From an uncultured Gammaproteobacteria bacterium (GTDB lineage Bacteria > Actinomycetota > Acidimicrobiia > Spongiisociales > SHLN01), in the NCBI GenBank assembly GCA_964195905.1, contig CAXMQV010000128.1, forward strand, positions 459-64,458: 64,000 nucleotides of DNA, read 5' to 3'. The notes under the pieces are model-generated. The model had not been told where the DNA came from. It was given only the letters and a program-made list of their open reading frames with translations, and ran no database searches. The first letter of the stretch is position 1; each line of letters starts with the position of its first letter. A program made the translations under genes and the position numbers. Positions 1 through 64,000 of this stretch are shown here, piece after piece.

Positions 1-1273
1 CGGACGGGAGGTAGGAGACCATGGCCGCCAGACCCTCGGGGACCGACCGGGTCGGAACACACACGACCTGCTTATCGGTCAGAGCATCGAGTTGTCTGGC
101 GACTGGAACGATGTTCTTGTTGTTGGGGAGGATGATCACGTCGCCGGCGGGGACCGCTTCGACCGCGGCCAGGAGCTCCTCGGTAGAGGGATTCATCGTC
201 TGCCCCCCGACTACGACACCCTGCACGCCGAGCTGCCGGAACATCTCGACGATTCCGCTCCCCACCGCCACTGCCACCACCCCGAGATCGGCAGCCGCGA
301 AGGCGGGCAGCGGTTCGAACAGTGATGGATGGTGATGGGTTGCCTCGGCTTCTGCCTGGTCGAGCAGATCGGTCACTTGAATCCGGAAGGGTCGACCGGC
401 CCGGATCCCTGACTCGACGGCTTCGCCGATGTCGTCGGTGTGGATGTGGCAGTTGAAGACACCGTCTCCGCCCACCACCACGATCGAGTCGCCGATCTCC
501 ATCCACTCCCGCTTGAAGATCTCCAGTTTCTCTGCCTCGGCTTCGAGGAAGAACATGACCTCGTAGCGAAGTCCGCTGATGTCATGTTCGCCGGCCACGT
601 CCTCGGCGATCACCCCGGCTACGACCTTGAAGATCTCCGCCGGCAGGATCGTTTCCTCACCCGTCACCTCCTCCAGGAAGGCGGCCATGAGAAGGAGGAA
701 TCCGGCCCCCCCGGCGTCGACCACACCGGCCTCCTTCAAGACAGGCAGCAGCTCGGGCGTGTTCTGGAGCGAAACCGCCGCCCGGTCGTAGGTTCGCCTC
801 AGCAGGTGGGAGAGGTCCTCCCCCTCGGGCGTCTGGGTCTGGCCGGCCGCCTCGGCAGCCTCGCGCAGGACGGTGAGAATGGTTCCCTCAACGGGACGCA
901 TGACCGCTTCGTAGGCGGCAGTCGAGGCACGGTCGAAGGCGTCGACGATCTGAGCTGTCCCCACCGTGTCGGCCGAGCGGAAGGTGTCGGCAAGGCCTCG
1001 CAAGATCTGGCTGAGAATCACTCCACTGTTGCCGCGAGCACCCATGAGCGACCCGTGGGCGATGGCCGTCGAAAGCTCCTCCATCGTCTCGGCGCCCGAT
1101 ACCTCTTCGACGACGGCGGCAACCGTCAGCGCCATATTCGTCCCGGTATCTCCATCGGGCACCGGATAGACATTGAGGAGGTTCAACGCCTCACGGTGCT
1201 CATGGAGCCGGTCGTAGAACCGCTGCATGATGTTCTTGAGACCCTGGACCTTGAGGGTTGCTTTCGGTGGCAT
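1..1273 (-). CDS. DAK2 domain fusion protein (YloV-like); 3' end runs off the window
   Basis: Absent from the ORF track because there is no stop in the window. Manual translation from the ATG at 1273 gives MPPKATLKVQGLKNIMQRFYDRL..VYPVPDGDTGTNMALT..GARGNSGVILSQ, the Dak2 signature. The frame stays open to position 1. Divergent from rpmB. Confidence 0.85.
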   Translation of the reverse strand, partial: MPPKATLKVQGLKNIMQRFYDRLHEHREALNLLNVYPVPDGDTGTNMALTVAAVVEEVSGAETMEELSTAIAHGSLMGARGNSGVILSQILRGLADTFRSADTVGTAQIVDAFDRASTAAYEAVMRPVEGTILTVLREAAEAAGQTQTPEGEDLSHLLRRTYDRAAVSLQNTPELLPVLKEAGVVDAGGAGFLLLMAAFLEEVTGEETILPAEIFKVVAGVIAEDVAGEHDISGLRYEVMFFLEAEAEKLEIFKREWMEIGDSIVVVGGDGVFNCHIHTDDIGEAVESGIRAGRPFRIQVTDLLDQAEAEATHHHPSLFEPLPAFAAADLGVVAVAVGSGIVEMFRQLGVQGVVVGGQTMNPSTEELLAAVEAVPAGDVIILPNNKNIVPVARQLDALTDKQVVCVPTRSVPEGLAAMVSYLPS

Positions 1274-1293
1274 GGGGCGAGTATATGAGATAA

Positions 1294-1328
1294 CCCGCTG
1301 CCCGCTGCCCGCTGCGCGCTGCCCGCTC
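1294..1328. repeat. Heptamer array (CCCGCTG)x3 plus 2 variants
   Basis: Read directly. Lies in the divergent DAK2/rpmB spacer. Confidence 0.9.
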
Positions 1329-1392
1329 AGAGGCAACTGGACAGGGCCTTTTCCGCTGTCCGTGCTACAGTTCCGCCGCTTGGAGGTCTCGA

Positions 1393-1581
1393 ATGTCAGC
1401 TATTTGTGAAGTGTGCGGGAAGAAGCCGTGGTTCGGCAAACAGGTCAGCTTCTCCCATAAGCGGTCCAGCCGTCGCTGGGATCCGAACATTCAACGCGTC
1501 CGGGTCAAGGACGGCACCAACTCCAAGCGGGTCCGCGCCTGCACTTCCTGCATCAAGGCCGGCAAGGTCGAGAAGGTTTAG
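1393..1581 (+). CDS. rpmB: 50S ribosomal protein L28
   Basis: 62 aa, [38 protein letters not shown].., the typical L28 sequence. GGAGG lies upstream of the ATG. Confidence 0.95.
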
Positions 1582-1583
1582 GA

Positions 1584-1596
1584 AGCCCTTCGGGCT
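1584..1596 (+). terminator. Weak hairpin just after the rpmB stop (agccc-ttc-gggct), no U-tract
   Basis: 5-bp GC stem 3 nt after the stop codon. Followed by a heptamer array, not by T residues. Confidence 0.25.
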
Positions 1597-1598
1597 GC

Positions 1599-1675
1599 CG
1601 TCACCGGTCACCTGTCACCGGCTTCCCAGCGGTCACGGTCACCTGTCACCGGCTTTTCAACGGTCAACGGTGGGC
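1599..1675. repeat. Heptamer-derived tract (GTCACCG/GTCACCT/GTCAACG) with an internal duplicated block ggtcacctgtcaccggctt
   Basis: Read directly. Fills the convergent spacer after rpmB. Confidence 0.8.
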
Positions 1676-2652
1676 TAGTCGACCGGTTGGAGGTAGCTGC
1701 GAACCTCTACCAGGCCGGGGCCGAATTGCTCGTCGACCCAGGTCTGGGCATTCGGGCTGGTGACGACCATCACCCAGGCCTCGACCACTCCTCGGAACTG
1801 ATTTGAGCCGGAGCCCATGCCGTACCCGGCGTGAATACCGGCCTGGACTGCTTCGGGGGTCGACAACACATCGAACACGGTGTCCTGGATCGCACGCAAT
1901 TCGGCGAGCGGCCGCACGCCCTGGCTGACGCAGGCCGGACCTCCGTAGATCTTCTCGAGGGCGGCCCGATGCTCGTCGAGGTCGCCGGTGAAGGTGAAGT
2001 TGGCGACGAAGGTTGATGCGTCGTGCTCTTCGTTCTCACGCTCCCCCGGCTTGAGCAGCTGATCGACCCAGAGCCCTGCGAAGTCTGGTTGGGCTTCGGC
2101 ATAGATCCGGGCCCGGTTCCAATCTGTGTCGTCGGTGAGTGCCGGGTTCCGAATCACCCAGCCGCCTTCGGGCTCAGGACACGGGGAGGTGAAGTCCTGT
2201 GTTTCGTGGGGAAGCTCTCCACCGACCGGCTCGCCGGGAGGTTCCGTGAGGATGAGGGCTGTTCCGTCGAAGATTCCCACCACCCTGACAGAGGCCCAGG
2301 TGGTGTCCCCGGCGCTCTCGGCTCCGGGTACCTCGTCCCAGTCGACGCCGATTACGGGTAGGCCCCGGCACTGCGGCGGAAGCGAGGTGTTGACGAAGTT
2401 GCACAGCTGCGGGCCGGCCCCCTCCTTGTCGAGAAGCGTGCCTTCAACGAAGTACCGGTCCGGCACAGCTGGGTCCGACCCGAGGGTGGTGGGCGGCGGG
2501 ATCGTGGTCGAGGAACCGGGTGTGGTTGGAGAAGAGGCAGTCGTCGTCGGAGTCGGTTCGGTGGCGGTGTCGATTCCGCAGGAAGCTGCCGCCAGCGCCA
2601 GGCCGAGGAGGAGAACCAGGGCGCGGGTGTCTCGCATGTCCCTCAGACGCAC
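1675..2652 (-). CDS. Putative secreted lipoprotein, function unknown
   Basis: N-terminus ..ALVLLLGLALAAASCG (lipobox) followed by a Thr/Pro-rich linker. The 325-aa ORF dominates the locus. Confidence 0.7.
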   Translation of the reverse strand: MRLRDMRDTRALVLLLGLALAAASCGIDTATEPTPTTTASSPTTPGSSTTIPPPTTLGSDPAVPDRYFVEGTLLDKEGAGPQLCNFVNTSLPPQCRGLPVIGVDWDEVPGAESAGDTTWASVRVVGIFDGTALILTEPPGEPVGGELPHETQDFTSPCPEPEGGWVIRNPALTDDTDWNRARIYAEAQPDFAGLWVDQLLKPGERENEEHDASTFVANFTFTGDLDEHRAALEKIYGGPACVSQGVRPLAELRAIQDTVFDVLSTPEAVQAGIHAGYGMGSGSNQFRGVVEAWVMVVTSPNAQTWVDEQFGPGLVEVRSYLQPVD

Positions 2653-2690
2653 CCCCCGGCAGCATGGTTCCCGCTCATTGCCCCCGAAGG

Positions 2691-3938
2691 CTACGTCTCA
2701 GCCCGCACGATGGGATCCGACGGTGCGTTCTCCCGTCGCGCCAACCAGAAGAATGGAATGGCCACCACCGAGATTGCTGAGCTGACGACGTACGAGGCTC
2801 CATAGCTCCAGACGTCGGCGACTCGTCCGAGAGCAGGTTGGGCACCCACTCCCCCGGCCGAGGACATGAGGGCGTCGAACGAAAGCACGGTCGCTCGCTG
2901 GTCGGAGTCGATGAGGCCGTTCAGATAGGCCTGCCGCATCGGGAGACTCACCGAGGAGGCCAGCGACCAGAGCACGAGCAGTCCGATGGCGACCCAGAAA
3001 CTCGAGGTCAGGCCGATGGCCAGCAGCGCCAGCGTTCCGACTAATCCGGACAACACAAGCACATCGGTGCGCCTGCGGAGCAATCGTCGAACGAGGGGCA
3101 CGATGAGGCCACCGACGATCTGGGCACCGGCGACGATGGCGGCCGCCAGACCGGCGATGCCGAATGCGTTCGGGTCGCCGTACAGCTCGAGCAGGTAGGG
3201 CTGGAGTGCGTAGAACGCGTACACGCCCACTCCCCCGGTGAATGGCGCGGCCAGCATGAGCCAGCGGATGGGTGGCTTGCGCCATCCATTGTCGATCGAG
3301 GCAGTAACGATCTTCTTCATTTCCTTCATCGGGCTCGCTCCCCGGTGAGGCGTGAAGCCGATATCGCGCATGAGGAGGAAGGCGGCCGCGAACGTGACTC
3401 CAAGCAAGACCGCTCGCAGGATGTAGGGAACACCGAGATTCGTGATCTGGGCGATGAACCCACCGGCCACCGAACCGGTCAGCATGGCCACACCCATCGT
3501 GGTCTGACCTTTGGCAAACACCGTCTCGTACTCGCCGTCGAAATCCGATGCATTTAGCGCATCCACCAGCCACGCCTCGACCGCTCCCGAGAAGAAGGTG
3601 AATCCGAGACCGATCAGCACTGAAGAAAGTAGCCAGCCCCAAAACGGGGCTTCGGCGTACCACATGAACAGGTAGAGCAGGGTGGAGACGAGCAGCGTGG
3701 CGGCGCCGAGAAGGTAGGACGCCCGCCTGCCCACCGTGTCGGCGATGACGCCGGTGGGGACCTCAAAGAGCACCTGGCCTGCCGTGAAGGCGGCGTTTGC
3801 TCCAAAGGCCTGGGCGTTGTTGAGGCCGGCATCGAGGAGGAACAGGGTGTTGACGCCCCAGATGAGCGAGGCCGACAGCGTGGAGAGCAGCGTGAGCAGG
3901 AGGTAGATGCGTTGAACCCGTTGCGCTGCCTCAGTCAT
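2691..3938 (-). CDS. MFS transporter
   Basis: 415 aa, about 12 hydrophobic spans, and an MFS-like motif ..GVIADTVGRRASYLLG.. after TM2. Confidence 0.85.
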   Translation of the reverse strand: MTEAAQRVQRIYLLLTLLSTLSASLIWGVNTLFLLDAGLNNAQAFGANAAFTAGQVLFEVPTGVIADTVGRRASYLLGAATLLVSTLLYLFMWYAEAPFWGWLLSSVLIGLGFTFFSGAVEAWLVDALNASDFDGEYETVFAKGQTTMGVAMLTGSVAGGFIAQITNLGVPYILRAVLLGVTFAAAFLLMRDIGFTPHRGASPMKEMKKIVTASIDNGWRKPPIRWLMLAAPFTGGVGVYAFYALQPYLLELYGDPNAFGIAGLAAAIVAGAQIVGGLIVPLVRRLLRRRTDVLVLSGLVGTLALLAIGLTSSFWVAIGLLVLWSLASSVSLPMRQAYLNGLIDSDQRATVLSFDALMSSAGGVGAQPALGRVADVWSYGASYVVSSAISVVAIPFFWLARRENAPSDPIVRAET

Positions 3939-3951
3939 TGGAGGACCCTAG

Positions 3952-3972
3952 CCAGCTACCAGCCACCAGCTA
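3952..3972. repeat. Heptamer array CCAGCTA CCAGCCA CCAGCTA
   Basis: Read directly. Confidence 0.75.
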
Positions 3973-4115
3973 CCCGCACGGCGGGAACGGGGTTTCGCTG
4001 GGCCTGGCGCCGGCGGCGCCGGCCGTCCCTACGATTGACGTCCGGCGGTAGCATTCGGATTTCTCCGCCCGATCGCGCGCTAGACATGGCGCGGCGGAGA
4101 AATCGAGAGGAAGAA

Positions 4116-4328
4116 ATGCAGGGAGTAGTTCAGGTTTACGATCCCGCCACGGGGGTGGGGATCATTGTTCGGGAGGACAATCGGGAGAAGGTCCTACTCC
4201 GGCCCGGGTCGCTGACAGGCAGCATGTTCCGCATGCTCCGCCAGGGTCAACGGGTCAACTTCGACCTCGAAACCGAGGACGGCACCGACTACGCCAAACG
4301 GCTCCGGTTCGGGAGCGACGGCTACTAA
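4116..4328 (+). CDS. Small cold-shock-domain-like (OB-fold) protein
   Basis: MQGVVQVYDPATGVGIIVREDNREKVLLRPGSL..GQRVNFDLETEDG resembles a degenerate CspA-type fold. The start was chosen at the internal ATG after GAGAGGAAGAA; ATG 4086 is an alternative. Confidence 0.55.
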   Translation: MQGVVQVYDPATGVGIIVREDNREKVLLRPGSLTGSMFRMLRQGQRVNFDLETEDGTDYAKRLRFGSDGY

Positions 4329-4331
4329 TCA

Positions 4332-4366
4332 GTCACCGGTCACCGGTCACCGGTCACCGGTCACCA
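4332..4366. repeat. Heptamer array (GTCACCG)x4 plus GTCACCA
   Basis: Begins 4 nt after the csp-like stop codon. Confidence 0.95.
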
Positions 4367-4405
4367 GCCAGAAACGGGTCGCGTCCTCGTAGCAGAGCGA
4401 GGGAG

Positions 4406-4425
4406 GGCTGACAGACGGGTCAGCC
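4406..4425 (+). terminator. Hairpin ggctgac-agacgg-gtcagcc downstream of the csp-like gene
   Basis: Perfect 7-bp stem seen in the sequence. No U-tract, so the terminator function is inferred only. Confidence 0.25.
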
Positions 4426-4482
4426 GCAACGGGCCGATCACCGGCCTAGAGTCAACAGCAGCAACGATTCCGAGGAGGAACA

Positions 4483-4716
4483 TTGGTCGAAGCGTTCGTG
4501 CTCATTCAGACAGAGGTAGGCAAAGCGGCTGCAGTTGCTGCGGCGCTCGCAGACATCGAGGGCGTCGTCCGCTCGAGTGCCGTCACCGGACCGTATGACG
4601 TGATCGTGGATGCCCGGGCGGAAGACATCGACGCCCTCGGCAAACTGGTGGCCAGCAAGGTCCCGTCAGTGTCGGGCATCGTCCGTACTGTCACCTGCCC
4701 GGTGGTTTCCCTCTAG
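4483..4716 (+). CDS. Stand-alone Lrp/AsnC ligand-binding (RAM) domain protein
   Basis: 77 aa, MVEAFVLIQTEVGKAAAVAAALADIEGVVRSSAVTGPYDVIV.. matches the AsnC_trans_reg-type fold. TTG start after GAGGAGGAA. Confidence 0.75.
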   Translation: MVEAFVLIQTEVGKAAAVAAALADIEGVVRSSAVTGPYDVIVDARAEDIDALGKLVASKVPSVSGIVRTVTCPVVSL

Positions 4717-5711
4717 GGAAGCGCCGACCGCACCAATCGGTCGAACAATTCATTGTTCGGCACTCCCGTTGCCTCCCACAGCATCGGGAACATCGACCGC
4801 GATGTACAACCTGGCATCGTGTTCAACTCGTTGATTAGGAATCCGCGGCCACCCTCCTCGTAGAAGAAATCGACGCGTGCCAGCCCGCGCACGCCAAGCA
4901 CTTCGAAAGCCCTCCCGGCCAGATTTCGAACGGTCTCGGACTCCTCCTCAGTGAGCGGTGCCGGCACGAGTAGCCCGGTCGCCTCATCGGCGTACTTGGC
5001 GTCGTAGTCGTACCACCCGACAGGGACGATCTCTCCGGGGACGGAGGTGGCCGGCCCGTCGAGTACGGCTACCTCGATCTCCCGGGCGTTGACTCCTTGT
5101 TCGACAACGGCTTTGTCGCCGTATTTGAAGGCAATCGCCATCGCATCGGAAAGCTCGAATTCTTCATTCACCTTCGTGATCCCGACCGAGGACCCGAGGG
5201 AGGCCGGTTTCACAAATAAGGGCAGGCCGAGCTTCTCGATCAGGCTGATGTCGACCTCGGGGCCGTACGCATCGAGGGACACGGCCACCGAGGCCGTCAT
5301 GGGGAGACCGGCCTGGGCCAGGAGTCGATTGGCCACGTCCTTGTCCATGGCAGCCGCTGAGGCCAGCACCCCGGCGCCCACGTAGGGAATGCCGACCACT
5401 TCGAACAGGCCCTGGATAGTCCCGTCCTCACCAAACGGGCCGTGCAGCACCGGGAACACGACGTCGAAGTGAAGTTCGGCCGCTCCGTGCATCACCGACC
5501 CATCCGGAACGGAGAATGAGACCGGATCCCCGGCGGCCACGAGCGGTCGGGAGGCATCCTCTACGAGGTGCCACCCCCCGGCGGCGTCGATTCCGACGAG
5601 GGTGACGTCATGGCCGGTTTCGATCAACGATTCGGCGACGGTTGCCGCCGACTTGCAAGAAACCTCATGTTCAGCAGATCTTCCACCGAAAAGGACTAGT
5701 ACTGCAGGCAT
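4713..5711 (-). CDS. ddl: D-alanine--D-alanine ligase
   Basis: 332 aa, VLFGGRSAEHEVSCKSA.., ..VLHGPFGEDGTIQGLFE.., ..INELNTMPG.. are classic Ddl motifs. Confidence 0.95.
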   Translation of the reverse strand: MPAVLVLFGGRSAEHEVSCKSAATVAESLIETGHDVTLVGIDAAGGWHLVEDASRPLVAAGDPVSFSVPDGSVMHGAAELHFDVVFPVLHGPFGEDGTIQGLFEVVGIPYVGAGVLASAAAMDKDVANRLLAQAGLPMTASVAVSLDAYGPEVDISLIEKLGLPLFVKPASLGSSVGITKVNEEFELSDAMAIAFKYGDKAVVEQGVNAREIEVAVLDGPATSVPGEIVPVGWYDYDAKYADEATGLLVPAPLTEEESETVRNLAGRAFEVLGVRGLARVDFFYEEGGRGFLINELNTMPGCTSRSMFPMLWEATGVPNNELFDRLVRSALP

Positions 5712-5737
5712 GAAGTGACATTACCGGTTGGGACGGG

Positions 5738-8551
5738 ATGGATAACAACATCTACAACGAGATGTCGAACTTGCCTCCGAAAGGACGCGGCCGGCGCCGG
5801 GACAGGGCGTCCCGCAAGCAGGGCCCAAATACCCGCCAAGAGGCGGAAGAGTCTTCGACCAGCCAACCCCCGGTGCCGATCGCGGTCGCTGTGCCGCAGA
5901 GTCGTGATCTGAATCTGCCTACTCGAACAACCATTCTCCACCCGCCCGAGGACCCCCTTCCGGCAGACGGCCAGCTAGCCGCCAGCATCGAGCATTTGCG
6001 ACGGCGCTCGGCCTTCCGACCCGACGGGTCGGTTTCGGCCTCGCCCGAGCCACCGACGGCGGCAGCCGCCCCTCCCGAGGCACTGGCCGAAGCCTCACCA
6101 GGCGGGAGCGAGCCGAACTCGCGACCGTCGCGACAGGATCGAAAGGCTGCCCGCCACACCGCGAACAACCAAGGGCGGGAAGCCAAGACACAGGCCGCCA
6201 CAGACAGAGCAGCGGACAAAGCGTCCAAGCAAACCGAGGCGGCCGTCGAACGAACCGAACGGCCGCGCCGGTTCATGCGCACCCCGAAGGCGCCGGCTCC
6301 GGCGGCTCCACCCTCGCCGCCAATGCAATCCGAACGTCTCGGCCGCAAGGCCGAAAGGCTGGCGCGGCGCCAGCGGATCAAAGAGGCCTCAGAGACCGTC
6401 GCCACCCAGCGACGCGAAGGCAAGGAGCGAGTCTCCGAGGCCGAACAGAAGTCCAGGTCCAGTGAGTATTTGAGCACCAAGATCCCACCAGGCGATTGGA
6501 ACCGGAGGGAGTCCCGCCGCCACCTCAAGGCGGCCAAACAGGAAGCCACCGCCGAGGCCGCCGCGGTCAAGGCAGAGCAAGCGGCTCTCTTGGCCACAGC
6601 CAGGGAGCGGCGCACCGCCGAGAAAGGTGCTCCGCGACGCCTCGCCAGGATCGGCCGAGCTCATCTGGCCGACGCCCGCGTACGATCCATCCGGCTCGGG
6701 CTGGCCGGCAGCTGGTTCGGCCTGGCGGTGTTTGCGTGGCTGGCATGGGATACCGGCCACATCGATGAGTTCGCCTACTGGATCCCACTGGGAGCCGGGG
6801 CAGCCGGCATGCTCATCCTCACGGTCATGCCATGGAAGAAGATCAGCGGGCGACCCATCACTTCGGTGCTCGTGTTCCTGTGGCTCGGGTTGCTCATGGG
6901 TGGGATTGCGGCCACCGCTCCGCTCCACGAAACCACGATGGGCATCTTCATCGCCACCGTCTGGATCCTCCTCTATGCCGGGGTTCTCCTCCCACTGGTG
7001 GGCTTCGCCTTCTCGGCCAGCCTGGCGATCACGGTGTTCGCGGTATCGGTCGAGATGGGCTCGGTGGCCATCGACACCGTCGACTTCGCTCTCTATGTGA
7101 CCGGGCTGGCCATGACCACCATCATTGTGGGAATCACTGTCCACGAGCTCCGATCGCAGGCGATCCATACTGCCAGGCGCCTCGCCGACCTCGATACCCA
7201 GGGTGACGCACTCAGGCGGCGTGAGAGCGAGTTGATGGCACTCTACGAGGTCTCACGAACGATCGGGGTGGGCGAAGACATTCGAGAGGTCCTCCCCGAG
7301 CTCGTTGCCCGCACAGCCGGATACATCGGGGCCAAGGTCGGTCTTGTCATACTTCACAAACCTGAAGATGACGAGCTCATCGCGCTCTCCCCTCTGTGGG
7401 TGGCCGGCCAGGCTCTCGAGGCGGAGGGATATCGCTTCGCCATCGACGGCGACTCGACCGCGGCCTCGGTCTTCTCGTCGGGAGCCACCTACCTGCGCAA
7501 CGATGTGACCGAAGTGAATATCGCCCACGACCAGCTCCTCGCCGACCTCGGAGTGACCCGAGTGGCGGCCGTGCCCCTCCAGGTCGAGGGCAAAACGATC
7601 GGGGTTCTCCTTGTGGCAGACAAGGCGACCGACTTCACCGACGAGGACGCTGCCGCTCTCGAACTCCTGTCGGCCCCGGCCGGCCTGGTCCTCGACCACC
7701 TCTCCCGGTACGAGGAAGCCCAGGAGACAGGGCGCCGAATGAGCGAAGTAGCCCAGCTGAAATCCGACTTCGTGTCCGTCGTCAGCCACGAGCTGCGCAC
7801 ACCCTTGACGTCGGTGATCGGCGCCCTCTCCACGTTGTCGCGCCCGGAGCTCGCTCCCGACAATCCCGTGGCGGCCAGCCTCCTCGAGTCGGCATCCAAT
7901 CAGGCCAACCGATTGAAGACACTCATCGAGGACCTACTGACGGTTTCGAAGATCGACAACCAGGCCCTGCCGATCCGGCTCGAGTCCATTGATCTGGGCG
8001 GTCTCATCACCCGCCTGATCGGGCGAATCCCCACCTGGGGCGAGCATGTTGACATCGAGCTCTCGCCCTTGCTGCCGGCGGTCGCGATCGACCCCGATCA
8101 CCTCGAACGGATCATCACCAACCTGGTCGACAACGCCCGCAAATACGCCAGCGAGTCGCGTATCGAATTGACCGCCCGCGCCGTCGATGACGAGGTGTGG
8201 GTGTCGGTCATAGACCACGGTGAAGGCATCCCGTATGAGTACGAAGACACGATTTTCGAACGCTTCACTCAGATCGAACGCCCCGACACCCGGTTCAAGG
8301 GCGGCACCGGCCTTGGCCTGAATATCGTGAAAGACCTGACCGAAGCCATGCGCGGTCGGGTCTGGCTCGAGGCCACACCGGGCGGCGGAGCCACGTTCAG
8401 CATCGCCTTCCCCCGCAGCGACGAAGCAATCACGCCGAGCGTCGAGGTCGGGTCGGGGATGCTACTCGTCGACCCCAGCCGCGATCGCGTGGAAGCCCCC
8501 ATCAACATGGACGATCTCCCCGGAAGTGGCGGGAGCCCAATCGCTGAATAG
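5738..8551 (+). CDS. Sensor histidine kinase (TM region, GAF, HisKA, HATPase_c) with a long basic N-terminal extension
   Basis: H-box SDFVSVVSHELRTPLTS, N-box NLVDNARKY, G-boxes DHGEGI and GGTGLGLNIV. Multiple TM spans at about aa 330-480. The first ~330 aa are Arg/Lys/Ala/Glu-rich, and the start codon is uncertain. Confidence 0.85.
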   Translation: MDNNIYNEMSNLPPKGRGRRRDRASRKQGPNTRQEAEESSTSQPPVPIAVAVPQSRDLNLPTRTTILHPPEDPLPADGQLAASIEHLRRRSAFRPDGSVSASPEPPTAAAAPPEALAEASPGGSEPNSRPSRQDRKAARHTANNQGREAKTQAATDRAADKASKQTEAAVERTERPRRFMRTPKAPAPAAPPSPPMQSERLGRKAERLARRQRIKEASETVATQRREGKERVSEAEQKSRSSEYLSTKIPPGDWNRRESRRHLKAAKQEATAEAAAVKAEQAALLATARERRTAEKGAPRRLARIGRAHLADARVRSIRLGLAGSWFGLAVFAWLAWDTGHIDEFAYWIPLGAGAAGMLILTVMPWKKISGRPITSVLVFLWLGLLMGGIAATAPLHETTMGIFIATVWILLYAGVLLPLVGFAFSASLAITVFAVSVEMGSVAIDTVDFALYVTGLAMTTIIVGITVHELRSQAIHTARRLADLDTQGDALRRRESELMALYEVSRTIGVGEDIREVLPELVARTAGYIGAKVGLVILHKPEDDELIALSPLWVAGQALEAEGYRFAIDGDSTAASVFSSGATYLRNDVTEVNIAHDQLLADLGVTRVAAVPLQVEGKTIGVLLVADKATDFTDEDAAALELLSAPAGLVLDHLSRYEEAQETGRRMSEVAQLKSDFVSVVSHELRTPLTSVIGALSTLSRPELAPDNPVAASLLESASNQANRLKTLIEDLLTVSKIDNQALPIRLESIDLGGLITRLIGRIPTWGEHVDIELSPLLPAVAIDPDHLERIITNLVDNARKYASESRIELTARAVDDEVWVSVIDHGEGIPYEYEDTIFERFTQIERPDTRFKGGTGLGLNIVKDLTEAMRGRVWLEATPGGGATFSIAFPRSDEAITPSVEVGSGMLLVDPSRDRVEAPINMDDLPGSGGSPIAE

Positions 8552-9244
8552 CACCGCGACCATCTTGGCTACCGGTTCCGGATCGTGCGTGTCCCACACC
8601 AGCGGCGAACGACGCTTCCATTCATCCGCCAGACCCTGAAAGCCGGGAATCGACTTGGCCGCCACCGTGGCAAGCGGGCCGGCCGACACGGCGTTTACCC
8701 GGATGAGGTCACCACCCAGATCGCGAGCGAGATACCGAACCACCGATTGCAACGCCGACTTGGCCACTCCCATCCAGTCATAGATCGGCCACGCCTTGGA
8801 GTTGTCGAAATCGAGCGTGACCACGCTGCCCCCGCCGGCCGCCTGCATGAGTGGACGCAGACCAACGGCGAGGGTCTTGAGTGAGAATGCCGAGGTCATG
8901 AAAGCGATCTGGGCACTCTCGGGCGGCGTGTTGAGGAAGTTCCCCCCGAGGGCGTCCTCCGGGGCATAGGCGATGGCGTGGAGCGCCCCGTCAACGGAAC
9001 CCCATCGACTGTCGAGGTCGGCGACGAGTGCGTCCATGTGAGCCGGGTCGTTGATGTCGAGCTCGATGACGTCGGGACGCGATGGAAGACGCTCGGCAGC
9101 CCGCTCTGTCAGTTTCATACCGCGGCCAAAGCCGGTGAGGACGATCTCCGCGCCCTGTTCGAGCGCGACCCGGGCGGTATGCCACGCAATGGAGGAGTCG
9201 GTGAGCACCCCTGTGATCACGAATCGTTTGCCTTCGAGCAGCAT
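8462..9244 (-). CDS. fabI: Enoyl-[acyl-carrier-protein] reductase (NADH), FabI/InhA type
   Basis: MLLEGKRFVITGVLTDSSIAWHTARVALEQGAEIVLTGFG.. with the downstream YDWMGVAKSALQS motif. Start trimmed to the internal ATG at 9244. Confidence 0.9.
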   Translation of the reverse strand: MLLEGKRFVITGVLTDSSIAWHTARVALEQGAEIVLTGFGRGMKLTERAAERLPSRPDVIELDINDPAHMDALVADLDSRWGSVDGALHAIAYAPEDALGGNFLNTPPESAQIAFMTSAFSLKTLAVGLRPLMQAAGGGSVVTLDFDNSKAWPIYDWMGVAKSALQSVVRYLARDLGGDLIRVNAVSAGPLATVAAKSIPGFQGLADEWKRRSPLVWDTHDPEPVAKMVAVLFSDWAPATSGEIVHVDGGFHAIAAGVDE

Positions 9245-9329
9245 GCATGTCCTCCCTCGCCGCAGGTCGGGGGCCATGCTATCGGTTGCCCGCGGTCCGC
9301 CGTCGGCTCTCGGCGATCGATCGGCAACA

Positions 9330-9385
9330 GTCAACGGTCAACGGTCAACGGTGGGCGGTGGGCGGCGGGCAGTGGGCGGTCGGCT
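9330..9385. repeat. Heptamer array (GTCAACG)x3, (GTGGGCG)x2, GCGGGCA, GTGGGCG, GTCGGCT
   Basis: Eight in-phase units read directly. Confidence 0.95.
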
Positions 9386-9386
9386 C

Positions 9387-9749
9387 TCAGAAACTCTTTC
9401 CGAACGTCATGACGGCCCGGATGCCGAGACCCATGACGAACAGAAGGAGGAGGCCCCAGCGCAAGCCGGCCTTCTTGGCGAGCTGCGAGCGGTAGACGTA
9501 ACTGAACGTCAGAGTGAACAGAATGACGAACCCGTAGAACATGTGCGGACTGCCTGGGCGGCCGTCCTGGGTATACAAGTACACGCCGATCAGGACCTGA
9601 AGCACCATTGCCCCCATGGCGGCACCGCCGAACCACCAGAACCAGCCGGGGAGTTCGCGACGGAGAATGGCAACTATCAGCGCCAGGCCTGCCGCGTGAG
9701 CACTGAGCCCGATCGCCAACCATGCAAAACCTTCGTGGAATTCAGTCAT
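9387..9749 (-). CDS. Small integral membrane protein, function unknown
   Basis: 120 aa with four hydrophobic spans and no competing ORF. Confidence 0.6.
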   Translation of the reverse strand: MTEFHEGFAWLAIGLSAHAAGLALIVAILRRELPGWFWWFGGAAMGAMVLQVLIGVYLYTQDGRPGSPHMFYGFVILFTLTFSYVYRSQLAKKAGLRWGLLLLFVMGLGIRAVMTFGKSF

Positions 9750-9799
9750 GGAGAGAGGCTACATCCGGTTGCCGACCACGAAGCGCTTGCCGGTCATTC

Positions 9800-9820
9800 G
9801 TTGCCCGCTACCCGTTGCCC
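9800..9820. repeat. Heptamer array GTTGCCC GCTACCC GTTGCCC
   Basis: Read directly. Confidence 0.8.
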
Positions 9821-9883
9821 GACAGCGTTGCTCTGGTAGCGAGCTCGCAACGCGAGCTGGGAAAGATGTTCGGGTGCGGATGG

Positions 9884-9915
9884 CGGGGAGCGGGGAGCGG
9901 GGAGCGGGGAGCGGG
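9884..9915. repeat. Heptamer array (CGGGGAG)x4
   Basis: Read directly. Lies 15 nt upstream of the amidohydrolase start. Confidence 0.95.
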
Positions 9916-9929
9916 TTTAACCTCTGCTC

Positions 9930-11102
9930 ATGGCACGAGTAGCGATTACCGGGGCAACCCTCCTGGACGGCACGATGGCAGATGCCGCGGTGGGGCAAAC
10001 GATCATCTGGGAAACCGGTGTCATCTCCTGGATCGGGCCGGATTCGGAGGCAAACCTCGACCATTCACTACTCATCGCGGCCGACGGCGGGATCGTGCTT
10101 CCTGGCCTCATCGATTCGCATGTGCACATCAGCCTCGCCCCGACCCTGACCGGCATCTACGACATAGAGGAAGAGCCGGTGACGCGTTCGTTGATCAGGG
10201 CCGCCCACGGAGCCGGCCTGCTCTTGCGGGCCGGGATCACGACGGCCCGCGACGTCGGTAGCCGCGAGGGCGTCGCCATCGACATTGCCGCCGCTCAGCG
10301 CGACGGAGATCTAGCCGGAGCCCGGATCCTGGCTGCCGGCCGGGGCCTGACGCCCCCAGGCGGGCACGGTCAGGCGATGGCAGTTGAGGTCCGCGGAGCC
10401 GAGGAAGTTGCGGCCGCCGTCCGCGCCGAACACGAACGAGGCGCCGACCTCATCAAGCTATTCCCCACCGGCGGCGTCCTCGGGGCGGGCACCCATGGCT
10501 TCGACGTGGTGATGACACTCGAAGAGATGCGAGCCGCGGTGGAAACCGCCCACGAGCTCGACATCCACGTGGCCGCCCACGTCCATGGGACCGAGGGCAT
10601 TGAGATCGCCCTCGAGGCCGGCATCGACACGATCGAGCATGGGACGGGGGCGAGGCGGGAGCAATCGGAACGAATGCTCGAGGACGGTGTCGCACTCGTG
10701 CCGACCCTGGTGCCGCTCGTGGCACTTCGGCAACGTGAACTGGACCTGCCCCGGGATCTCATGAAGCGGGCCAATGAGGTGGCGGCCATCCAGTCCGAAT
10801 CAGTAGCCACCGCCATTGAGGTCGGTGTACGAGTACTGCCCGGAACCGATGCCGGCACTCCGTTCAATCCTCCAGGCCAACTCGTCCAGGAGATGGAGCT
10901 GCTCGTCGAACTCGGGATGAGCCCCCACGAAGTGATTGTGGCGGCGACCTCGGCCGCCGCCGACACGTTCGGATGGGACGACGTGGGCGTGCTCGCAATC
11001 GGCAATGTTGCCGACCTGCTTCTCGTCGATGACGATCCGATCGAGAACCTCGGCACGCTTTCCTGGCCGGCCACCATCATCCAAGACGGCGTCGTCATCT
11101 AG
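9930..11102 (+). CDS. Amidohydrolase-family metal-dependent hydrolase
   Basis: 390 aa; ..LPGLIDSHVHIS.. (HxH), ..VAAHVHG.., ..IEHG.., ..LPGTDAG.. fit the amidohydrolase_1 metal ligands. Confidence 0.85.
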   Translation: MARVAITGATLLDGTMADAAVGQTIIWETGVISWIGPDSEANLDHSLLIAADGGIVLPGLIDSHVHISLAPTLTGIYDIEEEPVTRSLIRAAHGAGLLLRAGITTARDVGSREGVAIDIAAAQRDGDLAGARILAAGRGLTPPGGHGQAMAVEVRGAEEVAAAVRAEHERGADLIKLFPTGGVLGAGTHGFDVVMTLEEMRAAVETAHELDIHVAAHVHGTEGIEIALEAGIDTIEHGTGARREQSERMLEDGVALVPTLVPLVALRQRELDLPRDLMKRANEVAAIQSESVATAIEVGVRVLPGTDAGTPFNPPGQLVQEMELLVELGMSPHEVIVAATSAAADTFGWDDVGVLAIGNVADLLLVDDDPIENLGTLSWPATIIQDGVVI

Positions 11103-11110
11103 GAGCACGA

Positions 11111-11386
11111 ATGGGGCGCTTGGAACGACGACTCTTGACTATCGGCGATCAGCTCGACGATCTCCGGGAGGAGGAGCGGCTCCTCACCGAGGAGCTCGCC
11201 TATCACCGATCCCTGGCCGATGACGCCGCCCGAGACGCCGCCGTATTCGACGACCCGATCGAACGGGAGAACGCCGCCATGACCTCGGGTGATGTTCAAC
11301 GATCCGAGCGCCGCCTCGAGAAGCTCGCCGACCGGCGCCAGAAACTCGAAACCCGCCGGGCTCGGTGGCTGGAGAAGCTGGAGTAA
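11111..11386 (+). CDS. Hypothetical coiled-coil protein
   Basis: 91 aa, charged heptad-like sequence. Starts 9 nt after the amidohydrolase stop. Confidence 0.5.
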   Translation: MGRLERRLLTIGDQLDDLREEERLLTEELAYHRSLADDAARDAAVFDDPIERENAAMTSGDVQRSERRLEKLADRRQKLETRRARWLEKLE

Positions 11387-11407
11387 CCAGACCCCAGACC
11401 CCAGATG
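11387..11407. repeat. Heptamer array (CCAGACC)x2 plus CCAGATG
   Basis: Starts at the stop codon of the 11111-11386 gene. Confidence 0.85.
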
Positions 11408-11428
11408 AAGCGTGTCGTAGCTCTTGCT

Positions 11429-11477
11429 GGTGACCGGTGACCGGTGACCGGTGACCGGGGACCGGGGACTGGTCGCC
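11429..11477. repeat. Heptamer array (GGTGACC)x4, GGGGACC, GGGGACT, GGTCGCC
   Basis: Seven in-phase units. Reverse complement of the GTCACCG family. Confidence 0.95.
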
Positions 11478-11487
11478 CGCAGGCCGC

Positions 11488-12087
11488 CTAGATCTCTTCC
11501 AGGAGCTTTGCCTTTTTGGAGGCGAACTCCTCGTCGGTGAGGACTCCGTCGGCGTGGAGTCGGGCGAGGGTTGCAAGCGTGTCAGATGGGGACTCAGACG
11601 AGGAAAGTGCCCTGGTCCGGTCCTCACGCACCCGATAGAGCTGGGCCTGGAACTCGTCGGGTTTCGGGATATTCGAGAAGCGGCTCTGTCCCATTTCGCC
11701 TGCCGATTCGATAATGAGGTCACCGAAGCCCAGCAGCCGCTCGAACACCGTCTGGGAGAAGATCACGTCGTTGATGACTTCGAGGGGTATCTCAACCCCA
11801 CTGCGGGCGATGATGCCTTTGCGCAGGACAAGGCGCTCGTTGGTGAGCACGAATTGGGTGTACCACCAGCGGAGGGTGGGGACCGCCGCAACGACGATCC
11901 AGCCGAGCACGAGGATGGCGGTCACACCGGCCCGCAGCCAGACTTCCTCGGGAAGCCTTGGAACCAGCGCGATTCCGATCACGACGAACACCGTCCACAA
12001 GGCCGGGATAACGAGCGACTTCCAATGGGGTCGAAACGAGCGCAGGACTTCTTCCCCATCGCTGAGGAGTGACTCGGGATACTTCAT
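11488..12087 (-). CDS. Membrane protein with a bacterial PH (YdbT-like) domain and a C-terminal SHOCT domain
   Basis: Two TM spans, then ..YTQFVLTNERLVLRKGIIARSGVEIPL.. (bPH_2-like). C-terminus LARLHADGVLTDEEFASKKAKLLEEI is SHOCT-like. Confidence 0.75.
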   Translation of the reverse strand: MKYPESLLSDGEEVLRSFRPHWKSLVIPALWTVFVVIGIALVPRLPEEVWLRAGVTAILVLGWIVVAAVPTLRWWYTQFVLTNERLVLRKGIIARSGVEIPLEVINDVIFSQTVFERLLGFGDLIIESAGEMGQSRFSNIPKPDEFQAQLYRVREDRTRALSSSESPSDTLATLARLHADGVLTDEEFASKKAKLLEEI

Positions 12088-12141
12088 GATGCGATCTTAC
12101 GACCGTGAGGCCAGCAGTGCGGCCCGAGCTATTCTGCGCAA

Positions 12142-14085
12142 ATGCTCTACGACTACACCCAAACCACGCCCGCCGCCGTGAGGCGCATCACCGACACGGC
12201 AATCGCGGACGCCAACCGGCTCATCGATACGGTCGTCGCCGTCGACGGTCCAAACACGATCGCCAACACACTCCTCCCGCTCAACGAGGCGGTCGCCGTA
12301 ATCGGAGAGGGGTACGGCCAGGGCGCCTTCATGGCACGGGTCCACCTCGAGGAGTCGGTCCGGGTCGCCGCCACCGACGAAGAGGAGAGGATCAACAAGT
12401 GGGGCATCGACGTGGTGTTCCGATCCGATCTCTACGCCGCCCTGCGCCGCCTCGCCGACAGTGAACCTGCGGCGACCGCCGAACAGCTCCGCCTCCTGGA
12501 CTTCTGGATGCGAGATTTCAGACGGGCCGGTCACGAGCTGGAGGCCGGGGAACGAATCGAGCTCAAGGCGCTCAAGGAGCGGCTCGTTGAACTCGAGGTG
12601 GCTTTCAGCGCCAACGTCGACGCCCACTCGGACCACATCGAAGTCACCAGAGAGGAGCTGGACGGGCTTCCCGACTCCTACATCGACGCCCTCAAGCCGG
12701 GCGATGCCGACGGCACCTATCGGGTCACCCTCGACTACCCGGACCTCTACCCCTTCCTGCAAAACGCCACCAACCGCGCCTGTCGCCAAGAGTTGTCTCG
12801 GAAGAACAACACTTCGGTGGTCGAGGAGAATCGCCCACTCCTTGAGGAAGCACTCGGTCTGCGTCGCCGGATCGCCCAGCTGGTCGGATACGAGTCGTGG
12901 GCCCACCACAGCATGGACGTCAAGATGGCCGATCCGGGTCGGGTCGAGAAGTTCTACGCCGATCTCGTGCCCCGTTTGAAGGAGAAAGTGAAGGCCGAGC
13001 ACGAGAAAATGCGCGGGAGGCTGGCCGACGAGTACGGCGACAACACGCTTCAGCAGTGGGACATCAACTACTACAGCACCCAGATCCGCCGGGACGAGTA
13101 CGGCGTTGATCAGTACGAGGTCGCCAACTACTTCCCGCTCGAAGCCGTCATCGACGGAATGCTTGACCTCACCGCCGAGATGTTCGGCGTCACGTACGTC
13201 CGCCAGGAGGACCCGAAAGCCTGGCACCCCGACGTCTATCTCTATCAGGTGGCCGACAGCACCAGCGGCGACCACCTCGCCTACTTCTACATGGACCTGT
13301 TCCCCCGTGAGGGCAAATACGGCCACGCCGCCGCGTTCGACCTGGTCGGCGGCCACACCAACCTGGCGGGAGAGAAGGTCCGGCCGGTCGCCGCCATGGT
13401 GGCAAATTTCACGAAACCGACAGGGGACGCTCCGTCGTTGCTGCGCCATGATGAGGTGCTGACGCTGTTCCACGAGTTCGGTCACATACTTCATCAGACA
13501 CTGACTCAGGCCGAGACGGTCCGATTCTCGGGCGCCAACACCGAGTGGGACTTCGTTGAGGCTCCCAGCCAGATCATGGAGCACTGGACCTGGGAGCCGG
13601 ACGTATTGGCCCGCTTCTCCCGTCACTACCAGACCGGTGGGCGGATCCCCGAGGAGCTCGTTGGCCAACTCGTAGCCGCTCGTGACGTGAATATCGCGGC
13701 CGCGAGCTTGCGCCAGGCCTACTTCGGCATCTTCGATTTGCTGCTCCATGACGACGCAGAACAACGCGACCTCGATGCCCTCGATCGGCAGGCATTTGAA
13801 GTCAACGAGCTCCCATTCCCCGAAGGAACCTTCTTCGCGGCCAGCTGGGGCCACATCATGGGCGGCTACGACGCCGGCTACTACGGCTACCTTTGGTCGA
13901 TGGTGTTCGGCGACGACATGTACAGCCGATTCCAGGCCGAAGGAATTCTCAACCCGGCGGTGGGACGCGCTTACCGGTCGGTCATCCTCGAACAGGGCGG
14001 CAGCAAGGACGCCGACACGCTCCTCGTTGAATTCCTCGGACGCGAGCCGAACAACGAGGCCTTCCTCGCCAATCTGGGTCTTTAG
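12142..14085 (+). CDS. M3-family zinc metallopeptidase (oligopeptidase / peptidyl-dipeptidase Dcp-like)
   Basis: 647 aa with HEFGH zinc motif (..TLFHEFGHILHQ..) and downstream ..EAPSQIMEHW.. Confidence 0.9.
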   Translation: MLYDYTQTTPAAVRRITDTAIADANRLIDTVVAVDGPNTIANTLLPLNEAVAVIGEGYGQGAFMARVHLEESVRVAATDEEERINKWGIDVVFRSDLYAALRRLADSEPAATAEQLRLLDFWMRDFRRAGHELEAGERIELKALKERLVELEVAFSANVDAHSDHIEVTREELDGLPDSYIDALKPGDADGTYRVTLDYPDLYPFLQNATNRACRQELSRKNNTSVVEENRPLLEEALGLRRRIAQLVGYESWAHHSMDVKMADPGRVEKFYADLVPRLKEKVKAEHEKMRGRLADEYGDNTLQQWDINYYSTQIRRDEYGVDQYEVANYFPLEAVIDGMLDLTAEMFGVTYVRQEDPKAWHPDVYLYQVADSTSGDHLAYFYMDLFPREGKYGHAAAFDLVGGHTNLAGEKVRPVAAMVANFTKPTGDAPSLLRHDEVLTLFHEFGHILHQTLTQAETVRFSGANTEWDFVEAPSQIMEHWTWEPDVLARFSRHYQTGGRIPEELVGQLVAARDVNIAAASLRQAYFGIFDLLLHDDAEQRDLDALDRQAFEVNELPFPEGTFFAASWGHIMGGYDAGYYGYLWSMVFGDDMYSRFQAEGILNPAVGRAYRSVILEQGGSKDADTLLVEFLGREPNNEAFLANLGL

Positions 14086-14162
14086 CGGCCAAAAGGCGCC
14101 TCCAGTCTTAGGGGGAACCGGGCGTCGCTCCCGAGCGTCTGTTCTGTAGCGGCATCCAGAGA

Positions 14163-14852
14163 TTGGAACTCTCGCTAATGAGCTGGGAGCAAACCATTCC
14201 GATACGGCCTCGGGCAGTACCAGCCGCGCGCCCCCTCAGACTCTTGAGTGGGGAGCGATGGATGCTCCTGTCCCTCGTATCCGTCTTGATGGCCCTCATC
14301 GCCGTCAGCGCGTTGGGCCGGGTCGCCGCAGGCCTGACGTTGTCCCGACCGCTCCCCGATCTAGTGGCGGCCATCAACGAGGGGGACACGGCGGCCGTCT
14401 CGGCGCTACTGCTCGACGACTCCGAAACCTGGACGGTCCGGACTGATTGGTTGGCGGCCACCGGCGCAGTGATCAGTTTGAGTTCCTGCAATCCTGGCAC
14501 CGGCACATCGGTCACCTGCGCAGTTCGCTTCGGAAACGACTGGTTCTACAACCAGGCGGCGCCGCCCGAGGTGGCCCGGCAGGGCTCATTCGGCACGGTC
14601 CTCACCGTCGAGATCGAAGGCGATCAGATTCGTACGATCGACTTCCCGCTCCCGGCCGGGCTCAGCGCAGTGGAAGAGCCCTTCTACCAATGGGTATCGC
14701 GAGCCGACCCCACGTCGGTTGAGTCGATGTGGCGCCGACCGGGAGTCAAAGCCGAATTGTGGATAGATGCCAAAGCCGGGGAGGCACACCGGTCATTGCT
14801 AGACGAGTACGTCGGATACCTCCACGAGTCCCTCCTACACACCCCCGGATAG
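14163..14852 (+). CDS. Hypothetical membrane-anchored protein (possible NTF2/SnoaL-like ectodomain)
   Basis: One TM span (LLSLVSVLMALIAVSAL), then ..AAINEGDTAAVSALLLDD... The start codon is uncertain. Confidence 0.5.
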   Translation: MELSLMSWEQTIPIRPRAVPAARPLRLLSGERWMLLSLVSVLMALIAVSALGRVAAGLTLSRPLPDLVAAINEGDTAAVSALLLDDSETWTVRTDWLAATGAVISLSSCNPGTGTSVTCAVRFGNDWFYNQAAPPEVARQGSFGTVLTVEIEGDQIRTIDFPLPAGLSAVEEPFYQWVSRADPTSVESMWRRPGVKAELWIDAKAGEAHRSLLDEYVGYLHESLLHTPG

Positions 14853-14862
14853 GATCTCCGAC

Positions 14863-15336
14863 TCACCGGCTCCCGAATACCGGCCGTCGGTTCACCGGTC
14901 TCTGACCGGAACGGCGTCTTGGCGCGGCCCGGCCGGGCACATCGGGAAGCCCGGCGTCCGGACGGGGCCGGACCTCCCTCAGGGGAGCGTCTGAGATCGG
15001 GCCCTCGACGTCTGCGGCAGCCAGCACCCGCTCGACCGGGCCCCCGCTTCTCAGGAATTTGAGGGGCGTGGAGAAGTCGAGAGATCGATTGGACCGAACC
15101 AGCCAATCGGCGATCTCGATATCGCCATGCGTTCTCTTCATGAGGTGCACCACGGAACCCAGTTCGGGTCGCACACCGTCGCGATCGAATTGAAATGCGA
15201 AGTAGGCCTCCTGGAGCCATCTGCCCTCGACTCTGAGGAGGTCCGGTCGGTGAACGATGAGCTGCGCAGGCACCCCTGCTCGCCGGGCTGCCTGCGCTCG
15301 CGTCAGAAAGGGTCCTTTCAGGATTCGCTCGGTCAC
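14863..15336 (-). CDS. HTH-like plus DUF2384-like (Xre/MbcA/ParS antitoxin-type) protein
   Basis: N-terminal LTRAQAARRAGVPAQLI (HTH-like). Central ..DWLVRSNRSLDFSTPLKFLRSGGPVERVLAAA resembles the toxin-binding domain of ParS/MbcA antitoxins. 4-nt start/stop overlap with the upstream gene. Confidence 0.55.
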   Translation of the reverse strand: MTERILKGPFLTRAQAARRAGVPAQLIVHRPDLLRVEGRWLQEAYFAFQFDRDGVRPELGSVVHLMKRTHGDIEIADWLVRSNRSLDFSTPLKFLRSGGPVERVLAAADVEGPISDAPLREVRPRPDAGLPDVPGRAAPRRRSGQRPVNRRPVFGSR

Positions 15337-16085
15337 GCCCGGATCTCATTCCGGTGCTCGGCGGCCTGGTGTCGCAGCGTTGCCACAACAGATTCGGCAA
15401 TGGCACCAATCGGCATCCGTCCGGTATTCCAGATCGCGTCGTATCGCGTTGGATCGTCGATGTCGACCCGGAAGTGAGCTTTCAACAGGCGCGCCCGGGA
15501 CGAGTCGATTCTGCGAGCTTCGTCGCGGGCGGAGCGCTCCTCGAACCCGTAGTACTCCATGACCCTCCGGATCCGGGTTTCCTCAGGAGCGATGAGGCGA
15601 AGCGAAAGACCCTGGCCCATGTCCCTCGTGACTTCCGAGCCGGCCCGCCCGACGATGATGCTCTTGCCGATGGAAGCCACTGCTGTCACTACCTGAAATA
15701 CGTGCAGCATCAACATGTCCTGGTCGATGCTCGAGCCGAGCATCTGACGGAGGAACTCGTCGGTCCTGGTGCGGTACTCCTCGGCGACCAGCGACGCCAT
15801 CGACTTCGAGAAGGTGGGGTTCTCGGCAACGATCTCGCAGAGCCGGCGGTCGAAGACCTGCCACCCCCCGAAGACTTGCGCGTCGTCCTGGCGAGCAAAC
15901 ACCTCGAGCAGCGTCTCGGCCAGCAGGTGCCCTCCCGCCCCTGCTTGTCGCGAGATGGTGATGAACGGCCGGGCGCCTGGCTCCGAACCGTGGTCCTCTG
16001 AACGCAGCTCGGCCGCGTGAGCTGCCAGATAGCCCTCCATGGCCGTCAGCCGGTTCGTGCCGCGTGCTTTTGTGGTCTTGTCCAT
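15333..16085 (-). CDS. Cytidylate-kinase-like family protein (Cytidylate_kin2 type, degenerate P-loop)
   Basis: ..PFITISRQAGAGGHLLAETL.., ..IIVGRAGSEV.., ..LRLIAPEETRIRRVMEYYG..ARRIDSSRARLLKAHF.. fit the family pattern. Start taken at the ATG at 16085; a TTG at 16094 is possible. Confidence 0.8.
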   Translation of the reverse strand: MDKTTKARGTNRLTAMEGYLAAHAAELRSEDHGSEPGARPFITISRQAGAGGHLLAETLLEVFARQDDAQVFGGWQVFDRRLCEIVAENPTFSKSMASLVAEEYRTRTDEFLRQMLGSSIDQDMLMLHVFQVVTAVASIGKSIIVGRAGSEVTRDMGQGLSLRLIAPEETRIRRVMEYYGFEERSARDEARRIDSSRARLLKAHFRVDIDDPTRYDAIWNTGRMPIGAIAESVVATLRHQAAEHRNEIRA

Positions 16086-16559
16086 CAACCACAAGCATCG
16101 GTCTCTTGGTGCCGGATGCGCCAGGGGCAGGTGGCACCATCCGAAGGGCCGAAGCTACTTTGGTTGAAAAGCCAAAATCGTCCGAGGACCCAAGATCCCA
16201 GACCCCAGACCCCAGACCAGCGGGCCACGGCAACCCCCCGGCAACCCGAAGGCGTTGCCGGGGTCTTGGAACAGTCGGACGCGGAAAACCCCGGTTGAGC
16301 GTCGGCCGAAACCTTCGCCCCTCCGGGGCTTCCGTCCGAAGCGGCCCGAGGGCTGCTCCGATTCCTCTCCGTTTGGCCGAAGCCTCCCGGTGAGGGACCT
16401 CTCTGGTCGGCCGAAACCTTCCTTCGAGGTAGTGGCTTCGCCAGCGTCCGAGTGAGCCCGAAGGCCCTCTTGGCCGTTCCCCTTGCGGGGCGTCCGACGA
16501 AGCCGCTCCTCCGACCCTTGCGAGCCTTCGGAGCGTGTGTTGAGGTTTCCCTCAGCACT
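16086..16559 (-). ncRNA. Candidate long structured 5' leader of the cytidylate-kinase-like operon
   Basis: Lies between the predicted promoter (16566-16594) and the start codon, with no credible ORF. Minus-strand hairpins ggcUUCGgcc (16375-16384), gccUUCGggc (within 16456-16467) and ccccGCAAgggg (16479-16490). Contains a (GTCTGGG)3 array. Confidence 0.3.
16190..16217. repeat. Heptamer tandem array: ccaagat cccagac x3
   Basis: Four in-phase 7-nt units read directly from the sequence. Confidence 0.9.
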
Positions 16560-16565
16560 TGAAAG

Positions 16566-16594
16566 AATCTACAGGGCCGTCATCGTTGCGTCAA
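16566..16594 (-). promoter_or_regulatory. Putative sigma-A-type promoter TTGACG-N17-TAGATT (minus strand)
   Basis: Reverse complement of 16561-16600 reads ctgagtTTGACGcaacgatgacggccctgTAGATTctttc. It sits in an AT-rich island in otherwise GC-rich DNA. Confidence 0.5.
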
Positions 16595-16610
16595 ACTCAG
16601 GGGCTACCTA

Positions 16611-16639
16611 GTTTTCGCGCTCTAGAAGTAGTTTTCGCG
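16611..16639 (-). promoter_or_regulatory. Two direct repeats CGCGAAAAC (minus-strand reading), 20-nt spacing, 16 nt upstream of the -35
   Basis: Plus strand shows GTTTTCGCG at 16611-16619 and 16631-16639. The same motif and spacing occur at 18472-18524. Confidence 0.45.
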
Positions 16640-16703
16640 GGGACATCGGAACTCTGGACTCGATGCCGCAATCGACACCCGTCGACTCCTACTCTCAGGA
16701 CCG

Positions 16704-17591
16704 ATGGGCGATTTCTTGAGCGATCCGGAACACCAGTGGCAGGTTCGAATGCTTGCCACGCTAGCGGTCCTGATTGCCACCATCATCGTCCGGCTCTTCG
16801 TCCTGAGGATGGTGCGCCGTCGGGTCGTAGACACCGAGATCTGGTACCGCACCCAGAAGGTAACGAGCTACGCGGGTACATTCATCGTCCTCCTTGTCAC
16901 GAGCTTCGTGTGGCTCCGGGTCAGCAATGTCGGCGCTTGGATCGGCGTGGCGTCTGCCGGTATCGCAATCGCACTGGCCGACGTTCTCCGGAATTTCGTC
17001 GGTCTCAGCTACATCCTGATCCGCCGTCCCTTCAAGATCGGCGATCGGATCGAAATCGACGGCCAAGCAGGCGACGTCGTCGACGTGCGGGCGCAGCGGT
17101 TCTCGCTGCTCGAGATAAAGGGATGGGTCGACGCCGACCAGTCGACCGGCCGCATCATTCAGATCCCGAATGGTCTGCTATTCAGCAAGCCGCTCGCCAA
17201 TTACACCGAAGGCTTCCCCTACATCTGGCACGAGATCCCGATGCTCGTTACCTTTGAGTCCGACTGGAAGCGGGCCGAAGCACTGATGACCGAGGCGCTC
17301 GGCGAGCACGCTCCCAGCATGGCGTCGGAGGAGGCCCGCAAGGCCATCCGGGAGGCGGCCACCGAGTATCGGATCCGCTACACCCATCTCACGCCCACAA
17401 CGTATGTGACTGTCAAAGACAGCGGCGTGATGATCACCGGCCGCGCCATCATTCCGGTCAGGTCGCGCCGCCACGTTGACTCCACCATCTGGCGGTCGCT
17501 GTTAGAGAAGCTCGACGCCGAGCCGAGTGTGGAGCTCGCGTATCCGACGGTACGGACGTATTTGCCGGAGCTGAGGGTCACGCGACAGTAG
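16704..17591 (+). CDS. Mechanosensitive ion channel family protein (MscS-like)
   Basis: 295 aa, three N-terminal TM spans, then ..RRPFKIGDRIEIDGQAGDVVDVRAQRFSLLE..GRIIQIPNGLLFSKPLANYT.., the MscS beta-domain signature. Confidence 0.9.
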   Translation: MGDFLSDPEHQWQVRMLATLAVLIATIIVRLFVLRMVRRRVVDTEIWYRTQKVTSYAGTFIVLLVTSFVWLRVSNVGAWIGVASAGIAIALADVLRNFVGLSYILIRRPFKIGDRIEIDGQAGDVVDVRAQRFSLLEIKGWVDADQSTGRIIQIPNGLLFSKPLANYTEGFPYIWHEIPMLVTFESDWKRAEALMTEALGEHAPSMASEEARKAIREAATEYRIRYTHLTPTTYVTVKDSGVMITGRAIIPVRSRRHVDSTIWRSLLEKLDAEPSVELAYPTVRTYLPELRVTRQ

Positions 17592-17640
17592 GCATCCGGC
17601 ATCCGGCATCCGGCATCCGGCATCCGGCATCCGGCATCCG
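17592..17640. repeat. Heptamer tandem array (GCATCCG)x7
   Basis: Seven perfect units beginning one nt after the mscS stop codon. Confidence 0.95.
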
Positions 17641-18420
17641 GCAAGCATCGTTACCCGGTTACCCGAAGAAGACCACCATCGAGGCGTGTCGCGCTGGGAA
17701 GGGGTTTCTCTGGACCTGGCGCAGGCGGCGCCGGTCGTCCCACGGTCGGCTGTCCTGCGGTAGCAGTCGACTTTTCAGCCAGTGGCGCGCCGGATCCAGG
17801 GCTCGACCGAAAAGTGACAGAGGGCATCGCGCGGAAAATCCCGAGTGAGCCTCGGCCGTGACCAAAACCCTCTCGGGATGTTTCCGCTGCCGGGCGGCTC
17901 CCTTGCGGGTGCCGTGCCGGCGGTTTCCGCCCGAGGTCGGTGCCCGAAGGCCCGTGTCCCTTGCGGCGCCGAAGCGTTTTTGGCGCTTCAGCGTTCCAGC
18001 GTCGCTGGCCCGACGACCTTGCGGTCATCGAGTGCCGGTCCGAAGCCGCGCCCTTGCGGGTCTGGCCCTCGCCGACTCTCATCCTCCGCCGAAGCGGTGA
18101 ACGAGTCGTGGTCTCCCGGCGACTATCTGAGCCTTGTGAGCCCATCCAGCCGGCCCGATCGGGGCCCGGGTGGCCACTCCCCACGATCGCGAATCGTAGG
18201 GCCCGGTCCGGTTTTGACACCTTTCCAGGACTCCGGTCCGGCTTTTAGACCTTCCCAGAGATCCGGTTGGGCTTTCGCCCTTCCAGTCCAGTCGGGCTGT
18301 TACACCCTTCTGGGGTCCGGCCGGGCTTTCGCCCTTCCGGGGTTCTCACAAACCTTTCGATCTGCAAGCCTGCCGTCCACTTTCGCTTCCGGCCGGGTCG
18401 TTCCGGTTGCCCGGGCGACA
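17641..18420 (-). ncRNA. Candidate large structured non-coding RNA (no ORF, own promoter)
   Basis: Downstream of TTGACG-N17-TACATT. At least eight GC-clamped hairpins have UUCG, GCAA or GAAA loops on the minus strand only (17900-09, 17942-51, 17967-76, 18015-26, 18051-60, 18086-97, 18269-80, 18324-35). Confidence 0.3.
18203..18346. repeat. Degenerate ~30-nt tandem repeat, 5 copies (CCGGYCSGG-YTTT..CCTTYCCAG..)
   Basis: Copies at 18203-32, 18233-62, 18263-92, 18293-316 (24 nt) and 18317-46. No unique spacers lie between the copies. Confidence 0.7.
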
Positions 18421-18426
18421 AAGACA

Positions 18427-18455
18427 AATGTACGGGCGAACCTCCGCACCGTCAA
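18427..18455 (-). promoter_or_regulatory. Putative sigma-A-type promoter TTGACG-N17-TACATT (minus strand)
   Basis: Reverse complement of 18421-18460 reads ctcatTTGACGgtgcggaggttcgcccgTACATTtgtctt. Confidence 0.5.
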
Positions 18456-18471
18456 ATGAGATTGGTAGTTA

Positions 18472-18524
18472 GTTTTCGCGCCATAGGAGCATTTTTCGCG
18501 GAAGCGCCGCAGACGGTTTTCGCG
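18472..18524 (-). promoter_or_regulatory. Three direct repeats CGCGAAAA(C/A) (minus-strand reading), 20- and 24-nt spacing, 16 nt upstream of the -35
   Basis: Plus strand shows GTTTTCGCG 18472-80, TTTTTCGCG 18492-500 and GTTTTCGCG 18516-24. Confidence 0.45.
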
Positions 18525-18540
18525 GTTCGCGGAGGGGTTG

Positions 18541-18645
18541 GTTCCCCGTTCCCCGTTGCCAGGTGACAGTTGACCGTTGACCGTTGCCAGGTGACCGGTG
18601 ACAGTTGACCGGTGACAGTTGACCGGTGACAGTTGACCGTTGACC
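18541..18645. repeat. Mosaic heptamer array, 15 in-phase units (GTTCCCC, GTTGCCA, GGTGACA, GTTGACC, GGTGACC)
   Basis: Read directly. All 15 units keep a 7-nt register across 105 nt. Confidence 0.95.
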
Positions 18646-18689
18646 TCCGAATTACATTCGTGTCACTCTCGTCCCGTATAGTGCCGGAT

Positions 18690-19502
18690 ATGGATCGAGT
18701 GTCACCAAGCCGGCTAAGCGACTTCAAGCAGTGCCCCCAGCTGTTCAAGTTCCGATCGATCGATCGACTGCTCGAACCGGCCACAATCTTTCAAGCTCGC
18801 GGCACCACCGCCCACCTGGCTCTTCAGCGCCTTTACGGCCTGGACGCCACCGATCGCACGCCCGAGCGTCTCTACGACCTGTTCCGGGAAGCTTGGGCTG
18901 AGGTCCGCGACGACGAGTATCCGGACATGTTCGAGACCGTCGAGGAGGAGCGCGCCTGGGGTATCGAGAGCATGGAGCTGCTCGCCAACTACTTCGCGGT
19001 GGAGGACCCCCGGGCCATCACCCCGGTGGGGTGCGAGCTCGACTTGCTCGAGGAAGTCAACACCGTGCGGGTGCGCGGGATTCTCGATCGCATCGATGAG
19101 AACGAGAGCGGCGACCTGGTGGTCACCGACTACAAGACCGGCAAGGCTCCACCCGAGCGTTACGCACTCCCCGCCTTCTTCGCACTCAAGATCTACGCCC
19201 TGCTGACCCGCAAGCACCTCGAGCGGACTCCGGTGCAGCTCCGGTTGCTCTACCTGAACGGCCCAACGCTGTACTCCCTCGACGTCGACGAGCAGCAACT
19301 CGACGCCATGGAGCGCCAGGTGCTTGCCCTGTGGGATGCCATTCAGCGGGCCGAGCAGCGCCAGTCCTATCCCCCCCGTCAGTCGAGGCTCTGTGACTGG
19401 TGCTCGTTCCAGGAAATCTGCCCTGCTTTCGGCGGCACCGGCGAGCCGACCGCAGACATGAAGCGTCGGCCCGAGCAGGTGCCCGAGCCGACTCCGGCCT
19501 AG
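18690..19502 (+). CDS. PD-(D/E)XK nuclease, RecB/Cas4-like with Fe-S cysteine cluster
   Basis: MDRVSPSRLSDFKQCPQLFKF.. (N-terminal Cys), ..RGILDRID..LVVTDYKTGK.. (nuclease core), C-terminal CDWCSFQEICPAF (3 Cys). Start trimmed to the ATG at 18690, outside the heptamer array. Confidence 0.8.
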   Translation: MDRVSPSRLSDFKQCPQLFKFRSIDRLLEPATIFQARGTTAHLALQRLYGLDATDRTPERLYDLFREAWAEVRDDEYPDMFETVEEERAWGIESMELLANYFAVEDPRAITPVGCELDLLEEVNTVRVRGILDRIDENESGDLVVTDYKTGKAPPERYALPAFFALKIYALLTRKHLERTPVQLRLLYLNGPTLYSLDVDEQQLDAMERQVLALWDAIQRAEQRQSYPPRQSRLCDWCSFQEICPAFGGTGEPTADMKRRPEQVPEPTPA

Positions 19503-19528
19503 GCGATCACGGTAACGGAGAAGGACTG

Positions 19529-19972
19529 ATGCTTTACACCATCGGACACGGCACCCTCCCGATCGATGACTTCCTACGCAATCTGGATGCTCACGGCGTG
19601 CGCACCGTGCTCGACGTCCGCGCCCAACCCCACTCGAGCCACGCCCCGCACTACAACAAACACGAACTCGAAGCAGAACTGGTGGCGGCCGGGATCTCGT
19701 ACCGATGGATGGGCGACCACCTGGGCGGCCGGCCCCTCCGACCCGGCGACCGGTCCCCCATCGAAGACCCGGAGCGAATGGCTTCAGGTGTTACCGAGGC
19801 CGCCGGGCTGGCCCGGGGCGCGACGAGCGTGCTGCTGTGCGCCGAGCTCGATCCCACTCACTGCCATCGGACGACGGCGCTAGCCCCCCGATTCGAGGAC
19901 GCCGGGTTCGCCGTCGTCCACATCCTGGCCGATGGGTCCGCTCGTACCCACCAGCCGACGTTGGGCTTGTAG
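19529..19972 (+). CDS. DUF488 family protein
   Basis: MLYTIGHGTLPIDDFLRNLDAHGVRTVLDVRAQPHS..LLCAELDPTHCHR.. matches the DUF488 pattern. GGAGAAGG lies upstream of the ATG. Confidence 0.8.
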   Translation: MLYTIGHGTLPIDDFLRNLDAHGVRTVLDVRAQPHSSHAPHYNKHELEAELVAAGISYRWMGDHLGGRPLRPGDRSPIEDPERMASGVTEAAGLARGATSVLLCAELDPTHCHRTTALAPRFEDAGFAVVHILADGSARTHQPTLGL

Positions 19973-20016
19973 CGCCCTACCCGTTCGCGTCACACCCGGG
20001 CGGTACCGTGGTGGCC

Positions 20017-22974
20017 ATGAGTGAAGAGCGGATAGATCCCGCCGACTGGGACGCCACCATCTCCGACACCGACGGACCGCAACTCATTGTCGGCGGTCCC
20101 GGCACCGGCAAGACCGAGTTCCTGGTGCGCCGCGCCGCCTACCTGATCGAGCAGGGGGTGGCGACCCCGGATCAGGTCCTGGCGCTCAGCTTCTCCCGGC
20201 GCGGGTCGGCCGGTCTCCGATCCCGAATCCAGGATTCCCTCACCGGCACCCATGCCGAGCTCGACGCCTCCACCTTCCATTCGTTCTCGTTCCGGCTGCT
20301 CGAGACGTACGCCGCCGACGCCCTCGGGTGGGAGCAGATGCCGACGCTGCTCACCTCACTCGAATACGTGCTGAAGATCCGGTCGTTGCTCGAATCGGAG
20401 GACCCGGCCGGTTGGCCGGTCCTGTTCCGGGGCCTCCTCACCAGCACCACATTCGCCGAAGAAGTAGCCGATTTCATGTTGCGGTGCAGCGAGCTGCTGA
20501 TCGGGCCGGACGAGCTTGCCACCTTCGGCCGCGATGACTGGCGGGCGTTGCCGGCGTTCATGGCCCGGTACCGGGCCGACACCCTGGCCGGTCATCGCAT
20601 CGACTACGGAACACTGCAGACCTCGGCCGTCGAGGCACTCGCTCATCAGCCGACCCTGGAGGAGATTGTCGAGCGCTATCGCTACATCCTCGTCGACGAG
20701 TATCAGGACACGACATTGGCGCAGGCTGCTCTGCTCCGGCTCCTCGTCTCGGGCGGGTCCCACCTGACGGTGGCCGCCGACCCGTACCAGTCCATATACA
20801 GCTTCCGGGGCGCCGATCTCGAGAACGTCGCCAACTTCCCGGAGGCGTTCGCCGCCGCCGACGGCACCCCGGCCGCCCGCCGGGTGCTCACCACCTCGTT
20901 CCGGGCCCCGGTCGAGATCCTCGACGCCGCCGTCAAGCTGACCGAAGGGCTCGACCTGCCGGGGTCGAGCGGTCCGGTGGTCCCCGCCGCCGGCACCGGG
21001 TCGGTCGAGACCTACATATTCGACCAGGCCACCCGGGAAGCCGAATGGATCGCCGACGAGATCCAGCTCCTCCATGCCGGTGGGCTTCCGTATCGCTCGA
21101 TGGCTGTGTTCGTCCGCTCCAAGCGGCGCTTTCTCCCGGGCTTGTCGCGAGCTCTGGAACGGCGCGGGGTCCCTCATGCCCAGCCCGACTCTCGCCTGTC
21201 CGACCATCCGGCCGTCCGGGCCGTGTTCGACTGTGTCACCGCCGCCACCGCTCCCGATCCCGAATCGAGCATGGCCATCCGTCGCCTCTTGCTCGGTCCT
21301 CTGTTCCGCCTCCCGGTCGGGCGCTTGAGAGAGCTAGAGCGGGATCGGGCAAGACAACCCGCGCCGTGGGCTGAGATCATCGAGGACTCCGTTCCCGATG
21401 GTGGCCCGCTGGCCGGCCTGCTGCGCCAGGCAGGGTGGGCCGAGACCCATCCGGCCGTCGATGGGTTCTGGCACCTCTGGAATGCTCTCCCCCAATTCGT
21501 CCATCTCGTGGTCGATCCGAACCGTTCGGAAGAGCGGGCCGCCTGGAGCTCGTTCTCGCAGGTGCTCGGACGGCTCTACGACCGGGACCGATCTGCGTCG
21601 CTGTGCGACTTCGTCCGCTGGTCCGAGGAGGAGAGCTTCGAGGCCCAACCGCTCCTCGACTTCCGGGATCGGGGTGCCGATCGGTTAACCGTCACCACCC
21701 TCCACCAGTCCAAAGGCCTCGAGTTCGAGGTCGTCTTCATCGCCGATGCCGTTGACGGAGTCTTCCCCGACCTCCGGTCTCGTGAATCACTCATCGGCAC
21801 CCGGCATCTGGCCGCCCACCTGCCGACCGATCCAAACGAGTACCGCCGGTTCCGGATGCAAGAAGAAACCCGGCTCGCCTATACCGCCATGACCCGGGCC
21901 CGGTTGCGAGTCGTCTGGACGGCCACCACCGCCGGACTGGATGAGGGTGAGGGCGCACCCAGCCCACTGCTGGTCCGTCTTGCGGGCGACAACCCCGGCC
22001 TCCCCCCCGACGATGATCGGCTGCCGGTAACCACCGGACAGGCCGAAGCCTGGCTGCGCCGCATCGCCGCCGATCCCTCGGCCTCCCAACCCCGCCGCCT
22101 CGCCGCCATGCGGAGCCTCGGAACGGGCGAGGCGTGGGGCCTCCGAGATCCGGCCTTGTTCGCCGGCCTCCGCCCTCCCGGCCCCGATGGCGGCCTCGCC
22201 CCCGACAAGCTCCTCCTGTCGCCGAGCCAGGCCGGTTTGTACGAGACCTGCCCGCGCCGCTACGCCATCGAACGGCGCCTCCGGGTGGGCGCCGGCGAGA
22301 CGGTCTATCTCACGTTCGGGTCCCTCGTACACAAGGTGCTGGAACTGACAGAGAAGGCCGCCATGGCGGACGGCCGGACGTATGGGACGTTCGCCGAGGC
22401 CCTCGAGCATCTCGACTCACAGTGGGATCCGGCTCCATTCGGCGGGCGGCCGTGGGCCGATGCCTGGCGACGCCGCGCCGAGGAGGCGCTTGAGTTCGCC
22501 TACCAACATTGGCCCCATCCCGACGCAACCCCACTGGCCCTCGAGCACAAGCTGACGCTCGACATCGACGGTGTGTCCTGGCGGGGAATCGCCGATCGAA
22601 TCGAAGCCGAAGACGGGCATGTGCGAATCGTCGATTACAAGACGAGCCGGTCGCGGCCAAATGCCGAGGAAACGGCGGCCTCCCTCCAGCTCGGCTTCTA
22701 TCTGCTGGCGGCGGCCGCCGACCCCAACATCGCCCGGCACGGGCGGCCCGATGCCGGAGAACTGTGGATGGTGGCCATGCAGAACGTCAAGTCATTCCCG
22801 GTCGTCAAGTTCGATCCAGCCAACCTCGACGATGTCGAGCAGCGATTGAGGGACGTCGCCGAAGGAATCGCCGGCGACCAGTGGGATCCGGTCCCTCACG
22901 ACCGATGTGACCGTTGCCCGGTGCAGCTTGTCTGTCCGGCCTGGCCCCACGGAGCAAAGGCATACCAGTCGTGA
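20017..22974 (+). CDS. adnA: AdnA-like helicase-nuclease subunit (UvrD-like ATPase plus C-terminal RecB nuclease)
   Basis: Walker A GGPGTGKTEFLV, ..ILVDEYQDT.., C-terminal ..RIVDYKTSRS.. and CDRCPVQLVCPAW. Start trimmed to the ATG at 20017 to avoid overlap with DUF488. Confidence 0.85.
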   Translation: MSEERIDPADWDATISDTDGPQLIVGGPGTGKTEFLVRRAAYLIEQGVATPDQVLALSFSRRGSAGLRSRIQDSLTGTHAELDASTFHSFSFRLLETYAADALGWEQMPTLLTSLEYVLKIRSLLESEDPAGWPVLFRGLLTSTTFAEEVADFMLRCSELLIGPDELATFGRDDWRALPAFMARYRADTLAGHRIDYGTLQTSAVEALAHQPTLEEIVERYRYILVDEYQDTTLAQAALLRLLVSGGSHLTVAADPYQSIYSFRGADLENVANFPEAFAAADGTPAARRVLTTSFRAPVEILDAAVKLTEGLDLPGSSGPVVPAAGTGSVETYIFDQATREAEWIADEIQLLHAGGLPYRSMAVFVRSKRRFLPGLSRALERRGVPHAQPDSRLSDHPAVRAVFDCVTAATAPDPESSMAIRRLLLGPLFRLPVGRLRELERDRARQPAPWAEIIEDSVPDGGPLAGLLRQAGWAETHPAVDGFWHLWNALPQFVHLVVDPNRSEERAAWSSFSQVLGRLYDRDRSASLCDFVRWSEEESFEAQPLLDFRDRGADRLTVTTLHQSKGLEFEVVFIADAVDGVFPDLRSRESLIGTRHLAAHLPTDPNEYRRFRMQEETRLAYTAMTRARLRVVWTATTAGLDEGEGAPSPLLVRLAGDNPGLPPDDDRLPVTTGQAEAWLRRIAADPSASQPRRLAAMRSLGTGEAWGLRDPALFAGLRPPGPDGGLAPDKLLLSPSQAGLYETCPRRYAIERRLRVGAGETVYLTFGSLVHKVLELTEKAAMADGRTYGTFAEALEHLDSQWDPAPFGGRPWADAWRRRAEEALEFAYQHWPHPDATPLALEHKLTLDIDGVSWRGIADRIEAEDGHVRIVDYKTSRSRPNAEETAASLQLGFYLLAAAADPNIARHGRPDAGELWMVAMQNVKSFPVVKFDPANLDDVEQRLRDVAEGIAGDQWDPVPHDRCDRCPVQLVCPAWPHGAKAYQS

Positions 22975-25900
22975 CGACCATCCGGCCGAGCCCTGAGCAA
23001 CAAGCGATCATCGACTACCCGCTCCAGCCCCTGCGGGTCGACGCCGGCGCCGGCACCGGCAAGACGACCACCATGGCGCTCCGACTGGCCCGGCTGCTCA
23101 ACAGCGGCCAGGTCGACGCTGCCCTCGGGATCACGTTCACCAACAAGGCCTCCCAGGAGCTGCGAGAGCGGATCGAAGTCATGCGCTCCTGCCCCGACCT
23201 CGGGGCGGTAGAGGTCGCCACCTATCACGGGTTCGCCCACAGTTTGCTGAGCGAATTCGGCGCCTACGTTGGAGTAGAAAGGACCTCCCGCCTCATCACC
23301 CCCGGATTCGTCCGCCAGCTCATGCGAGACGCCCTAGGGGCCGGCACCTACACAGCGCTCGACCTGGCCGCCCCCGGTTACCGGGTCGAGGAAATGGCGG
23401 CCCTCAGTGGTCAGATAGCAGACAACCTCGGGCGGCCCGGGGAAGTGGAGTCGCTGCCCGGAGACATCGGCGACAAGCGGGCCGAGCTGCTCGGCGCCCT
23501 CGAGCGATACGAGCACCTCAAGTGGAAGATCGGCGTCGTCGACTACGGCGATCTCATCGGGCTGGCCCATCGCCTTCTCGAGGAAGTCCCGGCCGTGGTA
23601 GCTCAGATCCGGGCCCGGTTCCAGGTTGTGCTCCTCGACGAGTACCAGGACACCAATCCGGCCCAGCGCGAGCTGCTGCGGCTCGTGTTCGGCAACGGCT
23701 TCCCGGTCACCGCCGTCGGTGACGCCGATCAGACCATCTACGAGTGGCGGGGCGCCTCGCTCGAGAACTTCGCCGAGTTCCCCAACCACTTCCCGGGCGA
23801 GGCGGGCCCGGCGGTCACCCTTCCCCTCACCCTCAATCGGCGATCCGACGCCGGGATCCTCGACGCCGCCAATGCGATCGCGGCCCAGATCGGCAGCCGG
23901 GCCGGGGAATTCGACCTCGCCCCGGTGGACGGAGCGGCCGCCGGTGAAGTCGGGCACGGCTGGTTCCGCACCGCCGACGACGAGGCCCACTGGATCGCCG
24001 ACTCGGTCCTGGAGACCGCGGCAGCAGGGACCGGCTGGGGCGAGATTGCGATCGTGTTTCGAAAGAACGCTCAGATCCCGCTCGTGCGGAGCGTCCTGGC
24101 GGCCGCCGGGATCCCGGTTCAGGTGGTGAGCCTCGGCGGCCTCCTTCATGTTCCCGAGGTCACCGACCTGTGGGTCTGGCTTCGGATCCTCGACGACCCT
24201 TCCGACGGCTCGGCACTGCTACGGGTTGTCCTCGGCCCCCACTTCCAACTCGGCCTCGGCGACCTGATGCCGCTCGCCCGCTGGGTGCGTGATCAGAACG
24301 CGCCCACCGGCACCAGCGACGATGAGGCGGGCCCCGGATACTCGCTGCTTGAGGCTGCCTTCGCCGTTGACGACTTCGAGCGCCACGAAGTCTTCGGAGC
24401 CATCCACCGGTTCCGGTCTCTCTATGAGCAGCTGGTCGAAGACGCTCAGGGGGTGACACTGGTTGAGCTGTGCCGGCGCGTCCTCACCGGCCTCGGAGTG
24501 TGGATCGAGGTCGAGGCACTCGAGGACGCTGCCGCCCGATCGGCCAGGCTCAACCTCTATCGATTCCTCGACCTGGCCGAATCGTGGAGCCCGCTCGAAG
24601 GCCGGCCCTCGCTGACCGCTTTCCTCGACTACCTCACCACCCTGCTCGACGAGTCGGCTCCCGAAGAGCTCGATCTCGCCCGGGTGGCCGAGGCCGACGC
24701 CGTCACCCTCATCACCGCCCACCGGGCGAAGGGCCTCGAATGGGACATCGTGTTCCTGCCGGCCTTGGTCGGCGATACGTTTCCGGCCCGGCTGCGGGCC
24801 TTCGACGATCCGTTCTCGCGACCCTCCTCGCTTCCTTACTCAGCGCGGCTAGACGCAGCCGTGTTACCGGTACTCGACCCCGATGACGAAAAGGCACGTA
24901 AGGCGTTGCTTCGTCCACGCCATCTCGACCAGGAGTGGCGGACCGCTTACGTCGCCACCACCCGCGCCCGCCATCGGCTGCTCGTCTCGGGCGCGTTCTG
25001 GTATGGCCAGAAAAGACCGAAGAAGCCGAGCGCCCTGTTCGATTTGATTACCGATCTCCCAGACGCGGTGAGCCATGCGACCTGTGACGATCCGGGGCAA
25101 CGGCCGACGATTGCCGTTGCAGCCGGGGCCGGTCCCGCTCCCGACCCGCATTTCGGCGATGGGTGGGCGGCCGCGCTGCAGGCGGCGATCGCCGACCCGG
25201 CCTGGCCGGCCGCCGAGACAACGAGCCAAGCCGCGTACGATGACCAAGTGAATCAGCTGTCCCTCGTTCTCGACAGCCTTCCTGAGCCGACCCCGGAGGA
25301 AGGCACCGTTCCTTCCACGACGTCGGTATCGGGCCTCGTTACCTATGCCACGTGCCCGAAGCGGTTCTACTGGAGCGAAATCGATCGGCTTCCTCGTCGT
25401 CCAGCCCCCTGGCTGAAGCGGGGAGTCGAACTGCATCGAAAGATCGAACTCCACAACCGCGGCGTGGTTCCCCTCGATCTGGCTGAGGACGACACGTACG
25501 ATTTCGCTCCGGACGAAGCCGAACCGAAGGCCGGCGCCTACACCACCTTCCAGGAATCCCGGTTCGGACAACTCAAGCCCCGCTGGATCGAGGCCCCGTT
25601 TTCGCTGGCAAGTGAGGGCCTACGCATCCGGGGTCGCATCGATGCGATCTATGACACCGACGGTTCGTGGGAGGTGGTCGACTTCAAATCCGGCCGGCAC
25701 CGGCCGGATCCTGCCCGCATCGTCCAGCTCCAGGCCTATGCGGTAGCCGTCGACGAGGGGGCGTTGAGCGGCGAGCGACCCGATGCGGTGGCCGTCACCT
25801 TCGCTTACTTCGGTGACGGCCTCGAAGAGGTGACCGAGACGGTCGACGAAGCGTGGCTCGGAACCGCCCGCCATCGCATCACCGGCATCCTCTCAGGTAT

Positions 25901-26003
25901 CACCGACGAGCAGTTCGAACCGACCCCGTCGGCCGCCTGCCACCACTGCGACTTCGCCAAGTTCTGCGATGCCGGTCAGGCGTGGCTGGTTCAGAACGAG
26001 TAG
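22971..26003 (+). CDS. adnB: AdnB-like helicase-nuclease subunit (UvrD-like ATPase plus C-terminal RecB nuclease)
   Basis: Walker A AGAGTGKTTTMA, ..VLLDEYQDTNPAQ.., ..EVVDFKSGRH.., C-terminal CHHCDFAKFC. GTG start overlaps the adnA stop (GTGA). Confidence 0.85.
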   Translation: MTTIRPSPEQQAIIDYPLQPLRVDAGAGTGKTTTMALRLARLLNSGQVDAALGITFTNKASQELRERIEVMRSCPDLGAVEVATYHGFAHSLLSEFGAYVGVERTSRLITPGFVRQLMRDALGAGTYTALDLAAPGYRVEEMAALSGQIADNLGRPGEVESLPGDIGDKRAELLGALERYEHLKWKIGVVDYGDLIGLAHRLLEEVPAVVAQIRARFQVVLLDEYQDTNPAQRELLRLVFGNGFPVTAVGDADQTIYEWRGASLENFAEFPNHFPGEAGPAVTLPLTLNRRSDAGILDAANAIAAQIGSRAGEFDLAPVDGAAAGEVGHGWFRTADDEAHWIADSVLETAAAGTGWGEIAIVFRKNAQIPLVRSVLAAAGIPVQVVSLGGLLHVPEVTDLWVWLRILDDPSDGSALLRVVLGPHFQLGLGDLMPLARWVRDQNAPTGTSDDEAGPGYSLLEAAFAVDDFERHEVFGAIHRFRSLYEQLVEDAQGVTLVELCRRVLTGLGVWIEVEALEDAAARSARLNLYRFLDLAESWSPLEGRPSLTAFLDYLTTLLDESAPEELDLARVAEADAVTLITAHRAKGLEWDIVFLPALVGDTFPARLRAFDDPFSRPSSLPYSARLDAAVLPVLDPDDEKARKALLRPRHLDQEWRTAYVATTRARHRLLVSGAFWYGQKRPKKPSALFDLITDLPDAVSHATCDDPGQRPTIAVAAGAGPAPDPHFGDGWAAALQAAIADPAWPAAETTSQAAYDDQVNQLSLVLDSLPEPTPEEGTVPSTTSVSGLVTYATCPKRFYWSEIDRLPRRPAPWLKRGVELHRKIELHNRGVVPLDLAEDDTYDFAPDEAEPKAGAYTTFQESRFGQLKPRWIEAPFSLASEGLRIRGRIDAIYDTDGSWEVVDFKSGRHRPDPARIVQLQAYAVAVDEGALSGERPDAVAVTFAYFGDGLEEVTETVDEAWLGTARHRITGILSGITDEQFEPTPSAACHHCDFAKFCDAGQAWLVQNE

Positions 26004-26124
26004 CGATCGGGAACCAACCATGCTCCCTGCCGGTTCGAGAGCGGGTTCACGATGCCCGTCAGACGGGGTCTCGTCGTTGTTGCGCCGCCCTGCCTCCTAC
26101 CCGCCACCGCGAAGCGTCGAACGG

Positions 26125-27951
26125 TCACCTGCCGGGCGAAGGTGAGAAATCGCCACTGACGACGTTCCAGTGGATCTGGGCGTATGGCCCGTACTCGCCG
26201 AAGTGGTTGAGGTATTGCCGATCGGCGAATCCGGTCGTGTTGGTGAAGCGGAAGAAGAACGCGCCTGGCTCGACACTTCGACCGATGGTGCCGAAGTTGC
26301 GGCGGAAGGCTCCGACCGTGTCGATGCCGTCACCCGTCCAGTCGCCCACAAACACTATGTCCCCGTGGGTTCCGTACCAGAACTGCTGATCCACCGACGC
26401 GACCGGCCCGGTGGGAGCGACGTCGTTCAGGTGAACGTGGGCAGCCGAGTAGTAGTACTGAACACCGACCGTCTCCATTCCGTCTCCATTGAAATCCCCT
26501 GAGAACGGTCGACGGCCATTGCTGAATTCGGAGCCGAACCGGTAGGTCTGTTCGGCCGCGAATGTCGCGCCGCTGGGCGGCAAGGTGTTGGATATGAAGA
26601 CCTCACCCTTTGAGAACACGCCCACGGTGTCACATCCGTCCCCATCCCAGTCCCCAGCAAGGACACCACCCCGATCCCGGCTGATCGCGCCGGGCGGGTC
26701 GGCATTGAACCCCGCAATATCGATACGGAACGAAAGCTCTCCGAAACCCGTGGTGTTCGAGTTTCGCAGGTACACGGTGTCGTTCGATTGTCGGTACACA
26801 CCCGGGGTATCGATTCCGTCGCAATCCCAATCACCCAGAAACGGTAGGTCTGCGCTGACGATGGTCCCGCCTATGCCGAAGTAGAAGGTCGTTACCCGAC
26901 CGGTGGCGTCGCGGAGATACCACTTGCCCGTGCCGGGATCCACCAGGCCAATCGGGATGGGGTTGAGCGGCTGCCAAGCCGGCTGTGAGTCCCAGGCCGG
27001 ATGATTGGTCAGGTTGACGGGATCGGTCCCATCGGGGTTGATGATCATGATCTCCGCAGGGCTGATGGCGAGGTCCGACACGGTGGTGGCAATCCGAGAC
27101 CCGTCGGGAGCGATTGCCGGATCCACCAGGTGCGATGCCCCGCCCGGGTTGGGAATCTCGACCTCGCCCGACTCAGACACCAGCAACAGATTGGCCTGTG
27201 TGTCGTTGGTGCCAACGCGGGCAACCGCCATGTAGGCGTGATCGGGTGCCCAGTCGATGCCGCCACTGTTCCACCCGCCTTCGGTGGATTGAACCGGCAC
27301 CGGCACCCCGGTCGCGGCCTCCCACCAAACGGACTCGATCGTGTACACGATGGCCGCGGATTCATCGGCGGTTGCTCCACTGAACGTCCGAACGAAGGCA
27401 ATACGGTGCCGGTGGGGCTGCGGCTGGGAGGACCAGACCGGTGATGAGTCAACAGCACCGAGGGCCCACGCTAATTCGCCCAAACCTGAGGCGGGATCCG
27501 TCAGACGAAGCCGATTGGCGCCGTCGGCGTCTATCGCGAAGATACCGCTCTCAGATGTGAACGCAATGATGCGACCGTCAGGGGACCAGGTTGGCTCCCC
27601 GTCCCTGGCAGGGTTATTGGTGAGGTTGACGAGGTTCGAGCCGTCAGCATCCATCACATAGATCTCGTCGTTTCCGTCCCGGTTCGATACGAACGTGATC
27701 CGTAACCCGTCCGGGGACCAGGCAGGAGCCCGGTCATTAGCCGGGTGATTGGTGAGGTTGACAAGGTCGGAGCCGTCGGCGCCCATGAGGTAGATCTCGT
27801 CGTTCCCGTCTCGGTCGGACACGAAGGCAATCCTGCCGTTGTCTCCCGGCACGACCGCCACGGCCACCTCCGAATCGACGACAACGACAGCCGCCACCAG
27901 CAAACAACACAACAAGACCGGGAACCAACGGGCACGTCGAACGACGGCCAT
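26125..27951 (-). CDS. Secreted protein: TolB-like PD40 beta-propeller repeats plus C-terminal GDWDGDG-type (FG-GAP-like) repeats
   Basis: Signal-like N-terminus MAVVRRARWFPVLLCCLLVAAVVV. Repeated ..GRIAFVSDRDGNDEIY.. and ..NDRAPAWSPDG... C-terminal half has 4-5 GDW(D/T)GDGxDTxG repeats. AGGAGG precedes the ATG at 27951. Confidence 0.8.
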   Translation of the reverse strand: MAVVRRARWFPVLLCCLLVAAVVVVDSEVAVAVVPGDNGRIAFVSDRDGNDEIYLMGADGSDLVNLTNHPANDRAPAWSPDGLRITFVSNRDGNDEIYVMDADGSNLVNLTNNPARDGEPTWSPDGRIIAFTSESGIFAIDADGANRLRLTDPASGLGELAWALGAVDSSPVWSSQPQPHRHRIAFVRTFSGATADESAAIVYTIESVWWEAATGVPVPVQSTEGGWNSGGIDWAPDHAYMAVARVGTNDTQANLLLVSESGEVEIPNPGGASHLVDPAIAPDGSRIATTVSDLAISPAEIMIINPDGTDPVNLTNHPAWDSQPAWQPLNPIPIGLVDPGTGKWYLRDATGRVTTFYFGIGGTIVSADLPFLGDWDCDGIDTPGVYRQSNDTVYLRNSNTTGFGELSFRIDIAGFNADPPGAISRDRGGVLAGDWDGDGCDTVGVFSKGEVFISNTLPPSGATFAAEQTYRFGSEFSNGRRPFSGDFNGDGMETVGVQYYYSAAHVHLNDVAPTGPVASVDQQFWYGTHGDIVFVGDWTGDGIDTVGAFRRNFGTIGRSVEPGAFFFRFTNTTGFADRQYLNHFGEYGPYAQIHWNVVSGDFSPSPGR

Positions 27952-28179
27952 CACGCCTCCTTTCGGAGCCACCACCAACGTAAGCCTTGTGCGCCTCCGC
28001 AATAGAGGAAAACGGCACCCCGCAATAGTCAGCACCCTGCCCTGCCCACCACAACCGATCCTCGATCTGGCGACGCCACCCGCGGCCGGTCCCCCACCAG
28101 ATCACCAAACATGGGCGATATCGCCTCAACCTGATCATGCGCGAGATCTGCACTGATACGCTCGGTGGGGATGTCTCGG

Positions 28180-28941
28180 CTATCCCTCGAAGATCACACC
28201 TTTGCAGCTGATGGCGCCCTCGGCCTTGCCGAATTCGTCGACGTGCACCTCGACCACCTGTTCGCCGCGCTCCTTGAGCATCGCAATAGTGCGTGGGGCA
28301 GATGCGTCCGCCAGCAACGAGTCGCCGATGCGAACCACGTTGGCGCCTTGCGGCTCGTCCGGATGGGTCGTAAGCATCTCGGCATCGAGGAATCCGAGAT
28401 CCACGAAGGCCGGATGGGCGATGATCGTCTCCTCGTCCACAACCGTCGCCGCCGACTTGAGGTGGAGCACGTCCCGGATGGGTACACCTTGCACCATGTA
28501 CCCGAAGGGCCCGAGGAGATCGCCGAGCGCCCCGATCCCGACCGCGTTTGACCGGGTCGTCTCCCCAACCAGAATGCGCTTGCCGAACACGATCACATCT
28601 CCGCCATCGAGCGTGGCAGGCGCCTCCATCGCAACGCAGTCGCGGTAGCCGGCAAGGGCTGCCGCCATCGATGGAACCTCACCTTGACGCGATGGCGCTC
28701 CGGGTCGCAGCAGAACTGCTACCTCCGGGAGCGCAAGCGCCGTGTCTTCCACGAACACGGCATCGGGATAGCCCGGAAGCCTGGGCAACTCAACCACGGC
28801 AACATCAAGGGATCGGAGCACTTCCAGGTAGTCGTCGTGTTGAACACGCGCTCGCTCAACGTCGATGGGAATCCGGTCGATGTGGGTCAGCTCGCAATCG
28901 AGCAGTTCCTCGCCGGTAGGACGGGTGAGGGCGATCAGCAC
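28180..28941 (-). CDS. Dimethylarginine dimethylaminohydrolase / amidinotransferase-family protein
   Basis: 253 aa; ..AVFVEDTA.., ..LDGGDVIVFG.., ..HLKSA.. and the catalytic-type Cys near the C-terminus (..GAISCKGVIFE) fit the DDAH fold. Confidence 0.8.
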   Translation of the reverse strand: MLIALTRPTGEELLDCELTHIDRIPIDVERARVQHDDYLEVLRSLDVAVVELPRLPGYPDAVFVEDTALALPEVAVLLRPGAPSRQGEVPSMAAALAGYRDCVAMEAPATLDGGDVIVFGKRILVGETTRSNAVGIGALGDLLGPFGYMVQGVPIRDVLHLKSAATVVDEETIIAHPAFVDLGFLDAEMLTTHPDEPQGANVVRIGDSLLADASAPRTIAMLKERGEQVVEVHVDEFGKAEGAISCKGVIFEG

Positions 28942-29007
28942 GCCACCACGCTAGTTGCACACTCAAAGACCCGGCCAGGCCGAGCACTGCCGGTACCCTC
29001 CCGGACC

Positions 29008-29832
29008 ATGTCAGACAGCAATCGCTGGGCCGCCGACGACGTCATCGACGCCGACAAGCAAGCCGCCATAGCCCCCGACATCGAGGTCCCGCTCGGAATT
29101 GTGCTCACGCACCGTTCGACCAAAATCACCGGACGGGTGATCGCATTCACTGAGGGCCAACGGATCGTCCTGAAGGATGCCGCCGGACAACAACACGAGT
29201 TCGCTCCCATCGACGGGTTCTTCGAACACGACGGACTCAGGGTCGCTCTCAGGGCTCCGAGAACCACCGGGAAGACTGCTCCCCGCTTCACCCCCTCGGG
29301 GTCCGTCGAGGTCGGCGCCTCCCGAGCCAAGGTCGCCCGCGCCAGCCGGATATGGGTGGAGGGTATTCATGACGCTGAACTCATTGAGAAGATCTGGGGC
29401 GATGATCTGCGGGAAGAAGGCGTCGTGGTTGAGCCGCTGCATGGCGCCGACGATCTGGCGGCGGCGGTTCGTGACTTCGAGCCCGGTCCGGCACGGCGGC
29501 TCGGTGTCCTTCTCGACCACCTCGTCGAAGGATCCAAGGAATCCCGCCTGGCCGCCGAGGTGACGAGTCCGCATGTGCTGATCACCGGCCACCCCTACGT
29601 CGACATTTGGCAGGCCATCAAGCCGGCCGCTTTCGGCATCGACGCATGGCCGCTCGTGCCCCGGAGTGAACCGTGGAAAGAAGGGGTCGTCGCCGCCCTC
29701 GGGTTTCGAGAGGAGACGGGACAGTTCTGGAGGGGGGTGCTGGCATCGGTCGCGACCTACGCCGACGTTGAGACACCGCTCGTGAACGCAGTGGAGCAGC
29801 TTCTCGATTTCGTGGCGGGACAGGACGACTAG
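29008..29832 (+). CDS. DUF3097 family protein (actinobacterial conserved hypothetical)
   Basis: ..RIWVEGIHDAELIEKIWGDDLR.., ..VLITGHPYVDIWQAIKP.. match my recollection of DUF3097. Start trimmed to the ATG at 29008. Confidence 0.7.
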   Translation: MSDSNRWAADDVIDADKQAAIAPDIEVPLGIVLTHRSTKITGRVIAFTEGQRIVLKDAAGQQHEFAPIDGFFEHDGLRVALRAPRTTGKTAPRFTPSGSVEVGASRAKVARASRIWVEGIHDAELIEKIWGDDLREEGVVVEPLHGADDLAAAVRDFEPGPARRLGVLLDHLVEGSKESRLAAEVTSPHVLITGHPYVDIWQAIKPAAFGIDAWPLVPRSEPWKEGVVAALGFREETGQFWRGVLASVATYADVETPLVNAVEQLLDFVAGQDD

Positions 29833-29838
29833 CCGTCC

Positions 29839-30294
29839 TTACTGAATGCGCCCGTCTACGGTCTCCAGGATGATGGTGACCGGTCCGTCGTTGACGAGAT
29901 CAACTTTCATATGTGCGCCGAACTCTCCGGTGGCGACCCGCAGCCCGTGCCCGGCGACCGCCTCGGCAAGCTGTTGAACGAGCGGATCGGCTAGCTCGGG
30001 GGCGGCGGCGTGCGCAAAGGACGGGCGGCGCCCCTTGCGAACATCGGCCAGCAGGGTGAATTGGCTGATCACGAGGACTTCGCCCCCGGCCTCAAGCACA
30101 GAACGGTTCATCTTGCCGTCGTCGTCAGGGAAGATCCTTAGCCCGGCCAGCTTGTCAGAGAGAGCGATTACATCTGCTTCGGTGTCACCGTCGCCCACGC
30201 CGACCAGGGCTGCCAGCCCCAGCCCGATCTCACCCACGATCCGCCCGCCCACCGAGACGGAGGCCCGAGATACCCGCTGCACGACGGCCTTCAT
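29839..30294 (-). CDS. dtd: D-aminoacyl-tRNA deacylase
   Basis: MKAVVQRVSRASVSV..GLAALVGVGDGD..VLVISQFTL..GRRPSF.. is canonical Dtd. Confidence 0.95.
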   Translation of the reverse strand: MKAVVQRVSRASVSVGGRIVGEIGLGLAALVGVGDGDTEADVIALSDKLAGLRIFPDDDGKMNRSVLEAGGEVLVISQFTLLADVRKGRRPSFAHAAAPELADPLVQQLAEAVAGHGLRVATGEFGAHMKVDLVNDGPVTIILETVDGRIQ

Positions 30295-31163
30295 CGGCTG
30301 GCGGCGGGTTCGCGATCAGAGCCGAGCCGGGTGATGAGGAACACAAGGCTGGCACCGATCACCGCTAACAGGAACGGTGCCGCGAACTTATCTGCAACCG
30401 GCCCGGACAATTCCGGACCATCGATGCCGTTCGGCCAGGGCCACAGCACCCTGAGCGACCCGAGCAGCAACCCGGTGATAGCCGCCATCACGAGATCGTG
30501 ATGGGAGTCGAGCGCCCGGTGCAGGACCGAGGAGAAGAGGGCCAGGCCAATCACCGCTCCGAGAATGAACACGAGCAACACCAGGATGTCGCGGTCGTTA
30601 ACGGCCGCCAGCACCGCCTCGTACATGCCGAGCATGAGAAGGAGAAACGACCCTGAGACGCCGGGGAGAATCATGGCGCAGATGGCGACCGCGCCCGCCA
30701 CGAAGAAGATCCAGGTGGCGGGACTATCTGCCTCTCCGCCCCGGAGACCGAGGAGGAAGAAGGCACCTATCGCTACCAAGGCGAAGGTGGCGATCCGAGT
30801 CGAATCCCAGCGTGACACCATCCCCGAAGCAACAAACACGGATGCAATGACCAGCCCGAAGAACAGGGCCGACATCTCAACCGGGTAATCGTCAAGCAGA
30901 CCCTCGATCACTTTCGCAAGCGACACAAGAGCAACGGCCATTCCGGCGAGGAGAGGAAGCAAGAATGACCACTCGATGGCGCCGAGTCGTTCTATTGCGT
31001 CGGAGAATCGAAGCCGGACAAAAGCGCCGAGGGCGCCGGCACCCTGGCGAATGTTGGCGATCAGTCGCGGGTAGATGCCAACGATGAGGGCGATCGTGCC
31101 ACCCGACACGCCGGGGACCACGTCGGCCGATCCCATGAGAAATCCTCGGATGAAGTGCAGCAT
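30291..31163 (-). CDS. DUF368 domain membrane protein (family implicated in undecaprenyl-phosphate recycling)
   Basis: ..GSADVVPGVSGGTIALIVGIY.. and a second ..LPGVSGSFLLLMLGMY.. repeat. 4-nt overlap with dtd. Confidence 0.9.
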   Translation of the reverse strand: MLHFIRGFLMGSADVVPGVSGGTIALIVGIYPRLIANIRQGAGALGAFVRLRFSDAIERLGAIEWSFLLPLLAGMAVALVSLAKVIEGLLDDYPVEMSALFFGLVIASVFVASGMVSRWDSTRIATFALVAIGAFFLLGLRGGEADSPATWIFFVAGAVAICAMILPGVSGSFLLLMLGMYEAVLAAVNDRDILVLLVFILGAVIGLALFSSVLHRALDSHHDLVMAAITGLLLGSLRVLWPWPNGIDGPELSGPVADKFAAPFLLAVIGASLVFLITRLGSDREPAASR

Positions 31164-31193
31164 TGAGCGATCAGCGTAGTTGCGAGCGGTGGC

Positions 31194-31358
31194 TCAGTTG
31201 CGGCGCCCGGACCGGCCTCGCCAGGTGAGGATGGACTCGGCCACCCACTCGGCGGGTATGAGGTAGCTGCCGGAGGAGATCTGCCGGACAAGATCCTGAA
31301 TGCGATCTGTCCTGCTCTTTGGCCGGCTGGCGTCGATCTTCTGAGGTGGTCTGTCCAT
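31194..31358 (-). CDS. Possible FlgM-like anti-sigma factor domain protein (54 aa)
   Basis: MDRPPQKIDASRPKSRTDRIQDLVRQISSGSYLIPAEWVAESIL.. follows the FlgM C-terminal pattern R-I-x2-L-x3-I-x2-G-x-Y-x-I-x4-VA-x2-IL. No obvious SD sequence. Confidence 0.4.
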   Translation of the reverse strand: MDRPPQKIDASRPKSRTDRIQDLVRQISSGSYLIPAEWVAESILTWRGRSGRRN

Positions 31359-31978
31359 GGCTACTATTTCGACCACTCTTAGTGGTGGTTTGAGGACTAT
31401 TGACGAATAGCACGTTGTAGCTAGACAGTTGACAGTTGGTGGAGTCACCGCTTTGGGTGGTGAACTCGTTACTCGCGGCCCGAATTCCTCCCCTCCATGG
31501 GGTGTCGGGTCGCGGTTGGGTGCGACACCTGGATCCGGGTTTGAATTCCCCTCCCTCAGGGAGGGGGCGAACCCTCCGGGTTCGGAGCTCCGACGAAGGA
31601 GGAGCCGGAGTGGGCCTCTCGGGCGAATCACCCGTGTTTCGCTCGGGTGTTGATAGGTGCAGTGGAGACTCATCCCAACCCCGCTGACGCTCGGCCACTC
31701 AGAACCACCGAATGTGACGCATCACTCGCGAAGCACGACCCATGAGGGAGGGGTGGCCGAGCGAAGCGAGGTCGGGTGGGAGAGGCCAGGAAGCCACCAA
31801 CCGACGAGATCGTTGACGACCCCATGCCTCCCCCCATCCGACCTCGGCGAAGCGCCGAGCCCACCTTCCCCTCAAGGGGGAGGAAGAAGATCGGGTGAGG
31901 TGAACGCAGCAGATCACCTCCGGGGGAAGAAAGGCGGTCGGCGGTCGGCGGCAACGCCTCCGGCGTTCGGGTCAGTCC
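31359..31978. other. ORF-free, hairpin-dense 620-bp spacer
   Basis: Perfect stems: 31502-07/31523-28, 31548-55/31559-66 (8 bp), 31629-34/31644-49, 31843-49/31853-59 (7 bp), 31953-58/31962-67. Also short heptamer runs at 31424-44 and 31933-53. Confidence 0.6.
31953..31967 (-). terminator. Hairpin aacgcc-gga-ggcgtt 12 nt downstream of the ychF stop
   Basis: Perfect 6-bp stem. No U-tract, so the function is inferred. Confidence 0.3.
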
Positions 31979-33070
31979 CTACACGTTGAAGCGGAAGAGG
32001 ATGATGTCGGCTTCCTGGACGATGTAGTCCTTGCCTTCCAGGCGCCATCGACCCGCCTCCTTGGCGGCCTGTTCGCCTCCGAGCTCGATGAAGTGGTCGT
32101 AGCCGATTACCTCGGCCCGGATGAAGCCCTTCTCGAAATCGGTATGAATCGAGCCGGCAACCTCGGGAGCCTTCTCCCCGTGACGGAACGGCCAGGCGCG
32201 AACCTGCTTCTCCCCCGCCGTGAAGAACGTGTTGAGGCCGAGCAATTCGTATCCGGCCCGGATGACCCGGTTGAGGCCCGGCTCGGTCTGGCCGAGATCG
32301 GCCAGGAAGTCGGCCCGGTCGACAGGGTCGAGGACGGCGATCTCGCCCTCGACGGCCGCACAGATGACGACCACCGTCGAGTGTTGCGCAGCCGCGTACT
32401 CACGAACGAGATCGACATACTGATTGCCGAGCGCTCCGGCCTCATCAACGTTGGCGATGTACTCAACGGGCTTCATCGTGAGAAGGAACAGGTCATGTAC
32501 CACCAGGCGCTCGGCGGCGGTCAGATCGAGGATTCGGGCAGGCTTGCCCTCGTCGAGGTGAGCGAGGAGCCGATCGAGAGCGCCAACCGCCACCTGAGCC
32601 TCGTTGTCCCCCGACCTGGCCTTGCGGCCGAAGCGGTCGAGCGAGCGCTCGACGCTGGCAAAGTCGGCGTAGATGAGCTCGAGGTTGATGGTCTCGATAT
32701 CCCGAATGGGGTCGACGTTGCCGTCCACGTGAACGACATCGTCGTCATCGAAGCACCGGACGACGTGGACGATTGCATTGGTCTCTCTGATATGAGAGAG
32801 GAACTTGTTGCCGAGCCCCTCACCCCTGGAGGCCCCCTCTACCAGGCCGGCGATATCCACGAACTCGATGGCAGTGGGAACGATCTCCCCCGGCTTCACG
32901 ATGTCGGAGATCGTACCCAAGCGAAGGTCGGGAACGAGTGCCACGCCCAGATTGGGTTCGATCGTCGTAAACGGATAGTTCTCGGCCGGGATGCCGGCAC
33001 CGGTGAGCGCGTTGAACAGGGTGGACTTCCCCACATTGGGTAGGCCGACGATTCCACATTTGATTCCCAT
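31979..33070 (-). CDS. ychF: Redox-regulated ribosome-binding ATPase YchF
   Basis: MGIKCGIVGLPNVGKSTLFNALT.., ..FVDIAGLVEGAS.G.GLGNKFL.., C-terminal ..DGDIILFRFNV-type ending. Start trimmed to the ATG at 33070. Confidence 0.95.
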   Translation of the reverse strand: MGIKCGIVGLPNVGKSTLFNALTGAGIPAENYPFTTIEPNLGVALVPDLRLGTISDIVKPGEIVPTAIEFVDIAGLVEGASRGEGLGNKFLSHIRETNAIVHVVRCFDDDDVVHVDGNVDPIRDIETINLELIYADFASVERSLDRFGRKARSGDNEAQVAVGALDRLLAHLDEGKPARILDLTAAERLVVHDLFLLTMKPVEYIANVDEAGALGNQYVDLVREYAAAQHSTVVVICAAVEGEIAVLDPVDRADFLADLGQTEPGLNRVIRAGYELLGLNTFFTAGEKQVRAWPFRHGEKAPEVAGSIHTDFEKGFIRAEVIGYDHFIELGGEQAAKEAGRWRLEGKDYIVQEADIILFRFNV

Positions 33071-33150
33071 GACAAGCTCGCAGATGGAGAGTTGAGCGCC
33101 GGAACAGTAGCTCACGGTGTTCTTTTCTCGAGAACTGCCGATACAGCTGC

Positions 33151-33741
33151 ATGGAGGAGTTTGCAGGAACCGTTCGGTTGGTCAATGACGACGTGACGTT
33201 GCAGGCCGTACTGCTCGTTGCCGACAACCGGCTGCGCGTGTCCGCTCAGGAGCACAAGATCGGTGACTGGAAGCTGACCGACATCTCGACTCGCATGCTG
33301 CCCGACGGCTGTCACCTGGCGGTCGAAGGAGAAGAGCTCGTTGTGTCGGTCTCTGAGCCGCATCGGTTCGCGGAGGCCATCGGTCCCTCCATGGAGAATC
33401 CCGGGGATGGATCGCTCAGGAGCCTCGGCGATCGTGACCGGAGAGACAAGGAGCCAAGGGAGCGTCCCGAACGGGAGGACACCTTCGCCGATCGCATGCC
33501 TCCGGTCACCCCGCTGGTCCTGATCGGCATCGCCACGGTGGGGCTGCTGGCGCTGTGGGCACCACTCGTGCTCGTGGCCCTTGTGTTGACCGGTGCACTC
33601 GCCAGCCTTCTCGTCGGTGGATTCGCGCTCATGGACCCGTTCACCGCCGTACGGTTGCCCGACCGGATAACACCCAGCCGTCTCTTCCGGGCCGGCGTCG
33701 GCGGGCTAATGATTGCCATGCTGCTCGCCGTGCTCCTGTGA
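33151..33741 (+). CDS. Hypothetical membrane protein (soluble N-terminal domain plus two C-terminal TM spans)
   Basis: 196-aa ORF with TM spans LVLIGIATVGLLALWAPLVLVALVLTGALASLLVGGF and GGLMIAMLLAVLL. No recognised domain. Confidence 0.55.
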   Translation: MEEFAGTVRLVNDDVTLQAVLLVADNRLRVSAQEHKIGDWKLTDISTRMLPDGCHLAVEGEELVVSVSEPHRFAEAIGPSMENPGDGSLRSLGDRDRRDKEPRERPEREDTFADRMPPVTPLVLIGIATVGLLALWAPLVLVALVLTGALASLLVGGFALMDPFTAVRLPDRITPSRLFRAGVGGLMIAMLLAVLL

Positions 33742-33742
33742 G

Positions 33743-34360
33743 CTACCGGACGACTACCACCACGGCTAGGCCCAGAACGAGAAGATTGCCGGCCAGGATG
33801 GTGCCGACCCGTACTCGCTGCGAAAGCCGGTGACCGGCTATCGATCCGACCGCCGCCAGCAGCAGCTGCCACGAGAGGGATGCCAGGAACGCTCCTCCCA
33901 CAAATATCGCCCCGCCTCCCAGGCTGAGCCCGTCGGCCAGCCCGAGCCCGACCACGAACGCCGCGAAGTAGACGACGGTGAGCGGGTTGATGATTGTCAA
34001 TCCAAGGAACCGGAGGTAGGTCCCGACCAACTCGGCCCGGTCAGGCATAGCGGCCGCGGTCGGGTTCTCCGCCCCACCGCGGCGAAGACGCCACAGACCG
34101 GCGATGGCAAGCAAGGCCAACACGGCGCCGCTCAGGAGTCGGAGTGGTGTTTCGACCGATTCGACGGCCGCGGCGAGGGCAGCTCCGCCTCCGACGGCTG
34201 CCGTCGCGTATACGAGATCGGCGGAAGCGGCACCGGCGCCGGCGAAGGCTGCGCACCGAAACCCACAGCGCATGCCGACTTCGACGATGAGCACCGCGAT
34301 GGCGCCGACCGGGATGGCGATGCCGTACCCGGCAAGTACTCCATTGAGAAACGCTTCCAT
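33743..34360 (-). CDS. LysE/RhtB-family amino-acid exporter
   Basis: 205 aa, MEAFLNGVLAGYGIAIPVGAIAVLIV.., about six TM spans, ..NPLTVVYFAAF.. is typical of the LysE family. Confidence 0.85.
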   Translation of the reverse strand: MEAFLNGVLAGYGIAIPVGAIAVLIVEVGMRCGFRCAAFAGAGAASADLVYATAAVGGGAALAAAVESVETPLRLLSGAVLALLAIAGLWRLRRGGAENPTAAAMPDRAELVGTYLRFLGLTIINPLTVVYFAAFVVGLGLADGLSLGGGAIFVGGAFLASLSWQLLLAAVGSIAGHRLSQRVRVGTILAGNLLVLGLAVVVVVR

Positions 34361-34561
34361 GCTTCAACTACCTCGAAGAGTACATTCTGAACCAATCAAG
34401 TCGTGATCCGCACTCTGAGCCATGGACGGTGAAGCACCCGCGGAAGCCGGTTCCCAACCCAGCCGGAACTCGGAATCGCCGCCCGCCCTGTGTGCCGGCC
34501 GAGCCCCGGAGCACCAGGCTGCTCGGCTACCTCGACGGCTCACCGAAACGGCCCTGCCCCC

Positions 34562-34837
34562 TCAGTCACGGTCCGCCCAATAGGCCTCTGCCTCGGCTTC
34601 CATGCGGCCGAGACGTGTGTAGTAATCGGGGAATTCTCGGAGGTGGGCGAGCGCAATCTTGCCGGTTGCTGCCAGGTCGTCGTCGGTTACGTTGGTTCCG
34701 GAATCGTGCGTGCCGTGTTCCAATTCGACGGCCAGTCCCATACGGAACTCCTCGACAGGAATCCGGTCCCAATCAACGCCAACGATGTCGCCGATCGACC
34801 TTGCTTCATCCGCAGTGAACTCACGCTTCGCCATCAT
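34562..34837 (-). CDS. Small conserved hypothetical protein (LEHG..IALAHL.E.PDYY motif)
   Basis: MMAKREFTADEARSIGDIVGVDWDRIPVEEFRMGLAVELEHGTHD..KIALAHLREFPDYYTRL... Start trimmed to the ATG pair at 34837/34834. Confidence 0.6.
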   Translation of the reverse strand: MMAKREFTADEARSIGDIVGVDWDRIPVEEFRMGLAVELEHGTHDSGTNVTDDDLAATGKIALAHLREFPDYYTRLGRMEAEAEAYWADRD

Positions 34838-34911
34838 GCCTCCATGGCCGGGAACTACCAAGAAGCCTAGGTCTGGTCGATCCTCTCGCTCCCTCGCCGG
34901 CGGGGAGTGGC

Positions 34912-36051
34912 GTGCGAGAATCCCCTCCGACCACCATGTATGTTCCCGCCCGACTCTCATATGCGTTGCGTCCGGGAGCGCCACCGGGCATCCTCGTCGC
35001 CGCCGCCGCGGTCGCGTTCATGTTCGGCGCCACCCCGTTTCTCATTCCGGAGGTGGCGGCCCATTTCGACGTGTCCCAGGGCCTGGCCGGAGGCATCTCA
35101 GTCGCCCAGGTGGGTGCATTCGCGACCGTCAACATCGCCCTTCCCAAGCTGGTGCAGCCTTCCGGACGACTGCTCATCGTCGCCGGGGGCGGATTGGTCA
35201 TCGCCAACATTTTCAGCGCGTTCGCTCCCGGCTTCGCCGTTCTGCTTGCCCTGCGAGCCGGCGCCGGCGCGGCGGCCGGCACGCTCACCTGGATCGCGTG
35301 GACCGATGCCATGCGCCGGCCCCGGTCCCTGTCATCGCTGGCCTCTGCTGGGCCCGTCACTGCTCTCGTCGGCGCACCGCTCCTTTCGCTGATTGCCGAA
35401 CTCGGTGACCGGGCCGTCTATCTGGCGCTGGCCGCGGCGGCGATTCCCATTGTGTTCATGAAGTTCAATCCCGGCGTAGCCACCCGGACGCAGACGGTCA
35501 GCAAATCCCGTTCCAACCGAATCCTCCTGGCCGCGCTCTTCCTGCAGGTTCTGGCGGGCTCGGCTCTCTTCGTCTTCCTGGCCGTGGCCGCTCGCGAGGA
35601 GCTCGGCCTGAGCCCGGTGGCGGCATCGCTGGCGTTCAGCCTCAACGCTCTCGGCGGCTTGATCGGCGCCCGCTTGTCGGCCCGGCATCGCCGGCCGGGA
35701 TTGTGGCTGGCGACATCAGGCATAGCGGCCTTCCTGACGATCGGCGGTGGCCACCCGGTATGGTTCTTCGCCGGATTGTTCTGGTGGGGACTGGCATTCT
35801 GGATGGGGATCCCCGGGGTGCTCCAGATGCTGTCAGAACGATCGATCGAGCCCGGGGAGCGAGCGGGCGATGCCCAGGCCGTCATGGCGATCGGCCGGAC
35901 GATCGGCCCAATCATCGGCGGCGGCTTCACCGATGCAGGAGCCTTTACCGGCCTCGCCATCATCGCCGGTGTCGGCATGGCTACATCGGGACTGACAGTG
36001 GCAGGGGTACAGGAAGGGCGAGAGCTGCTCCCGCCCACCGACCCGCAGTGA
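34912..36051 (+). CDS. MFS transporter
   Basis: 379 aa, 10-12 hydrophobic spans, Ala/Gly/Leu-rich. Confidence 0.8.
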   Translation: MRESPPTTMYVPARLSYALRPGAPPGILVAAAAVAFMFGATPFLIPEVAAHFDVSQGLAGGISVAQVGAFATVNIALPKLVQPSGRLLIVAGGGLVIANIFSAFAPGFAVLLALRAGAGAAAGTLTWIAWTDAMRRPRSLSSLASAGPVTALVGAPLLSLIAELGDRAVYLALAAAAIPIVFMKFNPGVATRTQTVSKSRSNRILLAALFLQVLAGSALFVFLAVAAREELGLSPVAASLAFSLNALGGLIGARLSARHRRPGLWLATSGIAAFLTIGGGHPVWFFAGLFWWGLAFWMGIPGVLQMLSERSIEPGERAGDAQAVMAIGRTIGPIIGGGFTDAGAFTGLAIIAGVGMATSGLTVAGVQEGRELLPPTDPQ

Positions 36052-36072
36052 AGGGCCGATGGGACCCTGGTG

Positions 36073-36549
36073 CTAGGAGACGTCGCCCAGGTAGACAGGC
36101 TTGACCACCGTCCGGTCGGTCAGGAAGGCGTTCAGCGCCGGTTTGATCGCCGCTGGATGCAACGGCGTGTCCGCCAGTTGGCTGGCGCCTACCCATTCGA
36201 TTCCGATCTGATAGCTGTCGAGCTCATGGGCTTCGACGACCGCGGCTCCGGCCAACGTACAGTGAAAGAGAAGGTCGACCGCGTGGAAGCCGGGCGGTGA
36301 GAGGTGCCCGAAACGATGGTTGGCCGCGATGTAGTCACGGACCCAGAGCAGCTCGCGTACCTCGACTGAGTAACCGGTCTCCTCTCGCGTCTCCCGGATC
36401 ACGGCTTGCTCGAGTGTCTCACCGGGCCGGATCCCTCCACCCGGCAGTTCATAGAAATCGCCGATCGTCTCGTGCCTGAGGTGGGTGAGCAGCACCCGGT
36501 CCTCTTCTACCAGCACCGCCCGGGCCGAAGGACGCACCGGGCGGGTCAC
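36073..36549 (-). CDS. NUDIX hydrolase
   Basis: Nudix box GGGIRPGETLEQAVIRETREETG. The start overlaps the sbcC stop by 4 nt. Confidence 0.9.
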   Translation of the reverse strand: MTRPVRPSARAVLVEEDRVLLTHLRHETIGDFYELPGGGIRPGETLEQAVIRETREETGYSVEVRELLWVRDYIAANHRFGHLSPPGFHAVDLLFHCTLAGAAVVEAHELDSYQIGIEWVGASQLADTPLHPAAIKPALNAFLTDRTVVKPVYLGDVS

Positions 36550-39059
36550 GCCCGAACCACGATTGTGTCGCCGGTTACCGGATCATTGTCCAGCTCGATG
36601 AGGTCCTCGACCCGGTCCCGCAGCTGCGGAACGTGGCTGACGACGGCCACGAGACGGTTGCCTCCGACGAGTGCCTCGATACCTTCCATCGCCAGGTCGA
36701 GGTGCTCTGGGTCGAGACTCCCGAAGCCCTCGTCGAGGAAGAAGGCGTCGAGACGCCCCCCGCTTCGGGTCACCATCTCGGCGAGCGCCAGGGCCAGGGA
36801 GAGCGACGCCAGGAAGGTCTCCCCACCCGAGAGGGACTCGGCCCGTCGCTCGGCTTCGGCGGCGCTCAGATCGGCGACGTCGAACTCGCCGTCTGTCGTG
36901 AAGCGGTAGCGACCCCGGGTCATCCGTTCGAAGTGTTCGCTACCGAGCTCTGCCAGGGCCCGTCGTTCCTCATCGAGGATGAACTTCAGAAACCGGGCCG
37001 GCAGCAAGTCAGCGGCGAGGGTGGTGTAAGTATCGAGCCGGGCCACGGCCTCGGCCGAGCCGGCTTCCAATTCCTCGAATTTCGCGATGCGGGTCGCCAG
37101 GGCCGAGACCTCCCCAGCCAGCCTGCCGTGCTCGGCGGCCGCTTGCTGTTGGGCCTCTGCGATCGTCTCATCACCCTCCAGCCCGAGGCCGCTCCGAACC
37201 AGAGAAAGCTCCGAGGCCGACCCAGCCTCCCGGGACCCGGCCGCTTCCCGCTCGGCCGTCGTCTCATCGTTGGCCGCTTCCCACAGTTGTCGGAGCCCGT
37301 CGAGCGACTCGGCGAGCTCGCCGGGCGTGGCTCCCGGGCGAAGGTCACCGCCGAGCTGTCCGGCCAGGGTGGCCACGGTTGTGGCGAGCGTGACGAGCTC
37401 GGTCGACACCCTCCCCTGGCCCGATCTCAACTCCTCGAGAGCCGCCCGGGCGGCGGCTTCGCGTCCGCTGCTCGCCTCGACCAGAGCGCTGGACTCCGCC
37501 AGCGTGCGGCGGCGGGATTCCATCTCGGTGATCGGGTCCTCTCCCGGCACCAGCTCGGCCAGCTCCGTCGCCAGAACGATGTCGCTTGATTGGGTCTCGG
37601 TCAGCTCCTGGCGAGCATCAGACTCCATCTGTTTGGCCGACTCGAGAGCTGAGGCACGCAACGCCACCTCGGCGACGGCTCCGGCTCGAACGGTGGCGGC
37701 CGCCGTGTGCGCTTCCCGGGCGTCGTTGAGGGCTGCCCGAACTTGCCGGGACACCTTCTCGGCCCGCTCAAGGGCCGCCACCTTCCCGGGCGGCGGGACC
37801 GTGGTCACCGTCTGCGCACAGACCGGACAGGTGTCGCCTGCGGCGATCTCCTTCCGGAGGGCAACGGCCATCGATTCATGGCGGGCCGCGTGGAGGGCAG
37901 CATCGGCTTCATCGACCGCTCGGCTCGCCTCCGCCTGCGCCACCCTGGTGGACTCCTCGGCTTCGCCGTCGGCAACAGCCTTCGCCTCGGCGGTCGCAAG
38001 GTCGTCGACGGCTCGCTGAGTCCGGGCTGCGGCGGTCCCGGCGTGCTCGGCCAGCACCTCGAGCCGTTTGGTGAGATCTGCCTTCCGGTCAATGAGCCCG
38101 GCCACCTTTGCGATCACCTCGGGACCTCCCGTCTGCTTCACCGCCTCGGCATGGTGACGGCGGGCTGCCTCGAGCTCGGCAGTCGTTTCGGAAAGAGCGC
38201 CAGCGGCGGCCTCGAGCAACTCCGAGCCGGCGATGGCCCGGTCGAGCAGCCCGGCGGTCTGTTTACGAGCCGGCAGCTGAGCCGCTATGTCCTTGAGCTC
38301 ACCGAGCCGGCGCTCGGCGCGTTCGACGTCGCGGCGTCCCGTTTCGGCGGCCGCTTCCAGCTCGCCGGCTCTGGTGCGGCTGGCATCGAGCTCGGCCGAT
38401 CGAAGGCGGGCCGCTTCGAGGGCGGGCTCGGTACTTCGAAGAGCCTCCCGATCGGTCTCGACCTCCCCCCGAAGCCGTTCGAGGTCGGCCAATTGGCCGC
38501 GCAGGTCGTCCCGCCGGTCCTTGGCGACTGCGGCCATCTGATCTAGCCGGTCGAACCCGAACACACCCTTGAGCACCGCGTCGCGCTGGGCGGCCGTCGC
38601 CTGGAGGAATTCGGCGAACCGGTTCTGGGCCAGGAAGACAGAGCGGTTGAATGCATCGAAGTCGAGGCCGAGCAGCTCATCGATGCGGGAAGTCATCGCC
38701 CGCTCTCCCGTCACCTCCTCGAGGCGCTCGGATTCGGGGTCGGCCTCGATGTGCCGGTAGAGGTTGTGGGCACTTTGGCCCCTTCGCCGCAGGGCGCGCA
38801 CCGCCCTCCAGATCTCTCCCTCGACCTCGAACCAGAGCTCGACGTGGGCAGAGGCGCCCCGCTGATTGATGAGGTCCTTTGTCTTGCTCCCGGCCCGGGG
38901 AGTCTTTCCGTAGAGGGCGAAGGCAATTCCGTCGAGCAGAGATGACTTGCCGGATCCGATCGGCCCGACGACGCCGAGCAGGTGGCGATCTCGAAAGTCG
39001 AAGGTATGCCGTGCGGCATAGGACTGGAAGCCCTGCAGTGTGAGCTCAAGGGGCCGCAT
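36546..39059 (-). CDS. sbcC: SbcC/Rad50-like SMC-family ATPase
   Basis: Walker A GPIGSGKSSLLD, long coiled coil with CPVC zinc-hook (..AAGDTCPVCAQTV..), signature LSGGETFLASLSLALAL, Walker B AFFLDEGFGSLD. Confidence 0.9.
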   Translation of the reverse strand: MRPLELTLQGFQSYAARHTFDFRDRHLLGVVGPIGSGKSSLLDGIAFALYGKTPRAGSKTKDLINQRGASAHVELWFEVEGEIWRAVRALRRRGQSAHNLYRHIEADPESERLEEVTGERAMTSRIDELLGLDFDAFNRSVFLAQNRFAEFLQATAAQRDAVLKGVFGFDRLDQMAAVAKDRRDDLRGQLADLERLRGEVETDREALRSTEPALEAARLRSAELDASRTRAGELEAAAETGRRDVERAERRLGELKDIAAQLPARKQTAGLLDRAIAGSELLEAAAGALSETTAELEAARRHHAEAVKQTGGPEVIAKVAGLIDRKADLTKRLEVLAEHAGTAAARTQRAVDDLATAEAKAVADGEAEESTRVAQAEASRAVDEADAALHAARHESMAVALRKEIAAGDTCPVCAQTVTTVPPPGKVAALERAEKVSRQVRAALNDAREAHTAAATVRAGAVAEVALRASALESAKQMESDARQELTETQSSDIVLATELAELVPGEDPITEMESRRRTLAESSALVEASSGREAAARAALEELRSGQGRVSTELVTLATTVATLAGQLGGDLRPGATPGELAESLDGLRQLWEAANDETTAEREAAGSREAGSASELSLVRSGLGLEGDETIAEAQQQAAAEHGRLAGEVSALATRIAKFEELEAGSAEAVARLDTYTTLAADLLPARFLKFILDEERRALAELGSEHFERMTRGRYRFTTDGEFDVADLSAAEAERRAESLSGGETFLASLSLALALAEMVTRSGGRLDAFFLDEGFGSLDPEHLDLAMEGIEALVGGNRLVAVVSHVPQLRDRVEDLIELDNDPVTGDTIVVRA

Positions 39060-40215
39060 GGCTCACCTCGTCCTCGACCTCCCGGAAGGCGGCCAGCAGT
39101 TGCTCGAGAGCGGGTTCCCCATGCTGCTGCTGGTAGTACTCGGCGTATATGTCCTCCCAGGCGAGGTGGCTGTATGACACCTGGTCGGTGGCTGCCCGCT
39201 CGTAGACGGCGGCCACCTTCACGAGGTGCGGGAAGACATCCCGGGCGAGGGCGTCGAGGCCGGGCTCCGGTCCATCGGTGTCGACCCGCAGATCAAGGTA
39301 GCAATCAGCCAGATCCTCGCGGTCGCCGATCTCTTCCCAGGTCCCCGAAACCTGCATGAGCCGGCGGCCCGCCGTCAGCGGGACGCTCTGCACGCCAGCA
39401 AGCTTCCCGGGCTCGGCGTCGACAATGACTACGCGTTTCTGCTCGCCCGCTTCTCCGAAGTCGAGCTCGAGCAGGGACCCGGCGTACTCGGCAGGCACGT
39501 TCGCCCCCGGAACCGGCTGGGGGGCATGGATGTGACCCATCGCCACATAACTCAGAGACGGTGGGATGGCCCCCTCCCCAACCGCGTAGGCCTCCCCCAT
39601 ATGGAGCTCCCGCTCACCCCGCGGTGCTCCGTGCCCGCCCACCCGGGCGCCGGTGATCATGAAGTGAGCAACGAGCAGCGAGACGGCATCGGTCCCGGCC
39701 TCCTCGATGAGATATTCGGAGTAGGCCTCGGTCAGGCGCCGAACCCGGTCGGCATATTGGCCATACCAGCGGTCGGTGTCTGCCATGAAGTCGACAACCC
39801 GGCCCTCGCGTAGGAAGGGAAGGCACGCCACGAGCGCGTTGCCGGCACCGGTTTCCAGCCGCAGCACCCCTCCATCGGCCGGGGACTTGATGGCTCCGAC
39901 GAGATGAATCCCCCACCCGGCGAGAAACGGCGCCAGGGCCTCGAACAGGTCGCTCGAATCGTGATTGCCTGCCACCACGACGACGGGACGGGCCCCGCCG
40001 CCGCTGAGTCGCACCAGTCCGGCCAGTCCGACCTGGAGCGCCTCCATGGGTGGCACCGGCCGGTCGAAGAGGTCGCCGGAGTGGACAACCAGATCGACAG
40101 CTTGGGCGTCGGCAATCGAAGCAACCTCTTCAATCGCCTGGCGCGTCTCCTCGATCCGGTCGTAACGGCCGAGGCGCTTGCCGACGTGCCAGTCGGAGGT
40201 GTGGAGGATCCGCAC
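39046..40215 (-). CDS. sbcD: SbcD/Mre11-like nuclease
   Basis: MRILHTSDWHVGKRL.., ..VVHSGDLFD.., ..VVAGNHDS.., ..GHIH.. are calcineurin-like phosphoesterase motifs of SbcD. Confidence 0.9.
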   Translation of the reverse strand: MRILHTSDWHVGKRLGRYDRIEETRQAIEEVASIADAQAVDLVVHSGDLFDRPVPPMEALQVGLAGLVRLSGGGARPVVVVAGNHDSSDLFEALAPFLAGWGIHLVGAIKSPADGGVLRLETGAGNALVACLPFLREGRVVDFMADTDRWYGQYADRVRRLTEAYSEYLIEEAGTDAVSLLVAHFMITGARVGGHGAPRGERELHMGEAYAVGEGAIPPSLSYVAMGHIHAPQPVPGANVPAEYAGSLLELDFGEAGEQKRVVIVDAEPGKLAGVQSVPLTAGRRLMQVSGTWEEIGDREDLADCYLDLRVDTDGPEPGLDALARDVFPHLVKVAAVYERAATDQVSYSHLAWEDIYAEYYQQQHGEPALEQLLAAFREVEDEVSHAAP

Positions 40216-41943
40216 CTATAGACCCTCGAAGGGGTCGCCGTCGGGCACCACTTCCTCCTTGCGGGTTGCCCATGGCGGGAACGGAAAGTCGACCACAAGC
40301 GGGATCGGGATGGCCGGTTGACTCACCACCATCGTGCCCGGTTTCAACAACCGTGCCCGCGCCCGGGTCGACGGCAGCATCCAGCCATACTCGGCTCGTT
40401 CTGCTTCGGCGGCATCGAGGCGGCCGGCCACTTTGAGGGCGGCGTTCTCCATGACTTCCTGGGCCACCCGGGAGGCCGACTGCTGGGCACCGACCAGCAG
40501 CACGCCGAGCGACCGGCCCCGCTGGGCGATGTCGATAAGCATGTCCTTGATGGGGCTCTGACCCTCGCGGGGGGCGTATTTGTTCAACTCGTCGAGGACG
40601 ATGACCGACAGCGGGAAACGCTGTCCGCTGCGCTCCTTTTCGGCGAAGGTCTCGGCCAGAAGCGCCCCAACCACGAACCGCTGGCCGAGGTCATGCAACG
40701 ACTGGATCCCGACCACAGTGACCTGGGCACCCGATCGATCGATCCGGCGACTCTCGCCCGCCCTGATGAGGTGGCCGAGGCGGCTGGCACCGGCATGGAC
40801 CCGTCGCATGAAGGCTGAGACGGTGCCGGCCTGAACCCGGCCGGTCCAACGGGTATCGGGCTCGCCGTCAGGTGGATCGACAAACTCCTCGATGGCTTCC
40901 GACAGCGACTTGAGGTCACGGATGACGATCTCACCCTTGCCGGCGGTCACGACATCGCCCGGTTTGTGTCCTTCGATCGGGTCTCGCAATACGACGGCTC
41001 CCGGCTCGCCTGCCACGTCGACGGCGTAGCGCTGGAGTTGAGCTTCGACCCGCTCTTCGATAAACGGGATCTGGTTGCGGGTGTCGGAGGCGTCGGTGAA
41101 CAGGAAACGCAGTAAGCCCTCGTCGATGAATTCACGAGGGGTCCAGGCGAACGCTTCGACCCCCTCCTGGCGCCCACCGATGTCGGGCACAACCACGTCT
41201 CCCGAGCGCGGCCGGGGCGGAGCCCAGAAGGCAACCGAATCAAACGGGGTTGGTTCGACGCCGAGCACGTCCCATCCGGCCGCCGCCGCCTCGGTGAAGT
41301 CCTTGTTGCGTTTATCGAGCCACAGGAGGTCCTCACCTTTCACGTTGAAGACGAGGACCCGCAGGTTGGCGGCTCCCTCGCCGACTACTTCGGGCTTGGA
41401 GGTGAGCATTCGGAGGAAGAAGAGAGCGAAGCTGGTCTTGGTGGCGACGCCGCTAATGCCGGAAATCGACATATGGCCGCCCTTGCGGCCGTCGAAGAAA
41501 TCGAGATCGACGAACATCGGCTCCCCGTCTCGCCCAAGACCGATGGCCAGCGGGCGGCCCATTTCATCGGTGTAGAGCGCTTTGTGGCGCTCCAGTCCGG
41601 TCGCCCGACGAACCACCTCGCCGGGATCGGGCGACACCCACAGCTCGGGATCGACGCGGGTGATGGCAATCTGGGCGGACCGCACTTTGGCACCGGGCAG
41701 GATGCCCTCGGCGGCGATGCGGTGGGTGTCGGATTCGAAGGTGGCACCCTCGTAGACGGCTTCGGACTCGGTGACCACGCCGTAGGTCTTCACCACGCCG
41801 AACTTGGGGACATCGGTCGAGACGACGACGAGGTCGTCGAGTTGGAGATACTCGTCGTCTTCGAGCACGACCCGGAACTCGCGGGTGGAGGTGTGCTGGG
41901 TGCCGAGAACCCGGCCAACCCCCTTCTCTGTATTGTCGGTCAT
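40216..41943 (-). CDS. herA: HerA-like FtsK/HerA-superfamily ATPase
   Basis: 575 aa, N-terminal barrel-like region, P-loop region ..HMSISGISGVATKTSFALFFL.., Walker B ..SVIVLDELNKYAP.., ..LLVGAQQSAS... Directly abuts sbcD. Confidence 0.8.
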   Translation of the reverse strand: MTDNTEKGVGRVLGTQHTSTREFRVVLEDDEYLQLDDLVVVSTDVPKFGVVKTYGVVTESEAVYEGATFESDTHRIAAEGILPGAKVRSAQIAITRVDPELWVSPDPGEVVRRATGLERHKALYTDEMGRPLAIGLGRDGEPMFVDLDFFDGRKGGHMSISGISGVATKTSFALFFLRMLTSKPEVVGEGAANLRVLVFNVKGEDLLWLDKRNKDFTEAAAAGWDVLGVEPTPFDSVAFWAPPRPRSGDVVVPDIGGRQEGVEAFAWTPREFIDEGLLRFLFTDASDTRNQIPFIEERVEAQLQRYAVDVAGEPGAVVLRDPIEGHKPGDVVTAGKGEIVIRDLKSLSEAIEEFVDPPDGEPDTRWTGRVQAGTVSAFMRRVHAGASRLGHLIRAGESRRIDRSGAQVTVVGIQSLHDLGQRFVVGALLAETFAEKERSGQRFPLSVIVLDELNKYAPREGQSPIKDMLIDIAQRGRSLGVLLVGAQQSASRVAQEVMENAALKVAGRLDAAEAERAEYGWMLPSTRARARLLKPGTMVVSQPAIPIPLVVDFPFPPWATRKEEVVPDGDPFEGL

Positions 41944-41974
41944 GCTTCCTCCAGCGCTCCGGCCATTATGGCGG

Positions 41975-42916
41975 TCACGTGGCCACCCGCATGGTTGCTT
42001 CCCGCAATGCCCGGTAGATGATGTGCTGGTCGCCGAGCCGGGCCCTGAGTTGCTTCTCGAGCGCTCCGATGGGGACGAGGTTCTGGGGTGCTCGCGGGTC
42101 GATGTGCGGCTCGGAGGCGAAGCGGGGTAACAAGGCGGCGGTGCGGTCGGCCAGCACCTTCACCTTTTCGAGGGACAGCGACCCGGGGGCCTCGCACCGC
42201 ACGATTCCCGACCAGCTGTGCCCTCCCGCCGGGCGGGTGAGACGGAGGTACCAGGAGTAACGCTTGTAGCTCGGCATCCCGAAAAGCGGCGTGCGCTGGC
42301 CCGGCTCGATTCGCCCCATGATGGGAGCGACCTCCGGCGGTAGATAGGACACCCGGTGGCTTTTGATGTAGCCGACGACCGACTCGGCCGCCAGCTCAGA
42401 AATCGGACCATCGGCGACGACGAAGTAGCCGGCCCGTGCCAGATCGAGCGCGATCTCCGCCTCGGCCCGGCGCATCTGGGTGTGGAAGTGCGATACGAGC
42501 ATGCCGGGATCCGAGCTTCCGACCGATTCGGTCCGATAGGAGAGGCCGTGGCTGAGCGGAGGGATATCCGAGGCCGCTCCCTCGGTGAAGATGGCGAGGC
42601 GCTCGACCCGGACCGCTTCGATCTCGGAACGGGGCGGGTCGCGGCGCCACAGGGTCGCTCCGGCCGCGAACGAACCACAGATCCCCGGAATGGGTCCCAC
42701 GCTCGGGTCATCGATGGTGAGCCGGGCATCGACACGGCGAATTCCGTCAACGAACGCTATGGCGGGGAAGCCGTCATCGTGACCGTCGATCGGCTCCCAA
42801 TCGCCCGTGACCTCCACTCCGGTGTCGATCTGTCCGGCGGCAGGCGCCAGCGACTCATCGGTGTCTACGGACGCTCCATATTCGGGCGACCATTCCTCGA
42901 CATAGAGACGGGCCAT
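41975..42916 (-). CDS. nurA: NurA-like nuclease
   Basis: 313 aa immediately upstream of herA. ..IAFVDGIRRVD.. and later acidic/His positions are consistent with a NurA domain. The call leans on herA adjacency. Confidence 0.65.
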   Translation of the reverse strand: MARLYVEEWSPEYGASVDTDESLAPAAGQIDTGVEVTGDWEPIDGHDDGFPAIAFVDGIRRVDARLTIDDPSVGPIPGICGSFAAGATLWRRDPPRSEIEAVRVERLAIFTEGAASDIPPLSHGLSYRTESVGSSDPGMLVSHFHTQMRRAEAEIALDLARAGYFVVADGPISELAAESVVGYIKSHRVSYLPPEVAPIMGRIEPGQRTPLFGMPSYKRYSWYLRLTRPAGGHSWSGIVRCEAPGSLSLEKVKVLADRTAALLPRFASEPHIDPRAPQNLVPIGALEKQLRARLGDQHIIYRALREATMRVAT

Positions 42917-43087
42917 CGTGAGCGATGGTAACGGGAGCGTGGGACATGGAGTGTTCTCAATCCGACCGCGACCAACCGCCGGACTGAACGGGCCAATGGA
43001 TCGCGCAGAGCTCCTCGATTCACCGGCGCCGAGAAGGTAACCGGGGGCGTCAACGGGAAGTCAAACGAGCGACCGGTAACCCGAACA

Positions 43088-44548
43088 ATGGGGAAACGCC
43101 CGCCTACGATTGCCATGTTGAACAACCTTCCAACCATCATTCAAGGCGGCATGGGCGTTGCCGTCTCCGGCTGGCAACTCGCCAATGCCGTTTCCTCCGA
43201 GGGCCAGCTCGGCGTCGTGTCGGGCACTGCCCTCGACGTGGTGCTCGCCCGACGCCTTCAACGCGGCGATGAGGGCGGCCATATGCGCCGGGCACTCGAA
43301 GCCTTCCCGGTACCCGAAGTGGCCGGCCGTATCGTCGACCGGTACTTCGTGCCAGACGGAACCCCCCATGGGGTCCGGCTCGGGACCAAACCGATGCACA
43401 AGATGCAACAGTCGCGGCACGTCGAGGAGCTTCTCGTCGCCTCCAACTTCGTCGAGGTGTTTCTCGCCAAAGAGGGGCACGGCAATCCGGTCGGCATAAA
43501 CTATCTCGAGAAGGTCCAGATCCCCACGCTCCCCTCTCTGTATGGGGCAATGCTGGCCGGCGTCGACTACGTACTCATAGGGGCCGGCATCCCCCGCGCC
43601 ATCCCGGGAATCCTCGACCGCCTATCGGTCGGGCTCGGGGTGGAGCTGAAGATCGACGTGAAGGGGGCCACCGGGGAGGATGACCCGTACACCCGCTTTG
43701 ATCCGGGCGAGTTCACAAACGGCGTGCTCCCTCAGGTTGCTCGACCGGCCTTTCTGGCCATTGTGTCCTCGCATATCCTCGCCACGATGCTGGCTAAGAA
43801 AGTCGAGGCGCGGGTGGACGGCTTCGTCGTGGAAGCTCCAACCGCCGGTGGGCACAACGCCCCGCCCCGGGGCCGTGGCGAGCTCACCGAAGACGGTGAA
43901 CCCCTGTACGGCGATCGAGATGTCCCCGACCTCGAGGTCATACGCGACCTGGGCCTCCCCTTCTGGCTGGCCGGCTCCCGCGCCGAGCCCGAGCAAGTCG
44001 TCGAAGCCCTCGAACTGGGCGCCACCGGCGTGCAAGTGGGAACGGCCTTTGCCTTCTGCGAGGAGTCCGGGTTCGAAGGCAAGATCAAGCGAACTGTTCT
44101 TGAATTGAGCGAGGCAGGGACGGCCCGGGTGTTCACCGATCCGGTTGCCTCTCCGACCGGCTTTCCGTTCAAGGTCGTGCAGCTGGACGACACGATCGCC
44201 ACCGACGAGGCTTACCAGGCCCGGCCCCGCACATGCGATCTCGGTTACCTCCGGAGCGCCTACCGCCGCGACGACGGATCAATCGGATGGCGGTGCGCAT
44301 CCGAGCCGGTGGAGGACTTCCTGGACAAGGGCGGGGCGATCGAAGACACCGTAGGCCGCAAATGCCTCTGCAACGCCTTGATGGCGAACGTCGGCCTCGG
44401 CCAAACCCAGACGAACGGATATGTCGAGCCCAGGCTCATCACCTCGGGCGACGACATTGCCGGCGTGGCCCGCTTCCTCCGTCCGGGGGCGGACACTTAC
44501 CGGGCCGCCGACGTGCTCGACTACCTACTCCCCGACCGCAGGCGATAG
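43088..44548 (+). CDS. Nitronate monooxygenase-family flavin oxidoreductase (long, PfaD-like form)
   Basis: ..IIQGGMGVAVSGWQLANAVSSEGQLGVVSG.., ..VVEAPTAGGHN.., ..GATGVQVGTAF.. are NMO/2-nitropropane dioxygenase motifs. Confidence 0.85.
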   Translation: MGKRPPTIAMLNNLPTIIQGGMGVAVSGWQLANAVSSEGQLGVVSGTALDVVLARRLQRGDEGGHMRRALEAFPVPEVAGRIVDRYFVPDGTPHGVRLGTKPMHKMQQSRHVEELLVASNFVEVFLAKEGHGNPVGINYLEKVQIPTLPSLYGAMLAGVDYVLIGAGIPRAIPGILDRLSVGLGVELKIDVKGATGEDDPYTRFDPGEFTNGVLPQVARPAFLAIVSSHILATMLAKKVEARVDGFVVEAPTAGGHNAPPRGRGELTEDGEPLYGDRDVPDLEVIRDLGLPFWLAGSRAEPEQVVEALELGATGVQVGTAFAFCEESGFEGKIKRTVLELSEAGTARVFTDPVASPTGFPFKVVQLDDTIATDEAYQARPRTCDLGYLRSAYRRDDGSIGWRCASEPVEDFLDKGGAIEDTVGRKCLCNALMANVGLGQTQTNGYVEPRLITSGDDIAGVARFLRPGADTYRAADVLDYLLPDRRR

Positions 44549-44600
44549 GCGCCACCTGGCAACCAACTCGGTGGGAATCCGCGGATGTACCGCCGCCCGA

Positions 44601-44930
44601 TCAGCCCCTGCGAAGCAGCGTGAGCAGCATCACGCTCGGTTCGAGGGCGAGAACCGCATGGGTGAGGTTTGCCTCCATGCGCACCCACGAGCCTGCCTCG
44701 AGCTCGACTGCCTCTCCCGCCATATCGAGGCGGATCCGACCAGAGACGACCTGTACGAGTGCCGGCACCGCCGCCGTGTGGTCGGTCAACTCCTGTCCGC
44801 TATCGAATGCGAACACGACGACCCGGATCAGGTCATCGCGGTACAGAGTCCGGCTGAGCGTTCCGTCTTCGGGTATCTCAACCTCGGCGGCGAGATCAAG
44901 GAACACGGTGGAGCGAGCATCAGATGTCAT
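44601..44930 (-). CDS. Cupin domain protein
   Basis: 109 aa after trimming to the ATG at 44930. ..VVVFAFDSGQELTDHTAAVPALVQVVSGRIRLDMAGEAVELEAGSWVRMEANLTHAV.. is cupin_2-like. Confidence 0.7.
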   Translation of the reverse strand: MTSDARSTVFLDLAAEVEIPEDGTLSRTLYRDDLIRVVVFAFDSGQELTDHTAAVPALVQVVSGRIRLDMAGEAVELEAGSWVRMEANLTHAVLALEPSVMLLTLLRRG

Positions 44931-44993
44931 GGCCACCCACCCTACCGAGCGTACTCGTCGCGGTAGCTCGCCCGATCGCGATACAGTCCAGCC

Positions 44994-46250
44994 ATGACCA
45001 ACCAACCACCCATCACCTGGGTTCCCAACCCCCGCGCCCGCTCCATCACCGACAGCGAAGCCGTCGCCGAAAACTTCCCCGAAGGGGTGTTCGCTCAGAC
45101 CCGCGCCTTTCACCGCCAGATTCCCGGCTACAAGCCGAGCCCGCTGCGCAACCTGTCCGGACTGGCCAACATGCTTGGAGTCGGCGGCATCTGGGTGAAG
45201 GACGAATCGGTCCGCCTCAACCTCAACTCGTTCAAGGTGCTGGGCGGTTCTTTCGCCATCTATCAGTTCATCAAGCGTCAACTCGGCATGGAAGACCAGG
45301 ACCTTTCGTTCGAGGAGCTGATCTCAGACGAGACGCACGCCAGGCTCGGCGAGATCACGTTCGCCACCGCCACCGACGGCAACCACGGCCGCGGCGTCGC
45401 CTGGGCGGCCGAGAAACTCAAGTGCAAGGCCGTCATATACGTACACAAGGCCACGTCGGTGGCTCGCATCCGCGCTATCGAGAGCTACGGAGCCGAGGTT
45501 CACATCGTGGACGGCACCTACGACGACGCAGTCCACCTGGCCAGCCGGGAGGCCGATGCCAATGGCTGGCAGGTCATCTCAGACACCTCGTGGGAGGGCT
45601 ACGAGGACATTCCTCGCTGGGTCATGCAGGGCTACACCACCATGTTGACCGAAGCCCAGGAACAGCTGGCCGGCACCGGGATCGTCAAACCAACCCACGT
45701 CTTCGTGCAGGCCGGGGTCGGCGCTCTGGCGGCGGCGGTGACCGGGTTCTATGCGAGTCGGTTCGGAGCCGATCGACCCACCCAGGTGGTCGTCGAGCCG
45801 GCCACCGCCGACTGCCTGTACCAGTCGGCCAAGATCGGTGACGGCCTACCGCACGACGTTGACGGTGACCTTCAGACGATCATGGCCGGACTCGCCTGTG
45901 GCGAGCCGAGCGCCATCGCCTGGGGTGTGCTGTGGGATTCGGTCGACGCCTTCATGACGTCACCCGACTACGTCGCCGCCAAGGGAATGCGCGTCTACGG
46001 CATGCCGCTGGCCGGAGACCCATTCATTGTTTCAGGAGAGTCCGGGGCGGTAACGCTTGGCGCCCTCACATTCATTGCCGAGGACTCGGGCTTTGCCGAT
46101 CTCAAAGACTACCTCGGGCTCGGCCCTGACTCCCAGATCCTGCTCATCAACTCGGAGGGCAATACCGATCCCGACTACTTCCGGCGGGTGGTGTGGGAAG
46201 GGGCTAACTCTGTCCCGGGCGAGTACCGCAAAGCGATGTCGGGCGTCTAG
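44994..46250 (+). CDS. Diaminopropionate ammonia-lyase (PLP-dependent)
   Basis: ..FHRQIPGYKPSPLRNL..IWVKDESVRLNLNSFKVLGGSFA.. (PLP-Lys) and ..TATDGNHGRGVAWAA.. match the DpaL family. Confidence 0.85.
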   Translation: MTNQPPITWVPNPRARSITDSEAVAENFPEGVFAQTRAFHRQIPGYKPSPLRNLSGLANMLGVGGIWVKDESVRLNLNSFKVLGGSFAIYQFIKRQLGMEDQDLSFEELISDETHARLGEITFATATDGNHGRGVAWAAEKLKCKAVIYVHKATSVARIRAIESYGAEVHIVDGTYDDAVHLASREADANGWQVISDTSWEGYEDIPRWVMQGYTTMLTEAQEQLAGTGIVKPTHVFVQAGVGALAAAVTGFYASRFGADRPTQVVVEPATADCLYQSAKIGDGLPHDVDGDLQTIMAGLACGEPSAIAWGVLWDSVDAFMTSPDYVAAKGMRVYGMPLAGDPFIVSGESGAVTLGALTFIAEDSGFADLKDYLGLGPDSQILLINSEGNTDPDYFRRVVWEGANSVPGEYRKAMSGV

Positions 46251-46465
46251 CCGTCGGAAGAACCTGAAGAGCCAGCCGAGCTCTTCTTCGGTTTGGGCGC
46301 TTTCGGTTTGCCCGATGCGGGCGGTTTCGGAGCGCCCGAACGACCGCCAGGATCACCGACCCCGCGGTAGACGTTGGTCTGCTTCTTGGCGAGCTTGTCG
46401 TGCCGGGAGCAGGACCCGACCGAACCTGACCGCCATTTGCCGTGGCAGTAGTGACTGGTAGCCAA
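46247..46465 (-). CDS. Small basic protein with CH..C..H motif and Lys/Pro/Ser-rich tail
   Basis: TTG start 7 nt after a perfect AAGGAG. (M)ATSHYCHGKWRSGSVGSCSRHDKLAKKQTNVY.. then KPKAPKPKKSS... No family recognised. Confidence 0.55.
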   Translation of the reverse strand: MATSHYCHGKWRSGSVGSCSRHDKLAKKQTNVYRGVGDPGGRSGAPKPPASGKPKAPKPKKSSAGSSGSSDG

Positions 46466-46530
46466 CTGGTTTCTCCTTGATGTCAGTTGTTCAGCGAGGT
46501 ATTCAACCAGACCCCGCCGGACTCTGTTCC

Positions 46531-48225
46531 CTACCGCCGGTAGGGGATCACCTGCACCGCCCCCGCAGGCCCCGGGACAACCAGCAGGTTGCCGTGAGGT
46601 GCCCCGGCTATGGCAGCTGCCACCGCCTGCGGATCGCCCGGGTCGCCGTTGGCGTCCAGCCGATGGAGCACAGTTACCCGGGCACCGGTCAGGTCGCGAA
46701 CCGCGGTAGCGAATACCTCGTCGCCGGTGACGAGCACCACTTGCTTGGGTGGAGGGACGGCCGGAACGTGCTCATATTCTTCTCGCTGAAGCAGCAGGTG
46801 GTAGATGGCGGCCGCGCCGACGGTGACGAGCAATGCCACCGGGACCTGGATGTTGTTGCGGAGCTCGGCTCCGCTGTCTCCGAGCACGCTGTTGAAGACC
46901 GCTATCAGCAGAACGATCAGCGAAACGGCGGCGACGACGCCTCCGATGCCAATGATGCCGAGCAAGTAGCTCCGTCTGGTCGGTGATGTCACCTCCGGGG
47001 TTCCCTCCGCCTTGACGAAACGGTTGATGCGCAGCCACGATTGCGCCCACAGCGGGACGCCGACGGCCAGGCTTGTGAGAGCACCGAGCAGGATGTTGAT
47101 CTCCGACGTCATGCTGTCTTGGGGTGGAAACACAACCTCCTGGAACCCGATCACGAGAATAACGACGCCGACAGTCGCCGTCACCAGTCCGACCGCCGCC
47201 ACGACGTAGTCGTACACCCGCTGAACCTCGGTCCTGTCGCCGCGTATGGGACCGAGCACCCGGCGGTGATAGAACCAGACGGCCGCCCCGACGAGGAGCG
47301 CTACCAGGGCGGGGACGAAATCGGCGAAGTGGCGGACCGCCGAGCCTGTGCCCGGATCGCCGAACCACCACTGGAGGATTCTGAACAGGACGCTACCGGC
47401 GCCGGCCACGGCGGCGATGAGCCCACCCAGCACGCCGATCAGCACGACATAGGCATGCCAGAGCGTGTCGCGGGTCTCTCGCATACCGTTGACGATCCAG
47501 TACCAGCCGAAGACGGTGGCACCAACCGCCAGCCCGATCACCCAGGTCGAAACGTTCGCATCGCTGCGAGCAGCCAGGTCGATCGATGTGCCCGAATCGA
47601 GCAGTCGGGTAAAGATCTCATCCAGCAGGGCGGCGCCGTAGCCGGCCATCGTCCCTAGTCCGGCGGTGGCCCCGACATAGACATGAAGGTTGGACACGTC
47701 GGCCCGGTATGTCCGGTACAGCCACCAGTGGCCGAACCAGATAGGGGTCCAGACGAGCAGCGACGCGAGCGCCATGCTGGAGAAGTCGTCCTCCCCCACG
47801 AGCCATTGGCCCGATATCACGGAGGTAACCATGACCACTGCGAGGGCAGTCAGGAGAGTGGCATTCAGGTAGATGCCAAAGGCGCCACCGCGCTCGGCCG
47901 GGTCCGACAGGCTTCGCAATATCCAGCGGCCGAGGAAGAAGAGGACGGGGAGGCCGACGATGGTCATGGCCAGCGGCACCGAGGCCCTCTCACCACGGCC
48001 GACGGTGTCTTCAGCCAGGAGTGCCAGCAAGCCGGCGATGCCCCAGGCCGCTACATGGAGAGCGGCGTAGAGCGACCCGAACAGCAGTAAACGCTTCACC
48101 GTGACCGGAGCCGATTCGGGCGATGGCTCGCTCTTGCGGCCGGTGACCGCTCTCACGATGAACACGACGATGCCGACCATCACGGCTAGCGGAATCAATG
48201 AGGCAAGGATGCCGAGGATGATCAT
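46531..48225 (-). CDS. Polytopic integral membrane protein, function unknown
   Basis: 564 aa with more than 12 hydrophobic spans and a soluble ~90-aa C-terminal domain. Confidence 0.75.
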   Translation of the reverse strand: MIILGILASLIPLAVMVGIVVFIVRAVTGRKSEPSPESAPVTVKRLLLFGSLYAALHVAAWGIAGLLALLAEDTVGRGERASVPLAMTIVGLPVLFFLGRWILRSLSDPAERGGAFGIYLNATLLTALAVVMVTSVISGQWLVGEDDFSSMALASLLVWTPIWFGHWWLYRTYRADVSNLHVYVGATAGLGTMAGYGAALLDEIFTRLLDSGTSIDLAARSDANVSTWVIGLAVGATVFGWYWIVNGMRETRDTLWHAYVVLIGVLGGLIAAVAGAGSVLFRILQWWFGDPGTGSAVRHFADFVPALVALLVGAAVWFYHRRVLGPIRGDRTEVQRVYDYVVAAVGLVTATVGVVILVIGFQEVVFPPQDSMTSEINILLGALTSLAVGVPLWAQSWLRINRFVKAEGTPEVTSPTRRSYLLGIIGIGGVVAAVSLIVLLIAVFNSVLGDSGAELRNNIQVPVALLVTVGAAAIYHLLLQREEYEHVPAVPPPKQVVLVTGDEVFATAVRDLTGARVTVLHRLDANGDPGDPQAVAAAIAGAPHGNLLVVPGPAGAVQVIPYRR

Positions 48226-48292
48226 GGCGTTCTCCCGTTCGTTCTTTCCATGCCATCAGCTTGCTCCCCGGCCGGTGCTTTCACAATCGGGG

Positions 48293-48319
48293 CCGACCCT
48301 GATTGTCTCTCAGGGTCGG
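48293..48319. promoter_or_regulatory. Perfect 10-bp inverted repeat CCGACCCTGA-N7-TCAGGGTCGG in a divergent promoter region
   Basis: Read directly. Lies between the minus-strand membrane-protein start (48225) and the plus-strand start at 48440. Confidence 0.4.
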
Positions 48320-48439
48320 TTAGTCGCGACGCAGAGCCCGCGGCAATCCGCGGTGGTGGACCAACGAAGGATCGGCACGGTAGTAGGGAGCGTCCATCAC
48401 GGCCTCATAGTGCCACGCCGAACTGCGTAGGCTGATCCC

Positions 48440-48697
48440 ATGCACGAGTTGGCCGACCTTCTCCAAGAGACCGGCACGGCTCACCACGAGTCGTTCATCG
48501 AAACCAACGGGTTCGACCCCGAATGGGCACTCTGGTACGCCGAGCATCTCGAGGACAAGCTCCCCACCCACCTCGGCCGCGAGCTGACCCGCAGTGAGAT
48601 CGTCTACCTCTTGTGGGCGGCCATGAAGGCTCAAGCCGAAGATGAGAGCCCGGAACCGTGGCCCGAGTACTACGCCCGCTTTCTCGGCGGGGATTAG
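48440..48697 (+). CDS. Hypothetical protein (85 aa)
   Basis: Acidic, Trp/Tyr-containing, protein-like composition. No domain recognised. Confidence 0.5.
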   Translation: MHELADLLQETGTAHHESFIETNGFDPEWALWYAEHLEDKLPTHLGRELTRSEIVYLLWAAMKAQAEDESPEPWPEYYARFLGGD

Positions 48698-49692
48698 CCG
48701 AGATCGGGCCCGGACTGGCCGTACACCTCGGGATTGGCGCAGGCAAGCAGGCGTTCATCGCGCAGCCCGGCCAGCAGGTTGGCGACGGCTAGATCGGCCA
48801 TTGCCTCCCGGGTACGACGACTCGAGCTGCCGAGGTGGGGAATAATGAAACAGTTGTCGAGACCAACCAGAGGGTGGTCGGCTGGAATCGGTTCGGGATC
48901 GGTGACGTCCAATCCGGCCGCGGCGATCTGACCTGACCGCAACGCCTCGGCGAGGGCGACCGAATCCACGGTTCCTCCCCGCGAGATGTTGACGAGCGTT
49001 GCGGTCGGTTTCATCCGTTCGAGGGCGGCGGCGTTGATGAGGTGGGCGGTTTCCGAGGTGAGCGGCGTCGCCACCACGACGTGGTCGCTCTGGGCCAACA
49101 AGTCATCGATCTCGCGGTAGATCAATCCCAACTGTGCTTCGGCGGTGGGCTGCCGGTTGCGCCCCGCGTACAGGACTCGCATGCCGAACCCCAGGCCGCG
49201 GCGGGCAATGGCTTGCCCGACCCGACCTAAGCCGATGATTCCGAGCGTCGAACCGTGCACGTCGTGGCCGAGCAGCAGCTCCGGCTCCCACCGCTGCCAC
49301 TCCCCCGCCCGGACGTAATCGCGGCCCTCTCCCAGCCGCCGGGCGGCCGCCATCAGCAGCGCAAAGGCGGTGTCGGCGGTGGTCTCGTTGAGGACGTCCG
49401 GGGTATGGCCGACCGGGATGCTCCTGGCCGTGCAGGCAGCCAGGTCGATGTGGTCGATTCCCACCGACATCGTGCTAACGACCCGCAGGTCGGGAGCTTT
49501 GGCCAGCAGTTCCTCGTCGATTGTGTCGGTCAACGTGCAATAGAGGCCATCGGCTCTCGCCATCGCGCTCCGCAGCTGATCGCCCGGGATCGGCCGGTCC
49601 GCCTCCCACAGCCAAACCTCAGCCTCGCCCTCGATTGCCTCGAGGGCTGAGCCGGGAGGGCGGCGGGTCACGACTACATGTGGTTTCGTCAC
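48694..49692 (-). CDS. D-isomer-specific 2-hydroxyacid dehydrogenase (glyoxylate/hydroxypyruvate reductase-like)
   Basis: ..STLGIIGLGRVGQAIARR.. (NAD GxGxxG), ..NISRGG.VD..AL.., ..PHLGSS.. are family motifs. Confidence 0.9.
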   Translation of the reverse strand: MTKPHVVVTRRPPGSALEAIEGEAEVWLWEADRPIPGDQLRSAMARADGLYCTLTDTIDEELLAKAPDLRVVSTMSVGIDHIDLAACTARSIPVGHTPDVLNETTADTAFALLMAAARRLGEGRDYVRAGEWQRWEPELLLGHDVHGSTLGIIGLGRVGQAIARRGLGFGMRVLYAGRNRQPTAEAQLGLIYREIDDLLAQSDHVVVATPLTSETAHLINAAALERMKPTATLVNISRGGTVDSVALAEALRSGQIAAAGLDVTDPEPIPADHPLVGLDNCFIIPHLGSSSRRTREAMADLAVANLLAGLRDERLLACANPEVYGQSGPDLG

Positions 49693-49809
49693 CAGCCCAT
49701 TCTCACATCACTGCACCCGCCGTGACAGAACCCTTGGATCAGGGCCCGTTTCGGCGCACTATCGCCCTGCCACCGCTCACCATGTAGCACGCGTGCTACG
49801 CTCAAGAAC

Positions 49810-50064
49810 ATGGAGAATGAAGTGACTCAACGCCAGCTTCGCAATGACAGCGGCGAGATCATGCGAGCCCTCGATCGAGGGACGTCGTTCGTCGTTACCC
49901 GCAACGGCGTACCGGTTGGCGAGCTGATCCCGGTGCGCAGCCATCGCTTTGTGCCCGCCCAAGAGGCTCTGGCGGTCTTCCGAAACGCGCCGGCCATTGA
50001 CGGAGAACGGCTGCGCTCCGACCTCGCTCGCTGGGTCGATCAGGACCTCCCGTCCGGTGGATGA
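49810..50064 (+). CDS. Type II antitoxin, Phd/YefM family
   Basis: MENEVTQRQLRNDSGEIMRALDRGTSFVVTRNGVPVGELIPV.. is the typical prevent-host-death N-terminus. Overlaps the downstream PIN gene by 8 nt. Confidence 0.85.
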   Translation: MENEVTQRQLRNDSGEIMRALDRGTSFVVTRNGVPVGELIPVRSHRFVPAQEALAVFRNAPAIDGERLRSDLARWVDQDLPSGG

Positions 50065-50479
50065 CGCAGCGCCCGAGCGCGGGCTCATCGACACCTCCGT
50101 GGTCATCGACCTCGAGCGGGTTGATCCGACCTCCTTGCCGGCTGAGCTCGCCGTCTCGGCGATAACCCTCGCCGAACTGGCCGCCGGCCCGCACGCCACC
50201 GACGACCTCGCCGAACGCTCTCGGCGCCAGGACCGGCTGCAGCGAGTCGAAGCGACCTTCGATCCCCTTCCCTTCGACGATGCCGCTGCCCGAGCGTACG
50301 GGCGGATCTACGCAACGGTCGTGCAGGCCGGGCGCAAAGCCCGAGGAGCTCGAGTCGTGGACCTCCTCATCGCGTCAACCGCTCTCGCCAACGACCTGCC
50401 GCTCTACACGAACAACATTGCGGATTTCTCGGGGCTCGGCGATCTGCTCGAAGTCAGGACACCCACCCGGACCGATTGA
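50057..50479 (+). CDS. vapC: Type II toxin VapC (PIN domain ribonuclease)
   Basis: GTG start; ..GLIDTSVVIDLE.. (first acidic residue), ..ITLAELAAG.., ..DLLIASTALANDLPLYTNNIADF.. is a PIN signature. Confidence 0.85.
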   Translation: MDDAAPERGLIDTSVVIDLERVDPTSLPAELAVSAITLAELAAGPHATDDLAERSRRQDRLQRVEATFDPLPFDDAAARAYGRIYATVVQAGRKARGARVVDLLIASTALANDLPLYTNNIADFSGLGDLLEVRTPTRTD

Positions 50480-50488
50480 GCGGGCCGC

Positions 50489-51736
50489 CTAACGAACCGG
50501 AACGATCCGCCAGATCGACCCGTTCAGCGTGACCACGAGGACGCTGTCGTCGGAGTCGACACCGAAGCTGCTTATGGAGCCGAGACCGGTCAGGATCTCG
50601 GCCTGGCCGTCGGCGCCGGGCCCGAAGAAGCCGCGCACAAATCCTCCGCAATAGTCGCCGTAGACGTAGAAGCCTTCGAGTTCGGGAATGGCCGGGTCAT
50701 GCATGACGACGCCGCCTGTGATGGAACAACCATCAGGATGGGAGTACTCGACCACCGGCTCCACCATGAAAGCGTCGGGGATAAGCCCGGAAGAGCGGTC
50801 GCAGTTGCTGGTTCCGAAGCAATGCGACCCTTCGAGAACCGGCCACCCGAAATTCTCGACGTAGTTCGATTGTGTCCCGACCACACTGACTTCCTCCCAG
50901 GTCCCCTGCCCGACGTCGGCGATGAACAGCAGGTCGCCGTCGAAGCTGAACCGCCAGGGATTGCGCAGCCCGTAGGCGTAGACCAGGGGATCGCCCTCCC
51001 CCTCCGGCATCGGGTTGTCGGCGGGAATCGTGTACGGCAGATCACCTGATGGGGTCGGATCCAACCGCAGCATCGAGCCAAGCAGAGTGAACGGATCCTG
51101 GCCGTTCCCAAATCGGTCGTTTGAGGCCCCGCCGTCGCCCAACGCGGTGTAGAGCATCCCATCGGGCCCGAAGACGACGTTGCCGCCGTTGTGGTTGGAG
51201 GCAGGCTGGTCTATCTCGAGCAGGACCCGCTCGGTGCCGGCGTCCATCACTCCAGCCACCCGGCGGAACTCGGAAACAACCGTGTCGCCACTCCCGACGG
51301 CCGTGTAGTTGACATAGAAGGTGTCCGGGTCCTCGGGGTGGAAGGCCAGTCCGAGCAGTCCTTGCTCGGTGCTTCCCGAGCCGACCCGGGGGTCGATATC
51401 GAACCGCGCTTCACCGTCGATGGTCAGGATCCGACCGGGCCGCTCGATGACGAGCAGCTCCCCGGTCCCCGGATCCACCCCCGCCCACACCGCGTTATCG
51501 AATCCGTCGGCCACCAGCAGCGCCTCCACCCCCTGCAGCGGCAGAAGCGTGGTCGTGGTCGTCGTAGCGGCTGGAGCCGTCGTCGACGTTCCACTGATCA
51601 CCGAGGTAGAAGTCGGGGAGGTCGTCGAGGTCGCCGGCAGCGGAGGAAGGCTCGTGACCGGGACCGTGTCGGCGTTACGACAAGCCGTCGCTACCAGGGC
51701 CAGCACAAACAGAAGAAGCAAGATCCGTCTCATCAT
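50489..51736 (-). CDS. PQQ-dependent sugar dehydrogenase (sorbosone/glucose dehydrogenase-B-like), lipoprotein
   Basis: MMRRILLLLFVLALVATAC lipobox. ..EQGLLGLAFHP.., ..NHNGG.VVFGPDGMLY...GDGG.., ..YAYGLRNPWRFSFD.. are family motifs. Confidence 0.85.
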   Translation of the reverse strand: MMRRILLLLFVLALVATACRNADTVPVTSLPPLPATSTTSPTSTSVISGTSTTAPAATTTTTTLLPLQGVEALLVADGFDNAVWAGVDPGTGELLVIERPGRILTIDGEARFDIDPRVGSGSTEQGLLGLAFHPEDPDTFYVNYTAVGSGDTVVSEFRRVAGVMDAGTERVLLEIDQPASNHNGGNVVFGPDGMLYTALGDGGASNDRFGNGQDPFTLLGSMLRLDPTPSGDLPYTIPADNPMPEGEGDPLVYAYGLRNPWRFSFDGDLLFIADVGQGTWEEVSVVGTQSNYVENFGWPVLEGSHCFGTSNCDRSSGLIPDAFMVEPVVEYSHPDGCSITGGVVMHDPAIPELEGFYVYGDYCGGFVRGFFGPGADGQAEILTGLGSISSFGVDSDDSVLVVTLNGSIWRIVPVR

Positions 51737-51785
51737 CGGAGAGGCTATCGGCGGACCGGCAGTACTGAATCTCCTGTCCTCCAGC

Positions 51786-51827
51786 GGTGGGCGGTGGGCG
51801 GTGGACGGTCGGCCCCGGCCGGTGGGC
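51786..51827. repeat. Heptamer array (GGTGGGC)x2, GGTGGAC, GGTCGGC, CCCGGCC, GGTGGGC
   Basis: Read directly. Lies in the divergent spacer upstream of the first UMF1 gene. Confidence 0.85.
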
Positions 51828-51857
51828 TGTGAAGAATTCCCCTACGATCCCTCCTCA

Positions 51858-53897
51858 ATGAGCTACCAACCGGCATACGAAGGCATCGACGAGGCCGAAT
51901 ACCAGAAGCGCATCCGAGCCTGGACCATGTACGACTGGGCCAACTCGGCGTTTGCCACCACCATCCTGGCGGCCGTTCTCCCCATCTATTACAGCCAGGT
52001 GGCCGGCGACACACTTCCGAGCGCGGCGGTGGCCACCGCCTACTGGACTGCCGGCCTGAGCATCGCCCTGTTCATCGTCGCCATCATCTCGCCCATCCTC
52101 GGCACCATCTCGGACATCCGTCGCGGGAAGAAGAAGTTCCTCTCCATCTCCGTTGGGGTCGGCGTGGTCGCCACCGGCTTGCTCGTCTTCGTCGGTTCGG
52201 GCGACTGGTTCCTCGCTTCGATCCTGTTCATTGTCGGCCGGGTCGGATTCGGCGCCGCCAATGTCTTCTACGACTCACTGCTCCCCCATGTGGCCAGGGA
52301 AGAGGACCAGGACCGGGTTTCGACGCGCGGCTACGCCATGGGGTATCTGGGCGGCGGCCTCCTGCTTGCCCTCAACGCTGCCATGATCTTCATCATCGGC
52401 CCCGAAGGCGGTGCCCGCCTCTCCTTCCTCTCGGTGGCGGTGTGGTGGGCGGTGTTCTCGATTCCCATCATGCGCCGGGTCCCGGAGCCGCCATCGGACA
52501 CCGAGGAACTAGCTGAAGGCGAATCCCTCTTGAGGGTCAGCTTCGGTCGATTGAAGGAGACCCTGGCCCACATCCGGCGCTTCAAGGAGTTGTTCCGCTT
52601 CCTCATCGCCTTCCTCATCTACAACGACGGCATCGGCACGATCATCGGGGTAGCCGCCATCTACGGTGCCGAGCTTGGCTTCGGCGCCACCGAACTGATC
52701 CTGGCCTTGCTCCTGGTCCAGTTCGCCGGCATACCGTTCGCTCTCATCTTCGGCAGGATTCCGGACCCGGCCGAGACCCGACGCCGGGCCTTCCTGGCCT
52801 TCATTGTCTTCAACGCCGTCGCACTTCCTCTTGTCGGGATCATCGGGGCCAGGGTCCTCGACGCCGACACCGTCGGCCGACCGGGCGCTCCGTTTGAGAC
52901 CTCAGGAGCCTTCGTCGGCGAAGGCGAGTACGGAGCGGATTCGTTCGGAGTTCAGCCGGCGGGGGCCTGGGAGCTCAGGACGGCAGACGAGCTGGGGACC
53001 GGCGCTCGCCGGGACTACGGCTTCACCGAGTCGATCGGCAGCCAGATCCGGTTCACATTCACCGGCCGCGAGATCGAAGTCGCTTACCGCACCGGGCCCG
53101 ACGGTGGCAGCCACACGGTGCTCGTCGACGGGCTCGAGCCGACCGAAATCGACGGGTTCACCATCGACGCATACGAGCCGGACCCAACCGAGCCAACCGG
53201 CGAGGACGGACTCACCATCGACGGCTACAACAGCAAGGAGCGGTTCGAGGAGATCGCCCGCATCGACGTCGGCACACCTGGCGAGCACGAGCTCATCCTG
53301 GTCAGCCTCAAGAACCTCGACGACGAGCGCTCCGGCACCGTCATGGGCATTGGCCGAATCGAAGTCCTCGATCCCACCCGTACCTCCAGCCTGGGAACGA
53401 TCCTCGGCCTGCTCGTCATCATCGAATTGATCGGTCTCGGCTTCGCGTTCGGGCCCGGCAAGAGTCTCGTAACCGGGCTCATCGAGCGGTTCGACACGAA
53501 GCACACGATCCTGCTGTCACTGGTCGTCTACGCCATCATCGCGGTGTGGGGATTCACCCTCAACGCCGTGATCGAGTTCTGGTTCCTCGCCTTCATGGTG
53601 GCAACCGTTCAAGGTGGCAGCCAAGCCCTGAGCCGCAGCCTCTATGCCTCCATGTCGCCGACCTCCCAGAGCGGAGAGTTCTTCGGCTTCTTCTCCATCA
53701 TGTCGAAGTTCTCGGCGCTGATCGGGCCGCTCGTGTTCTTCGGAGCCGTCCAGGCCTTCGGGTCGAGCCGCCCCGCCGTGCTGGCCATCATCGTGTTCTT
53801 CATAACCGGTGGGCTCTTGTTGAATCGGGTCGATGTCGAGGAGGGCCGCCGGGTCGCCCGGGCCGCCGACGCCGGCGGGCTCGACGACGAAACCTGA
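51858..53897 (+). CDS. MFS transporter, UMF1/Atg22-like, with inserted TM-ectodomain-TM module
   Basis: ..RIRAWTMYDWANSAFATTILAAVLPIYY.. is the UMF1 N-terminus. About 14 TM spans, with a ~175-aa soluble insert encoded at about 52860-53390. Start trimmed to the ATG at 51858. Confidence 0.8.
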   Translation: MSYQPAYEGIDEAEYQKRIRAWTMYDWANSAFATTILAAVLPIYYSQVAGDTLPSAAVATAYWTAGLSIALFIVAIISPILGTISDIRRGKKKFLSISVGVGVVATGLLVFVGSGDWFLASILFIVGRVGFGAANVFYDSLLPHVAREEDQDRVSTRGYAMGYLGGGLLLALNAAMIFIIGPEGGARLSFLSVAVWWAVFSIPIMRRVPEPPSDTEELAEGESLLRVSFGRLKETLAHIRRFKELFRFLIAFLIYNDGIGTIIGVAAIYGAELGFGATELILALLLVQFAGIPFALIFGRIPDPAETRRRAFLAFIVFNAVALPLVGIIGARVLDADTVGRPGAPFETSGAFVGEGEYGADSFGVQPAGAWELRTADELGTGARRDYGFTESIGSQIRFTFTGREIEVAYRTGPDGGSHTVLVDGLEPTEIDGFTIDAYEPDPTEPTGEDGLTIDGYNSKERFEEIARIDVGTPGEHELILVSLKNLDDERSGTVMGIGRIEVLDPTRTSSLGTILGLLVIIELIGLGFAFGPGKSLVTGLIERFDTKHTILLSLVVYAIIAVWGFTLNAVIEFWFLAFMVATVQGGSQALSRSLYASMSPTSQSGEFFGFFSIMSKFSALIGPLVFFGAVQAFGSSRPAVLAIIVFFITGGLLLNRVDVEEGRRVARAADAGGLDDET

Positions 53898-53936
53898 TTC
53901 CAGGCGGCGACGGACCACGCTCTGTGACCGTCTACT

Positions 53937-56084
53937 ATGGGCGCCGGAGTAACTGAGAGGGCCATACGGGTGGGGCGGAGAACTGCCGGGCTCAAACGAG
54001 CCGAGTACAACAAACGCGTGCGGGCCTGGTCCTTTTATGACTGGGCAAACTCAGCGTTCGCAGTCGTCGTTCTGGCGGCCGTGCTCCCCACCTACTTCGT
54101 AGATGTGGCCGGAACCAGCCTCGACAGCCCGCAAACGGCTGCCGCCTATTGGGCGATCATCATCGCGATCAGTCTGGTGCTCGTTGCCGTTCTGGCCCCC
54201 ATTGTCGGGACCATGAGCGACGTCATGCGGGGCAAGAAGTACCTGCTGGCATTCTTCACGCTCGTGGGCGTCGGGGCCACCGGCAGCCTGTTCTTCGTGA
54301 ACACCGGCGATTGGCAGCTGGCGGGCGGTCTCTTCATCATCGGTCGCCTCGGTTTCGGGCTCGCCAACGTGTTCTACGACAGCCTCCTCCCCCATGTCGC
54401 GGTCGAAGAGGACCAGGACCGGGTTTCCACCCGGGGTTATGCCTTTGGATATCTCGGTGGTGGCCTCTTGCTCGTGATCGCGGTTGGTCTCATCCTCACC
54501 CTCCCCGATGAGGACAACCTCGGAGTCCGGGTGGCGTTCGTGGCGGTGGCGGCGTGGTGGCTGCTGTTCTCCATTCCCATCCTCCGGCGCCTGCCTGAGC
54601 CGCCGGCGGCCGCCGCCAAGCTCGCTCGGGACTCATCGGTCGTGCGCACCAGCTTCGGCCGGCTCCGCACAACGTTTCGGAACATCCGCACCTACCGGGA
54701 GCTCACCAAGTTCCTCTTCGCGTTCCTCCTCTACGACAACGGTATCGGCACGGTCATCGCGCTCGCCGTCGTCTACGGCGCCGAGCTCGGCTTCGGCACT
54801 CTCGAGCTGATCGGGGCGCTCGTTCTCGTACAGTTCGTCGGCATCCCGTTCACGCTCATGTTCGGTGCCGTCACCGACGAGCAGTCACGACGCCGCGGCC
54901 AGATCCTCACCCTCCTCGTCGTGAACATCATCGCCGTACCCGCCCTCGGCATCGCCGCCGCCCACACGCTCGAGCGCGATACGGTCGGACGCCCTGACCC
55001 GGCGTTTGAGGCCATCGGTCCCTTCGTCGGCGAAGGGGAACACAACTCGACCATCGCCGAATTCACGAGAACCGGTGATTGGCGGGTCATCGGCCAGGAC
55101 GACCTGCCCGCCGGGGCCCGCTCCGACTACGTGGCGGCAGGCGCCGCCGGATCGCGGATCGACATCCCCTTCAACGGGCAGCGCATCACCTTCAACCACT
55201 CCGAGGGAGCCGACCACGGGACCTGGGACGTACTCATGGACGGCGCACCCTTGCTCGAAGACGGCGAACCGATCATCATCGACGCCTACCGACCGACGGT
55301 CCGGTTCGAGGTGCCCGAGGCGTATGAGGCCGATACCGAAGGCACCCACACCCTCAGCCTCATCAGCTCCTCTGAGAGGAATCCGGCGGCGATCGGGACC
55401 GTGATTGCCATCGGCCAGATCGAGGTCCTCCCCCCGGCTCGCGCCTCGAACCTCGCAGTCATTCTCGGATTACTCGGTGTGGTACTGGCAGCATCGCTGG
55501 TGGCGGCCGCCCTCTTCGGCAAGCGACTCAACGACCTCGCCGCGCGACTCGATTCGAAGCGCACGATCCTTCTCACGCTCGCCGTCTACACAGGGATTGC
55601 GGTGTGGGGATACTTCCTCGACACAGTCATTGAATTCTGGTTCCTCGCCTGGGCGGTCGCCATCGTCCAGGGCGGGAGCCAGGCGCTCAGCCGCAGCTTG
55701 TATTCGACCATGGCGCCTGCGTCACAAAGCGGCGAGTTCTTCGGGTTCTTCACAGCGGTGGCCCGCTTCGGTGCGGTCATCGGCCCGCTCCTGTTCGCCG
55801 GAGCGGTTGCGGTGTTCGACAACAGCCGGCCGGCCGTGGCCAGCCTGGCCGTTTTGTTCATACTCGGCGCCGTGGCGCTGTCGCGGGTCAATGTGCATGA
55901 GGGGAGAATGGCGGCCGCCTTCCACGACCTGACCGCTCTCAGCTACCCACGGCACGTGGAGGGTGGGTTGACCAACTATGGCCGGCCCGAATCACTCCCA
56001 GAAGCTGCGCAGGGCTTCCGTGAACGCATCAGGTCGCTCAATCGGGCCGAGGTGCCCGGCCCCGGGGACGACGAGAAACTCTGA
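53937..56084 (+). CDS. MFS transporter, UMF1/Atg22-like paralog with the same inserted module
   Basis: ..RVRAWSFYDWANSAFAVVVLAAVLPTYF... Colinear with the upstream paralog, including the insert encoded at about 54975-55450 (DTVGRP..FVGEGE..IGQIEVL). Confidence 0.8.
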   Translation: MGAGVTERAIRVGRRTAGLKRAEYNKRVRAWSFYDWANSAFAVVVLAAVLPTYFVDVAGTSLDSPQTAAAYWAIIIAISLVLVAVLAPIVGTMSDVMRGKKYLLAFFTLVGVGATGSLFFVNTGDWQLAGGLFIIGRLGFGLANVFYDSLLPHVAVEEDQDRVSTRGYAFGYLGGGLLLVIAVGLILTLPDEDNLGVRVAFVAVAAWWLLFSIPILRRLPEPPAAAAKLARDSSVVRTSFGRLRTTFRNIRTYRELTKFLFAFLLYDNGIGTVIALAVVYGAELGFGTLELIGALVLVQFVGIPFTLMFGAVTDEQSRRRGQILTLLVVNIIAVPALGIAAAHTLERDTVGRPDPAFEAIGPFVGEGEHNSTIAEFTRTGDWRVIGQDDLPAGARSDYVAAGAAGSRIDIPFNGQRITFNHSEGADHGTWDVLMDGAPLLEDGEPIIIDAYRPTVRFEVPEAYEADTEGTHTLSLISSSERNPAAIGTVIAIGQIEVLPPARASNLAVILGLLGVVLAASLVAAALFGKRLNDLAARLDSKRTILLTLAVYTGIAVWGYFLDTVIEFWFLAWAVAIVQGGSQALSRSLYSTMAPASQSGEFFGFFTAVARFGAVIGPLLFAGAVAVFDNSRPAVASLAVLFILGAVALSRVNVHEGRMAAAFHDLTALSYPRHVEGGLTNYGRPESLPEAAQGFRERIRSLNRAEVPGPGDDEKL

Positions 56085-56792
56085 CCCCGGGATCGCCGAG
56101 GACATCTCATGCGAATCGAGCGGGGGGATGAGAGCGTCCTCCTCTCCCGAAATCACCAGTGTTGGCACGCTGATGGTTGCCAGCAGCCCGGTACGGTCCG
56201 GCCGGGCCGCCATGCCCCTGAGTGAGCCGACAATCGTCTCCACCGGCGTGCCCTCGACCATCGTTCGAAGGCGGGCGGCGGCGGTCAAATCGTGGGTGGG
56301 AGCGAGCAGTGCCCCGATGAGCTTTCCGGCCAGGGCGGCCCGACCATCGGTCACTACAGCCTGGGCCTGAGCCTCCCGTCCGGCTCGGCCCTCCTCGGAG
56401 TCGGCGCCCGCCTTGGTGTCGGCGAGAACCAGGGACCGGATCGCGGCGGGATAGAGCTTCCAAAGGGCGAGGGCAACGTATCCGCCCATCGACAGTCCGA
56501 CGATGTCGGCCTGGTCGTAGCCGAGCGCCTTGATCAAGCCGGCCACATCTTCGGCCAGTCCGTCCATAGTGAGCGGCGTCCCGGTCACACGCTCGGACAT
56601 GCCATAGCCGGGTAGATCGATCGCCACGACCCGGCGTGACCCCGACAGTCCGGCCAGCTGATCAAGCCATAGGGTGTGATCAAGCGGGTACCCGTGGATC
56701 AGCACCGCCAGCGGACCGCTCCCCGTTTCGGCATAGTGGATTTCTCTTCCGTTCACATCGATAGTTGGCATGCGAGGCAGGTTAGGGGGCAA
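55992..56792 (-). CDS. Alpha/beta hydrolase
   Basis: ..LAVLIHGYPLD.., nucleophile elbow ..IVGLSMGGYVAL.., ..VPGAGHL... Confidence 0.85.
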   Translation of the reverse strand: MPPNLPRMPTIDVNGREIHYAETGSGPLAVLIHGYPLDHTLWLDQLAGLSGSRRVVAIDLPGYGMSERVTGTPLTMDGLAEDVAGLIKALGYDQADIVGLSMGGYVALALWKLYPAAIRSLVLADTKAGADSEEGRAGREAQAQAVVTDGRAALAGKLIGALLAPTHDLTAAARLRTMVEGTPVETIVGSLRGMAARPDRTGLLATISVPTLVISGEEDALIPPLDSHEMSSAIPGSEFLVVPGAGHLGPIERPDAFTEALRSFWE

Positions 56793-56860
56793 ACCGGGGA
56801 ATGCTCAGTCACGCGGATCTCGTCATGACGTCGACCCCAGTAAGCCGTGCCGAGGAGCGT

Positions 56861-57898
56861 TCACGGCAGGAGGCCCTGCGCCAGGTCGGGACGGTCGGTG
56901 ATGAGGCCATCTACCCCAAGGTCGATCAATGTCTGCATGCCGGAGAGGTCGTTCACCGTCCATGGCACCACCAGCATGCCCTCCTCGTGGGCGGCGGCGA
57001 CTCGGATCGCAGTCACGGCGCGATAGTCGGGAGACCAGACCGTTGCTCCCCACCCGGCGATTTCGACGGGGAAGTCCTCACTGCTCCGGGTGAGGGCAGC
57101 CAACCCAACCGTCTGGTGCAGCGTACGGATCGCCTGCAATGAACGGTGGTCGAAACTCTGAATCGTCACACGGTCGGTGAGCCCGTATTCGTCGAGCACG
57201 GCGAGGATTGCCAGCTCAAATGGGCCAGAGTTCTCGCCATCGAAACCGTCGTTGATAGTTGCGGGATCGCCGGGCACCCGCTTGGTCTCGATGTTGAATC
57301 GCACGCCACCGGCGTTCTGGCGCTGGGCTTCGGTCTTGCCGGCTGTTGTGACGTATCGGTCGACGAACTCGAACACCTCGGCGAGGGTGGCGATCCCGTA
57401 CTGGTTGCCGGCCACGGGCGTGGGAGCAGCGCTTTGCTCGGGGAATCGGCCCGGATCCGGGTTCCGATCGCAGCGATAGGCGCCCAGCTGACGGAGGGTG
57501 AGGCGAGCGATCGCAAGGTTCCCGACATCAGCCGTGTCGGGATCGGGCGCCGAAATCGACGAAGTCGGGTCGATGCCGCACTTGGCGGAATCGATGACCG
57601 GGTCGTGCCACACCACCACTGCACCGTCGGCCGTGAAGTGCAAGTCCATTTCGAGTGTTGTGACACCGAGATCGAGGGCGGTCTCGAAAGCCGGCAGCGT
57701 GTTCTCCGGCTTGAGCCCGCGTGCCCCCCGGTGGCCCTGGAGGTCGAAAGCACCGGCGGAAACAGTCGGGTTGGTCGCCACCACCCCGGTCGTCGCTGGA
57801 GGCTCCGCGGTTGTAGCTGTTGCCGAGTCGCTGCAAGCCCCGGCTATCAGCGCCACGAGCAAGATGCGCCTGCAGATGCGCCGGCTAACCGGTGACAC
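56861..57898 (-). CDS. Glycerophosphodiester phosphodiesterase (lipoprotein)
   Basis: ..FDLQGHRGARGLKPENTLPAFETALDLGVTTLEMDLHFTADG.VVVWHD.. is the GDPD signature. GTG start at 57898 gives signal/lipobox RRICRRILLVALIAGAC. The ORF extends to 58051. Confidence 0.8.
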   Translation of the reverse strand: MSPVSRRICRRILLVALIAGACSDSATATTAEPPATTGVVATNPTVSAGAFDLQGHRGARGLKPENTLPAFETALDLGVTTLEMDLHFTADGAVVVWHDPVIDSAKCGIDPTSSISAPDPDTADVGNLAIARLTLRQLGAYRCDRNPDPGRFPEQSAAPTPVAGNQYGIATLAEVFEFVDRYVTTAGKTEAQRQNAGGVRFNIETKRVPGDPATINDGFDGENSGPFELAILAVLDEYGLTDRVTIQSFDHRSLQAIRTLHQTVGLAALTRSSEDFPVEIAGWGATVWSPDYRAVTAIRVAAAHEEGMLVVPWTVNDLSGMQTLIDLGVDGLITDRPDLAQGLLP

Positions 57899-58136
57899 GA
57901 GACCAGTGGCCGACCGGTAGATGGGGTGTTTCGCCTTCGGAGCGGAAGTTGAGACCGGCCAGCGGGTGATTGACCGGTCGAGCCGCCTCACCGATCGCTT
58001 CTTATGCCGTTGCTGCACCATCGAGGACCTACTGTACGCGTCGATCAGCACTCACCGAGTTGCAGGGCCCGCTCGCCGGCCGACCGCCTACCCGAGCCCG
58101 GTGCCATGGCCGGCGCCTCGTTGAGAAAACTAGAGT

Positions 58137-59405
58137 TTGTCCGATACCACCACTATGCGTAGTCTCTCCGGCATGCTTCGCCTTGCCACGGCCGTTGCCG
58201 TGCTCGCCGCGGTGCTTGTCGCCCCCTCATCTCCGGCCCTGGCCGCCGAGTTTCCTGCCCCTGCGGTCGATGGCATCTACCCGATGGTGTTCCCGGTCGG
58301 CGGCGCAACCCATTTCACCAACACCTTTGGAGCCTGGCGTTCGGTCGACCGCACCCACGAAGGCACCGACATGATGGCCGACAAGATGGTCCCGGTGGTG
58401 GCGGCGGCTTCGGGGACGATCGGGTGGGTCTCGAACACCTGCTGCGCGCTTGAAATCGAGCATGACGACGGCTGGTCGAGCATGTATATCCACCTCAATA
58501 ACGACACCCCCGGTACCGACGACGGCCTTGGCTGGGGCATCATGCCCGGGTTGGTACGTGGTGTCCACGTCGAGGCCGGCCAGCTCATCGGGTGGGTAGG
58601 CGATTCGGGCAACGCAGAATCGACCGGATCGCATCTCCACTTCGAGCTCCATACGCCGGATGGTGCGGCCATCAGCTCGTACGAACACCTCCTCGAAGCC
58701 CGGGGGGCGGCCGAAGGCCGCGACGTGGCTGCCTACGTCGACGCCGGCTCGCGCTTCTACCGTCCAACGGTGCTCGGCGGGGCTCCGGAATGGTTCTACT
58801 TCGGCCTCCCGGATGATGTCCCCCTCATGGGCGACTGGGACTGCAACGGGACGAGGACCCCGGCCATGTACCGGGCGTCGAACGGCTTCGTCTATCTAAC
58901 CAATGCCAACGAATTCGGCGTCGCCGAGTCGGAGTTCTTCTACGGCATCCCCGGTGACATCCCGATCGCCGGCGACTGGAACGGCGACGGCTGCGACACT
59001 TTTGCCATCTACCGCCCAAGCGAAGGCAAGTTCTACGCCCGCAACTCGCTCGAGACCGGCATCGCCGACTTCAGCTTCACATTTGGCGTACCGGGCGACC
59101 AGCCCTTCGCCGGCGACTTCGACGGTGACGGAATCGACACCGTCGGCATGTACCGACTCCGCAACGGCCTTGTCTACTACCGCAACCAAAACGAAACCGG
59201 GACCGCCGACAAGCAGTTCTTCTTCGGAGCCCCCGGCGACAATATCGTGGCCGGCGACTGGGACGGCGATGGCGATGACACGGTGGCCATCTATCGGCCA
59301 TCCACTGGCTACCTCGTCGTGAACATGGAGAACAACACCGGGCCCACCGAGTACTCGTTGTGGGTGGGCAACTACGAGACAGTGGTGGCCTCGACGGGGA
59401 GCTGA
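58137..59405 (+). CDS. Secreted M23 peptidase with four C-terminal GDWDGDG-type repeats
   Basis: Signal-like N-terminus. M23 motifs ..HEGTDMMA.. and ..GSHLHFELH... C-terminal repeats LMGDWDCNGTRTPAMYR, IAGDWNGDGCDTFAIYR, FAGDFDGDGIDTVGMYR, VAGDWDGDGDDTVAIYR. Confidence 0.85.
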   Translation: MSDTTTMRSLSGMLRLATAVAVLAAVLVAPSSPALAAEFPAPAVDGIYPMVFPVGGATHFTNTFGAWRSVDRTHEGTDMMADKMVPVVAAASGTIGWVSNTCCALEIEHDDGWSSMYIHLNNDTPGTDDGLGWGIMPGLVRGVHVEAGQLIGWVGDSGNAESTGSHLHFELHTPDGAAISSYEHLLEARGAAEGRDVAAYVDAGSRFYRPTVLGGAPEWFYFGLPDDVPLMGDWDCNGTRTPAMYRASNGFVYLTNANEFGVAESEFFYGIPGDIPIAGDWNGDGCDTFAIYRPSEGKFYARNSLETGIADFSFTFGVPGDQPFAGDFDGDGIDTVGMYRLRNGLVYYRNQNETGTADKQFFFGAPGDNIVAGDWDGDGDDTVAIYRPSTGYLVVNMENNTGPTEYSLWVGNYETVVASTGS

Positions 59406-59410
59406 ATCCG

Positions 59411-59480
59411 GTCACCGGTCACCGGTCACCAGTCACCAGTCACCAGTCACCTGTCATCGGCATCCGGCATCAGGCATCCG
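59411..59480. repeat. Heptamer array, 10 units grading GTCACCG to GTCACCA to GTCACCT to GTCATCG to GCATCCG
   Basis: Read directly. Begins 6 nt after the M23 gene stop. Confidence 0.95.
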
Positions 59481-59647
59481 CGTTCCCGCCGAGAAATGAG
59501 AACGCAATCGACGGAAGCCGGAAAGCGAGCCCAGCGAGCGCCGGACAGCCACCCAATGGCGGTGGGCGGTGGGAAACCGACTATTGGCCCTTGAAAACCC
59601 TGCTGGGCAAATGCACGCTCTTGCCCTGAGACGAAGGAGGCCTGACT

Positions 59648-60136
59648 ATGCGCGTTCTCGTGGCGTATGGATCGAAGATGGGGGGAACGAAAGGTCTTGC
59701 CGAGATGGTGGGGACCGAGCTGGAGGCCAACGGATTTCGCGTCGATGTGATACCGGCTCGTTCCATCGGCGACCTGGCGGGATACGACGCGGTGATCGTG
59801 GGCGGAGCGCTCTATAGCTTGCGGTGGCACAAGGATGCACGCTGGTTCATGCGCAAGCATCGCTCGGCACTGCAAACGAGGCCCGTATGGCTATTCAGCA
59901 GCGGCCCGCTCGACGACTCGGCCATCAAGAAGGAGATCCCGCCGGTCCGTTTCGTCGCCAACGCCATGCGCCTAAGCCACGGCCACGGGCACATGACGTT
60001 CGGCGGTTGGATGCCGGCAGAGGCCAGGGGATTCCCCGCCGCCTCCATGGCGAGGAAGAATGCCGGCGACTGGCGCGATCCCGATCAGGTGCGTATGTGG
60101 GCCAAGCAGATAGCCGAGGACCTCCACGCCGGCTAG
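59648..60136 (+). CDS. Flavodoxin-like domain protein (HemG/flavodoxin_5-like)
   Basis: MRVLVAYGSKMGGTKGLAEMVG..YDAVIVGGALY...WHKDARWFMRKH.. GGAGG lies upstream of the ATG. Confidence 0.8.
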   Translation: MRVLVAYGSKMGGTKGLAEMVGTELEANGFRVDVIPARSIGDLAGYDAVIVGGALYSLRWHKDARWFMRKHRSALQTRPVWLFSSGPLDDSAIKKEIPPVRFVANAMRLSHGHGHMTFGGWMPAEARGFPAASMARKNAGDWRDPDQVRMWAKQIAEDLHAG

Positions 60137-60145
60137 GCCGTCCCC

Positions 60146-61915
60146 TCAGTCGGGCTCGAGTCCCGCTCCGCGCGACCACACCTCGACCAGGCGGGCATAG
60201 GGCCCTCCGGCTGCCACCAGGTCGGCATGACGGCCTTTGGCGATGATCCGTCCGCCATCCATCATGACGATCCGATCGGCCCGCTCGGCCGAGTTGAGGC
60301 GATGGGCAATCACGATGGCGGTGCGTGAATTCAGCACAACGTTGAGAGCGCGTTCCACCTTGGCTTCGGTCTCGGGGTCGAGGTTGGATGTCGCCTCGTC
60401 AAGGACGATGACGGCCGGGTCGGCCAGAAAAGCCCGCGCCAAAGCGACCAGCTGGCGCTCCCCGGCCGAGAAGCGGCTGCCCCGCTCGCGCACCTCGGTG
60501 TCGAGCCCGTCGGGGAGGGAGTCGACCCAATCATCAATTCCCATCTCGATGCACACTGCCCGAATCTGGCGGTCGTCGGCCTCGGGCCTGGCGTACCGGA
60601 GGTTGTCGCGCAGCGTGCCGTTGAAGAGGAAGCCCTCCTGGGGGATGAGGCTGATGGTGCGAGAGCGACTGGCGAACGTCAGATCTCGCAGGTCGTGGCC
60701 GTCCACCGACACCGAGCCACTCGTCGGGTCGTAGAACCGAAGCAGCAGCTTGGCGATCGTCGTCTTGCCTGCGCCGGTCTCCCCCACCACCGCCACCCGT
60801 TCTCCCGGTGCTACCGACATGTCGATGTCACTCAGGACGGGCGCCCCCGGCACGTACTCAAAGCCGACCGCATCGACCTCGATGCCGCCGCTCGCGCCTG
60901 GAGCGACATCGATTGCTGCCGGTCCTTCGACGATGGATGGGGTTGTATCGAAAAGGCGGAACACCTTCCCGAGGGCGGCCACCGCCGACTGGACCTGGTT
61001 GTAGATGTGAGACAGCTGGATAATCGGCTGGAAGAACCAGTCGAGATAGAACAGAAAGGCCACCAGCGACCCGAATGACAGATCGCCCTCCAGCACCCGC
61101 CGCCCGCCGAAGAACAGAACGGCGCCGATGGCAACCGTGCGCAGGAATGCCACCCCCGGGAAGTACCAGGCGATCGCCTTGGCGGCCCGCATGTTGGCCT
61201 CGTAGTAGTCCTCGTTTATCCGCCCGAACGCCCCGGCTTGCTCCCCTTCCTGAGTGAAGGCTTGCACGACCCGCACGCCGGTGATGCCCTCCTGGAGGCT
61301 GCCGAGCACTCGCCCGATGGCCTCGCGCACGTCGCGATAGGCGCGGCTGGCAAAACGCTGGAACACGAAGCTGGTGGCGAGTACCACCAGGATGATCCCG
61401 AACACGATGACGGCCAGCCGCCAATCGACCGCCACCATGACGACCGCCACTCCGACCACCGTGAGCAAGCTGGTCAGGAACGTAACCGCCCCCTCCTCGA
61501 CGAACTCGGTGAGGGACTCGATGTCATTGGTCATGCGGCTCACAAGCACCCCGGCCTTTGAGCGAGAGAAGAACCCCATGTCCAACGAGACAAGATGCCG
61601 GAATAATGTGGTGCGGAGAAGGAGGAGGTATCTCTCACCCAGCCAGGCGACCGAGAACTGGGCGAGGCGCTGGGCGAAGTACTGAATGGCGAGCAGGACG
61701 AGAAAGACGAGGGCCGCAGTGGTGATGGCCCCTTTGTCGTTGGCGCCGATGCCGTCGTCGATGCCACTGCGCACTGCCAGAGGCCCGAGCAAGCGGGCCA
61801 TCGTGGCCAGCAGGGCGGCAGCCAGGGCGCCGATCGCCGGCCATTTGAGCTCGGCGCCCAGAAGTGCCGATCGTCGCAGCAGCGAGCGCTGCGTCTCAAT
61901 GACAGGGGTCATCAC
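60146..61915 (-). CDS. ABC transporter permease/ATP-binding fusion protein (exporter half-transporter)
   Basis: Six N-terminal TM spans. Walker A GETGAGKTT, signature FSAGERQLVALARA, Walker B VIVLDEATS. Confidence 0.9.
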   Translation of the reverse strand: MMTPVIETQRSLLRRSALLGAELKWPAIGALAAALLATMARLLGPLAVRSGIDDGIGANDKGAITTAALVFLVLLAIQYFAQRLAQFSVAWLGERYLLLLRTTLFRHLVSLDMGFFSRSKAGVLVSRMTNDIESLTEFVEEGAVTFLTSLLTVVGVAVVMVAVDWRLAVIVFGIILVVLATSFVFQRFASRAYRDVREAIGRVLGSLQEGITGVRVVQAFTQEGEQAGAFGRINEDYYEANMRAAKAIAWYFPGVAFLRTVAIGAVLFFGGRRVLEGDLSFGSLVAFLFYLDWFFQPIIQLSHIYNQVQSAVAALGKVFRLFDTTPSIVEGPAAIDVAPGASGGIEVDAVGFEYVPGAPVLSDIDMSVAPGERVAVVGETGAGKTTIAKLLLRFYDPTSGSVSVDGHDLRDLTFASRSRTISLIPQEGFLFNGTLRDNLRYARPEADDRQIRAVCIEMGIDDWVDSLPDGLDTEVRERGSRFSAGERQLVALARAFLADPAVIVLDEATSNLDPETEAKVERALNVVLNSRTAIVIAHRLNSAERADRIVMMDGGRIIAKGRHADLVAAGGPYARLVEVWSRGAGLEPD

Positions 61916-63663
61916 GACAGCACCTCTTCCTGGGCTAGGACTTCGCCGTACCGGGGAACGGTCCGCAACAACTCGTCATGGGTCCCGACGGCGACGATGG
62001 CCCCCTCGTCGAGAAACACGACCCGGTCGACCAGGCTGAGCGTCGAGGTCCGGTGCGCGATGATGATGGTGGTCCGCCCTTCCATAACGTGTTCGAGCGC
62101 CGCCAGCATCTCGGATTCCACAATGGCATCCACCGAGGAGGTGGCATCGTCGAGGATGAGCACCCTGGGATCGCGCAGAACCGCCCGGGCCAACGCCACC
62201 CGCTGGCGCTGACCGCCCGACAGCGAGTGGCCGCGCTCACCAACAACAGTGTCGTATCCGTCGGGGAGATCGCAGATGAATCGGTGCGCCTGGGCGAGCC
62301 GAGCTGCCAGTCGCACCTGCTCGTCGGTGGCGGCCGAATTGCCGAACGCGATGTTGTCGCGCACCGGCGCCGAGAACAAGAAGGTTTCCTGGAACACCAG
62401 TGCTACCTCGCTACGAAGCTCGTCAAGTGGCACATCCCGCACGTCGACTCCATCGAGAGAGACCACGCCGGACGTTGGATCGTAGAACCGGGGTATGAGG
62501 TGAGCCAGGGTCGTCTTCCCCGAGCCGGTCGACCCGACCAGAGCGGCCGAGGTGCCGCCCGGTATAACGAGATCAACCGACTCGAGCACCGGCGGGCCCC
62601 CCGGGTAGGAAAAACCCGTGCCCGAAAAGCGGACTTCGCCGGAGCCATGCGACAGGGGCTGCGGTTTGCGACTGCTCGTAATCTCGGGCGCCTCGGCCAG
62701 CAGGACCTGGATGCGAGTAGCTGCTGCGCCCGCCCGGGGAAGCTGGGCGAAGAACCACCCGGTAATGCGAAGCGGGAACACGAGCACGGCCAGATACTGC
62801 GTGAATGCCACGAACTCACCGATGGTGAGGTCACCGTCGACGACCCGGAAACCGCCCAGCCAGAGGACAGACACCAGGGCCAGAGACGGAATGAGCTCAA
62901 AGAGTGGCGCGAACTTCGACCGAAGGCGCACGAGCGTCATGCTCTCGTCATAGATCTCGGTCGCCGTCGCTTCAAGTCGGGCCGACTCCTGGTGTTCCTG
63001 ACCGTAGGCCTTGACCACCTGGATGCCACCCACCGCCTCCTCAACCACTTCGCTCAAATCCGCAAGCCGCTCCTGCACCCGGAATGACACCTGAATGACT
63101 TTCCCGGCAAACCGATTCGCCGATCCGAACAGGGCCGGCACCGCCAGGGACGCCACTGCACCAAGCACCGGGTCGATCGCAATGAGGACGGTCACGACGA
63201 TGCCGAGCATCGCCACATTCGCGATGGTGATGGGAAGCATGGCGAACACGAGCCGGACCTGGGAAAGGTCGCTCGAGGCGCGGGCCATGAGCTGGCCGGT
63301 ACTGGTCCGATCGTGGAAGTTGAACGCCAATCGCTGAAGATGCTCGAACATCCGGTTGCGAAGGTCGGTCTCGGCTCGATAGGACAGCTTGAATCCGAAG
63401 TAGCGTCGCACCCCGATGCCGATCCCCTGCAGGAGGCCGGCGAAGATGAGCCAGCCAACGAGCGGGGCGATCCGATCCCGATCCCCAGCCGAGATGGCGT
63501 CATCGATGATGGAGCCGACGAGATACGGGATCGCCACCAGCGCCGCCATCCACAGCAGGGCACCGGCAATGGCGAACGCCGAGACTCGCCGGTAGCCAAG
63601 GAGGGTCCGCCCGATGAGCCCCAGCCCGGAGCGAACTTCTGGGCTGCGGAGACCGGTGGACAT
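61912..63663 (-). CDS. ABC transporter permease/ATP-binding fusion protein (partner half-transporter)
   Basis: Walker A GSTGSGKTT, signature LSGGQRQRVALARA, Walker B VLILDDATS. 4-nt overlap with the downstream paralog implies a heterodimeric exporter. Confidence 0.9.
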   Translation of the reverse strand: MSTGLRSPEVRSGLGLIGRTLLGYRRVSAFAIAGALLWMAALVAIPYLVGSIIDDAISAGDRDRIAPLVGWLIFAGLLQGIGIGVRRYFGFKLSYRAETDLRNRMFEHLQRLAFNFHDRTSTGQLMARASSDLSQVRLVFAMLPITIANVAMLGIVVTVLIAIDPVLGAVASLAVPALFGSANRFAGKVIQVSFRVQERLADLSEVVEEAVGGIQVVKAYGQEHQESARLEATATEIYDESMTLVRLRSKFAPLFELIPSLALVSVLWLGGFRVVDGDLTIGEFVAFTQYLAVLVFPLRITGWFFAQLPRAGAAATRIQVLLAEAPEITSSRKPQPLSHGSGEVRFSGTGFSYPGGPPVLESVDLVIPGGTSAALVGSTGSGKTTLAHLIPRFYDPTSGVVSLDGVDVRDVPLDELRSEVALVFQETFLFSAPVRDNIAFGNSAATDEQVRLAARLAQAHRFICDLPDGYDTVVGERGHSLSGGQRQRVALARAVLRDPRVLILDDATSSVDAIVESEMLAALEHVMEGRTTIIIAHRTSTLSLVDRVVFLDEGAIVAVGTHDELLRTVPRYGEVLAQEEVLS

Positions 63664-63682
63664 CCACCCAGACTAAAGAGTC

Positions 63683-63710
63683 GCTACCCGCTGCCCGTTG
63701 CCCGTTGCCC
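63683..63710. repeat. Heptamer array GCTACCC GCTGCCC (GTTGCCC)x2
   Basis: Read directly. Followed by the 10-bp inverted repeat 63712-21/63738-47. Confidence 0.9.
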
Positions 63711-63851
63711 GCCGAACCACCCCATGGCTCGGGGGTCGGTGGTTCGGCGCCGCACAATTGATCCCGGATGGGAGGGGTTGGCTGGCTGGTAACTAGTTAT
63801 CGCGCCACTGCTCAGTTCCCTTCTCGGGATATTGTGAACCGAACCGAATCC

Positions 63852-64000
63852 ATGGGTATGAGGATGCGTAAGGCGCTCACGATTTCGACATTGGCCATCG
63901 CGGCCGTGCTGCTGGCCGCCCCGGCCGCCCTGGCCGCCGACGATTACAGCGCCGATCCGAACGAGCTCATCAACCACTACGACGACGTCTCCCGCTACAG
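63852..64000 (+). CDS. Secreted protein, N-terminal fragment (runs off the window)
   Basis: Manual translation gives MGMRMRKALTISTLAIAAVLLAAPAALAADDYSADPNELINHYDDVSRY.., a signal peptide with an ALA-A cleavage site. Confidence 0.5.
   Translation, partial: MGMRMRKALTISTLAIAAVLLAAPAALAADDYSADPNELINHYDDVSRY

Follow-up and report, generated by a model that had tools for sequence, protein, structure and literature searches.

The gap between an mscS gene and the gene for a Cas4-like PD-(D/E)XK nuclease raises a simple question: is it spacer DNA, a decayed protein gene, or the template of a folded RNA? It lies in the window, the entire 64-kb stretch of Acidimicrobiia DNA that we analysed. A sequence-only reading had proposed that the tract at 17641-18455 is transcribed from the minus strand into a folded RNA, and covariation, non-coding relatives and the density of stable tetraloops all support this prediction. 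From the sequence evidence set out below, the minus strand between ~18419 and ~17830 very probably carries a stand-alone gene for a highly structured non-coding RNA of ~590 nt (RNA-1), which belongs to a family of RNA genes found across the Acidimicrobiia.

Stable tetraloop hairpins are concentrated on one strand

An exhaustive scan of positions 17641-18455 for stems of at least three Watson-Crick pairs closing a 4-nt loop returned 25 hairpins. Thirteen of these carry a GNRA or UUCG loop when read on the minus strand; none does on the plus strand, where a single UCCG loop was all that appeared, and the strand asymmetry previously claimed for these loops is thus real. Each hairpin listed by the sequence-only reading is present, the one correction being that the second gggcGAAAgccc is located at 18323-18334 and not, by an error of one nucleotide, at 18324-35. 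The tetraloop density is about 13 times that expected from shuffled DNA, since 1000 dinucleotide shuffles of the tract contained on average 0.95 GNRA/UUCG hairpins (sd 0.96, max 6); the window as a whole averages 0.7 on the minus and 0.6 on the plus strand per 815 nt. Away from the RNA-1 locus, the count did not exceed 3 except in the gap at 16.05-16.7 kb (count 5), and this sole other enriched stretch is the site of a second RNA gene, RNA-2, described below.

Folding energies show the same polarity. Segment 17641-18425 yielded z = -7.6 for the minus strand versus z = -0.6 for the plus strand, and the minus-strand sequence of the predicted gene itself (17830-18419) folds with -319 kcal/mol, which corresponds to z = -8.4 against shuffles.

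The predicted RNA-1 gene and its promoter

The promoter noted earlier in front of the tract (18427-18455, minus strand) consists of a -35 element TTGACG (18455-18450), a 17-nt spacer and a -10 element TACATT (18432-18427), and a consensus scan identified it as the only sigma-70-like match in the region 17000-19200. Relatives all share the TTGAC of the -35 element, and their -10 element reads TACATT, TAGCTT, TATGTT or TAAGTT, always conforming to TAnnnT; this form is kept even in locus L007, in which RNA and nuclease gene are set apart by an additional gene. Upstream of the promoter, three CGCGAAA boxes can be read on the minus strand (18518-18524, 18494-18500 and 18474-18480; together spanning 18474-18524), the latter two of which, 20 nt apart, form the paired box that typifies the family. 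The CGCGAAA motif occurs at four minus-strand places in the 64-kb window, two of them being the promoters of RNA-1 and RNA-2, and at none on the plus strand.

We placed the ends of RNA-1 from the geometry of the promoter (5' end at ~18419) and from the point at which conservation stops (3' end at ~17830-17834); homologues, covariation and minimum free energy (MFE) support the gene between them. Near its 5' end, the predicted transcript has a hairpin, CCGG-GCAA-CCGG (18403-18414, minus strand), representing the GNRA-capped first hairpin characteristic of the family; in relatives, its stem is retained while the loop reads GCAA, GAAA, GAGA or GGAA. Tandem Repeats Finder and a repeat search then delineated an array of five units (18202-18340, minus strand), two-tier hairpins 27-30 nt long that are each built from an outer stem of 4-6 bp, a purine internal loop, an inner stem of 3-4 bp and a GAAA or A-rich loop. 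The units differ from one another in compensatory fashion (e.g., CCGG:CCGG, CCAG:CUGG, CUGG:CCGG), and their number is 1, 2, 3, 5 or 7 in RNA-1 orthologues. There follows a conserved 3' domain (17885-18201, minus strand) of covarying helices (helices 7-21) with UUCG, GCAA and GAAA caps, whose GNRA loops vary within the GNRA consensus (GCAA/GAAA/GAGA at one position, GCAA/GUAA/GUGA/GAGA at another). The gene closes with a terminal hairpin module, GGAAAcAUCCCGAGAGGGUU..GGUCACGGCC..GGCUCACUCGGGAUUUUCCGCG (17826-17887, minus strand), which our covariance model R1 recognises with 56.6 bits on the minus strand versus 21.9 bits on the plus strand.

The RNA had been thought to extend as far as the heptamer array abutting mscS. 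This part of the proposal does not hold: the predicted RNA-1 stops at its terminal hairpin, ~190 nt short of the (GGCATCC)x7.6 array at 17591-17643, and the intervening DNA (17644-17830) is mostly without conservation in loci L001 and L002.

RNA-1 is conserved as a structure and not as a reading frame

Searches with nhmmer profiles, used rather than a whole-RNA covariance model, recovered full-length homologues of RNA-1 from 10 distinct relatives (70-88% identity). RNAalifold predicted 130 base pairs on their alignment with 97.6% of the cells paired; the consensus comprises 22 helices, most of which covary. Double changes affect 39 pairs, as compared with 17.5±2.7 in shuffled alignments (none of 500 reached this value) and 4-10 in slid controls, so that the hairpins do covary. 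A possible long-range helix closing the hairpin cluster of RNA-1 (RNA-1 positions 2-10 with ~500-508) is compatible with the sequences and exhibits zero double changes.

The gap contains only Arg/Pro/Gly-rich shadow ORFs, as had been stated, and none has a Pfam match. An intact protein gene is absent from the relatives as well: the non-coding sequence recurs there, with indels of 1-2 nt and an even spread of substitutions over the codon positions; the length of an indel is hardly ever a multiple of three, and codon periodicity is absent. In the corresponding regions of relatives, gene callers predict small ORFs, and published MAGs carry spurious ORFs across regions of family RNAs. The DNA of the RNA-1 locus is conserved beside the nuclease gene irrespective of whether the far-side neighbour is mscS, an ECF-sigma operon or an inserted gene.

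A second family member resides in the same locus

RNA-2, a predicted RNA of ~280 nt (16277-16559, minus strand), lies in the space that separates mscS from a cytidylate-kinase-like gene. R1 matches its end with 65.9 bits (16276-16337), an alignment of 15 loci contains double changes in 28 of 61 pairs, and its MFE corresponds to z = -4.4. The promoter region (16566-16639, minus strand), as read in the sequence, reproduces the arrangement in front of RNA-1: boxes at 16633-16639 and 16613-16619, a -35 element TTGACG (16594-16589), 17 nt, and a -10 element TAGATT (16571-16566). RNA-1 and RNA-2 are the only two family copies in the 64-kb window; they lie 1.3 kb apart in one locus, and the family element is therefore not dispersed in the manner of REP elements. 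The sequence-only reading overlooked this second copy, and likewise that the conserved neighbour is the nuclease gene and not mscS.

A predicted RNA gene family of the Acidimicrobiia

RNA-1 and RNA-2 are members of what is, on the evidence of comparative sequence analysis, a previously undescribed family of predicted RNA genes across the class Acidimicrobiia. Its members share a common layout: two CGCGAAA boxes 20-21 bp apart precede a housekeeping-type promoter (TTGAC-17/18-TAnnnT), and the RNA then comprises a GNRA-capped 5' hairpin, a variable body and a near-invariant terminal hairpin of ~55 nt followed by UUUUCyGCG. We found the paired box in 127 promoters from 86 sources; after removal of duplicate contigs, 116 of 122 such promoters are followed by the terminal hairpin. 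Gene lengths range from 138 to 943 nt. The bodies consist of fast-evolving, short, G+C-rich hairpins capped by cUUCGg, cGCAAg and GAAA, and the long members from across the class have in common just the promoter, the 5' hairpin and the terminal hairpin, their bodies being not alignable. Stable tetraloop hairpins number 711 in the sense and 20 in the antisense direction in 39 kb; UUCG, GAGA, GCAA and GAAA dominate, and cUUCGg and cGCAAg are found 10-11 times more often than expected from dinucleotide composition.

In the alignment of 146 distinct copies of the terminal hairpin, 91.7% of the cells are paired, double-change cells number 170 as compared with 54±16 after shuffling, and 145 of the 146 copies retain one particular G.U pair. 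The module probably constitutes the 3' end, or terminator, of the RNAs. Conservation of its very sequence suggests recognition by a protein, and it is hence likely to be a protein-recognition element too.

A locus holds from one to several family genes, mostly one or two. Five tandem gene copies are present in locus L043, of which four do not differ within the terminal ~100 nt shown, and L052 is organised likewise.

The family genes flank a gene for a Cas4-like PD-(D/E)XK nuclease that itself adjoins AdnAB-type helicase-nuclease genes. Among 80 genome loci that we collected through their nuclease gene, 72 contained a total of 120 terminal hairpins; all 120 lie 0.2-2.9 kb from the nuclease gene, either upstream or downstream, and all 120 are transcribed away from it. 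When loci were retrieved by the terminal hairpin alone, the nuclease gene was present in 8 of the 10 with enough flank. Two well-flanked metagenome loci (L116 and L163) have a family member beside a QueG-like gene, a luciferase-like monooxygenase gene and a TetR gene, so that the link with the nuclease is strong without being absolute. In the window, the neighbours are MscS-like, PD-(D/E)XK, DUF488, UvrD-type helicase and cytidylate-kinase-like genes; mscS, downstream of RNA-1, is convergent, and the downstream genes vary in relatives. The nuclease protein resembles an ordinary stand-alone nuclease domain of the AddB/AdnA type.

Searches for a known identity

No match at or above the gathering threshold was obtained anywhere in the window, or in 20 related loci, with the 4227 models of Rfam 15, among them RNase P, tmRNA, SRP, 6S, group I and II introns, OLE, ROOL, GOLLD, HEARO, raiA and 6C. 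A permissive search of the RNA-1 tract gave at best 16 bits (E = 3) against a threshold of 42.7, and nothing appeared at E <= 1 around RNA-2 and in one distant locus. Our search of the published literature on Acidimicrobiia non-coding RNAs, the CGCGAAAA motif and Ilumatobacter yielded no relevant report.

Several specific candidates were rejected. ARAGORN reported 0 tRNA or tmRNA genes in the window. The hairpin pattern is unmatched in 2.9 million viral contigs, which disfavours a phage or mobile element, and blastn against plasmid and phage collections returned no match that would indicate such an origin. Dispersed repeats of the REP/BIME type are incompatible with two copies in 64 kb that both reside at the RNA-1/RNA-2 locus, and a replication origin as the cause of divergent RNA genes was discarded since the window has no GC-skew switch. 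We found no short motif shared among hairpin units of different lineages that could represent a sequence-specific binding site: GGA occurs at 1.09x the dinucleotide expectation and GGAGG at 0.76x, neither being enriched, and both a CsrA-type GGA sponge and a Shine-Dalgarno-like sponge were consequently dropped. Nor is RNA-1 a ToxI-like antitoxin, for a downstream toxin gene is absent and mscS is convergent; Ms1/6S RNA fits in neither synteny nor fold, and a protein-coding gene or pseudogene was rejected for lack of a Pfam match, a conserved reading frame and codon periodicity.

What the RNAs may do

Taken as a whole and with the mechanism included, the best explanation is that RNA-1 is a lineage-specific long member of the Acidimicrobiia RNA gene family, and we consider this account reasonably probable. 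We infer that the family RNAs are transcribed, that they are stable, that they act in trans and that they bind protein. A putative factor bound at the CGCGAAA boxes would turn on the entire set of RNA genes, and the end hairpins together with the extra-stable loops would keep the transcripts metabolically stable. In trans, these might then offer one or more proteins a multivalent scaffold or sponge, with the invariant terminal hairpin as the family-specific recognition site, and their capacity would be set by the gene copy number and by the size to which the hairpin array has expanded (in RNA-1, 1-7 units). We put forward this role, that of stable multivalent protein-binding scaffold or sponge RNAs, tentatively. 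The nested covarying helices in the 3' domain of RNA-1 and in the core of RNA-2 are also suited to a defined three-dimensional fold, which speaks against a simple bead-on-string sponge.

A large architectural RNA in the manner of OLE, ROOL, GOLLD or raiA, whose function would lie in a defined, possibly multimeric or catalytic, tertiary fold with UUCG loops capping helices and GNRA loops making tertiary contacts, appears comparatively unlikely. The size of 450-650 nt, the 22 mostly covarying helices with 97.6% of the cells paired, the retention of GNRA identity while loop bases change, several invariant joining regions, and an extreme folding z-score combined with the cUUCGg/cGCAAg usage typical of rRNA-like architectures would all suit such a molecule. 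They have to be set against long members whose bodies are not alignable across the class, hairpin units that are gained and lost (1 to 7), several paralogues with different bodies in one genome, and a candidate closing helix that is compatible with the sequences yet devoid of double changes.

The genomic setting raises the prospect that the RNAs are partners of the Cas4-like nuclease and the AdnAB-type double-strand-break repair locus, be it as cofactor, regulator, decoy or substrate. The position and orientation of all 120 terminal hairpins, the linkage in 8 of the 10 loci found by the hairpin alone, the variable far-side neighbours and the conserved terminal hairpin sequence are in keeping with this idea. 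However, adjacency may stem from ancestry or a common regulatory region, some members are found elsewhere (RNA-2 beyond mscS, and the other context of L116/L163), and the protein resembles the usual stand-alone nuclease domain; we regard the idea as distinctly unlikely. More doubtful still is its most elaborate form, a dedicated RNP system in which RNAs co-induced through the box would bind the nuclease or another repair factor via the terminal hairpin and thereby control or target double-strand-break processing. If true, it would place a large structured RNA in bacterial DNA repair, a situation without described precedent.

That the family represents the Acidimicrobiia counterpart of 6S/Ms1, RNAs that bind RNA polymerase, is very improbable. 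Ms1 is a stand-alone RNA of ~300 nt present in most Actinobacteria (PMC9130861), and the family genes likewise have strong-looking promoters of their own; but the HAD hydrolase/oxidoreductase synteny of Ms1 differs from that of the RNA-1 locus, RNA-1 and RNA-2 are made up of many independent hairpins and a self-contained 3' hairpin instead of a rod, and the RNA-1 tract had no Rfam 6S match even at E <= 10, nor was there one at E <= 1 around RNA-2 and in the distant locus. We give scarcely any credence to the notion that what counts is the DNA as such or its mere transcription (as an insulator, terminator array, supercoiling element or REP-like repeat) and that the RNA product is functionless: genes always directed away from the nuclease gene and fast-evolving bodies would fit, but G.U and compensatory changes preserve the base pairs for just one of the strands, selection acts on the identity of the tetraloops as they read in the RNA (711 versus 20), and just two copies exist in 64 kb. 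A decayed pseudogene or inert spacer with hairpins as a by-product of high G+C can practically be dismissed, for the long shadow ORFs on both strands and the small ORFs called in relatives are outweighed by the missing Pfam match, the absence of codon periodicity and of indels in multiples of three, structure statistics far outside those of shuffles, and a conserved promoter.

Bacteria have few large, highly structured RNAs whose function is unknown, and new classes have tended to reveal new biology. The present family, linked to a DNA-repair nuclease locus in a class of abundant yet poorly studied soil, sediment and marine Actinomycetota, is unusually tractable owing to its recognisable promoter box, near-invariant terminal hairpin and modular, expandable body: the regulator could be fished out with the box and the protein partner with the hairpin, and the natural variation in unit number offers a dosage series.

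Comparison with known RNA systems

The RNAs of type III toxin-antitoxin systems (ToxI) consist of tandem structured repeats of ~30 nt expressed from one promoter, and RNA-1 is similar in having tandem structured repeats of this size that are predicted to be transcribed from a single promoter. Unlike ToxI, it is not followed by a toxin gene, mscS being convergent, and its units are diverged instead of identical and make up only a quarter of the RNA.

The CsrB/RsmX/RsmY/RsmZ RNAs of the Gac/Csr systems of Gammaproteobacteria are stand-alone sponge RNAs that present GGA in hairpin loops to CsrA/RsmA. The family resembles them in its stand-alone genes, the variable number of repeated hairpins by which capacity would be set, the presence of more than one paralogue in a genome, at times as tandem copies, a putative activating sequence of its own upstream of an ordinary promoter, and a probable terminal hairpin terminator. 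It differs in its loops (UUCG/GNRA, with GGA at only 1.09x), in phylum, in the lack of a CsrA link and an Rfam match, and in its invariant terminal hairpin module, which Csr RNAs do not have. No csrA gene was noticed in passing among the loci examined.

Ms1 is recognised by synteny and not by sequence, namely by a gene for a HAD-IB hydrolase ('inhibition of morphological differentiation') and an oxidoreductase/Fic gene, and 6S/Ms1 RNAs fold into a rod with a central bubble (PMC9130861). Like these, the family comprises stand-alone actinobacterial RNAs of a few hundred nt that are poorly conserved in sequence and were found by context; its synteny is another one, and its consensus structures are strings of local hairpins rather than a rod with a bubble.

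With OLE, ROOL, GOLLD and the raiA motif, the last of which also occurs in Acidimicrobiia (PMC10861870), the family shares a length of hundreds of nt, dense covariation, many GNRA tetraloops, a promoter of its own and an orphan biochemistry. It does not match their Rfam models even in permissive searches, and, in contrast to them, it is a nuclease-anchored multi-gene family in which a common box and a common terminal module frame divergent, modular bodies.

Conserved promoter and non-coding character of the RNA-1 tract

The sequence-only reading had proposed a promoter-driven, folded minus-strand RNA at 17641-18455, in the gap between mscS and a Cas4-like nuclease gene; the finding proved to be real and its interpretation essentially right, while the boundaries of the RNA needed correction. 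The near-consensus promoter-like sequence TTGACG-17-TACATT is present on the minus strand at 18455-18427 and is the only such site within 17000-19200. An exhaustive scan of 17641-18455 (at least three Watson-Crick pairs closing a 4-nt loop) yielded 25 hairpins in total, among them those already described, one of which had been placed wrongly by one base. GNRA or UUCG tetraloops cap 13 of the 25 when read on the minus strand and none on the plus strand. Across the whole 64-kb window such hairpins average 0.7 (minus) and 0.6 (plus) per 815 nt, with a maximum of three outside the RNA-1/RNA-2 locus; the sole further enriched stretch is the adjoining gap at 16.05-16.7 kb, with a count of five. Shuffling the tract 1000 times with preservation of dinucleotides gave a mean of 0.95 (sd 0.96) and a maximum of six. 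Folding is likewise strand-specific (17641-18425: z = -7.6 on the minus versus z = -0.6 on the plus strand), and the predicted RNA (17830-18419, minus strand) reaches -319 kcal/mol (z = -8.4).

Close homologues of the nuclease, a PF12705 PD-(D/E)XK protein, occur in MAGs named Acidimicrobiia. In contigs carrying them, the tract is found directly upstream of the nuclease gene and divergent from it with 72-78% DNA identity, irrespective of whether mscS or an ECF-sigma operon lies on the far side. A scan with one genome per species provided a further 80 loci; a nuclease identity of 79% or more always goes with a full-length RNA-1 homologue. In alignment A3 (12 sequences from ten distinct lineages, spanning the entire RNA-1), the -35 sequence TTGAC does not vary among the relatives, and the -10 sequences (TACATT, TAGCTT, TATGTT, TAAGTT) all keep the form TAnnnT; at one homologous locus (L007) the promoter has been retained although an inserted gene now separates the RNA from the nuclease gene. 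The tract is non-coding, as first read: indels relative to its relatives are nearly all 1-2 nt long, substitutions fall evenly on the three codon positions, and none of the shadow ORFs matches Pfam. Public annotation lists hypothetical proteins of 73-113 amino acids at two homologous loci (L001, 4631-5178; L003, 3870-4211 and 4539-4829), overlapping the RNA in L003 and lying just past its 3' end in L001; these have no Pfam match either and are probably spurious ORFs of MAG annotation.

Structure and extent of RNA-1

RNAalifold predicted 130 pairs for RNA-1 from A3, and an independent count found standard pairs in 97.6% of the alignment cells. Both sides have changed at 39 pairs, a count that none of 500 column shuffles reached (17.5±2.7) and that fell to 4-10 once partners were slid by 1-3 columns; the hairpins covary, and the structure of RNA-1 is under selection. 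Loop changes stay within the GNRA class (GCAA/GAAA/GAGA at one hairpin, GCAA/GUAA/GUGA/GAGA at another), and in one UUCG stem CCGC:GCGG gives way to CUGC:GCAG among relatives.

Read along the minus strand of RNA-1, first comes a 5' hairpin with a GNRA loop (18403-18414), next to a short conserved stretch. Five two-tier hairpin units follow as an array (18202-18340; relatives have 1, 2, 3 or 7), then a conserved 3' domain of about 320 nt with covarying helices, and finally a terminal hairpin (17826-17887). The RNA had been thought to extend to the heptamer array (GGCATCC)x7.6 at the mscS stop (17591-17643). In L001 and L002, however, conservation ends right after UUUUCCGCG, which makes RNA-1 about 590 nt long and places its 3' end about 190 nt before the array. 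About 100 nt past the terminal hairpin, a G+C-rich inverted repeat, GGGACGACCGGCGCCGCCTGCGCCAGGTCCAGAGAAACC (minus strand, ~17700-17745), is conserved in L003/L005 and L008 and is not conserved in L001/L002. This repeat could act as a bidirectional terminator for both RNA-1 and mscS, or be a 3' extension of RNA-1.

Tandem arrays of heptanucleotides are a recurrent feature of intergenic DNA in the source lineage. In the window, (CCGTTGA/CCGGTGA)x13 lies between the promoter of RNA-1 and that of the nuclease gene (18553-18645) and is a window-specific insertion absent from relatives; GGTCTGG, in about 4-5 copies, follows RNA-2 (16183-16218); GCAGTAG/CGCTGTC arrays lie downstream of the RNA gene of L008.

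RNA-2 and the wider family

RNA-2 (~280 nt, ~16559 to 16277, minus strand) occupies the gap between a cytidylate-kinase-like gene and mscS, ends in a second copy of the terminal hairpin (16276-16337), and has its own promoter region reaching to 16639, with paired CGCGAAA boxes and TTGACG-17-TAGATT. It is more widely conserved across Acidimicrobiia than RNA-1 and has double changes at 28 of 61 predicted pairs; in L016/L017 it is present in three tandem copies.

Searching with a profile of the terminal hairpin gave 170 copies, distributed over 81 of 86 sources, with several at some loci. Nearly every copy follows the same order: a CGCGAAA pair (20-21 bp apart), about 18 nt, TTGAC-17/18-TAnnnT and a GNRA-looped first hairpin. 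Once duplicate contigs had been removed, 116 of 122 paired-box promoters had a terminal hairpin within 900 nt, giving predicted RNAs of 138-943 nt (median 305). A third CGCGAAA box, at 18518-18524, precedes the canonical pair of the RNA-1 promoter by 24 nt, and L002/L012 have an additional, more distant one.

In 39 kb of family genes, 711 stable-tetraloop hairpins are in sense and 20 in antisense orientation (18.1 versus 0.5 per kb; window background ~0.7), and cUUCGg and cGCAAg occur at 10-11 times the dinucleotide expectation. Among 146 distinct copies of the terminal hairpin, pairing is kept through 170 double-change cells (54±16 in shuffles) and the CCCGAG/CUCGGG core is nearly invariant; one G.U pair, which would be an A.C mismatch on the opposite strand, is present in 145. 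A covariance model of this hairpin matches the window significantly at exactly two sites, which lie on the minus strand at 17826-17887 (56.6 bits; 21.9 on the opposite strand) and at 16276-16337 (65.9 bits; 13.6 on the opposite strand). Two loci (L043, 1000-2650; L052, 1010-2660, minus strand) carry five tandem short members, each with a paired-box promoter, and four of the five in L043 are identical across the terminal ~100 nt shown; such arrays suggest recent amplification and selection on dosage.

Linkage to the nuclease locus

Every one of the 120 terminal hairpins at the 80 genome loci faces away from the nuclease gene: 107 lie upstream of it on the opposite strand and 13 downstream on the same strand, with none in the reverse orientation, and the median distance is 0.8 kb. 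A replication origin does not explain this outward orientation, since the window contains no GC-skew switch. A metagenome scan by the hairpin pattern alone, and hence free of protein-based bias, recovered 120 loci; eight of the ten with at least 3.5 kb of flank on each side encode a nuclease orthologue. The other two (L116, ~8550; L163, 3780-4030) share a different conserved context, in the order QueG-like Fe-S protein, luciferase-like monooxygenase, short family member and TetR regulator, and the L163 copy has a recognisable promoter-to-hairpin architecture with a degenerate first box (CGCGAGA). The gene module thus also exists outside the nuclease locus. The hairpin pattern had no match among 2.9 million viral contigs, and blastn found none for RNA-1 in plasmid or phage collections. 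The window also encodes DUF488 and a UvrD-plus-PD-(D/E)XK helicase-nuclease in this neighbourhood; among solved structures, the AdnA/AdnB nuclease domains are nearest to the stand-alone nuclease.

Directly before the nuclease ATG (18690), relatives keep AATTACATTCGTGTCACTCTCGTCCCGTATAGTGC (18655-18692, plus strand) with hardly a change. The position of TATAGT, 6 nt upstream of this ATG, suggests a leaderless mRNA, and TGTCAC-N10-TATAGT resembles the PafBC-type promoter through which Actinobacteria respond to DNA damage independently of RecA.

Interpretation and comparison with known RNAs

The element is conserved, strand-specific, covarying and non-coding; its promoter-like region is conserved too, and its terminal module is common to the family, which has multiple copies, a modular build and a link to the nuclease locus. 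We infer that the element is transcribed, stable and acts in trans. Our best guess, a tentative one, is that the family is regulated and that its RNAs are multivalent scaffolds or sponges; the terminal hairpin would serve as a module for protein recognition and end protection, and capacity would be set by how many hairpin units and gene copies are present. An architectural RNA with a defined fold is a weaker candidate. A specific partner of the PD-(D/E)XK/AdnAB repair machinery appears somewhat less probable still. It is improbable that the RNA binds RNA polymerase, and marginally more so that transcription alone matters. A pseudogene or inert spacer can practically be dismissed.

Against Rfam 15, neither the window nor 20 loci gave a match at gathering thresholds, and permissive mode yielded no meaningful hit; ARAGORN detected nothing, and no description of these RNAs was found in the literature searched. 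By these searches, the RNA gene family is new. Ms1 was rejected, since it is defined by synteny with a HAD hydrolase (PMC9130861) and by folding into a rod with a bubble, and neither feature is found here. The raiA motif occurs in Acidimicrobiia (PMC10861870), and its identity with these RNAs was likewise rejected, its Rfam model having no match here. Identity with Csr/Rsm sponge RNAs was discarded as well, since GGA is not enriched in the family RNAs. Of the compared classes, these sponges nevertheless come closest in design, having hairpin arrays, paralogues and an upstream activating sequence in common with this family.
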